Assembly: GCF_001194135.2 (NCBI RefSeq)
Contig: NC_068981.1
Span: 192,414,608-192,478,607, forward strand
Direction: 5' to 3'
Length of the DNA stretch: 64,000 nt
Source: Octopus bimaculoides
Taxonomy: Eukaryota
The notes under the pieces are model-generated. The model was not told the DNA's origin. It did not search any database and was given only the letters and a program-made list of their open reading frames with translations. Every line of letters begins with the position of its first letter. Positions within the stretch are counted from its first letter, which is position 1. Positions 1 to 64,000 of the stretch are shown in pieces. Made by a program: the position numbers and the translations under genes.

Positions 1-1
1 A

Positions 2-208
2 CAATTCCCCCTTCGTGTGACTTTTGCCATGTCCATAAACAAATATCAGGGTCAAACACTGTCTGTAGCTGGTCTTCTCTTGGAAGAGCCCTGCTTCTCA
101 CATGGACAACTGTATGTTGGCTGCTCAAGAGTGGGCAGCAAAAAAAACCTATTTGTATATGCTCCACAAGGGAAAACAAAGAACATTGTTTACAATGAGG
201 TGTTATAG
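2..208 (+). mobile_element. Helitron RepHel helicase (Pif1-like) C-terminal coding remnant
   Basis: Frame 2 reads QFPLRVTFAMSINKYQGQTL...FSHGQLYVGCSRV...KTKNIVYNEVL*, the typical C-terminus of Helitron helicases; truncated by the window edge. Confidence 0.85.
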
Positions 209-390
209 TCACAACAGCAAGAAAGTATGTACATGATCACCTTCTTTTACGAAACTTCATTGACTTTCATATATTTATATTCATATACATATATATACGT
301 GTGTTTGGGTGCGTGTGTGTATATACATCTCTCTATATAAAGATGATGCGTAGTCTAGACAGCGTTTTTAGATTTCCTTATTCTCTTTAA

Positions 391-598
391 CCCGGGCAAC
401 GCCGGATATTTCTGCTAGTATATAATAAACGTGAAGTTGTGTGTATGTGTGAAGCCTTTTTAAAAGTTTATAGAAATCCACTTAGCATAAAGGTTTTTTC
501 GTTGCAACGCTTTCTTTTTTAGTTGATTTGCACCTAGCAAGACTTATTGTAGATGGCGTAATAAGTCACACCCGAACAACGTCGGGTTATGCTGCTAG
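391..598 (+). mobile_element. Two tandem Helitron 3' termini (GC hairpin + CTAG followed by T)
   Basis: CCCGGGCAACGCCGG..CTAG|T (391-418) and CCCGAACAACGTCGGG..CTAG|T (571-598), directly downstream of the helicase ORF. Confidence 0.8.
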
Positions 599-1299
599 TA
601 CATACATAAATAGAAGTTGGATCTTTGAAATGGCATGATGATAGAAGGTGAAAAATATGTTGCCTTGATGATATTTTGAAAGAAGGTTGGTTCGGATCAG
701 TAATGGTGGAGTTAGATGTAAATAGAAGCTCTGGAAACTGAATAGTATGTTAATGTGGAGCTTGAGGGAAGGTGTATGCCACGTGGGGTGAAGGTGTACA
801 ATGATTTATAGGAGTAAGAAATTGGTGAAGACATGTGGAGCAACAGAGGAGTCTGGATAGAATGGAAATGGTTATCATTCAATGGATGAGTAGAATATCA
901 CTGAGAGAAAGAAAGACAAGCAATGAATCAGAGATTCATGGTAGCAATAGAGAAAGTGATGTATGTTGGGAAGAGAAATGGGATAACATGGTTGGGCTAT
1001 TTGCTAAGGAAGAATTAAAATGACTGGATAAAAGGAATGATGAAAATGAATGTAGGAGGAGGTAGAGGAAGGAAAAAAACATAGTTAAAGATGATATAGG
1101 AAGAAATGAGAGCACAAAAGTTAGGAAGGTGGGAGATGTATAAATTAGAATAACTTAGAAAATGCCATTTTTTCTGCTTGAACAGGGAAATGGCATTAAA
1201 ACATTTGTGTTGTAGATTAGTTATCAGTAGCATGACAGTAAAAGTAAAACCTGCATATATGCATCAAAATCAGTACTAATAGATGTACAAAAGGAGTGT

Positions 1300-2270
1300 T
1301 TCTATAAGTTTTTTTTGCAAACCACATCAATATCAAAGGAAAGTAGTCTCATTATCTCTCATTATCCACAATGGCATCTTCCATGTACTTGTTGGACAAT
1401 ACTAAAACATCTGCTCCTGTGTGTATAGAAACTATAGGTATGGTACAAGAAATGAGAGGAAATCAAAGCTTTTGGAGTTCTGTGATACAAACAGCTAAAC
1501 CAATTGCAGCATTAACCAGTCAGTCACCTGACCACTTATCAATTAGATGAATACACGAGCCAGAAAAGACTTGGTAGTCATCAGGAAATGAAATAAATTG
1601 CTGGTTGTGATTATTAAGTCTTTTTATAGAGAAGAAAACACCTCTCAAATGTTTAGTGATTAGTGTTGTCAGAGTAAGAACTAGACAAATGAAAAGGTAT
1701 AAGACTATGGTAACTGAAAGCTCCATCTACTAGATATAGTTTCAGAAAAGCGTCAGGAGGTATATTAAAGAAGAGGAGATAAAGATCCATAACACAGAGC
1801 ACAAATGGGAGTTTGACACAACCTGTTGTATATCATAGACCAAATTTGAGAGTGGAATCAGGACTCTTGCTGGCCAGATAGAAACAATTATTCTCCCAAA
1901 CACTCTTCGTAATGTAGGTTAAAGTAATTGGTCAAAGGATCAATGTATATCATAACAAATTTATTGACAATAAACAAAGGAAGGATTATAAGATGTTAAC
2001 AAATTTTGTGTATAGAGATAGGTCACAAAGACTTATCCACATGGTATACATTTATAATCCTATTAAGAGCCTTTATAATGAGAGCAAAGAAATTGTCCAA
2101 ATGAACAGATACTGTTCTTGAGAAGACCAATACTTGAGAGAAAGCTTGCACTGCCATGTCATTCAATTAGCTTAGGTATGTCAAATATAGAACCCACTGG
2201 CTGAATCTGTTACACAACAATATTTGTCTGGCTCCTGAGCTCAACTTCATAAAACAAATAAGATCTTATT
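1300..2270 (+). mobile_element. Highly degenerate LINE fragment (RTE-like endonuclease region)
   Basis: Broken-frame translation near 1435-1500 resembles GYGTRNE.G..LLEFC..N.L; many stops and frameshifts, boundaries approximate. Confidence 0.4.
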
Positions 2271-3291
2271 CTTATTTTTCAATTTTAAAATATTCGATGA
2301 AATATATATTGCTCACATGGATTCAGTCTAATGATATTGATGATATTCAAAAGTCTTGCAGCTGAAAAAAAAAACACAAGCCTGGTCTTTAGTCTCACCA
2401 GAGTTATATAATTTAGATTGGTCCTTTTTGTCATTGTTCTGTGTGTCAGCATTTGGATGCCAACAGACACCCCACTTTTTCATATATGTGATTGTGGAAT
2501 TGGAGGGGATCTGGGTAAGGTTGGGTGTCTTGGATTTAGTTTTTTTTTTTCAACATCCCTGAAATTCATAAACCAAATGTATTTTCAAACCTCCAGCACA
2601 AAAGAGCCCAAGCTTCTACTCGGTCATATCTAATGATTGTTAAACTAACCTTCCACTCTTGAAATGCTTTTTTACATGAAACCATTTGGCAACATCGATT
2701 GGCTGTTATAAAGCTAAATTTACAATTTTGTATAAATAATATACCATCTCTATTACCTAATATATGAGTGCCTGTCTTTTCTGATTTATGAATACTTTGG
2801 ACACAATGATGATGATGATGATGACACTAAACTACTACTGTCGGTTAAGATGACGAGTGTTCCTGTTGATCTGATCAACAGAACAGCCTGCTCGTGAAAT
2901 TAATGTGCAAGTGGCTGAGCACTCCATAGACACATGTACCCTTAATGTAGTTCTCAGGAAGATTCAGCGTGACATAGATACAGGTACAACTCATTTTTGC
3001 CAGCTGAGTGAACTGGAGCAATGTGAAATAAAGTGTCTTGCACAAAGACACAATGCACCACCAGGAATCGAACCCATGCCATTACAGTTGTGAGCTGAAT
3101 ACCCTAATTACTAAGCCTCGTGCATTCACAGTAGTAGTAGTAGTGTGTGTGTGTGTGTAGATATGTATGTATCTATATCTATGTATTACTTGGAAACAGG
3201 TGAAAGTTGGTGACAGGAAGGGCCTCCAATAGTAGAAAATCTGTCTCATGTAAGCATGGAAAAGTAGACATTAATACAATGATGATATATA

Positions 3292-3406
3292 TATATATAT
3301 CGACTTTAAAGAGAGCTCAAAACTGATCCATTGAAAATACTTTATTATTATAATAAAGTATTTTCAATGGATCAGTTTTGAGCTCTTTTTAAAGTCGATA
3401 TATATA
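3292..3406. repeat. Near-perfect 115-bp palindrome (foldback MITE-like) in (TA)n context
   Basis: Arms 3292-3347 and 3351-3406 pair base for base except one G:T (3311/3387); 3-nt loop TTA. Confidence 0.9.
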
Positions 3407-4339
3407 CAAAAACTCAATTGTGAGTATTTTGCTAAGTTTCTTAACAGATACTATATTTTTGCCTAATTTTTGGTATAAAAAAATATATATAAATACATAT
3501 ATATATATATATATATCATTTCCATGCTTATATGAGGCAGATTTTCTACACTTGGATGCCTTTCCTGTCACCAACCTTCACCTGTTTCCAAGTAAGATAA
3601 TATTTTGGCATGGCTGGACATGTTTTCATTGAAGATTGGAAACAAAGACACCACTTGTATGATGATGACAACTGTCATGCAATGTCAAGGCAAGGAGACA
3701 TAAATACATTCACATGCACATACACACGTGTGTGTATGTGTATATATATATATATATTTTTAATGATGGTTTTGTTGTTTCCATTAACTTGAAAAGCTCT
3801 TCTTCAGAAACAGAGGAAAGTCCAATAGAAAAGGAAGACGGAGGAATAAAAAATTGCCAACGATTCACATGTGGTTACATTTTGAAAAAAAAATTCATAA
3901 CAAATGGACACATTTTTATGTATTCTAATTTTGTTGTAGCAGACCATTTGCATATGTAACTGTAATGCTGTGAAACTACTGGAAATAAAATAACAATGTT
4001 ATTATATTTGCAACAGTACAGTGAGTATTGATTTACTTATGGAAAGTAGTGGCAAACTACACTTGTGTATCATAACTTAATAACATGGTCACTTTATAAT
4101 CCAAATTAATGAAAACAAAAAAGATCATCATTAACGTTCAAGCTTGTATTTTCAAAATTTAATCCTTCTTAAGCCTTGGTCCCAATTTTTTTGGTGTTGG
4201 CTCAGCTAGAAAGGGTGTTGCCCAGGCAACTAGTATAACACCCCTGCATCCACCACTGGGTAGGCCATGTCAGTTCTCAGCTGTTATGCTTAGAGTATAG
4301 TCATGTAGTGTATGCTCAAAGGATTTTAGTTTTTCCCAA

Positions 4340-4800
4340 ATGCTCCAAGCAGAAATATTGCATCAAGTTTTGCCAAAAGCTTGGTGATACTTAAGCTCTA
4401 ACAATCCAGAAGATTCAGCAGGCCTTTGGAAAAGATGCCATGGACAAAACTCAGATCAAAGAGTTGTACAACCACTTCAAACATGACCACACCTCACTGT
4501 AGAGTGAGGCACGCCGTCAACAAGCCAAAATGAGGAACTAATTGACAAAATTGTCATGGAAGACCATCATGTAACAGTCCAGGAAATTGCTCACACAATG
4601 GGAATAAGCACAGGATCAGTGTATTCCATTTTAATAGAGGATTTGTGCATGTGGAGAGTGTCAGTGAAATTCATCTCCAAGGTACTGGTGGAGCAGCAGA
4701 AGCAACTCTGCATGGAAATCGGTCAGGACATGCTGGCCTGTACAAAGCATGACCCAGAGCTCATGAAGACCATCATCACTGGTGATGAGACTTGGGTGTG
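4340..4800 (+). mobile_element. Degenerate mariner (DD34D-type) transposase, N-terminal half
   Basis: QKYCIKFCQKLGDT..., then VTVQEIAHTMGISTGSVYSIL...RVSVKFISKVL...IITGDETWV (HTH plus first catalytic D motif); stops and frameshifts present. Confidence 0.85.
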
Positions 4801-7197
4801 TGGTCTCTGTCTGATGCATCCAAAAGGAAAATCTGATAAATGTGCACCACATGTCAGTACTCTAGGTGTAAGTCAGGAACTGTCATGGCCTACCAGTGCA
4901 AAACGTTTTATACATGCATAGAAATGGTGGCTTCACCTCTCACTCTAAGGATTTTGCCCATGCAGCATTACGACACTTACCAAAGGTACAATGCAGTGGG
5001 ACTGAACCCGAAACCCTGTGGTCGGGGAGCAAACTTCTTAACCACAATAGCTACGTGTGGAAGGATTTTTCTTTCAAACAAATGTATTGAGAACATGACT
5101 GAGTATTATCTTTATCTTTTTTGTAACCAAGCGTTTTTTCTCACTTATTTTTCATATGCTATAAGCTTAGTACTGTAAAATTCCAAATCTATAACCATCT
5201 TCAGAGTGAACGGATGTTGGTAAAGAGTTAAGGTGATTGGTGGAGATATTAATGTCAGAATTTGAATTTTGACCGTTAGAAATGACATGTCATCACTCAT
5301 GGTTACCTATGTTAGTGGCTTAAACATGCGTGTCTTTATTTTGGCATTATACTGTTTTACCAGTATATCAGTATTGCTTCCATTATTAGTACCTATTTCA
5401 GAGGGTAACGTACCAGAGTATGACTATGTTGCTCACTTAGATTAATAACAACAACACATATACATAAACGTATTTACAATTTTTAATATTTTTAGTCGTC
5501 GTTGACGTCATATTAAATTTGATACCGTAAAATGTTTCTCATATCCTTATTTCTTAGGAAAAGAATAGGGACGTGGGTGAAAAAAAGTGTAAGAAAAAAA
5601 AAATATAAGAAAAGAAAGGAAATAGAAATTTTTGTAATTCTTTTTCAGGATCGTAATTTCCGTCTCCTGAAACAAGTGGACACTAAAAAACGAGGGAAAA
5701 CTAGTCTTTCCCATAAGGTATGGGAATATGGACTTCACCGAGTCCGTATTACAAAATTTCACCAACTCTGTATTACAATCATTTTAACGTATCTGATCAA
5801 TCCTAATAATAAATAAATACCGACCAAATTACAGATGTAGCATTTCAAAAATACATAGTTATAACAAAAAAGATGGGTTCCACATGGCACCACACCTTGT
5901 TGAACTAATGTAGTAGACTAAGTGGGAATGTTAATTACTAAAGATTTAATTTTAGGACATGATAAAATATACAGTTCGCGCGTAGGCTCTCTGATCAAAG
6001 GTTTTCAACAGAGTTTTTGAATAGCTGTTCCTCGAAGTACCATACACCAAGGGAAAGGGTGAAAAAACATTCATTTCTCTTATTTTTTCTTTTGTTCAGC
6101 ATTCCTCCTGTGTTTTATACAACAGAAATTACGATTCTGAAAGCTGTTTTCACGAAAATTCCAGTTCTTTTTAACACTCCTCCTTTCGGTGTCCTGTTCC
6201 TTCTAAGTGTGGTAGAGGTGGTTATTCCAAAACTCCGCTGAATTTTCCGCATGATTTTAAAAATATATTGTTATTCCGTTAGTAATGTAATAATTAAAGA
6301 AGAAACTATATTCTAATGTACCTGAACGTTATATATTGTAATGTTTATTGTATATACACACTTATTTTGGATATTAAATGTAGCACATATATTTGGAAGA
6401 ACTCACATACGTCTTAGTCAACTCGACTAATTGGTTCTGTCTTGTCAATGATTGTTTAAGACCAACTCTACATCAAAATACGTAAAATAATTGTTGGAAC
6501 GTATAACCAAAGATATGTTTTGTATGTATAGAACGTATCTGTTTTAACATTCAACTGTAAATAAAGATAAAAATGTTTATTGGCATTTTAATTCGTTAAT
6601 ATTTTCGAATTATATTGATTTATATCAACGAATTTATGTAATTTCGGCCTACTTCATTAAATCGCTGTTTAATATATTTAATGTTACTTGTGGTTAAATA
6701 TAATTATATTTTAAATTTAAAGCTTCTTGCACGATTATTTAGAAATATACACGTGAAAAGAATGCGAATTCAAATCCTGAAAAAAATCATAACTTTTGCA
6801 GCTGACATTAAATTGTGTGAACTTCATTTATTTAATTTGTAACGAAATAAATTTTCCTGTAATTTAAAACACGAAATTGTTCAAATGCGAGAACAATACA
6901 AGATGTCTGTCACCCGACGCCCGCGCACCAACGTATAACTGGGTTTTTAATTTATATAAAAAAACAGCCCAGTTAATTTAATTCGTTTTAATATTAATTT
7001 AGGGGAAAATATCAGAATCCAAAGAAACTCGTCTGTTTTGGATAGATGATATAAAGGTAAAGCTTAGGTTTTGTTAAAGCTTACATGTTTTGTCACATGT
7101 CAAGATAACGAGTTAGAGGTTGACGTGATGAGAGGGAAAAACATTGCAGTCATAAGAGCATCAATATGAACACACCTGCATACAGAATATTTAAGGG

Positions 7198-7239
<42 letters not shown>

Positions 7240-7489
7240 AGTTCAAATGCCTATTTAAAAAAAATAATATTTTAAATTTATAAAACAGCAAGTGTGTCTA
7301 TTGTTCAGCATTTGAGAAAATTTCATATTAATATTTCGTTTTTAATAATATAATTTATTTCGTGAATACTATGTCCTGATATAGCAGCGAAAAATATTCA
7401 CTAGTAAAATACAGATACACACATATATAAATATATATAAAACTTAATATACATGTGTGTGTATTGGGTTATATAAAAGAAACATTAAT

Positions 7490-7670
7490 CCGCCATTTCC
7501 CTGTATTGTTAAGTGGCAAGCTATGAAAATGAGGCAAGACTATGAATATTAATTACGCACGTGATCTCAATAATTAACCATGTGATCTAAAGCGCAAGAT
7601 TCTATTGGCTGTTTACTATTAGCGCGCAAGATATTTTACAGTTTTATGTCGAAAGTGAGGCTGACCGGAA
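7490..7670 (+). promoter_or_regulatory. Putative SRSF2 proximal promoter
   Basis: Locally CpG-rich; YY1-like CCGCCATTT 7490-7498, E-box CACGTG 7558-7563, reverse CCAAT 7604-7608, ETS-like CCGGAA 7665-7670. TSS not determinable. Confidence 0.5.
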
Positions 7671-7814
7671 AGAAAGCCACAGTTTTTGGAAAGCGAAGCG
7701 AGTTAAGGTGACGAGCTACTTTTCTCATTTCTGGGACCGAGAAAATATAAAATATTGCCGGCTTTTTTCTTCCAAGAGAAAGGTACTGCAATTCAAGTGG
7801 TGGATTGGACGAAG

Positions 7815-8708
7815 ATGAGCTACGTACGACGAGGGCCTTCTGAATTAGACTTAGAAGGCATGGTTTCACTAAAAGTGGACAATCTTACTTACAGAACAAC
7901 ACCAGAGGATTTGCGTCGCGCATTTGAGAAATATGGCGACGTAGGAGATGTGTACATACCACGAGACCGCTTTACCAGGGAAAGCCGAGGATTTGCTTTT
8001 GTACGCTATCATGATAAACGAGATGCTGACGATGCAATGGATGCTATGGACGGTGCTATGATGGATGGACGCGAACTACGTGTCCAAATGGCTAGATATG
8101 GTAGACCGGCTGACCCATATCGGAGAGGTCCCCCACCTCGCCGTTTTGGCGGTGGTGGTTATAGCTCCTATCGATCGAGAAGACGATCATATACGAGATC
8201 ACGATCGAGGTCGCGGTCTCGTTCATCACGCCGGCGGCGAAGATCATATTCAAGATCACGAAGTCGCAGTAGAAGTCGTTCCTACAAAAGTAGATCAAGA
8301 TCTCGATCGGCGTCATATTCCAGATCGAGTCGCAGTAAACATTACAGTCGTAGTCCATCTCCATCAAGTAAAGGAAAGAAGCGGAGCAGTGCCAGTAGTC
8401 GAAGAAGCACGAGGAGTCGGAGCGCCAGTCGGGAGAGGAAGAGCCATTCTCGCAGCCGCAGCCCTGTCAGTCCGAGACGGAGTCCAGATCGTTGCAGTGA
8501 AGGTCGCGACGGAAGCGAAAGTGGTGCTGGTGCTAATGCTGGTGGTGGTGGTGGTGGAGGCAGTTCTGGTAGTGTACCACGTGAAAATTCCAAATCCAGA
8601 AGCAGAAGTCGAACCCCTCACAGCCGGAGCTGTTCTCCTGAAGCATTGTCAGACCGTGGTAGCAACAACCATAACAATCTCGAGCAGCAGGTGGAGGAGG
8701 AAGACTGA
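7815..8708 (+). CDS. SRSF2: Serine/arginine-rich splicing factor 2 (SC35), single-exon CDS, 297 aa
   Basis: [18 protein letters not shown]...[52 protein letters not shown] is the SC35-type RRM, followed by [12 protein letters not shown] and a long RS domain; true start taken as ATG 7815 (ORF track starts upstream at a non-ATG codon). Confidence 0.97.
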
Positions 8709-8813
8709 GTGTTTGTAATTTGGAGACAAAAAATCACAACAAAAAGAAAAAAAATAAAGAAAAGAAAAAGAAAATACAACCACAGCAGATGAACACTGAT
8801 ATCTTGGCAGCAG

Positions 8814-11549
8814 GTGAGATGAATGGGTTAAATTTATTGTAGTGGTTGACTGAAAATGATAAAAAAAATTTAAAAAAGCCAAAAAAAAAAAAGGCTTAAA
8901 CAATTTTTTCATTCATCACAAGACACAAGCTGAACAGATATATATAAAAATGAAGTTTTTTTTTTAAAAGAATGAAAAAAAAAAAAAAATCTCCAGCGAA
9001 TGTTAAAACATTTGAAACTGATGGAGGTTTTAAAGATGTTGGCGATGATGCTGAGTGTGAATGGCACCTTTTAAAAACCACTGTATACATTGGTGAGAGT
9101 TGCTGCTGTTGATGCTGTCTGCATGGTGTAGCTGTTCAAATGTAAGACTACTTTCTGATAATGTATTGACTTTTTTTTTTTTTTTTAAAACATTTCCTTT
9201 TTTTTCACTCTTAATTTCCATGGCCATAGCTTTTTATCTATAAAAATGTGTTTGTCTGGAAGTATTTCCTCATTTTCTGCCCCCTCCCATTCTTCATTAT
9301 TATTATTACTACTATTACTACAGTTGGTTTAAAAACCAGTTTAAGATGAAACAAAAATCAACTGATTTCTTTTATAAAATGTCATCATGCCTGGCGATAA
9401 ATTGTATTTTCGTTCTGATAAAAATTATGTGGTTTAGATATTGTCGTCATGCTAGCTTTTTGGCTGGTTTACAAACTTAACTGTTTTTGTATCTTTTCAT
9501 TTTAAAACTCAAGTTAAAACTGACTTGATTGCATTAAAAATTTTTTTTTTTTGCTTAGTTTCTAAATGTTCACCTCATGCAATAAAAACACTTAAAATAA
9601 CTATATAAAAACAATTCCCCTTGTAGTTTTGACTTCTGAAATATATAATGAAAAATATTTCGATCATAATCATTCTAGAAGTTGGTCTCTCTAAATGTAT
9701 TAAATTTTAATAGTTGGGTTGGTTAACTGTAAATTTGTTGTGTTGGGAAACCATATTGAACGTCATTGATTTTTAGTTTCAGCCAGTCTCTGTTGTAGTT
9801 AAAAAAGATATTTGATGATGATGATGGTTTCTATATCTTTTTTTTTCTTTGCTGTCATTATTCCACAAGGAGTAGTGTCGACTACAACATGAACTATGAA
9901 CAAAACCGACATCATCCTTCTACCGCCTCCCTACTAAATTTAAAAAACCCCTCTTCTGTCTAGATTTACTTGAGATGACAATATTTCTGTCTTGTGTTTT
10001 AGGGCGGAGTCAACTCAGACCCGGGGCATGTTCCAGGTTCCTGTTGATTGCTGCCGTTTTGTTGCTGCTTTTTTTGATGCCTCATTGCATCTGCAGTTGG
10101 AAGTGTAACCTCATTTGGTGGTATCAATTTAATATAAGTCTTCAGTTTTTGATTACTAAAAAACCGATTACAGTTTAGAATCGACTAGACAAACTTTGAC
10201 GAGGGTACCCCCTGTCTCTTATTGTCAGACCATCCTTTCTGTTCTCAAGCAGTTTTACTGTAAAGGGACTTTCCATATTTTGGGCTATTTTCAAGAATCC
10301 AACGACATAATTGACAACCCTGCCTCATGCTTCCATCCCCCTCTCCCTCCCCCTCTGCTTCAAATTAGTTCTTGACTTTAGTATACAGTTCTGAGAATGA
10401 TAATGATAATAAATCTGCCAATATACCCTGCTGCCGGTGTGGCCGTCCCTAATTCACCTACCCAGCCTACTTATATCACTGTTATTGTTTTTGCTTATCC
10501 TGTTTCCTAATTTAAATTCCTAAATGTTTCTAAAGCATATTTTTAAATCTAAATTTTAAATTAAATGTTGTAATTTGTAAATGACCTCCGAGTCATAAAT
10601 CTGTTTAACCCTGTGACTAGGGTCAATTTAATATTGTTTCTTTACCAAATTTGTATGCAACTGTGAAGACCGTTAAAATTATTATCATGGGTGGTGTGGT
10701 CTATGCTGCAGGGGTATTTGCTGGTTGGCTGCGGTGCTGTTGTTGGTTGCCGTGTAGCTGGTCTGTAGCTGGTCACTGGCAGTGCTGATGCTGCTGGTCT
10801 TGTAGCAGGTCGGTGAGGAGGAGGAGGAGGAGAGGAGGTGTCTGCTGTTCCTTACACAGCAGCAACTACACAATCTGGCTGCTCTCACTTGCACCAGTCT
10901 CCTGTGTGGCTGCAGAGCTCCCAATTATTGTAATGCTGTTGGGCTGAGATAGCTGTGCCGCTGCTGCTGCTGTGCCGCTGTACCCCGCTCTCAGAATGAT
11001 TTTAAACCCGTGTTGCTGCTGTTGCTTGGGTCAAAACAACCCGTTGCTGTGCTTCAGTCATTTTGATCCTTATTTCATAGGTATGTATTGCAGAATTTCT
11101 TTTTCCCTTCAATGCAGGTCTTTAAAAAAAGGTCACTGGACTGACCTCTCTTACTGAGTGTCAGACCTCTCATTAGCATGCTTTATTTTCTCATATTGTT
11201 AACAACCATTCCTCATGCACTGCAATTTATCTGCGGGTGCTGCTAAACCATGGCATAGGGTTTGTCTCTTTATGAGATGAATTCTGCACAGGTTTGTGTG
11301 CTAAACCTGTTGTTGCTGTTCTGGTTGACCTTGTCAAACGTGTAAAACTAATTTTTGCTGAAATCATCACAAATTACTGCCATCTTGTGGTTTTCTAGTC
11401 AAATAAGATTGTGACAATTTTTGCAACTACAAAATCTGAAATGTAATCTGTAGAAGGCAGATGACATAAAAACAGTTATTTTAACTGTTTAAATATATAT
11501 TAATCTCAACATGTGATGTGGCTGGAAAATGACTGTCTAACAGGTAAGT
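8814..11549 (+). other. Candidate spliced 3' UTR of SRSF2 (donor 8814, acceptors 9963/10002/11117, donors 11081/11544)
   Basis: CAG|GTGAGA at 8813/8814; TACTAAA 9932-9938 plus CCCCTCTTCTGTCTAG| 9963; TGTTTTAG| 10002; TAG|GTATGT 11081; CCCTTCAATGCAG| 11117; CAG|GTAAGT 11544. Usage unproven without RNA data. Confidence 0.5.
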
Positions 11550-14500
11550 CTTGTCCTACCTGATCCTGATGAAGAGAAACAACTGTAGAGTCTGGTTTAC
11601 CATCAACTGTAATTTCTTCATAAAATACATTTTAACATACTGGTGTTTAGTTTTATTTATGCCATTCTAACACTTAAACACCATTAAGGTCATTTTTATT
11701 AACGGCTTTTCATTTTTAACTTTTGTTTATTGCAGTTTAGGGGATTGGTGTTAAAATGAAACGTTTGGGTGCTCTGGAAATTACCTCGAAATTTTGCTGG
11801 AGCTTTAATGTGTATAAACCTTTGCTGCTGGGGCTGTCACTGCTTTTGAAGTTCAATAATCACTGAGGCAGAATGAAAATGAGTTTCTTGCTTCGATTTT
11901 AGGGATTCCAGAACCAATTGTAGTGTTCTTTTTTTTAAAATTTTTTTTTCTTTCCAACTAGATAGTTGTTTTAATTTTTAGGTTTTGTTCCTGGGAGCCT
12001 CTAAATAGCATGACTTGTTTGTAGAATCTCGGAAATACAAGAAGCTTATTCACTGAAATATGGTTTCATAGCAATATTTTTTACATAAACCATTTAGTTA
12101 AATATTTATTAATGTTCTAAATCATTGCATTTGAATTTTAGGTATAATGCAGTGGGAAACGATATTTCAACTAAGCAATTATTATGGTCAGATGCATAGA
12201 ATAGGGGATTGGTTGATATGGAAAATAATGCGTTTGGAGCTATTTTAGGCTGGAAAAATGTTTAAAAAAAAAAAAAATTGCAAAAGTTAATGATGACAAC
12301 ACTGATAACAGATTTGAAGCTTGAATACGTTTGTGTGATGCAGAATAACTTGAAATAGAATTTCCGTTTATACAAATTGAATTTGTGGAATAATATATTC
12401 CTCATTCCATCATTTGCTCTGTGTTATTGTTGCATCCATCTCCCTTCAATTGCAGGATATTTAAAATCAACACAATGTGTGTGTTCATATTTTTGTCAGT
12501 TAAATCCTGCATGCATCCACAAGCGCCTATATTATAAGTGCAAATGAAACACTTACAGATATAACAGCTGAGGTAAACTGCTTCAAATGAGAGGGCTTTA
12601 TATTGTGGATTGCATTTGATGGCATGGCTGGTAGTGTTACGTGCAATCACTGCAGCAATTATGCCAGAGTTGTAAAGAAGTGATGATGTCAGTGTGACAT
12701 ATAATGGTACTATAAAAATTGGTTTATTGTGTGTGGTTACTTCTATTTTTTTCTTTTGTTACTGTTGTTACCACCATTACCTTTGTATCTTATATTGATA
12801 CTGTTTACAATCTGAAATAAACTTTATGGTAACCTGACAAAACATTGAAAAATTAGTTTTCATGAAGGATGCACTGTTATAAGAATAATACTTCAGGAAT
12901 TAATGTGAAGGTAAAATATGATCCAAGGTTCCATGTAAGTATGAAAGGAGAGGATGCTGTGCAGGCTGCAACAGTTGATAACTTTTGTGTCTTAGAGTCT
13001 ACAATAAAAAAAGAGCATTCAGTAGCTTTGAAATAGAAATCAGCCATCTGAAATCCAGAATTTTTTTTTTAATTTTCCCTTTTCTGAAACTTACAGAAAG
13101 GAGTCCTGTAAACAATATGTTAAATCATTTAACTATAGATGAAGAGCACGGGTTTTCTTGAAATCAGACAGACATATTTGAACATGATGTATTAAGTATG
13201 GTTTCTGGGGAAGAAGAATTTGATGTTTGGATAAGTACATTAGTTGGGTTTTTTTTTAAATTTTTTTTTTTACTTAAATGTAACCAGTGAGGCTGTGATT
13301 TATGGTGAAGGTAATGTAACAGCTTTTTTCAGTTTAACCAGCTGTGGACTACTGTAAAACCTTGCTGATATGGAGGTGAGCAACCTTTTACTCAAATCTT
13401 CCTTGGTTTCTGTAATTATATTTTCACTTTATCCAGTCACTTAATTCCACTTGCACCATTACCATAATCACTTTTGGATTACATCTTGGGTTTGGCTGGT
13501 TTTACATAAACTTTGATTTAACTTTAGTGATTGCTGTACCAACGAAAATGCTATTGTCCAGTAATGCCTAATGCTGAAAGCTTTTTGCAACCACACAGCC
13601 TGTCTATTACAACTTCTGCAGATAGTGAGAATGATCTTTTGAGAAATTGGAATCAAAGTTACACCTCTGGTTAGAGTGGATAGTTGCATAATTTGGAAGT
13701 AAAATCTGTTTCAGACAGATTGTATCAAAATAGTATAAAAGCGGAGTTTCAAGTTTACCAATGGGAGCATATTGACAGATTTTGTTTTTGAAGCCCTGAC
13801 TTCACTACATATGAGACAACCATACATTGCCACATGTGAGGGTATACTGTGCCAGAAGAAAAGCCACAAAGATATACTCCAACAAAGAATCATTGCCAAT
13901 TCTGGTTTACTTCAAGGTAAATACGTTTTTGTGTGGTTCATCAAGAGAAGGGAAGTTAATTTTTGAGTCACTAATAAATTGGTATTTTGCAAACTTGTGT
14001 TGCTTTATTTATTTCAGTCTATTTTTGCAAATCACTTACTTTTTAAAAAGTTTTTGTGGTACAATGTAGTAGAAAATGTATTTCTTTAGCAAATTTTTTG
14101 CTTTTAAGGTTTAGAAAGGTACTGTATGTCTCTAGCATGGATTTATATATAATTAGGTGTCTAGCCTATTGTGGTGCTTGGAGACGGAGATAAACTATTC
14201 CTGGATTGTTGAGGCAGCAGCTGCAGATGACAAATGGAGTTGATGTCCTTGTGAGAAGGGCTGATAGGAAATGGAAGGATTTGTGACCTGGTTGATCCAA
14301 TTCCATAAGTGTTCTGAATTGTCCAGCTACTTTTAGTTTTGATTTGGTATTCACTAGAGATTGTCTGTTTCGGGTTGTGCTCAGCTCAAATGCAATCTAG
14401 ATATTTGCAATGCTAGGTCCATGGTCAGAGAAGAGCAGCAGACTATGTACACATAAAGTAATCATCGTCTTGTACTTTGTGTTTTCCAATGCATGGGTTT

Positions 14501-16546
14501 TGAAAATTGACAAATGGTGGAGTGGAAGTAATTTTGAGATTTTGTTGCAGGACGAGGTTTTAACATGGGAAACAAAAGTTTGTGGGTTCTCCATTTTTAA
14601 TTATGTAGTCAAATCTCGACTGAAAGACACCTTGGGCAAGTTCCTTCAAAAGCCATTGGCTGACCAAAACCTGATGAGTGGATTTACTTGATGGAAGCCA
14701 AAAGCTGTTTTGTCCACACCTTGTCTTGATCTGTGGTAGCTGTAAGCAAATATTGACCAGTATAAAGTCTCTCATCTCTAATCTTACAGAAAAGTATGCT
14801 CAGCCATGGGGAAGTGTTGAATACAACCTGGTATCATGACCAAGCAAGTCTACTTATACAAAGCAAAACTGGTTTCTGCTGTTCATCAGAGGGAAGAAAT
14901 AATTACTATATAAGAAATGTTTGAAAATAGTTTCAAAAAAAAAAAATTTCCATGCTTGACAGTTACTAAAACCTGAAGACTGGATTTGTAATGCTGTTAC
15001 TGAGACTATGAGCTGGACTATAGAATCTATGCAGAGAATCCCTTTCATCTTTATGCAAATGTATCCTAAGGGGTGCTCTGCTGCAATGAGGTCATGGTGA
15101 GTTGTCTGCATTGTAACTAGCAAATCTCTGGCCAAGGTACTTTTAACTTCAGCTTAGATACCAGTTGATTGTAAGGTACATTATGCATTCTGAAGTTTCT
15201 CACCTGCTTATGCTATTATGTTAAAAGTTTGCATACTTGTTTGGCATATTTTTACAAAGGTGTTCTGTACCTGTCACTCAACATGTTAAAAGTAACTAGA
15301 ACTTTCTGAAACCACATCTTAAAAAATAAGTTTCAAGAGTGTTATCTTACGCAATATATCTAGAAAGTTAGCTGAAATTACAGCTAAATCCCAAACCTTG
15401 ACTTGGACTATGTAATACGCTGTATACTGTTAAAAATTTTTATGGTATTATGCCATCAAATTTTAAGATTTGCAGTTTGCAAATTTTCATCATAGTTCCT
15501 TCATCTCTAACTACAGTGAATTTAGATGTGGTTGACAAATGAGCACATCTTACAAGAAGACAGGTGACCATGATTCCTTAAAATAGTGGGGTCAAATATT
15601 TTGAGGTAAGGTTTTGAATGCAAAATGCCTTTCATTAAGCCTAATAAATTGAGAGATAATAAAATAGTTGCTTATGAGGCCATCTTTGTGTTCAGAACTG
15701 GTTCATGTTATTTAGTATTTCCTAATGTGCAAAAAACAATCTTACCTAATTTCCTAACAACTATCCATATGGTCATTTGTATTCATGTAATAAGGTGGTG
15801 TTTATAGGGGAATAGCTATAACAATTGAAAATGATAGCAAAATTGTCCATACTTAATGACTCAGCTTGATTGAACATGAAGTGTGTGAAGCAAAACCATT
15901 TGGTGGATCAGGGGAGTTAAATTTGGAAAAATCGACTGCATTGTTCAATCTGAAATGACTAATGTGAAATATTCATTGGAAGTTTGAATCTGTCATATGT
16001 AAAGTTGACAAATAGTTATGAAGCAACAAGTTGACATTGCATTATATTACAATTTTGGTGCTTTATTGAAAAGCATGCAAGACAACGAAAGTTTTAGGAA
16101 AATAAAAAGAAACGAGTGGAAATTTTACTGGTGAGTATTAAGGCACAAAGAGAAAATGACTCCCAAGATGTAGGGAGTAGTAAAGTTCAGAATCGGAAAT
16201 CTTTGGCAACATTGAGAAACGTATAAACTACATTTCTTTCTATTGGTATTTTCAGGTGCAACTAAAGTTACTTTTGGTCAGTTATAAATTCATGGTTGCA
16301 GGAAAAGACAGACTAGATAGAAGTATGTGCATGTGGTGAATGACGACTTGAACAGTTAGCTTGAAGCAGCAAAATAGTATTAGACAGTAGGGACTGCTCA
16401 TGGTTAGAAACTGACAAGTGACTTCATGCCAACATAAGTTATGTCCTTGTTTAAGGATGGGGGTAGCATATACCGGGTGGGCCAAATCAAAATGTTCTTA
16501 TTCCTCAAATTTTTCCAGGTGACATGAAAAAACATTTGAGCAAGGT

Positions 16547-16812
16547 TGTTACCAGTGCCGCTGGACTGGCTCCTGTGCAGGTGGCACGTAAAATACACCA
16601 TTTTGAGCATGGCCGGTGCCAGTACTGCCTGACAGGCCCTCGTGCTGGTGGCATGTATAAACACCCACTACACTCTCGGAGTGGTTGGTGTTAGGAAGGG
16701 CATCCAGCTGTAGAAACTCTGCCAGATCAGATTGGAGCCTTGTTCGCCAGTCCTCACTCAAATTGTCCAACCCATGCTAGAATGGAAGACAGACGTTAAA
16801 TGACGATGATGA
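16547..16812 (+). mobile_element. 5'-truncated copy of the RTE 3' UTR / RTE-tailed SINE (family A), (GAT)n tail
   Basis: GGTGGCACGTAAAA...GGAGTGGTTGG.GTTAGGAAGGGCATCCAGCTGTAGAAAC...CCAACCCATGC.AGCATGGAA..CGTTAAA.GATGATG; more than 15 similar copies in both orientations (e.g. 26826, 35700, 40000, 51540, 56640, 57403, 63093). Confidence 0.85.
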
Positions 16813-17873
16813 ACACTGACAAGTTACAATCTGCATCAATTTCAATAAAAGCTGAGGTGAATTCTTAATTTGTTTACTGTGTGATATTTGGTATGGATAT
16901 AATGTGTGGACTTTTTGGGACTTCACAAATGTTAGTGACTCGTATCTCATTTTCTTCACTCATTGACATCCAAATTTCAATGCATTAATCAATGAATCTT
17001 CAAATTTATCTTGGTGTTGGTGAAGTGGCAAATGCTTCTCTCCATGCTGTATGCACCTGCTCTGCATTTTCAATCTTCCAATACTGCTTTAGAATCAACT
17101 TTCTTGACTCTACAGTACCTGTAAAAAAATGAGTTAATTTAAACAGTGTATACCTACTTTTGGCTCACCCTGTATATAGACCAAGAATGGGGCTCTGAAA
17201 GTAATACAACCAAGGTATGGGCAGATTTTAGGATTAGTAGCACATATCTCCAAGGTATTAGTGATGTAATGTTTTGTTTGGGATTCTGTACAAATGAAAC
17301 TAAGTTGTAATATATAAGAATATATTCATTAAACTTGAACATTTTGTATACTTTTTGATTTTTACAAAACTGCTTAAAAATACATGGTAGTCTTATAAAT
17401 CAGGATAATAAAAACAAAATAAGGAATAGTTTCTTAAATTTTATTATTTGCCATATTAACGAATGGTATCTTTAAGTCAGAACAATTTTAAATATTAGTG
17501 ATTCTATAGAAATATTTTAAATGGAAGCAGCTTTACTCCTGACATTTGCTGGTCCTCCACGTAGATATAGTTGCATTCTTGAACAGTTACAAAGCAGGAA
17601 TGTTTGGATAAAGTCTCTAGTACCAGGTTTGGGGTGGTAAATAGAAGGGTCTGGGAGGGGGTGGCATGATATCAACCAACTCCATGCAGCAGTTAGCTAC
17701 TGTAGAAATAATAGGTGTCTTAGCCAGAGGATGGGGAACAACTTGCATGAAAATCAAGAGGTGTTCATTTTGTTTGTATGTAAGACAGTTGTATTTATTC
17801 AAAAATAAAATTCCATTGTGGGTTTTCAGCTTTGTATAAAGTGGGTCACTGACAAAGGCTGAAGTATTTTTTA

Positions 17874-20018
17874 TCAAGAGGAGATGCCACTATGAAAGAT
17901 TGCTCAATAAAGACAATGAATGGGAGAAAAAGAGTCTGCTGAATGTTGACCCAACAGAGGGACCAGCTATCCGAGTTGACAGTAGATAATGCAATTAAGA
18001 GTATGAAAACAAGGAAAGTCCCCAGCCCGTCAGGAATCACTTTAGAGATGTTCAAAATATGTGGCAGTGTCGGCTATAGCCTAGTCACCCGTATTATTAA
18101 CCAGGTGATTACACGAAGGGGTCATACCCAATGACTGGTGTAGCAGCACCATAGTCAACTGCTACAAAGGTAACGGTGACTCTTTAGATACAAATAATTA
18201 CAGAGGTATCAAGCTGTTAGATCAGGTAATGAAATTCATGGAGAGGGTCATAGCCTAACTAATTAGGGAGCGAATCAATTTAGATGAGATGCAGTTTGGG
18301 TTCGTGCCAGGTAAAAGCACCACTGATGCCATATTTCTAGTAAGACAGTTGCAGGAGAAATACCTAGCCAAGGATAAACCTCTGTACCTGGCTTTCGTTG
18401 ATATGGAGAAAGCCTTTGACAGGGTCCCCCGATCCCTTATCTGGTGGTCAATGAGGAAACTTGGGATAGAAGAATGGTTAGTGAGAGCTGTGCGAGCCAT
18501 GTACAGAGAAGCTGTCAGTAAGGTGAGGGTTAGCAATGANNNNNNNNNNNNNNNNNNNNNNNNNNNNNNNNNNNNNNNNNNNNNNNNNNNNNNNNNNNNN
18601 NNNNNNNNNNNNNNNNNNNNNNNNNNNNNNNNNNNNNNNNNNNNNNNNNNNNNNNNNNNNNNNNNNNNNNNNNNNNNNNNNNNNNNNNNNNNNNNNNNNN
18701 NNNNNNNNNNNNNNNNNNNNNNNNNNNNNNNNNNNNNNNNNNNNNNNNNNNNNNNNNNNNNNNNNNNNNNNNNNNNNNNNNNNNNNNNNNNNNNNNNNNN
18801 NNNNNNNNNNNNNNNNNNNNNNNNNNNNNNNNNNNNNNNNNNNNNNNNNNNNNNNNNNNNNNNNNNNNNNNNNNNNNNNNNNNNNNNNNNNNNNNNNNNN
18901 NNNNNNNNNNNNNNNNNNNNNNNNNNNNNNNNNNNNNNNNTTCCAGGCAGAAAAACTAGACGTAGTTGATAGCTTCCGCTATCTAGGTGACCAAGTTAGT
19001 TGTGGGGGAGGGTGCACTGAAAGTGTAGCTGCTAGAATAAGAATAGCCTGGGCAAAGTTCAGAGAGCTCTTACCTCTGCTGGTGACAAAGGGTCTCTCTC
19101 TCAGAGTAAAAGGCAGACTGTATGAACAGCCATGCTACATGGCAGTGAAACATGGGCCATAACTGCTGAGGACATGCGTAAGAGCGCAAGGAATGAAGCC
19201 AGTATGCTCCGATGGATGTGTAATGTCAGTGTGCATACTCGACAGAGTGTAAGTACCTTGAGAGAAAAGTTGAAGCATCAGTTGTGGTGTGCAAGAGAGT
19301 CGATTGAGCTGGTATGGTCATGTAGCGAGAATGGATGAGGATAGCTGTGTGAAAAGTGCCACACCCTAGCGGTTGAGGGAACCTGTGGAAGAGGCAGGCC
19401 CAGGAAGAACTGGGATGAGATGGTGAAGCCACGACCTCCGAACATTAGGCGTCACCGAGACAATGACTTCTGACCGAGACCTTTGGAAATATGCAGTATG
19501 TGAGAAGACGCGGCAAGCCAAGTGAGATCAAAATCCAAGGCCTCTGCCAGGGATGTAGCCAGCCCAGTTATGCGTACCTTTCCTCCATTGGACACTAAAA
19601 CCCTGCTTGCAAAGACCTGTTGAGACAAGTGAAATTGAAATCGAACTAAATTCAACGATTGGCCCCCATGCCAACGTCTCCTCCATTGGACACTAAACTC
19701 TGCTTGCGAAGACTTGTTGGGGCAAGCGAAAGAGATTGTTGCCAGTGCTGCTGGACTGGCTCCTGTGCAGGTGGCACGTAAAATACACCATTTTGAGCGT
19801 GGCCATTGACAATATCACCTGACTGGCCTTCGTGCCAGTGGTATGTAAAAGCACCCACTACACTTTGGAGTGGTTGGCGTTAGGAAGGGCATCCAGCTGC
19901 AGAAACTCTGCCAAATCAGATTGGAGCCTGGTGTAGCCATTTGGTTTCACCAGTCCTCAGTCAAATCGTCCAACCCATGCTAGCATGGAAAGCGGACGTT
20001 AAACAATGATGATGATGA
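17874..20018 (+). mobile_element. 5'-truncated RTE-clade LINE (RT domain, 3' UTR, (GAT)n tail), interrupted by N gap
   Basis: QFGFVPGKSTTDAIFLVRQLQEKY...AFVDMEKAFDRVPR...; after the gap FRYLGD...RIRIAWAKFRELLPLL..., MLHGSETW; continues into family A sequence and ends in GATGATGATG at 20006-20018. Confidence 0.92.
18540..18940. other. Assembly gap (N run)
   Basis: Run of n; smaller gaps at 31217-31226, 56536-56545 and 61904-61920. Confidence 1.
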
Positions 20019-21239
20019 AGAAGGCTAGTGTTTGGGATGAAGACTTTTGCTTTGTTGTTGAGGACATGGTATCATCAGTGATTCTGAGGCCTAGCATTGG
20101 TAGTGAAGTTGAGGAATTTAGATATATGCAAGTCATAACTGGAAGAGGGGAGATGCATTGTTTGAAACTAAAAGAAGAGAACTCAGGACGGCTGTCTTTA
20201 CTTTGAAGAACCTAGATATGCTTTCAATATGAGAGTACTGCTTGTGGAGCTGTTATGGTTGATAAATGGAGGATAGGAGGACACTGTAAAGTTGGTAGAG
20301 ATCATAGGGAAAAACCAGAAGGATTAGCTGCAGTTTGGGAGGTAGGTGTTTTGGAGTATGTGATGGATGAAGGCAGCTTCAATTTAAATAAGAGTCACAC
20401 AGGAGTTGCATTGGAGAATAAAAATTGTTGAAGAACCTTCCATTTCATGGTGCTGGTGGCATGTAAAAAATACCCAGTACACTCTGTAAAGTGGTTGGCA
20501 TTAAGGACATCCAGCTGAAGTGAAGAAACAATGGAGCCTGGTGTGACTCCTGTCAAACTGTCTAACCAATGTCAGCATGGAAAATGGATGCTAAATGAAT
20601 AGGATGAGATTTTTACCAAACATTCATGGTTTATGTCCAGTTTGCAGCAGGTGAATCACCCAGATGGGATAGTGTGTGTTTTGTTTGTATATGAGATGTG
20701 ATTAGGACATGCCTAAGATGGGTGGAAGACATTTTGGCATAGATGATTCAATGCTGACTTATTTGACATCAGATGTTTTAATGCATCTCTTGTTCTTTTC
20801 CCCCATTCTCTGTCTGTTCATACGAACATATTTTTCTATGTGTCTGAAGAAAGGGAAGTCATCATTATTTAACATCCATTTTCCATGCTGGCATGAGTTG
20901 GCAAGCCAGGGAGCTGCACCAGGCTCTAATTGTCTGTTTTGGCATGGTTTCTATGGCTGGATGCCCTTCCTAATGACAACCACTTTACAGAGTGTACTGG
21001 GTGTTTTCATGACACCAACATGTGAGCTTTTTACATGGCATCAGCACCCCATCAGTCATAAATGTAACATCTCACTTGCGCCCAATCTGTATATTTACTT
21101 GCATGTGCATGTGTTGCTGTCACTAAAACAGGTTGACTGAGCAGTCAGCCAAGCCAAAATAGCGGTGCCAGTTGTCTCATTCTATAACAAGACAACTTCA
21201 AATACCTGTCTGTGATATGTTAGGAATGAAGAGCATGCA

Positions 21240-21760
21240 TTTCCCCAGGAATCATCATCTGGTCAAGCTTGCTCAGACATTTTAAACCTTATTCACAATC
21301 GATCTTGGTCTTGCATTAGTTGAGGGAAGTCTTCAGGAAGGCATCCAGTGTCTCTGATGAGTTGATCTATATATGCTGTGTTCAGACGACCCACTAAAGC
21401 ATGGCTAGGCTTTGACATCCATAGCAGTTCTTGTTTAGCTCACCAGCATTGTCCTGCAAAGTGCAAGCATGTTTCCCTTATAATGGTGGAAACAAGCAGA
21501 TCTTCGTACAACTGTTTTTGCTCATAACATTCAGGTGTCAGTTCCATCTAGCTTGGATTCCAGGTTTTTAGTAAGCATCCAGGTTGTACTCCATATAAAA
21601 GGACTGACTCTATTCTTGCACAGAAAAAAATTCTCTTAAGGTTGTCTGACATGGTTGATTTCCAGACATCCAGTCTGTTTAGGGCCATCCATGCTTTGGC
21701 TGTCTGAGTTTTTACATCCTTTTCAGTTGAAGCTGTCTCGGGGATAATTCATGTAAAACT
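21240..21760 (-). mobile_element. RTE-clade LINE 3' coding fragment
   Basis: Minus strand reads AKAWMALNRLDVWKS..SDNLKRIFF...ESVLLYG and ...YIDQLIRDTGCLPED..QLMQDQDR, typical RTE C-terminal motifs. Confidence 0.65.
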
Positions 21761-21829
21761 GGTAGAAATCTGATAAACCAAAATGCCACAAGTTACAGAA
21801 GGTAGAGGTATGTATATTATGAGAGTAGT

Positions 21830-22900
21830 TAGAACAAAGTAGTGGTTGGATGATCTGACAAGTGCAGAGATGGTGATGGTTTGAGGTTTTGGAGATGAGT
21901 AAGAAGTGAAGGGTGCCTGTATGTCAGTTTTGAATATGAATAGGGGTTGAACTATGCAAAAGTTTCCATTGCTGTATCAGAGTTGGATGTGTAGAAAAGC
22001 ACTGTGAACATTGAAGTCAGATCTACATCCTTGATGCAGGAAATAATATAATCAAAAAGGTGGATGATGGGAAAGGCAGCAGATAAATAGAGATGGATGG
22101 GAAGGAAGACTTTGAATCAGAGCAAGTAGTTCAAGGAATATGCTGGTTTCTAGTAATTTTTTAAAATAGCATCTTTGATGGTTTCATGAGGCTGTTTCTG
22201 CACATTTTTAACAGTGTGGCTGACAGACCATCTGGTCTGGATGGTGAATTGGAATCTAGTTCATTAATAATTGTGAGTATATCATCTTCCATAATATTTT
22301 CAATTTCTAGACATGTCTCTGAAGTTGAATTTTGGGTTATGTACTATTTTGTTAATGATTGGTTGGGAAAATGCACTGTTATATCAGTGGCTTGAGAGTG
22401 CACATATTTTTGATGACTCATTTTGATCTATTAGAGAGCCAATCTGGTTATGAGTAGATGATTCTTGTTTTAACAAAGTGGAAAAAAGAACTTTGGATTA
22501 GATTTCATATTCTCCACTGCTCAGTGTTCCTTTAGCTAAGTTTCTTTTCATAAGATATTTTTAGGTCCAGTTCAATGTTTTTTATTTTCATATTTTTTGT
22601 TTCATAAACTCATCTTTTGAGAGGGTTTGGTTTTTAGCTGTTTTGTTAGTTTGGTTCTGTTACACATTAATATCTATTTATCTCATGGAATCAAGTTCTT
22701 GCGGAAATAGGTGTGTTTATGTGGGGAATGCTTTTGATAGATCTCGATTAACTTTTCATTGAGAAACTTGAGGTTGCTAATCTGCTGAGACTAGTTTGTT
22801 TTGAGGATCTCAGTTTCAATTTTCTTCCACTCAGCTGTCCTGAAATTCAAGTTCATGAGGAGTGAGTTGTGTGTGTTGTCCTCTTTGAACCATATATAGA
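21830..22900 (-). mobile_element. Degenerate CR1/L2-like LINE pieces (APE and RT motifs)
   Basis: Minus-strand remnants DFNVHS (near 22010), LSDH (near 21855) and DLSKAF (near 22730); frames broken. Confidence 0.45.
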
Positions 22901-23099
22901 TAATTGTATCATGTTGTGGTTAGAAATAGTTGTTGAGATGATCTGAACATTCCAAATGAAGCCTGTATTGGTGATAAAAACTAGGTTGACATTACTTGTG
23001 GACAGGTAATGATTTATTGCATGAGAAAAGCTTCAGTGGTGTCTGGAAGACAAGGAGAGCAGTCACATCATCACTCTTGTTTAGTTCCAGGTTGGATAT

Positions 23100-23750
23100 A
23101 GCCCTCAGGCCATTTGAGACCAAGAAAATCGAAGTTCCCTAAGAAAAGTACATTGGCCTGTGGGCTAGCATCACATAGGGTTTGACTAATAACAAAGCAT
23201 ACCTGAAGTGATTTACCTGGTTAACCGCGTCAGGAGAACAGTTGGTAAAGCCTATGATCATATTAAGGTCGATAACATCTCAGTGTGTGGGATTGGGAGA
23301 GGAGGACATCTGTGCCTAGGTCTTCACGGTTGAGGAGCGCTACTCTTCCTTGTTTCAGTATTCTATGATCAATTGTGTGTAGTATATAACTAAATACGTG
23401 TACTTCTGCATCGAATATACCTGGAATCAGGTGTGTCTCAGTAACAACGAAGAAAGCAATGTGATGAGGATGGTCGAAAAGCCAATTTTCAACGAGTTGA
23501 ATTTTCCATTTTTTTGCATTGCAGGATGGATTAATGCCTTGTGCATCCAGCAAAAATGTTGGGATTGGAATAATATCTCGATTACACTTTTTTAGGGGCC
23601 TCGAAAGAGACTCATGACTTAATGGCAGCGAGGAGGGTAATTTTTGCACTGGGGTAGTGTGTGATAGCTAAGATATTTTTCTGAATCTCTTTTGTTAGAT
23701 TCCGCATGAATAAAAAAGAATTTACCTGGTCACGGAGCATTTGGTGGCTG
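23100..23750 (-). mobile_element. LINE ORF2 N-terminal APE endonuclease fragment
   Basis: ORF 23263-23649: DAQGINP..K..IQLVEN...FFVVTETHLIPGIFDAEVHV..Y.L...DHR..KQGRVALLNREDL matches APE motifs I-III. Confidence 0.75.
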
Positions 23751-24370
23751 AAGTTGTGGTTATACTGACACTTTTGTCGGTTGTTTGTTTTGTTTAATGT
23801 GTGTGTGTGTAGGAATACCAATATATATACATACACATACTCATAAATATGCTCTCCATATAGTATAAGGTGCCAATTCAATCTACGCAAATCTTTAAAT
23901 ACAATTTGGAGTTGTGCCTTTATAAAGAAATCTTTTAAAAATTGAAAAAAGAGATATATAAAGGTTCTTTTACCTATCATTTTTATTCATCACGAAGAAA
24001 AAAAATTTTCTTGCTCCTATTCCAACTTCTGCTGTTTCATCGTGTTTTAGAAAATCTGTCTATACCAACTATATATACTATATATGCAAGTACTCTATCC
24101 ACAAACACTATTTATTTGTGCGTATCATCTAAATTTGGTCTGATAGTTCGGGTGTGTGTTTTTTTTAATAACAAAACACCAACGATACATGTATTAATTG
24201 TTTAAATCAATAACAAAATCGTTGTATGACATTTCAAAACGAGTGAATACTACTGAAGATCATTATTAGTGATCGCTAAAAATGTCTGGAAGAAGAAAAT
24301 AACATCATTATATTGAACGATATATTCACCTAGAACATGCCTATATATTTCGGAAGTAATTCTTAAAAAT

Positions 24371-24440
24371 CCCGCAAAATATTTCGCGGGGTTACTAAGG
24401 TATTGGAGCATGCGCAAAGCAACGCGGCCATTTTCGAAAG
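24371..24440 (+). promoter_or_regulatory. Putative CEP76 proximal promoter
   Basis: CpG cluster with inverted E2F-like pair CCCGCAAAATATTTCGCGGG 24371-24390, reverse CCAAT 24402-24406, NRF1-like GCATGCGCA 24408-24416, YY1-like CGGCCATTTT 24425-24434. Confidence 0.55.
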
Positions 24441-24477
24441 CACGTCCGACAAATTCAGTGATGGACATGTTGTAAAT

Positions 24478-24540
24478 ATGGATTTAAAATCAGACAAAGT
24501 AATTCAGTTAAAACAGAGGGTCCAAAATCATTTAGCCCAG
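24478..24540 (+). CDS. CEP76: Centrosomal protein of 76 kDa, coding exon 1 (MDLKSDKVIQLKQRVQNHLAQ)
   Basis: Resembles vertebrate CEP76 N-terminus (MSLPPEKASELKQLIHQQLSK); donor CAG|GTAAGG, phase 0. Confidence 0.85.
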
Positions 24541-26239
24541 GTAAGGATGGACATTGTAAGAAATGTTATGACGGTTGCTGTAACGGTATGTTTGTGGAGG
24601 AAGTTGTTATGACAGTAAGTTGTCATGTCAGCACATGTTACAAGCGGCTTTGTTTATCGAATGTCTTTATTAATGAAATTGTTGTCAAATATAAGACAAT
24701 TCTATATGATATTGTCACCTTTCTCTATAAAAACCAATTTACATTTTAAATTTTATATACTTAAAGTTGATTTATTTATCCGAATATAATTATTATTATC
24801 TATATTTTGATCAAAAGTTTTGACCTTCCTCTCTAATAACTGCAAATCGTTTCTATTTCACCCAAATGTTTTAAAAATTAAAAGAAATTAAAATGAATTA
24901 AAGTGTGTGTAATTAGACACATTTTAAGTTATCATCGTCGTGTCTATTTACTCCTTATTTTTAGTAATTAATGATCGAAGTTCAATATTTTTATTTGAAA
25001 TTTGAATTTTAGCCTGTTTATTTCAGTTATAAAAAACACCTAAAAGTTGCAAATTGCAACAGTTTCTCTTCATTTAATATTTTATCATTGAATTAATATT
25101 AATCATAACACACACACACACGGACACTCTAGTATATGCCTGACATTTTTACCCGAATTTATTAAATCGTTCATAGTAATTTTGTAGATAACGGCGATAG
25201 TAACGAATGATTAGCTTTTGACAATTTTTTTAATGTCAACAAATATCATCAATTAATCTAAAATTTATTGAAACAGTTAAAAGCCTAAATTTTGTAATAA
25301 ACTTCTTTAATGGTTTCTAGTTCCTAAAAATTGCTAAGGTGAACCAGGTCATCTGATATAAGGTATCTTCACAGCACCGTTATTTTCATCCCATTTATTT
25401 TCAGAATGTGCTTCCGTTTCTGTCCCTAAGACCCATCATGTCGTTTATTTCAACCCGCTTGTTTCGTCATCCTTGAAATATCTCTCTATCTTTATAGTAA
25501 ATGTTGAAGGTTCAGCTATGTATAACACGTGCTCAATCTGATTGATTGAATTAGTTAATACGATTCTAGTACAATAATTTCCCAGTTTTCATATCCGTTC
25601 ATCACTGAACTTGTATACATCTTCCACTCTCTCAAAAATTGTATATTAACAAGCCTATTCTTCACACCTGGCTAACTAAATCTGATATCGATTTATTTCT
25701 TGGATGGCAGTGCCCATGAAATCTGTGTGGTATAATGTGATCCTGAACTGCCTACTAGATGTCAGAATCTTCCTTCAGCCACGGTAATGTAGTCTGCAGG
25801 AATATGGTTGCATACTAATTTGATATCAGGGAGTGCCTGAGACACAAGTAGTTAGGTTATTATATAGATCCACACCCGGTGGAAAAAATAACCAGTAGTT
25901 AATTAATCAGGATTATTTAACAGTTCTGTATTGGATTTTCTATTATGAGCACCCTCTCCTCTGAACATTTCTCTATTCAAAGCATTCCTATAACTGGTGA
26001 TTTTTTTTGTGATGTGTAAATTGTTGATATAGTAAAATTTCTAGCTAAGATTCTTTCTGTTTCCTTGCTTTTAGTCTTTACTTAGTGAGTTTTTTGAAAA
26101 TACAATAGCTGCCATCGTTGCTACTGTGGTGCTGTTTATAAGATCTTAGTGAACACAACCGTTTCATTTCATTTTTAACAGTGCTCCATTTATTTCAGTT
26201 ACCCTTGGCAGTGATATTAAGTTACTTACCATTCCTATT

Positions 26240-26589
26240 CCTTTATACCCCATGTCGACCACTCCTTTAAGTAGCGCTAGTGCAGATAAAGTCAACACAT
26301 TAATTATTCATCTTCTTTCCATCTGCTCAGACACACAATCATTATGTTCACACAGCTGCCAACAAGTGTAAAACTCCTATCCTTTCAACCCAACAATTCA
26401 AATGTCTATGAGAATATTTCTTCCATTACTTTTAAACTGTACCCCAGAGCAAACTCTTCAGTCATTCTTTACAAGGGTCTACTGTAATCTAAGAAAATGT
26501 GCAACAGTGTCCTATTCCTAAGAAGAATAACCTCTCTGACCTTCCAATAATGGCCCTCATTTCCTGCATGTCAAAAGTAATGGAAGCTG

Positions 26590-26595
<6 letters not shown>
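26240..26595 (+). mobile_element. CR1/Jockey-like LINE RT fragment in CEP76 intron 1
   Basis: Broken translation ATV.PIPKKNNLSDL...LISCMSKVMEAV resembles the RT-entry motif PIPKK.D.S...YRPI.L.S..SKVME. Confidence 0.5.
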
Positions 26596-26631
<36 letters not shown>

Positions 26632-27881
26632 GCTTCCATTTTGTACACACACACACGTATATACACATACATACAGATAGTAGGTGAGAGCTAGATATGC
26701 TCAGTATAGAAAACATGCAATAGTGCTGAAATGAAAAGTTCGAATTCTTTATCCAGAACTAGGTCCATGGCATCAAGAGTGGCTATAAGAAAAATCCAAG
26801 ACACACACATACATACACAAATATGAGTGGTTGGCATTAGGAAGGGCATCCAGCTGTAGAAACCTTGCCTGATCAGATTGGAGCCTGGTGTGGCCTCCTG
26901 GCTTGCCAGTCCCCAGTCAAACCATCCAACCCATGCCAGCATGGAAAACGGACGTTAAATGATGATGAAAGCATAAAAAGTACAGAATACTGAGAAGGGA
27001 ATACATAATTTCTTAACTTGACAGCTGTTTCAGGAAGTTTGGGTTTACGTAATAGTCATAATGTTGAAAATTTGCAGATGGAATATGCAAAAAGTCTTAG
27101 GTATGCAACCAGTAAATAGCCAAACAGAGATATTGCAATAAGTCCAGTTCCCTTTATCCTATATATATAAACAAAATAACAAATTTCACCTTCTTTTATC
27201 CTGTTAAATATTCCTACATATGTTTCTGATTACTGGTATATAGTTCTGTTGAATGCTTTGCTAAATCATTATTCTCAAAATAATGGAGATCTACTTTGCT
27301 AAATCTTTTCCCTTCCTCCCAGAATTGTACTCTTACATCAACTCCATTGATCTTACCAGTCTCTTGAATATGAAATCCTTGTTAAATCATCAAGCTTATC
27401 ATTGTTTTAATGTCCACTTTTCATGCTTGCATGGGTTGGACAAAGTTCATTGAGGCAGATTTTCTACAGCTGGATGCCCTTCCTGTTGCCAAGTGTTGCC
27501 TGTTTCCTAGTAAGGAAATATTTTCCTCTGGCCAGACATGTCTTTTTGCAGATTATTGGAAATGAATGACACTGCTTGTATGACAGTGATACTCATTTAC
27601 AATTATCAAATTGTTGAAAAGATAGAGAGAGAGAGAGAGAGAGACACACATAAACAGACAGGGGTCTTTTTTTCAGTTTTCATCTACTATAGCCTCAAGC
27701 TCTCGTAGAAGATACTTGTAAGGTGTTACACAGTGGAACTGAATTTGAAACCTTATGATTAGAAAGCAAATTTCCTGCACTCAATAAATATTTGATTGCG
27801 GATTCCACAAATTTTTATTTTATACTGAAAATGAATTCACTCAATGCTGGTGAGCTTCTGATTTTCATTGTTGTTTTTCAG

Positions 27882-28083
27882 CCATCTGTTCAGAACAAGC
27901 TGAGATCCATCATCCCCAACTTAAAGTGCTCTGAAGGTAACAATGGTAAAATGTTAAATCCTGCTGATGTTATGAAACAGCTTAAAGAGAATGGAACTAT
28001 TGACAGTTTGTTAAAAGATGTTAAAAATGGTGAAGGAGATGCACTTGCACTAAATCAATTAAATCCCTGTGTGCTTACAGACA
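27882..28083 (+). CDS. CEP76: CEP76 exon 2 (PSVQNKLRSII...LKENGTIDSLLKDV...LTD)
   Basis: TTTTTCAG| acceptor, |GTGAGT donor, phase 0 to 1; matches the CEP76 N-terminal helical region. Confidence 0.85.
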
Positions 28084-29759
28084 GTGAGTATTAACTTATA
28101 ATTCATGATTTTAATATAATTATCTTTACCATCTTTATTTCCCTTTCAGCTATTCTCATCCATCCTTGCATATTATGGGGTCGCCATGTATCTCTATAGC
28201 AAAACACCTATACTTTTACTTCTAACCTACTTTAGCCTTCTGTACCTGGCATAAAACCACCTCTTAGTCAAGAGGACCTTTTTTTTTATTTACTTTGTCT
28301 TGCAAGTTACTTAGTAGTCTCATTTGTGCCAGTTTCACAAAAAAAAAAACAAAAAGAAAGAAAAAGAAACACCCAGTACATACTATAAAGTGGTTGGCAT
28401 TAGGAAGGACTTTTAACCATAGAAACCATGCCATAGCTGATGTTGGGAACTGATACAGCCTTGCAGCTTGTTGGATCCTGTCAAAATGTTCACCCCATGC
28501 TATCATGGAAAATGGACATTAAATGATAATGATGATGACTTTAATGAAAACTAACATCAGAGAGAGAGAGAGAGAGAGGGGGGGAGAGACAGATTTTGAA
28601 AGATATTCACTGTTCTCTTTATATCAAAGAGGGTAAATTTCATTTAGGCATGTATGTGGCAAAGAAAATTACATTCATGTCACTGAGAAGGCTGAAACAC
28701 ATCTGACATTCTCTTGAGCCATTGCTGGAATGATGTTTGCCTCAATCCAATAAATATTCTGTTTTTAGCACAATATGTCTATCAAGAGAAAAACCACATT
28801 TTGCCTTTCAATTGTGTATATGCATTAAGTATGATATATCAATGGCTATTTCAATCATTAACTTTCTTTAAATCTTTATCGCAACAGTTAGTCTGAGTGT
28901 TACTGAAATCATCCTATTACACAATACTCAACATCAAACCAAGAAAGAAACCTTAACATGGTGGCTCAACCTGAAAGAAACAACAATCAAACCTTCCTTA
29001 ACCCTTTAGCATTTAAACCAACCATATCTGGCCCAAAATGTTCTACCTGGCCAGATTTGGCCTCTCACACCTACCCGACTATGTCATTTAAAACAATTAT
29101 ATCATCAAAATCTCAAAGCTACAAGATGATGCATGATTAATTTGAAACAATGTGAATAAATAAAGATTACATTTGATAGAGTAATCTGAATGTTACAGGG
29201 TTGAACCACATTTTGCTGTGTTAAAAATAAGATATATTAAATGAATAGTCTAACATATGCAATCCCAAGGAAAAGAAAAAGCAGGATGGTCACAGCTGGA
29301 ATGTCTTTTGTTAAAAGGCTGATTCAGAAACTCAACAGAAGCAATACTCATAAATCTACCCCACCCCTCTCACTAGACATTCAACTAAAATTAACTTTCC
29401 TTCAATTGTTTTCTCAGACATATAAATCAAAAAAATATGGTTGTCAACAGCCATTAAGATAAGCTGCTAACATAAGATTTGAAACAGCTGGAAGCATGTG
29501 AGCTTTCTGCTTTCTGACAGGTTAAAACTACCAACAAACATTAGCCAACACTTGTCCATCTCTGAAATAACTAAACATTACCCTTACAATCTTCTGTCTT
29601 TTAGTTTTATATTACAAACGTTATTTGAGAAACTATGTTGTTAGCTTTCCACCAAACTGTGTTGCTGGCTATTGGCAGGTAGAAACTGTGCAGAAACCAG
29701 TTGTATATATATTCTTTTATTCCTTTACTTGTTTCAGCCATGCGGCTGTTTATACCAGC

Positions 29760-30660
29760 ATGAGATGAAAACTGGTGTATTTTGTAACTTACAAAAGACA
29801 AAGACAGGTGGTGTAGAAAACAAACGGATGTATTAGTATAATGCTCAGGAAGTGAAAAAGTCTTTAACGTTTCGAGCCTATGCTCTTTGACAGAAAGAAA
29901 CAAGGAGAGAAAAAAAATGTGTAGTGGCTAGCGATCTATCATGGCGAAAGTCGGACAGAAGGGTCACATAGGAGAGCTAAGAAGGGGAGATAATAAAGTG
30001 GTAGTGATCCCAAGACGAAGGTGCGTGTGTGTGTAAGAGAGTTCGTATGTGCGTGTGAAAGAGGGCTGGTGATCTTGACGTGTACGTATGTGTAGGTGTG
30101 AAAATGTGGGGATGGGAATTGGTCAGTGCTGGTGTGTGCATGGTCGTGTGATGTGAAGTGTTGTGTGGTATGGTGTAGTGTGGTGTGGTGTGATGGTGTT
30201 GGGAGGTGGGGAAAGCACGTGTGGGGTGTGGGTTAGGTTGAGGGTGGAGGTAGAGGTGGGGTATGTGGGTAGGCAGAGGGTGTAAGGGATAGGATGGGAA
30301 GGATAAGGAAGATGGGATAGGAATGTGTAGGAGTGGGGTGGGCTTATAAGGGAGGGTTGATGATGAAGGGGAAGGGGAAGGTGGGTATGAGAGAAGAGAG
30401 GAGAAAGATAGTAGGGGTGCTAAGAAGTAGGAGTCGGAGCAAGAGAGAAGTGGATGGGAGGAAGTACGAGGGAGGAGGAGGTTAGATGAAGAGGGGAAGA
30501 GAGTTGAGCCCATGTGGCGCAAAGGAGCGATTTTTCCCTTGTTAACAATTAACATGGAAAGAATAGATAAATAGTTACCAGGGAAGTAAAAAGTTGTAAC
30601 TCCTTGTTTTTTATTACGTGAAATATTTTGTATAAAATACATAAATATAGTTAAGAATAT
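29760..30660 (-). mobile_element. Possible second Penelope-like 3' end in opposite orientation
   Basis: Minus strand carries a degenerate hammerhead-like CTGTCAAA-GAGC-ATAG-GCTC-GAAACGTTA (29860-29900) after a pyrimidine-rich tract; no clear ORF. Confidence 0.35.
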
Positions 30661-30669
30661 TTCATTTAG

Positions 30670-32020
30670 ATTGTCCAAGTTATCTGCTAATGTCGACATT
30701 TTCAGTGATAAGGCTGAATTTTATAACTCTGCCTTACTTAAAGCAGGCTATACAGAGAAAGTTACCTACCTTAATTCCATTCAATCTCATTCTACCTTTA
30801 CTAATGGAGATATGAAATCTAGTTGTAAGGATATAAATGATATCAATTTTAATTTATACGCCAACACCAAACAGAGGAAGGGAGATAACTCTTATTCCCC
30901 ATTTTTGTTCTAAAGGTAAATCTATGTCTTTCAAAGATAGTTACACTAAAAATAAGGTAACTAATAGTAAAACAATTTGGTTAATTATTCCTTATGGGAG
31001 GCAAATTAAATCTAATCTGCCTTTGCAGTTTCGTGATGCTATTATTAGGAATTTTCCAAAGAATTCTAGGTATTATTCTATTATCAACTCACACACGATT
31101 AGGATTGGTTTTTCTAACACAAAAAATCTCTTACAAATTATCTCTTCACATAATATTAAACTATTAAATATTGATACATTTACTAATACTAACATTAATG
31201 TAGCTAATACCCCCCCNNNNNNNNNNTAGAAACATTAGTAACAAGGTTATTGTATCTGAAGTCAATTACAACAGAATCAAGTTTATGTCAAGTAACTCTA
31301 AAATTAAAAATTCTATATACCAGTGTAAAATTACTTCTGGTAATGAAGTATTTTTTTTTATATTGGAGGCACATCTCAGTTATCTAGAAGAATTTCTAAT
31401 CATTACTCTACATTTAGGGATATGAATAAATGTAACAGTACAGGACTTATTAAATTAATTTGGTATCTAAAAGACCACAATAAACAATTTAATTTAGATT
31501 GGTTGATTCTCTTAATCTCCATACCTTACGACAAAGGCAAGGAATTCTGTCTTCTCTGTAACTCTGAAGTATTTATTATTCTTTTTTCTAAAAATTCCCT
31601 TGTAAATACAGTTACAGAGCATTATATATAATTTAAACATTAAATTTCTTCTTACATTTCACATTCACTAAATATATCTTTTTCCAAGTCTATATGGTTT
31701 TATTTAATATACATATAGTTATATACTTCTCATTTATTTGGTTTCTTCTTTCTTTTACCCCTCCTCTTTCTACAGGCTACCTTTAACGTTATATCATCTA
31801 ACGTTTTTTTTAAACAAACTTAATAGCGTTCAGTTAATCACTATACATATCCATCATTTTCTGTTAAAATGTCTTATTGATGAGTTTCATTTCTTCATTT
31901 CCCTGAAGAGAAGATTTCATTGTTTTACACCATTTTATTCCTTTGGAATAATACCAGTGATATCTTCGAAACATGTCAGAAGTAAAAGAATTTGAATAAC
32001 ACCTGCGTTTAACTCCATTT
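30670..32020 (+). mobile_element. Penelope-like retroelement remnant (RT C-terminus, GIY-YIG endonuclease, terminal repeat) in CEP76 intron 2
   Basis: SKLSAN..IF..KAEFYNSALLKAGY; TIWLIIPYG..IKSNL...FPKNSRYYSIINSHTIRIGFS.TKNLLQIISSHN; YIGGTS...NHYSTFR..NKCNSTGLIKLIWYLKD...W....PYDKG...CLLCNSE: Penelope-type motifs. Confidence 0.8.
31895..31985 (+). ncRNA. Minimal type-I hammerhead ribozyme fold (Penelope-associated)
   Basis: CTGAAGA 31903-31909; stem II GAAGAT 31910-15 / ATCTTC 31962-67; GAAA 31968-71; palindromic stem III A-CATG-T; GTC cleavage triplet ending 31977; stem I TTCC vs AGAA with one mismatch at the first pair. Confidence 0.7.
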
Positions 32021-32617
32021 ATTTATATATATATAAATTGGCTTGCTAGAGGCAGAAGTGGACTCCATATATTATTTCTAGGTATTGAACACTATTTTAT
32101 GGCACACATTCAATTGTTTTGTTATGTCCTTGTTGCTCACTCCAATAGTTTTCAAAGCAACAATCTGGTCATGTTTTGCTTACGATACCATGTTTGCTTA
32201 CAAGCATGTTTTAAACGAATGAAACAAAAAACATGCAAATCTTTATGCAAAGTGTAGATAATATTACCTGAACCGATATACTTTAGGAAAAGTTTTAAAC
32301 ATGGGTAAATCTGTTCACCAACTATTTGTATTGGGGCTTTTGGCATGAATGCCAAGCAGTACAGCATGTCGTTTCCAAATTTCTGGCAGAGTGAATTGCG
32401 TCACGGTGCTGTTTTTCTCACAGACAGTGCCCAACTGACCCTACTATACTGTATTGTCGACAAAATCAAAAACCAACAATGTGCATGCGTGAAATTGGAA
32501 CCTGGTGTAGCCTTGCAGCTTACCAGTTTCAGTCAAACTGTCCAACCCATGCCAGCATGGAAGGCAGATACTAAATGATGATGTTATTAATAACTTGATT
32601 ATATATTTGTTTTTTAG

Positions 32618-32836
32618 CTCGAGTCGATATGACAACTCAGCAACTTATTCTCAAAATCCAAGGTGGTCGTGCTTTCCTTGACCATCTCAGACAGCCTCCT
32701 GGTCAGCCAGCCCAGTCGTATTTTCAACTTCACATTTTATTTGAAAACCAAAGATTCAACACGCAACGTGTACCATGTACTTGTGATCCTGCCATAACTG
32801 GAGAGTTCCATCTCAAGTTCAGTAAATCTACACAAG
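32618..32836 (+). CDS. CEP76: CEP76 exon 3 (C2 domain; LILKIQGGRAFLDHL...NQRFNTQRVPCTCDP)
   Basis: Matches LYLQVLGGKAFLEHL...NQRFRSKPVPCACEP; TTTTTAG| and |GTTAGT; phase 1 to 1. Confidence 0.95.
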
Positions 32837-32868
32837 GTTAGTAGTGACAGTTATGCACTTTTATATAA

Positions 32869-33450
32869 TAATAATAATAATAATAAATGCCCTGGTGCAG
32901 TACCAGGCTGTGGCTCTCATGGCTTCTAATCTTAACTGATTGGAAGTGTTATCATGTACATTGTTTTGTCTTGGTATAAAAAAAGATGGGCTGCAGCAAA
33001 TATTCTGCTCAATACCACAGATTTGCGTGTCGGTTGTTTGACCATAACCAGTTGAGCATGTTCCTTGGTGGCTGACGATATGTGCATCTCTGATCACGAG
33101 GAGAAGTAGTGGGAGAGCATCACAGCCATGTGCTGAGAGGAATTCTTTGGGGTTTGCATAATTCACTTTTGGGTGTTTCATTCAACATCTTTGTTTCATT
33201 CAACATCTTTAAACAACCCTTATTCAAAGACCTTTTGAATGGGAAGGGCTACTCGACCTGAAGAAAATTCTAACTGGGCTCCACCTGCAAGGTCATGCGC
33301 TATTTATCTTGATATAAGATCACAATGTCATGCACATATGGTTGTGATGCATATGTCATTCACATATGGTTGGGATGCATATTTTGCCCCAGTGTCACTT
33401 TGGCATGCACTGCTCTCTCACTCAACAATAATAATAATAATAATAATAAT
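32869..33450 (-). mobile_element. Dispersed repeat (family D) with (ATT)n tail; second copy at 63654-64000
   Basis: About 330 bp alignable by eye between 32869-33210 and 63654-64000, both starting from an (AAT)n tract on the + strand. Confidence 0.75.
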
Positions 33451-34062
33451 ATAATAGTAATCAATTATCCCCCCTCTCCTAAAATTTTAGAGCTTGTGCC
33501 TGAAATTTTTTGGAAGGAGATTAGGTGATTACATCATCCCCAGCACTTGATTGGTACTTCATTTATTGACCTCCAAAAGGATGAAAGGCAAAGTTGACCT
33601 TGGCAGAAATTGAACTCAGAATGCAAATTTCGAAGAAATGCTGCTAAGCATTTTGTTTGGTATAGTAATGACTGCTAACTCGTCAGGTAGTTTGAAGGAA
33701 CAGGCAAAAGGTGTTGTTGGAAGTTCTATGCTACATGGCACTGAGCAGTGATGGTCATTGCTTTGTAGAATCCAAAGGTACCTGCAAGATTTGTGCCCTC
33801 CTTTATGTGGCAAGTAATCTTATTTAGGTGTAACATTGCTTCTCCAATATTGGAGGCAGAAAAATAATAATTATAGTTATAATAATATAAAAATGATTTC
33901 TAATTTTGGTACAAGGTCAACTATTTTTGAGGGGATGGGGAAGTAGATTGCATTGACCTCAGTACAAATATCCAGTTTGATTGTTTCTTTAATAAGGTGT
34001 TTCTTAATTATTAAAGCATATTTACTCTTTTTCTAATGACTGATATTTATTTTTTTTTTCAG

Positions 34063-34230
34063 CTCTTACAAGTGTTGCTGATTTATTAACAATATCAGAT
34101 AAAATCAATATTGTTTTAATACGAACTAATAACATGGGTGAGAACTTCTTGGTTGCTTCCCATATGTATGACTGGCGGCCTGTTCTGTCTAAGGGAGAAA
34201 TGACTGCCTCCATTGATTTAATAGGAACAG
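34063..34230 (+). CDS. CEP76: CEP76 exon 4 (LLTISDKINIVLIRT...VASHMYDWRPVL...IDLIGTG)
   Basis: Matches MLSISDPIHMVLIKT...VASYFLEWRSVL; poly-T CAG| and CAG|GTAATC; phase 1 to 1. Confidence 0.93.
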
Positions 34231-34322
34231 GTAATCTAAATTTCTGGAATTAATTTACATTTTGTGTTTACCAAACCTGAATGAATTAAATGCTTGTGAT
34301 AGTGATTGAATGAATGAATATT

Positions 34323-34555
34323 TATTTCTTTATTGCCCACATAGGGCTAAACATAGAGTGGACAAACAAGGACATACAAAGGGATTAAGTCGATTACATC
34401 GACCCCAGTGCATAACTGGTACTTATTTAATTGACCCCGAAAGGATGAAAGGCAAAGTTAACCTCGGTGGAATTTGAACTCAGTACATAACAGCAGATGA
34501 AATACAGCTAAGCATTTCGCCCAGCGTGCTAACGATTCTACCAGCTCACTGCCCT
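34323..34555 (-). mobile_element. Young tRNA-derived SINE (family B, Deu/Nin-like core) with 17-bp TSD
   Basis: Core GCCTTTCATCCTTTCGGGGTC.AT.AAATAAGTACCAG on the minus strand; TTGAATGAATGAATATT at 34306-34322 and 34556-34572. Confidence 0.85.
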
Positions 34556-36128
34556 TTGAATGAATGAATATTACCATCATCATGGGTGTGGGTCAGGTTG
34601 GTGATGGTGCCACAGACACAACCTCCACTCCTTGATGCATAAGTCTTGTCTGAAAGTCAAGACTGGTAAGTCCTGTACATTCCATCAAGGTCTTTGATGT
34701 GACAGTAACAAAGGGATTAAAGACACTACTTGCTTCTCTTAACATTAATCACTGAACTGTAAAAAGCACCTGTGCTAGCACTGCATAAAAAGCACCCAGT
34801 ACACTCTGTAAAGTGGGTTATATTAGGAAGAGCATCCTGCCATAGAAACCATATCAAATCAGACAACTGGAATTTGGTGCAGCCCTCCAGCTTGCCAGGT
34901 CAAACCATCCAACCCATGCCAGTGTAAAAAAAAAAAAAATTATATAAGTAAACTGTTTGGATATTTTACATCTTTGGAATAAGTTCCTGATGAATAATCT
35001 ATGGTTGTGTCATCTCTATCATCATCATCATCATTTAACATCTGTTTTCCATAATGCCATGGTATAGACGGTTTGACTGGAGCTGGTAAGCCAGAGAGTT
35101 GCACCAAGCTCCGGTGGTTATTGATAAATAATCAATGGCTGTGTAGTTATTGAGGAATATTCAATGTCTGTTATGAAGTTTGCTTTGTAAGTACATGATT
35201 TGGTGTCTGATCTCACCACTTGCTCTTAATGTAACTGTCCTATTGCATAGCCGTTTGTCGACAGTTTTGTAGTTGGTAATACTGGAATTCTGTCTATGTG
35301 GACTGTTGTCAATCCTGAATAGTAGACTCAATCCATCATCTGGTTTAATCCATTCAAAACAGTCCCTGATTCTGACACAAACTTCTTATTTTAAAATGAT
35401 CTAAATTAAATCCTTTACTAGTTGAGAAGTCATGTCTCTCTATGATCAAGGGAGTCGGGTTATCTACCAAGGGGCCTCACAGTGACAGTCTAAGGCCACT
35501 AGAGATATGTCATATAAAAACATCTCTGTAATTATAAATTTATACAAGAAACTATTTAGAAAACCTATTTATATGTGATATATTATTTATTTATTATGGA
35601 GGCAGTGACAAGCGACCGAGTCCTTTGGCAATATACTGTGCTTGAGAAGATTTGTCAAGCCAAGTGAGGTCGTTAGTCATGCCTACCAGTGTTTCGGAAC
35701 TGCCACCCATGCCAGTGGCACGTAAAAAGCATCCACTAGATTCTTGGAGTGGTTGGCATTAGGAAGGGCATCCAACTGTAGAAACTTTGCCAAATCAGAT
35801 TGAAATCTGGTGCAGCTCCTTAGCTTACAAGTTTTCAGTCAAACCGTCCAACCATCCAACCCAAGCTAGCAGAGAAAACAGACATTAAATGATGATGCTG
35901 GTGATGATATATGTTATCATCATCATCATCGTTTAACGTCCGCTTTCCATGCTAGCATGGGTTGGACGATTTGACTGAGGACTGGTGAAACCGGATGGCA
36001 ACACCAGGCTAGACATGGTTCTCAGATCCTGTTGACGCATTCAGTTCATGGGAAGCAGACATAAAATGATGATGATGATTTTAAAATTAGTAAAATAAAA
36101 TAAATTGTTTTCTTTTATTCCTTTTTAG

Positions 36129-36346
36129 GTGGAGTTCCTGTGGGTTTGTTGGAAATACAATTACAGTTGTTTCCGAATTTATCTATGAATCCATCAAAGG
36201 AAGCTGTTACCAAACAAACAGAGTCTGAAACGGAAAGTCAGCGCATGAAAGAGAAGAAGTTTATAGCTTATGCCAACAGTTGGTGGAGTGAATATCTACA
36301 AATAAATGACACTTTCAAAGATAGAATTGTGAAAATATTTGCTCAG
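36129..36346 (+). CDS. CEP76: CEP76 exon 5 (VPVGLLEIQLQLFP...YANSWWSEYLQI...IVKIFAQ)
   Basis: Matches YAKQWWREYLQI...LVKIFAQ; TTTTTAG| and CAG|GTTTGA; phase 1 to 0. Confidence 0.95.
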
Positions 36347-37051
36347 GTTTGAGTTGTTCTATCTATCTTTAAAATTATTGTCAAACTGAAATTGTATTAA
36401 GTTTACATGGGTTGGCATTAAACTAGGACTACTGCTAACCACAACATCACCATCATAGAGGTGGTGGTGGTGTCTTTCTGTCTTTATGTTTGTCATTCTA
36501 TTTTCATGGTTTGATAGGGCTTTACACTCATTTGCAAAGATTGTTTGTGTGAAGAAACAAGAATTATTAAAACTGTAAAACCATTTTGGCAACTTCCCTA
36601 GTGCTGCTGCTACTAAAAAGTGCCTAGTACATGCTGTAAAGTAGTTGGCATTAGGAAGGGTATTCAGCCATAAAAACCATGCTAAAGCAAGCCTTGGAGT
36701 ACAATGGATCTTGTCAAACAGTCCAACCCATGCCAACATGGAATATAGATGTTAAATGATGATGATATTCAGTTTGTTTGGGGTACCTAACTTTCTAAAA
36801 TGAGTTACCCTCACAATGGTCGAGAAGTCATCTCTCTCATTTCAAAATAAATTAAATTTCAGATTTGTATTGGAAACATGACAAAATAGACAGTAGAGCA
36901 CAATGCAGTCCTTCGAGCCGTACCCTCATGAAAATCAGTTACCTATATCTGCCAAAATTACAGAAATATTTTTATAAAATGAAATGGAATAATTTTGTTA
37001 GCTAATATCTCTTGTAAAAGATATTTTTATGTTTTCATTCTCATGTTTCAG

Positions 37052-37243
37052 GATGAAAACTCCAAAAACCGTTTTGTTTGTTCGTTTGTAAAACGTCTCA
37101 AAGCCAACCGATTGTTGAGTTCTGCACGAGAGGCAGCACGGTTTGTCAGTCTAATCCCTGTTGGAAAATCAGAGACAATAGGACATGCAATGACATCAGA
37201 AAGATGGACTTCAATGCATTCTTTTCTGTGTTGTAATAAAGGA
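37052..37243 (+). CDS. CEP76: CEP76 exon 6 (DENSKNRFVCSFVKRLKANRLL...AARFVSLI...FLCCNKG)
   Basis: Matches DENGINRPVCSYVKPLRAGRLL...AARFV; TTTCAG| and GGA|GTGAGT; phase 0 to 0. Confidence 0.95.
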
Positions 37244-38322
37244 GTGAGTAATTCAATTCTCCTTTTCTTTTCTTTTTTATCTACCAGTGCTCAGTTGGCT
37301 TCTGTTTATAGTTTCTTTCACGTTTGTGGTATTTGTAGCTTGGTCATTAGTTTGTATTGTTGCTGTATAAAGTTTATATCAGTTGGCATTAAATTAGGAC
37401 ATTGATTGGTGTCTGCAGCAATTAGGCTGTTGGTAGAGAGTTCATCAGAGAGTTAATTAAGCTCTGCTGTAATGATGAGTGAAAGTATAACATTTCAGGA
37501 CCTTTGCTTTGTTTTGAGAGAGTGAGGGAAGAAGAGAGAGAGAGAGAGAAAAAGAGAGGGTGTTGTTAGTTGGGTTGTTGACCTATACTTTATCTCTTTT
37601 CTTCACCCTTTCATTTAAAAGCCAAGCATCTCAATCAGTGGTTCTCAACCATTTTAATATCCAGGCCAGATCCAAAACCTGGATTTCTTTGAGGAGGCCA
37701 CACCAAAAAAAGTAGAACACAAGTCAAAGAAAAATTTATTATATTTATCAAGAGAAGACTGTTGAGGACTGCTGGAAGGATGCTTTGAGAGCTGCATGAG
37801 GCCCTGGGAGCTGCAGTTGGCAGCTGCTGATCTAAATGTTAGATTCTATATTCCTCACAGTATTTAACTCTCATTGATTAAATCAACATTAGCTAACAAT
37901 CAGATTAATTATTCGCAGATGGAAATAATTATTCATATTGTAATGGTTTCCAAATTATAATTGATGTTCCTGTGTATATAACAATGTATATATAAATATT
38001 GAATGACATCAGGTAAAATGGGACAATATATTATAGCTAGTACTGTTCTACATTTTTATACACACTGTTTTTATACATGTTATAAATTTTATAGACTCTT
38101 TTTATATATATTGTTTTTATATTATAAATCTTACACACCATTGTCATATATAGAAATTTAATACACACTAGATATATATATTTTATAGATTTTATATAAA
38201 CTGTTTTTACACACAAATTTATACACACCGTTTTTATACAAATAAATCTTATACTCAATCTTAATGTAAGGCTGTTTCTAAGTGTGTATATTATTATCAC
38301 TGTTGTAATTTTATTTCTCCAG

Positions 38323-38486
38323 GGATCCATGGATCATGCTATTTTATTGTGTAGTCTGTTGCTTGGCTTTGGTCTAAATGCATATGTATGTGTAGGAACC
38401 AAGTCAAAAGGCAGTATCCACTTTTGGGTTGTTACAATCAGCTGTGAAGGACTGGTAACATTTTGGGAGAGTTTAACTGGTCTTAC
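38323..38486 (+). CDS. CEP76: CEP76 exon 7 (GSMDHAILLCSLLLGFGLNAYVCVGTK...HFWV...FWESLTG)
   Basis: Matches DCEDHANLLCSLLLGYGLEAFVCVGTK...HAWV...FWESLTG; CTCCAG| and |GTAAGT; phase 0 to 2. Confidence 0.96.
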
Positions 38487-39452
38487 GTAAGTTAGTCTCC
38501 ACATTTTTTTAAAACTCGAATTCTTCAAGAAATATGTATAGTGTTAATTTGAAAGTCAGAATGTAGTTATAAGCAAGAATATGTCTTAATTAGTTATTAA
38601 ACAACATCAGCATACTGACCATACTCAAATATTGCAAAGAACCCGACCATGTGGTCTAGGGATCAGTCTCACTGCATGATACTTTGACTAAGTCTTCTAC
38701 TTTAGTCTTAGGCTGACCAAAGCCTTATGAGTGGATTCAGTTGACAGGAACTGAAAAGAAGCCTGTCCTATATCTATGTTTGTGTGTATCCTTGCCTTGA
38801 TATCATGTGATAGTTGTAAACAAGCATCACCCTCATACAAACAGTGTTTGTTTCCTGCCTTTCATGGACAACATGTCTGGCAATGGGTAAATACCTTACT
38901 TAGAAACAGGTGACAGGGAGAGCATCCAGCCATAGAAAATTAGCCTCAACAAACTCCCTCTAGCCCATGCAGGTATGGAAAAGACATTAAATGATGATGA
39001 TTATACATGTACTTGTGTGTGTGTGTGTGTACATGAATGATAGTCTTCTGTACAGTTTCACTCGCAAGGTTTAGTTAACCTGTGCAGTGGGATCAAACCT
39101 GTGCTCTTTGTCAACAATATTAGGACAGGATATTAAATGAATCAGTTGTATGCCTAATGTTTGTAATCTTTTTTTAAGAAATCACCATCATTGTTTTAAT
39201 GTCGACTTTTCGATGCTTGCATGGGTTGGATCCTTGAAGAAGACACTTGCCCATGGTGCTGCATAGTGAGATTGAACCTGATACCTATGGTTCAAAAGCT
39301 CACTTAACCACACAGCCACGTCTGTGCTCATGTTGTTTTCTATTCTGTGTATTGTGGACTAGAAGGCTATATCACTTGTGATACTGTCATGATTAAATGC
39401 ATCCTGTACAATTCTACATTCTATTGGAAGGTTTCAATTTACATTACTTTAA

Positions 39453-39666
39453 CCTTTTCGTTACCATATTCCTGTTGAATTATATTGTCTTTGTTTCAAT
39501 TAATTTTAAAATTAATGAATAATGAAATAACTTTGTTACTATTAAGCTGGTTTTTGGGTCTTGATTTAACACCTTTTGATGGTTGATTTGAATTTTTAAT
39601 ACTTTAGAAATAGAAGTTTGTATCATAGAACCAAAGTCAGTCTCAGGCAGGATGGTGTCAAAAGGG
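39453..39666. mobile_element. piggyBac-type MITE (older copy)
   Basis: TTAA|CCTTTTCGTTACCA ... GTCAAAAGGG; homologous to 54313-54531 and 59436-59657. Confidence 0.65.
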
Positions 39667-39759
39667 TTTATTAAAAGATAATTTTCAACTCAAAAATTGA
39701 TTTCCTCCATAAAGCTGGGAGAGATAATTTTAAAAAAGCGTTTTAATTTTTTTTTGTAG

Positions 39760-39880
39760 GTATATTCATAAACCTTTAGATCAAAATAATCCACCTCTGG
39801 CCAAGAAATATGCTCATCCTATGCCTTACAGAACTGTAGGATGTATCTTTAATCATTGTCAATTCTATGCCAATTGTCAG
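39760..39880 (+). CDS. CEP76: CEP76 exon 8 (YIHKPLD...PYRTVGCIFNH..FYANCQ)
   Basis: Matches YIHKP...PYRTIGCVFNHQMFLGNCQ; TGTAG| and CAG|GTAAAT; phase 2 to 0. Confidence 0.96.
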
Positions 39881-39947
39881 GTAAATATATTTATTATATC
39901 TATTTCTCAAAACAGATAATTTTTCATATACATCTACTCATTTGTCC

Positions 39948-39991
<44 letters not shown>

Positions 39992-40895
39992 TCATCATCA
40001 TCATCATCATCAATTAACATCTGCTTTCCAGGCTGGCATGGGTTAGACTGTTTGGCTGGAACTGGTAAGCCGGGGAGCTGCTCCAGGATCCAGTCTGATT
40101 TGGCTTGGTTTCTACAACTGGATGCCCTTCCTAATGCCAACCACTCCATCATGTAAAAGCACCCATTACACTCTTGGAGTAGTTGGCATTAGGAAGGGCA
40201 TCCAGCCGTAGAAATCATGTCAAATCAGACTGGAGTCTGTGCAGCCCCTCGGCTTTCTAGCATGGACAACAGGCATTAAATGACGTGTATGTATATAGAT
40301 ACACACACATACACACATGTTTATATTAATAGCTTTTGTCAGAAATGATATCAGTTCTCTTGCATCCATGCATTGCATTAAGAAAACAAAAGTTAGCACA
40401 GAGCCTTAGTCACTTAAAAACATAATTGTTTGTAATCATTATCTAAAGTTTAAATATCATACACATGAACTGATGTAAGAATAATTAATCATAAATGGCT
40501 ATTAGTCATTGAATGGAATATAAAAAAGTTGCTCTTTAACTGCAGGCCAGTCTGATTCAGCAGATGTTCTAGCTGTGACCATCCTGTCTTTCAAATAGCT
40601 GTATATCTATGACTAGACTGTCCAATATGTCCTGTTTTGAAATGGTATTTCTAAAGATTGAGCATAGATGTGCCTTTGTTGGTTCACATCTGAAGAGCAT
40701 TATAACCTATGATGTTATATGACAGATGGAGAATATACAAGGTACAAGGATGATAAAAACTGATCTGACTGTAGAATTAAACTACTCAAGGAATGTCATA
40801 CAGAAATATGTTTCTTTATAGATCTATTCAACCCATATATGTGAAAAGGGATGTTAAATCTATGATAATAAAGAGCAAAACAATCTGAATTGTCC

Positions 40896-40974
40896 GATAT
40901 TTTTCATATTATTTCTGATATTTTTCATATTATTTCTGATATTTTTCATATTATTTCTGATATTTTTCATATTA
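40896..40974 (+). repeat. 21-bp minisatellite (GATATTTTTCATATTATTTCT) x about 3.8
   Basis: Units start at 40896, 40917, 40938 and 40959. Confidence 0.95.
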
Positions 40975-41056
40975 GAATGTTTTTATAGATTTTTCTTTTT
41001 TTTGTATTTGTATTGCATACAGTAGTAAAATATTTCCTTTAAAATTATTTCACCAG

Positions 41057-41269
41057 TCAAGTGATGCCATAGAGATATGTGAATTCAATGTAAAAGTATC
41101 AAGCAGTTGGAAATCTATGTCTGAGAATGCCATCTGGTCAATTTGTGAACCTTCTTCTTGTCCTCTCTGGCCTCCACTTTGCCCACTTAGACGTAATCCA
41201 TTTGACACAGTGAAATATAGTGATCTTCTTGAGAAGCAACTTTGTGATTTAGTCGTTGCATACAGACAG
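41057..41269 (+). CDS. CEP76: CEP76 exon 9 (SSDAIEICEF...WKSMSENAI...LEKQLCDLVVAYRQ)
   Basis: Matches PSDAVETCVF...WKPMSEEAI; CACCAG| and CAG|GTAATA; 213 nt, phase 0 to 0. Confidence 0.92.
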
Positions 41270-41712
41270 GTAATATAAATATGTTCTGAAATATTGATTT
41301 AACCAGTTCATCATGTTATTTGGAAGAGTTAATATTTTTTTTTTCAGTGAAATATTCCCAAACTTTGGTTCAAGTTAATTTATTTATATTATTCTTATTG
41401 TCCTCATAAAGGAACCTCTGCACAGAAGCCTATCATATATATGTGTCCATGATTGTGCTTATCTTTACTGGTATAAAAAAACCAGTGTTGTGTCAAGAAC
41501 TGTTACTTAGTAATTTGACAAAATGTAGATCAATAAAATAAATACCAGATTGAAATCAATTCATTCAATTAAAAATTCTTCAAGTTGGTGCCCCAGCATG
41601 GCCGTAGTCTAATGACTGAAACAAATAAAAGAGAAAAGAATGTTCTAATGATTTTGCCAACTTGCTGCCTGTGGCAATAATAATGAAAGTATTGTTATTA
41701 TTTATTTTCCAG

Positions 41713-41800
41713 AATGAAGGTCTCACAACTCAGTGGGATCACGAACTTTCTTACTTACTGACATCTTTGCTGTCTTCTCATGAATGTGAACGAATTACAG
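41713..41800 (+). CDS. CEP76: CEP76 exon 10 (NEGLTTQWDHELSYLL...ECERIT)
   Basis: Matches DLGLTTVWEDQLSYLL; TTTTCCAG| and CAG|GTAACC; phase 0 to 1. Confidence 0.93.
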
Positions 41801-42635
41801 GTAACCACTCATTTTAATCTCAGCTAACTTCACGGTTTCAGGTTCAGCCCCATTGTGGCACTTTGGGAATGTTTTTCATGCTGTAGGGACCATGCCAAAA
41901 CAGACAACTGGAGTGTGGTGCAGCTCTCTGGCTTGTCAGCTCCTTCCTGTCAAACTGTCCAACCCATGCCAACATGGAAAACATGTTAAATGACGATGGT
42001 TTCTCAAGGAAAAAAAATAGATGTAAAATCGAACTACAGAACTGCTACTCTTCCATAACGTGTGTAGCATACAGTAAACCATGTTGATTAGTCTAAATTA
42101 TACAGTCATTTTATAATTAGCCCTGGAACAATGACTCTGGTGAGCTTAGATGATAGTCGTCAACGTTTAGTCTCCAGATTCTCTGCTACTTTGCATTGAT
42201 GGTTTGACAGGATCTGTTGAGCCAGAGGATCTGTCTTCTTTGCCATGGTCTCAATGGCTGGATAGCCTTCCTGATACTAACCACTTTGCTGCATTATATA
42301 TTACTAGCAACACCTAAATAAATTCCATGGTTATTTTGAAAACTCTTAGATTGTTGTTAGTTTATACAGAACCAAGAAATACATAAATTCTTTTGAAATT
42401 GTATTTTCTGAAGCATTTCATTTTTGAGATGATGTAACGTCCACACAGGTAGTATAGAAGGTGCAGCCTTTGGAGTGAACATCTTTGAAAACTATATTCT
42501 TTGTTATGCTCTTTACAGTTATCACTTATCTTTTATGTCAAGAAGTGAATGTGCTTCAGAAAGTATTACATATATTGTCCATGAGAATGTACTCTTTTAG
42601 ATTTTATTAATTATGTGAAATCTTTGCTTATGAAG

Positions 42636-42765
42636 GTTTTACTGCTGGTAACGAAGAATTTCAAGATGCCTTGCAGCAAGCAATTCCTGAGAAACATACT
42701 TTCAGTGGTTTTCCGATTCAGCAAAAACACACAAACATTAAAAAGTTGTTTCATGAAGCTCTGAA
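42636..42765 (+). CDS. CEP76: CEP76 exon 11 (FTAGNEEFQDALQQAIPEKHTFSGFPI...)
   Basis: Matches SAGNEEFQDAIRRAVPDGHTFKGFPI; weak acceptor TATGAAG|, donor |GTAAGT; phase 1 to 2. Confidence 0.92.
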
Positions 42766-44315
42766 GTAAGTTTTTAGCTTTTATTTTCATTTGTGTTTTT
42801 TTGTTAAAAAAAAATTGAAATTTTATTATATATACATGGCTGTGTGGTTGAGAAGCTTGCTTCCCAATCATGTCTCAAGCTCAGCCCCACAACACAACTT
42901 GATTTAATGTCTTCTGTTATATTCTGGGCCAACCAAAGTCTTGTGGGTGAATATGGTAGATGGAAACTGAAAGAAGACCATGTTAATGTGTGTGTGATTG
43001 TGTTTCCTCATTTTGTCATTGTGAGATAATTGTAAATGAGTGCCATTCACACGATCAGTGGCTTTTCATTTCCAATCTTTCGGGAAAATATGGCTGGCTA
43101 TGGGAGAAACATTACCTTGCTTGGTGACAGGAAAGGTGTCTGGCTATAGAAAATCTGCCTCAGTGAACCCTGTTTGACCCATATGGACATTAAAATGGTG
43201 ATGATGATGATGATGATTTAAATTAGGTAGTATAAAATGTGGGTGAATGAAGTTTGTACATTATTGGGGCTGTCTGGAACAGTTAAGCAGTAGGGCTCCT
43301 ACACACACACCAGTAATATACATTAAAATAAAGTTACTTGACCAGTGGGATAGCACTGTACCTCACATCTTATTGTGATTATACATAACATCTATCATGT
43401 TTAACCTCAGGTTAATCCTGATATAGCAGAACTATGATCAACCAGGACCATCCTATTTTTGTATGTGTATTGGAATGCATTACCTTCTGTATCTTTGCTT
43501 ATTTTAAGCCAGTAGAGTGTGATATGAGGGAAATTTGGTTACTGGTTCTAGCAGGTGGAGGTTCCTTCATTGACATGTTATGTTAGAAAGTGATTCAATT
43601 TCATGTTTATTAAAACCCCTGAAATATTTTATTAAAAGTTATGACCTTTGTCAAGTAAATACTCTTGGACTTAGTGAAACATTTACTTTTTCTATTCAGC
43701 TTGTATGTATTGTTTCACTCACTCCCCTAATTACATTGTTTGTTACATTTACTTAGAGTGAACAGAGACGAGTAGAGAAGACACTTTAGTGTTGCAGAGG
43801 ACAAAGCAAACTCCCTGTTATTGGTGTCATGAAAATTGCACTCTATACACTCTGTAAATGTGTTAGGAAAGACATGCAACCATAGAAGCCACGCTGCCTC
43901 CCAAAATGGAACATACGAGTAAGATGTTCTCCAAAATGTTTCGGAAGGCAATAACTCCTCTGCGTAAGAACTGTTTCGGACTATGACAACTTGTTCAACA
44001 GTGATGATGATAGCACCATCATCATCATCGTTGTTATTGCAGCAAGCTGGCAGAATTGTTAGCTGCATTTCTACTGGTTCTTTATGGTCTCAGTTCAAAT
44101 GCTGCCAAGGTGTTTATTTTATCAACTCTGAAAAGGGTAAGAGGGTAAGTCAACCCTGGTAGCATTTGGACACAGAGTGTAAAGTCAGAAGAAATGCTGT
44201 TAAGCATCTTTAACAGTGCGGTAACAATCCTGCCAACTCACTGTTTTCAATTACTGATATTTATTAATTACTAATAATATAATAACTGATATTTCTCTCA
44301 TTGTCTTTTTCTCAG

Positions 44316-44454
44316 GTCCTCTGTTTGTCAAGACATCATTTCATGCCGAGGAGACAAAGTCCGCCTGTCCGTCAGAGTCTGTGTTTTTCCCTACCCTGAA
44401 AGTGTATGTGCAATGTGGGCCATGTTTGCTTGTGTTTGCCAAAGGATTATTTAA
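44316..44454 (+). CDS. CEP76: CEP76 exon 12, terminal (VCQDIISCRGDKVRLSVRVCVFPYPESVCAMWAMFAC...*)
   Basis: Matches CEEIICCRGDQVRLAVRVRVFTYPESACAVWIMFAC; CTCAG| acceptor, TAA at 44452-44454. The 12 exons sum to 1917 nt, 638 aa plus stop. Confidence 0.96.
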
Positions 44455-44690
44455 ACAGTATTTCATTGCATAATCATTTTTACAAATGATTCCTCATCAA
44501 TTTCCATCAAACTCGAATTTTTACGATAACCTGATAAGTAAGAATCATTAAGATTAATCAGACTAATTAGACATGTTATTAACTTTTGTTGTTATACATT
44601 TTGTTAGTGTGAATCTTCTTCAGCTGCACAGTTTTACTTATTTATATATATATATATATATATATATTCATTTATAATTATATAATATAA

Positions 44691-44844
44691 TTATATTAAA
44701 GGGTGTGGATAAACCCCACCAACACGCTAGAAATAGACGCCAAATGGCTCTACAAACAGGTGCTAACGGAGATGTAGTTTTTAGAGCCATTTGGTGTCTA
44801 TTTCTAGCGTGTTGGTGGATGTTTATCCGCATCCTTTGATATAA
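44691..44844. mobile_element. Foldback MITE-like element with ~65-bp arms, 240 bp after the CEP76 stop
   Basis: 44691-44757 pairs with 44777-44844 (e.g. CCACCAACACGCTAGAAATAGAC / GTCTATTTCTAGCGTGTTGGTGG perfect); TA-flanked. Confidence 0.85.
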
Positions 44845-44939
44845 TTATTAATTAGTATAAATTGTAACCCGTATGTTTTTTTTTTATTTCATGCTGGCCA
44901 CTTGATAAAATCATTAAAGTGGTTTTATCCTTAATTTTG

Positions 44940-44977
<38 letters not shown>

Positions 44978-45206
44978 AAGGATGTGTTATACTATTCCAT
45001 AACCATACCAACAATCCAACATACCTCCATCATCAGCTGCCCCACGGATATCATTATGGTTTTGACACCTGGACAGTGCCATTCAATCCTGCAGTGTCAA
45101 CACACACACACACACATATATACACTTTCATCTGAAGTTTACAGTGGCATGAAACTCAAGTTGTGAGATAAACTCTCAGCAACAGTTACACGTGTGTGTG
45201 TATGTG

Positions 45207-45265
<59 letters not shown>

Positions 45266-45934
45266 CCATATATATATATAGCCATATCTTTTATCTTTTA
45301 CCTCTTTCAGTCATTGAGCTGCCTTAAAGGGATTAATCGAACAAAAACAAATCACCCTCAGCACTTATATTTAAGTCTGTTACTTATTGTCAGTTCCTTT
45401 TGCCGAACCGCTAAGTTATGGATGTATAAAGAAATTGATACAAGTTGTCAGGCAGTGTGGTAGAGACAAAAACACACACACACCAATACGCACACATGTG
45501 TGCAACAAGCTTCTATATAAAAGGCATTGGTTATCTAGGCCCTATAATAGGAGACATCTACCCAAGGTGCCATGCAGTGGGATTGAACCCAAAACTGTGG
45601 TTGTGCAAAGTGTTCTTAACCACACACCCATGCCTGCATGATGTGTTTGTGTGTGTGTGTATTTTTGACAGGGACTTAAAAGTTTTGGCCACTCAAGCCG
45701 TTGTTGGACTGCTGATAATGGCTTAACTGGTCAAAACTTTGAAGTCACTGTCAACCATATTCTTGTTTAAGAATAAACTTGTATAGAGTAACCCCTCAGA
45801 TTAACGTAAAATTGTCTTTATTGTAACGAAACATAAAAGCAATAAAATGTATATAAAATTAATACTCAGCAATTACAGAGTGGCTTAAGGGGCTGAGAGT
45901 TTCATGCATTGATTTTCCTGTTTGCATCACCAAA

Positions 45935-45973
<39 letters not shown>

Positions 45974-48900
45974 ATATAAATGTATGCATATGGTAGCTGA
46001 AGTTATTGAATATACCAAGGATACCTCATTTCAGAAATGTATGGTTGTATTAATCCTAAAATGAATTTATTTAAACGTTTATAGAAGTAAAATTACTTTA
46101 CATAGTTTATTGTTATTGTTCAATTTAAAAAGATCACCAGCTATGTTATCTTTCATGTTGAACATTTATTTTTTAATTAATTCTAGAAATGTTTTTTCTT
46201 GTTTGTGTATTCATTATATGAAAATTTCCTTCTGTTTAAGTTATATTTATTTATTTTTAATTGGAAGCCCATTAAATTAATATTAGAAACCATGAAAAAA
46301 ATTATGGAAATGTCTAAATATTTTTATCAGTTTATTTGAAAAACAGTATCATGCCAGTTTAGTTTTTGGTAACTATTACAGCATCATGTTTAGATGTTGT
46401 TTTGGTTTCAGTCTTTCTCAGAATTTCTTAGTTCTAAGATACTTCCTGTTTTAAAGGAATCCAAATTAAAACCTTCCAACGAAATTTCATGTTACTGTAT
46501 ACGGTACACCTTTTTCTTTCTTCACCAAAAAAAATCACTCTAGATTCTAAATGCTAAGTTCGGGCTCCCATAAGCCCTATCTCTCAACTACCATATTTGT
46601 TCACTCAGATTGCTACTTTCCTAATCACTTTCACCAGTTTGATTGTCCAAATCACTCACATTGCCCGAGAAGTGTAAACTCTTTGTCTGAAGAATACACA
46701 TCATTAATAATTTCCTCGTTTGCAAAGAGTGTAAGCCTTGCTTGTTTACAAGATAAAGTGTTGAGTTCATTACATGCCTGTTTTATCATAAAATTCTTCT
46801 CTTTTTCAATTAAAAACAAAACTGAACAACAGCTCAGATGGGGGAAACACTGTTAGCAATGAGTCATAAATACACTTGACTACAAAATAGTTGTGTTTTT
46901 AGTATTTTATTTTCTCTTTTTGTGTATGTTGGTCATCACTGCTTTATCAGGAATCCAGTAGCGATTTTGTTTATGCTATTCCCAGTAGGCTAGGAACACA
47001 GTATGATAGGGCTCATGTATGAATAACATTTTGATTTTGAATATGTACAACTGAAATTGGGGTACATCTAATACACCTGTATGTCTTTTATGCTGTCAAA
47101 AGCTTAATAATACCAAAGTTGTTTTACCAAATTCTCCTTTATTTTTCAAATGAATTGAAACATTATTTCAACAGAAATATGGTAACAAAACGGTTAAATG
47201 ATAAATCTCCACCTTGTGATTTTGACTTGTTCTGTTTGTGTAAAACCACATTCATTTATCTGGAGTACTATATTTGCTGGCATAAAAGTTATCTTGGTAC
47301 ATTATAGATGTACCCCAATTTCAGCTGCGCATATTCAGGGAGAAAAGGGTTTAGGTACATTAAAGCATGTACTACAGGTCCAACTTTGCTTATAGGACCC
47401 GGGGCAATTTTTCGATATATTTTTTTTATAAAAAAAGTGCTCTTATGTGCAGACTGATATAAGGTTTTGTTCTCTTGAGCCAAGAATTACATTCTTTAAG
47501 TACAAACAGTTTATCATTGTGAAACTCCCCACATTCTTTGGGCTCTCATAATTATATAACTGCTGCAAGCATTTTGTAAAACCATAAAACATAATTTTGA
47601 ATCAAATTTTTTTTCCTGGTGTAACCATCAATTAAAACAGATAGATTATATAGATCTTGAAAGTGATTTTTATAGTAATAATATAGTAATATATGTGTGT
47701 TTGTGTATTTTTTCCTTTTTAAGCTGGCAAATATGCTCTGGAAAAATTTATTACAGATTTCCTTATTGGTATTAAACTGCTGAGATTAAAAGATTTCCTG
47801 ATAGTTTTTTCTATCATTAGTTTATAATTTTGATAAGGGACTGATTTTTAAAAATAAATCTTGCTTTCTGTGTTGCTAATTCAAAGATCAATTTTATCAA
47901 TTACATCACTTATCATTTTACATGATTAATCAGCATATTTGAGACTAATTAAGTCAATTTTTATTCTCAGTAATTAAGAACTTTTTTCAGAATACAATCA
48001 ATCTCTGTAACATTAGCTGCCGACTTTTTTTTAACATTTTGATCCTCTATTGACAAGGTGAAAACTATTTTGAATTTGTATTTTTATAGTATGAAAAATG
48101 TTTGGGTTTGGGGTAATAGTCCCACACTAATGAAAAATGTTTATGAGTTGAGGTTTATTAGTTGCACACCTAACTAGGTTTGGGGCACCAGTTTCATTCC
48201 TTAGTGGATTAAGGGTACCACACAACATTGAAACAACAATCTCAAGTGGATTTAATAATAGTTTCTTATTTAAGCAGAAGGCTAGCAGATTTGAGGGGAA
48301 GAGATTCATTGATGCCATCAACTTGTACTCCATTGACTCCAATGAAATAAAAAGACAAAGTTGGCCATGGCAGGATTTGAACTCAGACTGTAAAAGAGTC
48401 AAAAGAAGTACTGCAAGGCATTTTGTCTGATGCTCTAATGATTCTGCCAATCCATCACCCTAAAAGGTGGATTTAATAACTAAAAAGTTTGAATATTATG
48501 TGTTTTAATACTAAATACCAGATTGGAAAGGGTTATTACATATAGACCAGCTGATATGTATCGTTGCAAAAGGTTATTAGATAGGATCAGCTGATATTAC
48601 AAAAGGTTATTCAACAGTTATTAGTGATCCTCTTAGGTAGAAATGAACTGATACATAATTGTATTTTAATACAATGATGCTAATAACCAAATAGTTTTGG
48701 TTCAGTAAATTTTGGGGTTTTTGATTTATTGATGAACTTTCTGTGAATGAGATATTTCTCCTCTGGAGGGGATAATTTTTTTATAATTTGAATATTTAAA
48801 ATAAAATTTTTTAAAGACTTTCTTACTATCCATATTTTTAAATAATTAAAATCTGTCCATTAAAAAAAAAAATTCTGCCTCTATTTGTGAAATTTGGTAG

Positions 48901-49535
48901 TATAGTTTCCATAATTACAACTGCTGGAAAGTTGAGAAATTTCAAAACATTTTCACAAGATTTTCTAAAAAAAATTCGTTGTAAATAGTGTATTTATATT
49001 TTGTAACCAAATTTCAAATCCAGCTGTTTCCTTCAAATTCTATTTTCTAAATGTGATTTGTAACAACTTCAATCATTTTTAGCCATTTTGTTGTACAACA
49101 ACAAAGAAAAAAAAAGGATAAAAGCACGACATCAAAATATTTTATATTAACATTGGACTGCAAAAAAAAAAAAAAATGTTTAAAAAAAATTTAATCAAAT
49201 GTAACTTCATTTTGTTGTGTTATTTTTTCAAAGTCAGTTCCAATGTTACAACTTGTTATATTTTCTTTCATGTTATTCCTAGAGTTCAGTTCTTCAACAA
49301 ATATCTCTAGGTTTTATAATTCATGATTCAAAAATTGTAAGTAAAAAGAGAAAAACTCATTTTGACAGATTGTGAAAGTTTGTTTAATAAAAATATTTTA
49401 AAATATTTTTGCTTGTCTTCAATTCAGCATCCAAATAATGTTAAGTTAAACCAAGAGCTGCATCTATCTGTAAAAAAAAAATGCCACAGCAGCCAAACAT
49501 TATTAGCATGTTAGACAAAATGCTTTGTGGCATTT

Positions 49536-50500
49536 CTTTCTACTCTTACCCTTCTGAGCTCAAATCCCACCAAGGTCAACTTTGCCTTTCATCTTTTTGG
49601 GGTCAGTAAAGTACCAGTCATGTACTGTGGTTGATGTAATCGACTAACTCCCTCCCAGATAAAATTAGTGGTTCTATGCCAAAATTTGAAACCACTATTT
49701 CAAGGCAAGGAGCTGACAGAATTGTTAGCACTTCAGGCAAAATGCTTAGAAGCATTTCATCTGACTCTTTACATTCTGAGTTTAATTCCAGCCAAGGTAA
49801 ATTTTACCTTTCATCCTTTTGGAGTCGATATAATAAATACCAGTTGAGCACTGGCGATCAATATGCTTGACTTCACCCCGCCCACTAAAAGTTCAGACCC
49901 GATGCTAAAATTAGAAAGAATTGTTTCAATCTGTATAGAAGGGAGGTAATGTGAAAACTTAGATTTCTGGTGGTGCTTTGGTTGTTTGATGCCTGTTATC
50001 TAGATTTATTTGACAAGAATACAGTGTGTACGATTGTTTAATGAACACAGGACTTCTCATACAGAACCAAATGTTCTTACCTACCCCACACCATGCACAC
50101 AAACAGATTGAAACAATTCTTTCTAATTTTAGCATCGGGTCTGAACTTTAGTGGGCGGGGTGAAGTCAAGCATATTGATCGCCAGTGCTCAACTGGTATT
50201 TATTATATCGACTCCAAAAGGATGAAAGGTAAAATTTACCTTGGCTGGAATTAAACTCAGAATGTAAAGAGTCAGACGAAATGCTTCTAAGCATTTTGCC
50301 TGAAGTGCTAACAATTCTGTCAGCTCCTTGCCTTGAAATAGTGGTTTCAAATTTTGGCATAGAACCACTAATTTTATCTGGGAGGGAGTTAGTCGATTAC
50401 ATCAACCACAGTACATGACTGGTACTTTACTGACCCCAAAAAGATGAAAGGCAAAGTTGACCTTGGTGGGATTTGAGCTCAGAAGGTTAAGAGTAGAAAG
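49536..50500. repeat. Long inverted duplication: arms 49536-49934 and 50103-50500, spacer 168 bp
   Basis: Arms differ by 2 substitutions and one 1-nt indel by manual comparison; explains the identical 64-aa ORFs at 49676 (+) and 50166 (-). Confidence 0.95.
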
Positions 50501-53500
50501 CAGCGGTCCTCTGTTGGCATGAGTTGGACCTATGCAAATCATCATCATCATTTTCAATCTCAGTCACAGATTTTTTTAATTAATTTTTTTTAACTAAACA
50601 GTTTAAAACTTTGGATACTGGTTGAAGTTGTCATATTTGGGTAATTTTAACCAATCAATGATGAGTATTCAGCTGAAGAAAATTTCTACTGTTTGCGAAA
50701 GTAATGGAAGAGCAACAACATCTGGGTCATCGAGTCATGAAAGAGAGAGAGAGAGGTGGGAGAAAAGTATAAAAGATAAGGTGGGTGAGAAATAGAAAGT
50801 TCTTTTATAGGGAATACATACATGTGTGTGCGTGTGCACTTTTTCCCATCTTATCCAATGTGTCCTTGTTTATATAATGTTAGCTTGTGACATTCATTGA
50901 GAGAGATTTGGCTGTTATTTCCAGCAAATTGTAGAGAGAGAATGGTGGTGTGTTGATGATCTGAACGACAGCTTATATAAACTTACCAATCCCCTACCAC
51001 TGCATTATCAATTTATTAAATCCTCTCCTTTTTCTTGCTTCCATTCGGGATTTTATCACTGCACTCCCCACCCTTCTCTCTACTCACGCTTCTTTGGCAA
51101 TGTCCTGTCGCTTATATTGCGATCTCTGTACCTCAAGGCAGTGATGCTGGTGCATCGCTATGCCTTGATACTTCACTATGGTGCATCATTGTCCTGGTAC
51201 TTGCCACCATCTATCTCTTTTACTCAACCATCCCATTTATATTCTGATCCCTGTCCCTTGCGAGTATGCCTGGCATTTTGCCACCATCTCTCTCCTGCTG
51301 TCTCCCACTCTTCTCTCAGGCTGGGTAACCATGTATCTCTTTTACAGCAGCACCCCTGTTTCTGTCATCATTTTTCTCTCTTTCTCTAGCTGTGGGTAAC
51401 CATGTACCTCCCCTACAGCAAGACACCTGTTTCTGTCTGTCTCATTATAACCTTTCATCATCTGACACAAGATCACCTCCGATGCCCCCTCCCCTCTCAA
51501 AGGATCTTTGTCTTGCAAATTACTTGGTAACCCTGCCACTGCTGGTGCCACTTAAATAAGTCCATCCTGTAAAGTGGTTGGTGTTTGGAAGGGCATCCAG
51601 CTGTATAAAACATGCCAAAACTGACCTCGCCTGTGCTTGTGCCATGTAAAAAACACTTAGTCCCCTCATCTAGCCATAAAAATCCTGCCAAAACAGACAG
51701 TCTGGTGCAGGTTCCTGCCTGGCCAACTCCTGTCAAACAGTTCTACCCATGTCAGCATGGAAGGCAGACGTTAAATGATGATGATGATCCAGTTGTAGAA
51801 ACCATGCTAAAACAAATGAGCCTGGCATGGCTTCCAACCTTGCCAGCTCCTGTCAAACCGTCCAACCCATGTCAGTATGGAAAGCAGATGCTAAATGATG
51901 ATGATGTATGTGAATCCTTCATCACCATCATACTTGTGGTGTTATTCATGTGCGATTTTCTGTGAAAACATGTTCCTCCATTGTGCTACTTATGTTTGAA
52001 GGAATCAGGGAACTGTTTACCTTACTTGGAAAGAGGTGAGGGCATGAAGAGTCATAGAATACCTCTGCTTTAATGAATTTGGCCTGACCCATTCAAGCAT
52101 GGAAATGTGGATGTTAAAATATTATGATGGTGATAAGGCTATTTTTAACCATACACCCTGAGTCAGTTTAAGGGGAATGGTTTACACAGGGGCACTGCTC
52201 CCTACTCATCTGATAATATACAAAAGTGAAGGAATGCAACAGAAGCAGATCCAATCGAAAGCCAAACCTTTAGGAATAAATAGACTTAGTATTTATTTAA
52301 GAACAGAGATTCCACTGATTTTGGTCAAGTGTTCTGTGTTAGCCTTAGTCTTTACTATTTAAATCAACAAATAAACTATTTAGGTCTTCTGTTGTTAGAC
52401 CCAGGTAAGTTCTGATCACAGGTCTATGATCAAAAGGTGCTCCAGTCATAATTGTCTAATGTCCACTTTTTCATGCTTGCATCCATCAGAAGTGATTTGC
52501 TGAATAATAGTTTTTTTGGCAGGATGTTTTTCTTGTGGCTAACCCTCACTTGTTTCTGAGCAATGTAATATATTTCCCCCAGTCTTTTGAACACAAATAG
52601 CACAAGGGCCAGATGTAGTTCCCTGGAAAACTGAGAACAACTGACACTATTGTTTGTTTATAATTAGCATATGATACTAAAACAAGGTAATAAGAACATA
52701 CACATATACATATATATATGATGGGCTTCTTTCAGTTTCTGTCTACCAAATCAACTTACAAGACTTAGATCAAGCCAGGACCACAGTAGAAAACACTTGC
52801 CCAAGAAGACACTTGCCATGTTGTGGGATTGAACTGGCAAAAACATGGCTATGAACCAAACTTGTTAATTACAGCCATGCCTGCTCCTCATCTCATTTTC
52901 AGGCATTATCAAAAAATATGTTATAAAATGTATCCTTCTTTTTTAAAGACTGTAAGATGTGGTTTATTGAAGATTTGGCTGCTATGCCTAGTCGATCAAG
53001 TGACCATGTAAAGCTCCTTCCATATCTGTATTAGTTGTATATTTTTTTATTTGCATTTTCATCCAAATAACTACAATTTCTGCTGGAACTCATAGATCCT
53101 AAAATACATTCTGGAAGTTTTTCTCAGCTGGTTTCATAACAACTAAGGAGACATAAAAAATGCTGGAATGTAATAATTATTTTACAACATTCTACTGAAT
53201 ACAACCAGAATCCTTCTCCAAGAAGTGTACATCATAATTCCAAGTCAAAGCTGGGATTACTTTACTTTTAGAAAAATAAGAAAACATTTTGTTTTGCTGT
53301 ATCAACAGAGGAAAATAACTTTTCAGAGAAAAGGTATTATATTTCTTTTATTACTAAAACAAAACCAAATCATCAGATGTGAACAGTTGTGATAAGATTC
53401 CAAGTTATTTAAGTTATCTGATACCTGTAACTCAGAGATTTGGATAAACTGTGGAAAATAATAAAATCTATAGAATTTAGATAAAGGAATTTTCGACTTT

Positions 53501-54179
53501 TTTGGTTTACACGTCCAGAATTGAGATCATTTCAAGTTATAGAATTGCCACACAAGTGGCAGTCGATAACTGTTTCTAATTGAGGCAGAGGGCCAACAAT
53601 TTTGAAAGGAGTGAAGGGGTTAGTCAAGACCATCAACTCTAGTACTTGATTGTTTCTTCATTTTTGTCAACACTGAAAGGATGAAGGCAAAGAGGACCTA
53701 AGAAAGATTTGATCTCAGAACATAAAGAGCTGGAAGATGTACTATGGGCATTTTGTTGGATGCTCTGATGATTCTGTCAAACCATGACCCTCCAGTGGTA
53801 ATAAATAAAAATGGATCTCTGTTGTTTAATGTTGAGTATTCAGTTTCAATGAACTGAATTAATGTGTAAGTGGTTGAGTATTCCACAGACATGTGTGACA
53901 AAGCTGTACCTTTTGAATTACAGTTACAATCCACCCGATGGGCTTTCCATCTTTCTACCAAAGTTCATTCACAAGATTCAAGGGCTACAGAAAATGATAT
54001 TTGCCCAAGATGCCATGCAGTAGGATTAACCATTTGACCATACTCTGCCTGGTGGCAATTAAAAATAAATGCTCAGTAATTTGTTGACCGACATATCAAG
54101 GTAAATGCATGTGTATGTGTGAGAGAGAGAAAAATATATATAACTTATAATGAATGCAATGAAGCACAAAGAATATATA

Positions 54180-54185
54180 TGTATG

Positions 54186-54245
<60 letters not shown>

Positions 54246-54270
54246 GATAAATATAAATATATATACACAT
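54180..54270. repeat. (TA)n microsatellite (representative; others at 7202, 26596, 44645, 44945, 45206, 61858)
   Basis: Direct inspection. Confidence 0.95.
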
Positions 54271-54312
54271 ATACTTGCTACAAGCACAGTATTTATTGTT
54301 ATACTCCTTTAA

Positions 54313-54531
54313 CCCTTTTGTTACCATATTTCTGTGGAAATACATTGCTTTTGTTTCAATTATTCTTGAAAATAATGAAAAAATCTCAGTAAAAAAACTT
54401 TGTCATTATTAAGCTGATGTTTGAAACAAAAATTATCATGAAATTTTGATGGAAGGTTTTAATTTAGATCAAAATAGGAAGTTTATATTACAGAAACAGG
54501 GGCAGCCTCAGGTAGGTTGGTATCAAAAGGG
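54313..54531. mobile_element. piggyBac-type MITE with TTAA TSD
   Basis: TTAA (54309-12) CCCTTTTGTTACCA ... TGGTATCAAAAGGG TTAA (54532-35); 13/14 TIR match. Confidence 0.85.
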
Positions 54532-55186
54532 TTAATTTAAGAGTTTTTCGAAATTTTTCAAGTCAGTTAATTAGTATGTGACAACTAATGACATTTGACA
54601 GGTAATGGTACGTGGTGGTAGTAAGTATAGGATGATCACGCAAGCAAGTTTGTTGTTTTTTTTTTTCCCTGTTGTTTTGCACCCAAATGGGTTTCGTGTA
54701 TTTCTTACAGAGGTAAAAAATCAACACTAAGAACTGACACCAATGCAAAAAAAAATGGAACACAACTGGAATATCATCCGTAACTGTATTGGTACAGACA
54801 AAAAAGTCCAAAGGAATTGGCTTGGAATGGATTAGAGGTCAGCTTTGGGTGCCAGTGAAACTGGAATGGCTTTCATTTCTGATCTCATGCATAAAAATTC
54901 TCCAGACACAGTCATTAGAATGAGAGATATGATATTAGTTAACCACCAATAAAAGTTCTGTGGAAACCGAGCATTATAAATCCAGCAACAAAAGAAGTGG
55001 ATTATATGTACTGTTGCAGCATAGTCCAGGCATTGTTTAGTTTTTTGAACAACAATCCATAATCCAAAAGCACTGAAAAATAAAACCAAAAATAAAACAT
55101 CAACATAAATTGTGAGGAAGAGGAGGAGGAGGAGGAGAGATGAAAATACATGACTTTTATATTATTATTATTTATCTTTTAAGTAA

Positions 55187-55600
55187 GGTGATGAGCTGGT
55201 AGAATCGTTAGCACGTTGGATGAAATGTTTAGCAGACTTTCACCTGTCACCTGGCAGAAACGTTAGCACGCCGGGTGAAATGCTTAGCAGTATTTCGTCT
55301 GCTGTTACGTTCTGAGTTCAAATTCCGCTGAGGTCGACTTTGCCTTTCATCCTTTTGGGGGTCGATAAATTAAGTACCAGTTACGCACTGGGTCGATGTA
55401 ATCGACTTAATCCCTTTGTCTGTCCTTGTTTGTCCCCTCTGTGTTTAGCCCCTTGTGGGCAATAAAGAAATAAGAATTTCACCTGTCGCTACGTTCTGAG
55501 TTCAAATTCTACGGAGGTCAACTTTGACTTCCATATTTTCGGGGTCGATAAAATAAGTACCAGTTGAACACTAGGGTCTATGTAAGCAACTCATCCCCAC
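55187..55600 (+). mobile_element. Family B SINE with a younger copy of the same family nested inside (55249-55476)
   Basis: 11-bp TSD TTTCACCTGTC at 55238-55248 and 55477-55487; the host copy resumes in register after the insertion. Confidence 0.85.
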
Positions 55601-58086
55601 CTCCCACAAGCTGCCCTTGTGACAAAAAATTTAAAATAATTATCTTTTATGTTTTTACTTATTTCAGTCTTTAGACTGTGGCCATACTGAGTTTAGTTGA
55701 ATAAATTGACCCCAGTACTTATTCTATTGGCCACTTTTGCTGAACTGCTAAGTTATGGGAACATAAACAAACCAATACCAGTTGCCAAGCAGTAGTGGAG
55801 GACAAACACACACACACAATATATATAAATATGGGTGCAGGTGTGACTTTGTGACAAGAAGCTTGCTTCCCAACCATATGGTTCTGGGTTCAGTCAGGCA
55901 GTGCAGCACCTTTGGCAAGTGCCATTTACTGTAGCCTTGGGCTCACCAAAGCCATGTGAGTGGATCTGGTAGATGGAAACTGAAAATTTGTCGTATATAT
56001 ACATGGGCATGGCTGTGTGGTTAGGAAGCTTTCTTCCCAGCTACATGGTTTCAGGTTCAGTCCCACCGCGTGGCACCTTGGGCAAGTGTCTTCTGCTATA
56101 GCCCCAGGCCGACCGAAGGTTTGTGATTTAATTTGGTAGGTGGAAGTTACTGCCGCATGTGTATATGTCTGTGTATGTGCTTGTGCCTCTCCAAGAGAGA
56201 GGGATATATATATGTGTGTGTGTGTATAAATCTATGTGTCTGCCCCCTCTCCAACACTTGACAACTGGTGTTGGTGTGTTTACATCCCTGCGACTTAGTG
56301 GTTCAATAAAAGAGACTGATAGAATAAGTAGCAGGCTTTAAAAAAAGTAAGTACAGGTGGGATCGATTCATTAAACAAAAAATTCTTAAAGACAGTGCCC
56401 CAGCATAACCACAATTTAACAACCGAAACACATAAAATATATATATATCGTCGTCGTTTAACGTCCGCTTTCCATGCTAGCATGGATTGGACGATTTGAC
56501 TGAGGACTGGTGAAACCAGATGGCTACACCAGGCTNNNNNNNNNNGGACTGGTGAAACCAGATGGCTACACCAGGCTCCAATCTGATTTGGCAGAGTTTC
56601 TACAGCTGGATGCCCTTCCTAACGCACACACACATTATATATGTATATGCTGGTGGCACATAACAAGCACCATCTGAGTATGGCCAATGCCAGTGCTGCC
56701 TGACTGGCACCTGTGCTAGTGGCACATAAAAAGCATCATTCAAGCATGGCCGATGCCAGTGCCACCTGACTGGCACATAAAAAGCACCATTTGAGCATGG
56801 CCGATGCCAGTGCTGCCTGACTGGCCCCCATGCTGGTGGCATGTAAAAAGCACCCACTACACTCTTGGAGTGGTTGGCATTTGGAAGAACACCTAGCTGT
56901 AGAAGCCTTTCCAAATCAGATTGAAGCCTGGTGTAACCTCCTGGCTTGCCAGTCCTCAGTCAAACTGTCCAACCCATGCCAGCATGGAAAGCAGACGTTA
57001 AACGATGACGATGATGTATATTGTGGACTCTCTGGGTTGCCAGTCCCCCAGTCAAACCGTCCAACCCTGACAGATGAGGATTCTGCAACTTGTTGCTTAA
57101 CACCCTGCACAGATGATTTGTGTATAGCGATTAAATGTTTGTGCTGTCCATTTTTTTTCACTTCTGTCACCAAATCAACATTGCTTGTACAGGTGCACAG
57201 TGTGCCACGCATTAGATGTTGAAGTGATTGCAGAGCAGCATGAAACAAAGTATTTTATTCAAGAAACAAAGCACTGTCCAGTCTGGGAATCGAACTCATG
57301 ATCATGCAATTGTGAGTACAACACTTAAACCACTAAGCCACATGTCCTCATATATACATACAAACATATATATATATATATATGTATGTATATATGTGTG
57401 TGTGCTGGTGGCACGTAAAAAGCACCCACTACACTCTTGGAGTGGTTGGCATTAAGAAGGGCATCCAGCTGTAGAAACCTTGCCAGATCATATTGGAGCG
57501 AGGTGTAGCCTCCTGGCTCGCCAGTCCTCAGTCAAATTGTCCAACCCATGCCAGCATGGAAAACAGACATTAAACAATGACGACGACGATGATTGATATA
57601 TATGTATGTATGTATATATGTATGTATGTATATATGTATGTATATGTGTGAAGGGAAAGGTCATTATGTATGTCAGTAACATAGATAAAACATAATGAGG
57701 ATAATAAGAAATAAACCATGACTCACCAACATAAAGAATTGATAGCAAACCCAATGGCATTTATTCGACCGCTATCTTCCCCAAAATCCAAATCCTGTAA
57801 CAAAGAGATAAATAATCAACAATTATTGATAAAATAAAACAGTTATGTAACAAGGATGAATAAACATGTGTAGAATAAAGAATATTGACTAACCATCATG
57901 TATATTTCTAAAATAAAATTAAAAAGTATGAGTAATCAAAAAGATTTCTTGGTTTCAAAATGATATTTCCTTCATTCGTTTGTGCGATTACTGCTTTTTA
58001 ATTAATAAGAAATTTCTAAAGAAATTTAATGAAAATACTTACTGAAATTGATAAAGAACAATAAAAATTCTCTTATGTTTATACTC

Positions 58087-58500
58087 TTTACTCTTTTACT
58101 TGTTTCAGTCACTTGACTGTGGCCATGCTGGAGCACCGCCTTTAGTCAAAGAAATCAACCCCAGGACTTATTCCTTGTAAGCCTAGTACTTATTCTATCA
58201 GGCACTTTTGCCGAACTGCTAAGTTATGTGGACGTAAACACACCAGCATTGGTTGTCAAGCGATGTTGGGGGATAAGCACAGACACACAAACATACACAC
58301 ACACATATATATATATAATATATATATATACATATATACGATGGGTGCTTCTTTCAGTTTCCGTCTACCAAATCCACTCACAAGGCTTTGGTCGGCCTGA
58401 GGCTACAGTAGAAGACACTTGCCCAAGGTGCTACACAGTGGGACTGAACCCAGAACCATGTGGTTGGTAAGCAAACTACTTACCACACAGCCACTCCTGC
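58087..58500 (-). mobile_element. Near full-length tRNA-derived SINE (family C) with internal (CA/TA)n
   Basis: Minus strand GGCTGTGTGGTAAG...GGGTTCAGTCCCA (A/B-box-like head), CACCTTGGGCAAGTGTCTT core, tail ...GACTGAAACAAGTAAAAGAG; other copies at 4880, 45290, 56005, 61490. Confidence 0.85.
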
Positions 58501-59435
58501 GCTGTAATGCATATTGATGTAGTCAGAATATTTTATGTGAAATGTTTGGTGAATACTAGTTAATGCATCAATATTTGACTGGAAATTAATGAGTTTTAGC
58601 CTTAATTACCATGGTCTTCCAGATTCAGTTCACTAATAATTCAACACCCTTTAGCATTTAAACTGGCCATATCTGGCACAAATTTTCTATTTATTTTAAG
58701 CCAAAACCAACTAGATCTGGTCTCTCACACCTACCCTACAATGACATTCTAAAAAGTCACATCAATGAAATTGCAAAGCAATGAGATAATATCTGATTAA
58801 TTCAAAGCAATGTAAACAAATCAGCATTACATTTAGAGGCACTCCTACCCCTGTCCCTCTATAGCTCTAAAGCCCCATCCCCCTGTACTACTCTCTCCAC
58901 CCAGCTGAGGAGGTTTTTGTCTTGCAAATTACTTGGTGACCCTGCCAGTGCTGGTGCCATGTAATAAGTACCTGTGTTGGTTCCACATAAAAAGCACAGG
59001 TGACGGTGCCACGTAAAAAGCAGCCAGCACACTGTATAGTGGTTGGCATTACGAAAGGCATTCAGCTGCAGTAGAAACCATGCTAAAACAGACAATGGAC
59101 CTTGGAGTAGCCCCTGGCCTTACTAGCTCATGTCAAACTGTCCAACCTATGCTGACATGGAAAACAAATGTTAAATCATGATAATGACATAGATCTCTCA
59201 GGGATTTATACCAACCATTTGCTGACCCTTGATTTAGAATGTGGGACATGTGTAAAAGTCAAGAAGTCATGGGAATTATATTCAGTGAGCAAGATGAACA
59301 GGGTAACCACAAGTCAGAATAGATAGAACCTTCCATTATCCTCTGACATATTTTTTTGTCATTTAATCGACAACTCTCTAAAATGCATTATCATTGTTTG
59401 TCATTGTTTAGTCCCAGGTATCCTTCCCTTCTTAA

Positions 59436-59657
59436 CCCTTTTGATACCAACCCGGCTGAAACCGGCTCTGGCTCTGTTGTACAAATGTCTTGTTTTCATA
59501 AGTTTTGAATTAAAATCTTCCACCACACCTTAGTCACAATTTATGTTCCTAACACTAGCTGAATGATAACTAAGTTATTTTACTAAATTCTTTGTTATGC
59601 TTAAAATTAATTGAAAGAAACACAAAGCATCTCAACAGAAATACAGTAACAAAAAGG
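59436..59657. mobile_element. piggyBac-type MITE with TTAA TSD (opposite orientation to 54313)
   Basis: TTAA (59432-35) CCCTTTTGATACCA ... GTAACAAAAAGG TTAA (59658-61). Confidence 0.8.
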
Positions 59658-61855
59658 TTAAGATGGTATGGTGTAGTCTTAAAGAGATCTGGCTGCTATT
59701 TCTAGCAGGTACAGTGACCTAATATCAGCGGTTCTCAATAATTTTTCCCCTGTTTTATTTGATATTTAAAAACTAGTTTTATAGATACTTCTTTCAAGAT
59801 TCCTCTTTTGTTTTTCACACACTCACTTGTGTGAGTTTGCAACAACCGTCTGTGACAGAATATGGGGCCAGAAACATACTGAACTATGTAAAATGTTTGA
59901 GAAAGAAACCTAGCTGTTTCTTGCAATTAATACATTTTGCTTGTGTGGATCCCCTAAAAAATCAAATACGGGACCCCAGGGGTCATATGGATCCCATTTG
60001 GGAACCACCAATGTAGAAAGTCTTTATATTTTGTATTGTGATAACATAGGCCTTTATATATATTGTTAAACCCTAGGCTAATTTTCATTAAGCAGACCTA
60101 TCATGATCAAATGTATGCTAGTGAGTCAGAAGTAGGTCTGCATTATCCAACATGTCTTCTCTGTATTTAAGGTTAAGGGGTGTGGTTTGAGGGAGAATTG
60201 GCTGCTATTTTTAGCAAGTCAAGTGACACTCGGACACTCTCCTCACAATAAGCTTCCTTCATTAAAACAACAGTTGAGGGGAAGGTATTAATACAATGTG
60301 AACTTACAAAAAAAGAAGTTCTGTTAAAAGGTCTTGCCAAGACACTTAAAGCACAATCTAATTAACTGTGAAAATGACCGACCATTGTTAGTGTCAAGAG
60401 GGTAAAGAATAACCAAGTAACCATCTTTACTGACAATAAAACTATCTGGCTAAAAAAAAAGGGAACTTTTATTTCCAGAGAGGGGAACACATTTAAGGAG
60501 AGGCATGGGTATGTGATAAGATGGTTGCTTTGCAATCATGTAATTTTGGGTTCAACCCCAATGCACGACACCATGGTCAAATGTCTTTTATTATAACCCT
60601 GTGCCGACCAATATGAGTGAATTTGGTTGGATCATTATTATCATTTATTGTAGCTGTGTGGTAAGAAGCTTGCTTCCCAACCACACCATCCAACCCATGC
60701 CAGCTTGGACAACGGATGTTAAATGATGACGATGGTGATGATGATGATGAATGAGGGGTTAAAGTACAAACGGAGAGGTCAGAGCAAACTATGCTCCTTA
60801 CTTTAGAGTAACAACATGGCTATTAACATTTTGGAAGAGAGGGTGGAGATAATCAGGATGGACCCTCAAAGTATGAGGTGACCAGAACTGAGTGAGGGCA
60901 GAGGAACCATGAGTAAGGGCTTCACAGCTGTTGCAATAGTAAATATATATATCATCATCATCACCATCATCATTTTCATCCTCATCATTTAATATCCATT
61001 TTCCATACCAGCGTGGGTTGGATGGTTTCATCTGTGTTGGCAAGCTGGAGAGCTGCACCAGTTCCAGTCTGATTTGGCTTGGTTTCTACAACTGGATGCA
61101 CTTCCTAATGCCAACCACTTTGCAGAGTGTGGTGGGTGCTTTTAACATGGCACCAGCACAAGTGTTTTTTACATGGCACTGGCACAGGATTCTTGTGGGC
61201 CAATCCTCTTCAGTAGGGGAGCAGCCTTAACACTTCCGCAGTGGTGGATGAGTCTCACACATTAATGTTTGTTTTTATGTTATAATAAAAGCAGTTTTAC
61301 ATTAAATTGAAGGACTACTTAATACATTTAGTAGAGTACAAATTTATTATTCTTTAACAAGAATAGTATTGGCAGTAACTTTGAAATTTCAGCTGGTTAA
61401 GCCATAACTGGATTGTCCAATGAACGTTTAGCTGACCATGACTTTAAAAGTCATTGTCAATACTATTCTTGTTAACAAATAATATGTGTGGCTGTGTGGT
61501 AAGAAATCTGCTTTCCAACCACATGGTTCCAGGTTCAGTCCCAATGCATGACACCTTGGACAAATGTATGCTATCCAACTCAATCCAACTGAAGACTTGT
61601 GAGTGGATTTGGTAGATGGAAACTGAAAGAAACCTGTGTGTGTGTGTGTCTTCGTGTATGTATTTGTCCTCTCCCACTGTTTGGAAACCGGTGGTGTTTT
61701 GTTTACATGCCCATAACCTAGTGGTTCGGCAAAAGGGATCAATAAAAAAAGTAGCAGATTTTTAAAAATTAAGAAAATAAGTTCTAATGTTGATTTATTC
61801 AAGTAAACCCTTCAAGATGGTGTCACAGCATAGCTGCAATCCAATGACCAAAACA

Positions 61856-61903
<48 letters not shown>

Positions 61904-61920
61904 NNNNNNNNNNNNNNNNN

Positions 61921-62770
61921 GGCATCGCATAAATAATGCGTTTTTTATATACTTCTTTTATTTTTCAAAATTAAGATAAACAAAGTTCTTTTTTAATCTA
62001 AAATATGCTCTCCTTCATTTTCTAAAATGCTCTTCTATCTGTCTGATAGACTTGCAAGGCCCCTCTTCCAAAATTCACTTGTCCGTGATGAAAAATACTC
62101 CTCCAGTACTGTTCTTACCTCGTCTACAGAATTCATATTTTTTTCCATCCAAATGATTTTGAAGACTGTGGAATAAATGATAATCAGATGGGGCAATGTC
62201 TGGCAAATATGGTGGGTGGGACATCATTTCCCATTCAAACTGCTTCCAGCCTTTGGAATGTCATCCTTGCTGTATATGGCCAGGCATTATCCTGATGGAA
62301 GAACACCTTTTGTCTTGAAACCAAAGATGGTTGTTTTTCTTCTAGTGCTGACTTAAGCTGCATGCAGTAGATCTCCATTGTTATTGTTTGGTTTGGGTTT
62401 AAAAGTTCAAAGTGGACTAAACCTTTCATATCCCACCAAACACATAACAACACTTTACGTGGGTGAAGACCTTAAGCCTGGGGTGCTGCAGTTTCTCTTT
62501 TCCCTACCCACTGTCTTTGGTGCTTGACATTTTTATAGAGAATCCATTTCTCATCACCAGTCACTATTTGATCCAAAAAAGGTTCATTCATGAGAGGCAA
62601 CAGCAAAGAAGAACATACATTCACTCTCTGCATGCAATTAGACACGGAAAGTTTGTGAGGAACCCATTGACCCAATCTGCTGACTTTTCCAACTGCATGC
62701 AAATGTCAATGAATGGTTGACTGACAAAATCTAAGCTTCTCTGCTAGTTCTTCAATAATTATGATGGGAT
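61921..62770 (-). mobile_element. Degenerate mariner transposase (Mos1/Hsmar-like catalytic domain) and terminal repeat remnant
   Basis: GKVSRLGQWVPHKL...FLDQIVTGDEKWILY; MLLCVWWDMKGLVHFELL...TIT...FFHQDNAWPYTA; CGCATAAATAATGCG terminal-like sequence at 61925-61940. Confidence 0.9.
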
Positions 62771-63650
62771 TTTGTTCCACCAGGGTTTGAAGGACGTCCT
62801 TGTCGAGCTCTACAGGCAAATGTAACTCTTCACCTCTGGGAGGCAGGAATCTATTACAGTCATTTGGTCAGCAAGTCACTAAAGAATAAATACTCCGTTG
62901 ACCCTAGACTATTCATTCTTTGGTGACTTACTGACCAAATGAATTCTTGCCTCCCAGAAATGAAGAGTTACATTTGCCTTCGGCTTTAGAGTCTGACAAG
63001 AAAGACATCCATGGGGCTAAGCCCTTTGTGGATGTGAAACCATTGGTCACTCTATGACCAGACATAGACTTAACTAAATATATATATATGTTCAGGTGGC
63101 ATGTAAAATACACCATTTGAGTGTTGCTGTTGCCAGTACCACCTGACTGGCCCACATGCCAGTGGCACATAAAAGCATCCACTACACTCTCAGAGTGGTT
63201 GGCGTTAGGAAGGGCATCCAGCTGTAGAAACTCTGCCAGATCAGGTTGGAGCCTGGTGCAGCCATCTGGTTTCACCAGTCCTCAGTCAAATCATCCAACC
63301 CATGCTAGCATGGAAAGCAGACGTTAAACGATGATGATATATATATATACGCGTATGTGTGTATATGTGCGTCTTTGTATTTGTCCCCTACCACATTTGA
63401 CAACTGGTGTTGGTTTGTTTACATCTGAGTAATGTAGGGGTGCGGGGAAAAAGAAGCCAATAGAATAAGTACTAGGCTTAGGAGAAAATCAGTTATTAGA
63501 GTGAATTTGAAGGCAGCAAACGAGCAGACTTGTTGGTAAGTTGGACAAAATGTTTACCAGCATTTCATCCGTTTCTATGTTCTGTGTTCAAATTTCACTG
63601 AAATTGTCTTTGCACTTTATCTATCTACAAAAATAAGTGTAGTAGTAGTA

Positions 63651-63683
<33 letters not shown>

Positions 63684-64000
63684 GCCCTGATGCCGTACCA
63701 GGCACTGACTCTCATGGCTTTTGATCTTAACTGATTGGAAGTGTTATGTTAATTGTTTTGTCTTGGTATAAAAGATGGGCTACAGCAAATATTCTGCTTA
63801 ATACAACAGATTTGCTTGTCAGTTGTTTGACCTTAACCAGTTGAGCATATCCCTTAGTGGCTGACAATATGTGCATCTCTGATCACCAGCAGAAGTAGTT
63901 GGGGAGCATCATAGCCATGTGTCGAAAGGAATTCTTTGGGGTTTGGATAATTCACCTCTGGAAACATGGGTGTTTTGTTCAACATCCTTAAACAAACCTT

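What the first reader, a model, noticed from the sequence alone, without database searches (positions are those of the whole stretch)
8709..10130. SRSF2 3' UTR intron architecture predicted to trigger NMD
Seen: a near-consensus donor CAG|GTGAGA 105 nt after the stop codon; a textbook acceptor (TACTAAA branch-like 9932-9938, CCCCTCTTCTGTCTAG| 9963); a second acceptor 39 nt further (10002); AATAAA at 9581 lies between donor and acceptors. Established: mammalian SRSF2 autoregulates by splicing 3' UTR introns, placing a junction more than 50-55 nt downstream of the stop and destabilising the mRNA. Inference: the same logic operates in this invertebrate, with proximal polyadenylation near 9581 competing against splicing. 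Sequence homology to the vertebrate UTR is not evident by eye, so it could be ancient or convergent.
Basis: partly seen in the sequence, partly recalled or inferred. Interest (0 to 1): 0.7.

Follow-up and report, generated by a model that had tools for sequence, protein, structure and literature searches.

The report
Octopus SRSF2 3' UTR intron
The octopus gene for splicing factor SRSF2 very probably has an intron just after its stop codon, the counterpart of the one mammals use for self-limiting mRNA decay, and related animals show this intron is very old, although no octopus transcript could be checked.

Summary
The window is Octopus bimaculoides chromosome CM046601.1. The gene is an SRSF2 orthologue with one uninterrupted 297-aa CDS (7815-8708).

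The donor CAG|GTGAGA (GT at 8814) is more than chance. Only 8 GT sites in 128 kb score as well. It also lies 105 nt after the stop, inside the +81 to +146 interval where all seven other lophotrochozoan SRSF2 genes examined have an AG|GT.

In Owenia, Pecten and Lottia that site is the identical 12-mer AAAGGTTACTAT. Vertebrates have AAAAG|GTTATT. Downstream lies an acceptor, YAG|G(C/A)GCAGT, followed by a GCAGT/GCTGT-rich exon. This matches the experimentally studied SC35 terminal 3' splice site (nhmmer, vertebrate to annelid, E=1.5e-3). The module therefore looks ancient rather than convergent.

In octopus the 3' end of the intron is unresolved: 10002, 11117, 10711 and 9963 are all candidates. 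No sequence-level homology to the conserved acceptor could be shown. The AATAAA at 9581 occurs at chance density.

No transcript evidence was obtainable, and NMD coupling and autoregulation remain inferences. A new point is that octopus has lost the coding intron, so this may be the gene's only intron, now with a near-consensus donor.

The parts
7815..8708 (+). SRSF2 coding sequence: 297 aa in a single uninterrupted exon, stop TGA at 8706-8708. It has an N-terminal RRM, a long RS domain and an acidic C-terminal tail.
   Evidence: The ORF was read. Pfam RRM_1 matches aa 20-89 at E=1.3e-22. The best homologues are named SRSF2 and are 78-89% identical over the RRM. The NCBI gene call of 297 residues has exactly this range in GCA_001194135.2. 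The orthologues checked by tblastn (Pecten, Aplysia, Lottia, vertebrate L009) have an intron after about aa 115 that is absent here.
8709..8813 (+). Proximal 3' UTR segment (105 nt) between the stop codon and the predicted 5' splice site. It is A-rich and contains an AATAAA at 8753-8758.
8811..8819 (+). Predicted 5' splice site CAG|GTGAGA (GT at 8814-8815).
   Evidence: PWM score 11.7 bits, with only 8 sites as good in 128 kb. It is the only AGGT in the first 300 nt after the stop, and it falls in the +81 to +146 interval shared by 8 of 8 lophotrochozoan SRSF2 genes.
9031..9146 (+). Minor GCTGT/TGCTG-rich island A inside the predicted intron (for example GTTGCTGCTGTTGATGCTGTCTGC). Weak donor-like sites lie at 9093 and 9142.
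   Evidence: 5-mer score z of about 2.7-3; TGCNGYY hits at 9101, 9104 and 9113; donors listed.
9581..9586 (+). It is a possible intronic poly(A) signal but is not distinguishable from chance.
   Evidence: the window-wide density is 1.38 per kb per strand.
9932..9963 (+). Candidate 3' splice site 1: branch-like TACTAAA (9932-9938), CCCCTCTTCTGTCTAG|A, AG at 9962-9963.
   Evidence: Sequence. The generic acceptor score is 4.7 bits and 451 sites in 128 kb are as good. No enhancer-like composition follows directly.
9985..10100 (+). Candidate 3' splice site 2 (TTTCTGTCTTGTGTTTTAG|GGCGGAGT, AG at 10001-10002) followed by enhancer-like island B (10003-10100: CCTGTTGATTGCTGCCGTTTTGTTGCTGC...TCTGCAGTTGG).
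   Evidence: Acceptor score 9.0 bits, 84 sites as good in 128 kb. Island z=2.5. TGCNGYY at 10049, 10052, 10063 and 10092. By eye TAG|GGCGGAGT resembles the conserved TAG|GCGCAGT, and the regex hits once in 8 kb, but this was not significant by nhmmer or PWM.
10647..11067 (+). Major enhancer-like island C. It is G/T-rich (52% GC) and dense in GCTGT, TGCTG, GTTGC and GCAGT. A weak candidate acceptor, TCTATGCTGCAG|GGGTATTTGCTGG (AG at 10710-10711), lies inside the island, about 65 nt from its 5' edge.
   Evidence: It is the highest-scoring region of the whole 64 kb on either strand with 5-mers trained on the terminal exons of 7 other species (z up to 5.4). In 5 of 7 leave-one-out tests and in held-out Babylonia, such a peak starts within 20 nt of the acceptor. 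Caveat: 38 of 300 dinucleotide shuffles score as high, so the signal is mostly composition. The generic acceptor score at 10711 is low.
11098..11117 (+). Candidate 3' splice site 4: TTTCTTTTTCCCTTCAATGCAG|G, AG at 11116-11117. It is the strongest acceptor in the region.
   Evidence: 12.8 bits, only 14 sites as good in 128 kb.

Best explanation
The feature is the 3' UTR intron of the Octopus bimaculoides SRSF2 gene.

Shown:
- The gene is an SRSF2 orthologue whose coding sequence is a single exon.
- 105 nt after the stop there is a near-consensus 5' splice site, at the position where every other lophotrochozoan SRSF2 gene examined has an AG|GT.
- In annelid, bivalve and gastropod genes that site is followed, 240-1330 nt downstream, by an acceptor YAG|G(A/C)GCAGT and a GCAGT/GCTGT-rich exon. 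These match the vertebrate SC35 terminal 3' splice site and its SC35-dependent enhancer.

Inferred:
- Octopus pre-mRNA is spliced from 8813 to an acceptor at 10003 and/or 11118 (9964 and 10712 are also possible).
- SRSF2 protein binds the GCUGU/UGCUG-rich islands (10003-10100 and 10650-11070) and promotes this splicing.
- The resulting exon junction, more than 55 nt downstream of the stop, marks the mRNA for nonsense-mediated decay.
- The unspliced mRNA, or one polyadenylated before or within the intron, is the productive form.

The result would be negative feedback on SRSF2 level, as in mammals.

Because the octopus has lost the coding intron, this would be the only intron of the gene. One explanation for that loss is recombination with a cDNA of the intron-retaining productive mRNA.
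For: - Identity: RRM_1 at E=1.3e-22; homologues named SRSF2; locus in GCA_001194135.2.
- Donor strength: 11.7 bits, 8 equal-or-better sites in 128 kb.
- Positional conservation: AG|GT at +81 to +146 in 8 of 8 lophotrochozoan genes. It is the only AGGT in the first 300 nt in 7 of them. The product of shuffle probabilities is 9e-6.
- Identical AAAGGTTACTAT in Owenia, Pecten and Lottia at +82 to +124, and AAAAG|GTTATT in two vertebrates.
- Conserved acceptor TAG|GCGCAGT in Owenia and vertebrates, and TAG|GAGCAGT in Pecten and Aplysia.
- nhmmer, vertebrate profile to Owenia: E=1.5e-3.
- The vertebrate acceptor is the experimentally studied one. GTTGCAGT lies at exon nt 51-58 of L009, matching the ESE mapped to nt 44-60 by Dreumont et al. 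2010 (PMC2831310).
- The enhancer-like composition peak marks the acceptor within 20 nt in 5 of 7 leave-one-out tests and in held-out Babylonia.
- In octopus the top such peak of the 64 kb lies in this UTR on the sense strand. TGCNGYY occurs 23 times in 9001-12000, against about 0.7 per kb elsewhere.
- The mammalian mechanism is documented in PMC2831310 and PMC7726792.
Against: - There is no transcript evidence. Exact-protein look-ups found only the genome record.
- Octopus sequence downstream of the donor shows no significant similarity to any orthologue by blastn, nhmmer or an anchored acceptor PWM.
- The enhancer-like island score is largely explained by dinucleotide composition.
- The ancestral donor is weak (3.4-3.7 bits), as expected for a regulated retained intron. 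The octopus donor is near consensus, which fits constitutive splicing better.
- EJC-triggered NMD is not established outside vertebrates and plants for most lineages, and I found no mollusc data.
- For Drosophila SC35, no poison isoform was seen without a decay inhibitor (PMC7726792).
- There is no stable RNA structure like the mammalian enhancer stem-loop.
Confidence: 0.5

Rival explanations
1. The intron is real but constitutive and is not an NMD switch. After the coding intron was lost, the 3' UTR intron became the gene's only intron. Its donor was strengthened so that the mRNA still benefits from splicing-dependent export and expression. Cephalopod NMD either ignores 3' UTR junctions or is evaded.
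For: The octopus coding sequence has no intron, whereas every orthologue checked has one. The octopus donor scores 11.7 bits against 3.4-8.0 bits in the other species. The strong acceptor at 11117 would make an efficient intron. From my own knowledge, NMD in Drosophila and C. elegans is largely EJC-independent.
Against: A junction 105 nt after the stop is the classic NMD-eliciting geometry. The orthologous intron in mammals is regulatory (PMC2831310, PMC7726792). Dense UGCUG/GCUGU islands are retained on the sense strand.
Confidence: 0.2
2. There is no splicing in octopus. The motifs are relics or chance matches in AT-rich 3' flanking DNA, and the mRNA ends at a proximal poly(A) site (for example the signals at 8753 or 9581), leaving an intronless gene.
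For: AATAAA lies at 8753, 45 nt after the stop and upstream of the donor, and at 9581. Acceptor-like sites of the quality of 9963 and 10711 are common. No sequence homology to the conserved acceptor/enhancer exon could be detected. The island score is mostly composition. An intronless CDS could also indicate a retrocopy-like history.
Against: A donor this strong within a 70-nt interval is expected about 0.004 times by chance (0.06 per kb per strand). Position is conserved in 8 of 8 genes. The largest G/T-rich, GCUGU-type island of 64 kb lies just downstream on the sense strand.
Confidence: 0.15
3. Splicing of the 3' UTR intron regulates the gene through poly(A)-site choice or nuclear retention, as in TDP-43 autoregulation, rather than through EJC-dependent NMD.
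For: Several AATAAA/ATTAAA hexamers lie inside the candidate intron: 9533, 9581, 9699, 10408 and 10560. The mammalian SC35 3' UTR is both alternatively spliced and alternatively polyadenylated (PMC2831310, Fig. 1 legend). TDP-43 uses this logic (PMC3950720, listed).
Against: The hexamers occur at chance density. There is no positive evidence for any particular cleavage site.
Confidence: 0.1

Closest known systems
Mammalian SRSF2 (SC35) autoregulation by 3' UTR splicing coupled to NMD (Sureau et al. 2001; Dreumont et al. 2010, PMC2831310; Neumann et al. 2020, PMC7726792)
   Same: - It is the orthologous protein.
- The intron lies in the 3' UTR with a junction more than 55 nt after the stop.
- The downstream region is rich in GCUGU/GCAGU/UGCUG motifs like the SC35-dependent ESE (core GUUGCAGU).
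- In other protostomes the donor (AAAG|GUUAYU) and acceptor (YAG|GCGCAGU) match the vertebrate terminal intron.
   Different: - In octopus the donor is 105 nt after the stop, not about 1.2-4.5 kb as in the two vertebrate loci read here.
- No cassette 'exon 3' was identified in octopus.
- The octopus donor is near consensus instead of weak.
- The coding intron is absent.
- No sequence-level homology of the octopus acceptor or enhancer, and no enhancer stem-loop, could be shown.
- Splicing, SRSF2 dependence and NMD sensitivity are untested.
SRSF1 3' UTR intron AS-NMD (Sun et al. 2010; Ni et al. 2007), as tabulated in PMC7764535
   Same: An SR protein gene in which removal of a normally retained 3' UTR intron makes the normal stop look premature.
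   Different: It is a different paralogue with unrelated UTR sequence. From my own knowledge, SRSF1 regulation also includes translational and nuclear-retention layers.
SRSF5 unproductive splicing conserved across animals and fungi (Lareau and Brenner 2015, PMC4379411)
   Same: It is a precedent for very deep conservation of an NMD-coupled splicing event in an SR gene.
   Different: It is a poison exon or alternative site inside the coding region, not a 3' UTR intron. That study covered SRSF4/5/6 and does not mention SRSF2 in its text.
TDP-43 3' UTR intron 7 autoregulation (PMC3950720)
   Same: [quoted passage not shown]
   Different: It is an unrelated protein and sequence, and its mechanism is not primarily EJC-NMD.

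Membership tests
SRSF2 / SC35 orthologue (protein) | Single N-terminal RRM with the SRSF2-type sequence, followed by an RS domain | tested here: met
   RRM_1 matches aa 20-89 at E=1.3e-22. The top 120 homologues are almost all named SRSF2/SC35 and are 76-89% identical over the RRM. The RS repeats and acidic tail can be read.
SRSF2 / SC35 orthologue (locus) | Head-to-head MFSD11-like neighbour, as seen in Pecten, Aplysia, Lottia and catshark | tested here: inconclusive
   The neighbours are listed. tblastx finds none in the 7.8 kb (10 kb with L001) upstream of the octopus gene or anywhere else in the window. Octopus intergenic distances may simply be larger.
SRSF2-type 3' UTR AS-NMD autoregulatory module | Splice donor in the 3' UTR placing an exon junction more than 50-55 nt downstream of the stop | tested here: met
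   CAG|GTGAGA gives a junction at stop+105. The score is 11.7 bits and the position is conserved in 8 of 8 lophotrochozoan genes. This holds at sequence level only.
SRSF2-type 3' UTR AS-NMD autoregulatory module | The intron is actually removed in some transcripts | not testable with these tools
   Exact-protein look-ups returned only the genome record, or nothing. No RNA-seq access was available.
SRSF2-type 3' UTR AS-NMD autoregulatory module | Sequence homology to the conserved terminal intron (donor AAAG|GTTAYT; acceptor YAG|G(C/A)GCAGT) | tested here: not met
   The feature is met for Owenia, Pecten, Aplysia and, for the donor only, Lottia. For octopus, the donor sequence differs, and nhmmer, blastn-short and an anchored PWM do not single out any acceptor. 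Only the donor position and the downstream composition are shared.
SRSF2-type 3' UTR AS-NMD autoregulatory module | SRSF2-responsive enhancer sequences in the exon downstream of the regulated 3' splice site | tested here: inconclusive
   The top-scoring enhancer-like island of the 64 kb lies at 10647-11067, with a smaller one at 10003-10100. TGCNGYY is enriched. However, 38 of 300 dinucleotide shuffles score as high. Binding was not tested.
SRSF2-type 3' UTR AS-NMD autoregulatory module | Spliced isoform degraded by NMD, with splicing increased by SRSF2 protein | not testable with these tools
   This needs NMD inhibition and over-expression experiments. No mollusc NMD/EJC literature was found.

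The most novel reading that the evidence does not exclude
The SRSF2 'terminal' 3' UTR intron is a single regulatory module inherited from the protostome-deuterostome ancestor. It would consist of a deliberately weak donor AAAG|GUUAYU, an acceptor YAG|G(C/A)GCAGU, and an array of GCAGU/GCUGU enhancers. That would make it one of the oldest conserved non-coding splicing switches. In octopus the constitutive coding intron was erased, plausibly by recombination with a cDNA of the intron-retaining productive mRNA. The regulatory intron was left as the gene's only intron and then acquired a near-consensus donor, so control moved to the 3' splice site or to poly(A) site choice.
Probability: 0.3. Interest if true: 0.7.

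Novelty: new member of a known kind. Interest (0 to 1): 0.55.

Why it matters
SR-protein homeostasis through unproductive splicing is a well-known case of ultraconserved non-coding sequence. For most SR genes, however, the events are thought to have arisen independently, and mostly within vertebrates. If the SRSF2 3' UTR intron is shared by vertebrates, annelids and molluscs, the SC35 feedback loop would date to the bilaterian ancestor. That would provide a short, alignable set of ancient cis-elements for mechanistic work: a weak donor, an acceptor and an enhancer array. The octopus gene is a natural variant, with its coding intron lost and its donor strengthened. It can therefore test whether 3' UTR junctions trigger NMD in a lophotrochozoan, a question on which I found no data.

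Tried and rejected
1. Transcript evidence. Exact look-up of the SRSF2 protein found only the genome record. Look-up of the longest sense ATG ORF in the UTR (9975-10178) found nothing. The cluster look-up also found nothing.
2. Cephalopod orthologues. The full-length search returned none, and a search with the non-RS C-terminal 82 aa returned no hits. No within-cephalopod conservation test was therefore possible.
3. Nucleotide similarity of the octopus 3' flank to Pecten, Aplysia and Lottia (blastn, word size 7), and to the terminal exons of seven species (blastn-short). Nothing significant was found.
4. nhmmer with a vertebrate terminal-exon profile and with a 7-species profile. Owenia was detected (E=1.5e-3) but octopus was not. 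The MAFFT alignment used for the second profile was poor.
5. An anchored, ungapped acceptor PWM built from 8 species. The octopus candidates rank 122 to 1357 of 7349 AG sites, which is not informative.
6. My by-eye colinear matches of octopus 10001-10110 to the vertebrate exon (TAGGGCGGAGT, CCTGTTGATTGCT, GATGCCT). I treat these as possibly chance, because no unbiased search recovers them.
7. The enhancer 5-mer score as motif evidence. It is downgraded to compositional evidence, because dinucleotide shuffles keep most of the score.
8. An RNA stem-loop like the mammalian enhancer. The z-scores are -1.3 and +1.6, so there is no signal.
9. Synteny with MFSD11 or METTL23. Nothing was detectable in the window.
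10. Retrocopy at a new locus. This can be neither confirmed nor excluded. The intact 3' UTR donor at the ancestral position, and promoter-like sequence upstream, argue for the original locus with intron loss.
11. The catshark protein P0014 ends in a different C-terminus with a GTAAGT about 20 nt after its stop. It was used only for the conserved distal module.
Full report
**Locus and gene.** The window is Octopus bimaculoides assembly GCA_001194135.2, chromosome CM046601.1, around 192.42 Mb. An uninterrupted ORF at 7815-8708 on the + strand encodes 297 aa. It has an RRM (Pfam RRM_1, aa 20-89, E=1.3e-22) followed by a long RS domain and an acidic tail. Its best homologues are almost all named SRSF2/SC35 and are 76-89% identical over the RRM. 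The public gene call covers exactly this range, so the coding sequence has no intron. Pecten, Aplysia, Lottia and a vertebrate contig all have a coding intron after about residue 115. The Pinctada, Babylonia and Owenia gene ranges also exceed their CDS lengths. The octopus has therefore lost the coding intron.

**Check of the observation.**
- TGA at 8706-8708.
- CAG|GTGAGA with GT at 8814-8815, giving a junction 105 nt after the stop.
- TACTAAA at 9932-9938.
- An AG at 9962-9963, another at 10001-10002 and a third at 11116-11117.
- AATAAA at 9581-9586.

I scored the sites with a textbook donor matrix whose frequencies I set from memory.
- The 8814 site scores 11.7 bits. Only 8 GT sites in 128 kb (both strands) are as good.
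- With a generic acceptor score, 11117 is strong (14 as good) and 10002 is moderate (84 as good).
- 9963 is ordinary (451 as good), so 'textbook' overstates it.
- AATAAA occurs at 1.38 per kb per strand across the window. There are six between 8709 and 14000, including one at 8753, upstream of the donor. The 9581 hexamer therefore carries no statistical weight.

**Comparative evidence for the donor.** I fetched SRSF2 loci from Pecten maximus (L002), Aplysia (L003), Lottia (L004, two tandem paralogues), Pinctada (L006), Babylonia (L007), the annelid Owenia (L008), catshark (L005) and an amniote-type vertebrate contig from a Logan run (L009). In the first 300 nt after the stop, each lophotrochozoan gene has a single AGGT, except Aplysia, which has two. 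The positions are:

| Gene | AG\|GT junction (nt after stop) |
|---|---|
| Octopus | +105 |
| Pecten | +124 |
| Lottia 1 | +117 |
| Lottia 2 | +146 |
| Pinctada | +83 |
| Babylonia | +89 |
| Aplysia | +81 |
| Owenia | +85 |

- Dinucleotide shuffles give a probability of 0.13-0.36 per gene for an AGGT in +56 to +150. The product over all eight genes is 9e-6. I chose the interval after seeing the data, so this is a rough figure.
- In Owenia, Pecten and Lottia the site is the identical 12-mer AAAGGTTACTAT.
- The two vertebrates have AAAAG|GTTATT, 1.2 kb and 4.5 kb after the stop. In both it lies colinear with a conserved intronic block.
- These ancestral donors are weak (3.4-3.7 bits), whereas the octopus donor is near consensus.

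**Comparative evidence for the acceptor and downstream exon.** A shared-k-mer scan turned up TAGGCGCAGT in Owenia (+702), the vertebrate contig (+1721) and catshark (+4827). It also found TGCAGTGCAG and TGTGTAGCAGT in the same three species.
- In vertebrates the sequence is cactag|GCGCAGTTGTGTAGCAG..., with GTTGCAGT at exon nt 51-58.
- That is the SC35 terminal 3' splice site and the enhancer that Dreumont et al. mapped to nt 44-60, with core GUUGCAGU (PMC2831310).
- Owenia has gtgctttag|GCGCAGTAAGGTG, followed by about a dozen GCAGT/GCTGTG units.
- Pecten has gtgctgtag|GAGCAGTAAGGTG and Aplysia has ttgtag|GAGCAGTAAATG.
- Lottia, Pinctada and Babylonia have related acceptors followed by GCTGT/GCAGT-rich sequence.
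- An nhmmer profile built from the two vertebrates finds the Owenia element at E=1.5e-3, and its tandem duplicates at similar E-values.

The predicted protostome introns are 238-1327 nt long. The vertebrate SC35 terminal intron therefore has recognisable counterparts in an annelid and in molluscs. This favours common ancestry over convergence. The acceptor in vertebrates is experimentally established. The vertebrate donor assignment, and all the protostome junctions, are inferences from sequence.

**Where octopus fits.** I trained 5-mer log-odds on the 200 nt after the acceptors of the seven non-octopus species, then scored the octopus window.
- The highest-scoring region of the entire 64 kb on either strand is 10647-11067 on the + strand (z up to 5.4).
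- Smaller peaks lie at 10000-10100 (z 2.5) and 9031-9146 (z about 2.7).
- TGCNGYY occurs 23 times in 9001-12000 on the sense strand, against about 0.7 per kb elsewhere.

The method has some validation. In 5 of 7 leave-one-out tests the best window starts within 20 nt of the acceptor. In Babylonia, which was not in the training set, the best window starts at stop+1418, next to actgtag|GAGGGGTAAT at +1416. There are important caveats.
- Dinucleotide shuffles of 10650-11070 keep most of the score (38 of 300 reach the observed value), so this is a compositional resemblance rather than a motif match.
- blastn, nhmmer and an anchored acceptor matrix do not single out any octopus acceptor.

The 3' end of the octopus intron is therefore unresolved. 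The candidates are:
- 10002: moderate score, followed directly by island B, and TAG|GGCGGAGT resembles TAG|GCGCAGT by eye.
- 11117: the strongest acceptor.
- 10711: a weak site about 65 nt inside the 5' edge of the major island, where TCTATGCTGCAG|GGGTATTTGCTG resembles Owenia TCTATGTGCTTTAG|G and its GGGGTATTTCCTG units.
- 9963: an ordinary score.

Pinctada shows a two-block arrangement: an enhancer-like block at the acceptor, a gap, then a larger repeated block. This resembles octopus islands B and C if 10002 is the acceptor used.

**Mechanism.** The best-supported reading is that 8814 is a genuine 5' splice site of a 3' UTR intron orthologous to the SRSF2 terminal intron. The further steps are inferred by analogy with mammals (PMC2831310, PMC7726792): SRSF2 binding to the UGCUG/GCUGU islands, activation of splicing, an exon junction 105 nt after the stop, and NMD of the spliced mRNA. 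None of these steps could be tested here.
- Loss of the coding intron means the productive mRNA may be entirely unspliced.
- That loss is what recombination with a cDNA of the intron-retaining productive mRNA would produce. This is a hypothesis, not a result.
- The near-consensus donor is the main discordant fact. It fits an intron that has become constitutive, perhaps to keep splicing-dependent expression for an otherwise intronless gene.
- In that case, regulation would have to lie in the acceptor or in poly(A) site choice, or NMD would not be involved at all.
- I found no literature on EJC-dependent NMD in molluscs.
- For Drosophila SC35, no poison isoform was seen without a decay inhibitor (PMC7726792).

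**Comparison with what is known, and novelty.** The mammalian SC35 feedback loop is well established, so the octopus case is a new member of a known kind. Lareau and Brenner (PMC4379411) showed deep conservation for SRSF5, but they studied only SRSF4/5/6. My literature searches found no report of the SRSF2 3' UTR intron being conserved in protostomes. The library is incomplete, so absence there is weak evidence of novelty.

**Verdict.**
The donor and the antiquity of the module are well supported by comparative sequence evidence. The acceptor assignment, the poly(A) competition, SRSF2 dependence and NMD coupling in octopus remain untested.

Noticed in passing
window 7815-8708: The octopus SRSF2 coding sequence has no intron. 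Pecten, Aplysia, Lottia and a vertebrate have one after about aa 115. The protein is also about 100 aa longer than its orthologues, because of extra RS repeats and a Gly-rich stretch ahead of the conserved acidic tail.
   Followed up: partly
L008 (Owenia) stop+85 and stop+704 to +1000; second copy at stop+7780 and +8730 to +9000: Owenia has SRSF2-type 3' UTR modules in tandem duplicate. Each has the AAAAGGTTACTATT donor and a TAG|GCGCAGT acceptor, followed by roughly a dozen GCAGTAAGGTGTTTGCTGTGCAGT-like repeat units. A further RRM gene lies upstream on the opposite strand.
   Followed up: partly
L006 (Pinctada) stop+821 to +960 and stop+1237 to +1600: There are two enhancer-like blocks. The second consists of about four tandem copies of a unit of roughly 100 nt (…GCAGATAGGTGGCAGTGCTGTATTGCAGCAATG…).
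   Followed up: no
L002, L003, L004, L005 upstream of SRSF2; window 1-7800: An MFS_1/UNC-93 (MFSD11-like) gene lies head-to-head with SRSF2 in Pecten, Aplysia, Lottia and catshark. Catshark also has a Methyltransf_16 (METTL23-like) gene downstream, as I recall for human. Neither neighbour is detectable anywhere in the octopus window by tblastx.
   Followed up: partly
window 8753-8758: An AATAAA lies 45 nt after the stop and 55 nt upstream of the donor, in an A-rich tract. If it is used, it would give a very short 3' UTR that bypasses the intron altogether. The A-runs at 8870-8893 and 8975-8990 could also cause internal-priming artefacts in oligo-dT libraries.
   Followed up: no
window 7600-7760: By eye there is an inverted CCAAT (ATTGG at about 7605) and a TATAAAA-like element (about 7746), 60-210 nt upstream of the ATG. 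This suggests a short 5' UTR and a promoter directly upstream. The promoter scan was not run.
   Followed up: no
window 18289-19162: A reverse-transcriptase fragment (Pfam RVT_1, E=5.5e-8) is interrupted by an assembly gap (a run of N). It is probably a retrotransposon remnant about 9.5 kb downstream of SRSF2.
   Followed up: partly
window 30009-30300 (+); ORF 29977-30699 (-): This is the second-best G/T-rich region by the enhancer 5-mer score. It has high GC skew and a low-complexity His/Thr/Pro-rich reverse-strand ORF. It looks like simple-repeat DNA rather than a gene.
   Followed up: no
window 7203-7238: A (TA)n microsatellite of about 18 units lies about 580 nt upstream of the SRSF2 start codon.
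   Followed up: no
L005 (catshark) stop+1 to +30: The annotated catshark SRSF2-like protein ends in a non-canonical C-terminus, with a GTAAGT about 20 nt after its stop. This suggests that the gene model reads into an intron or reflects an alternative isoform. The vertebrate contig L009 likewise has ATG|GTAATG 7 nt after its stop.
   Followed up: no
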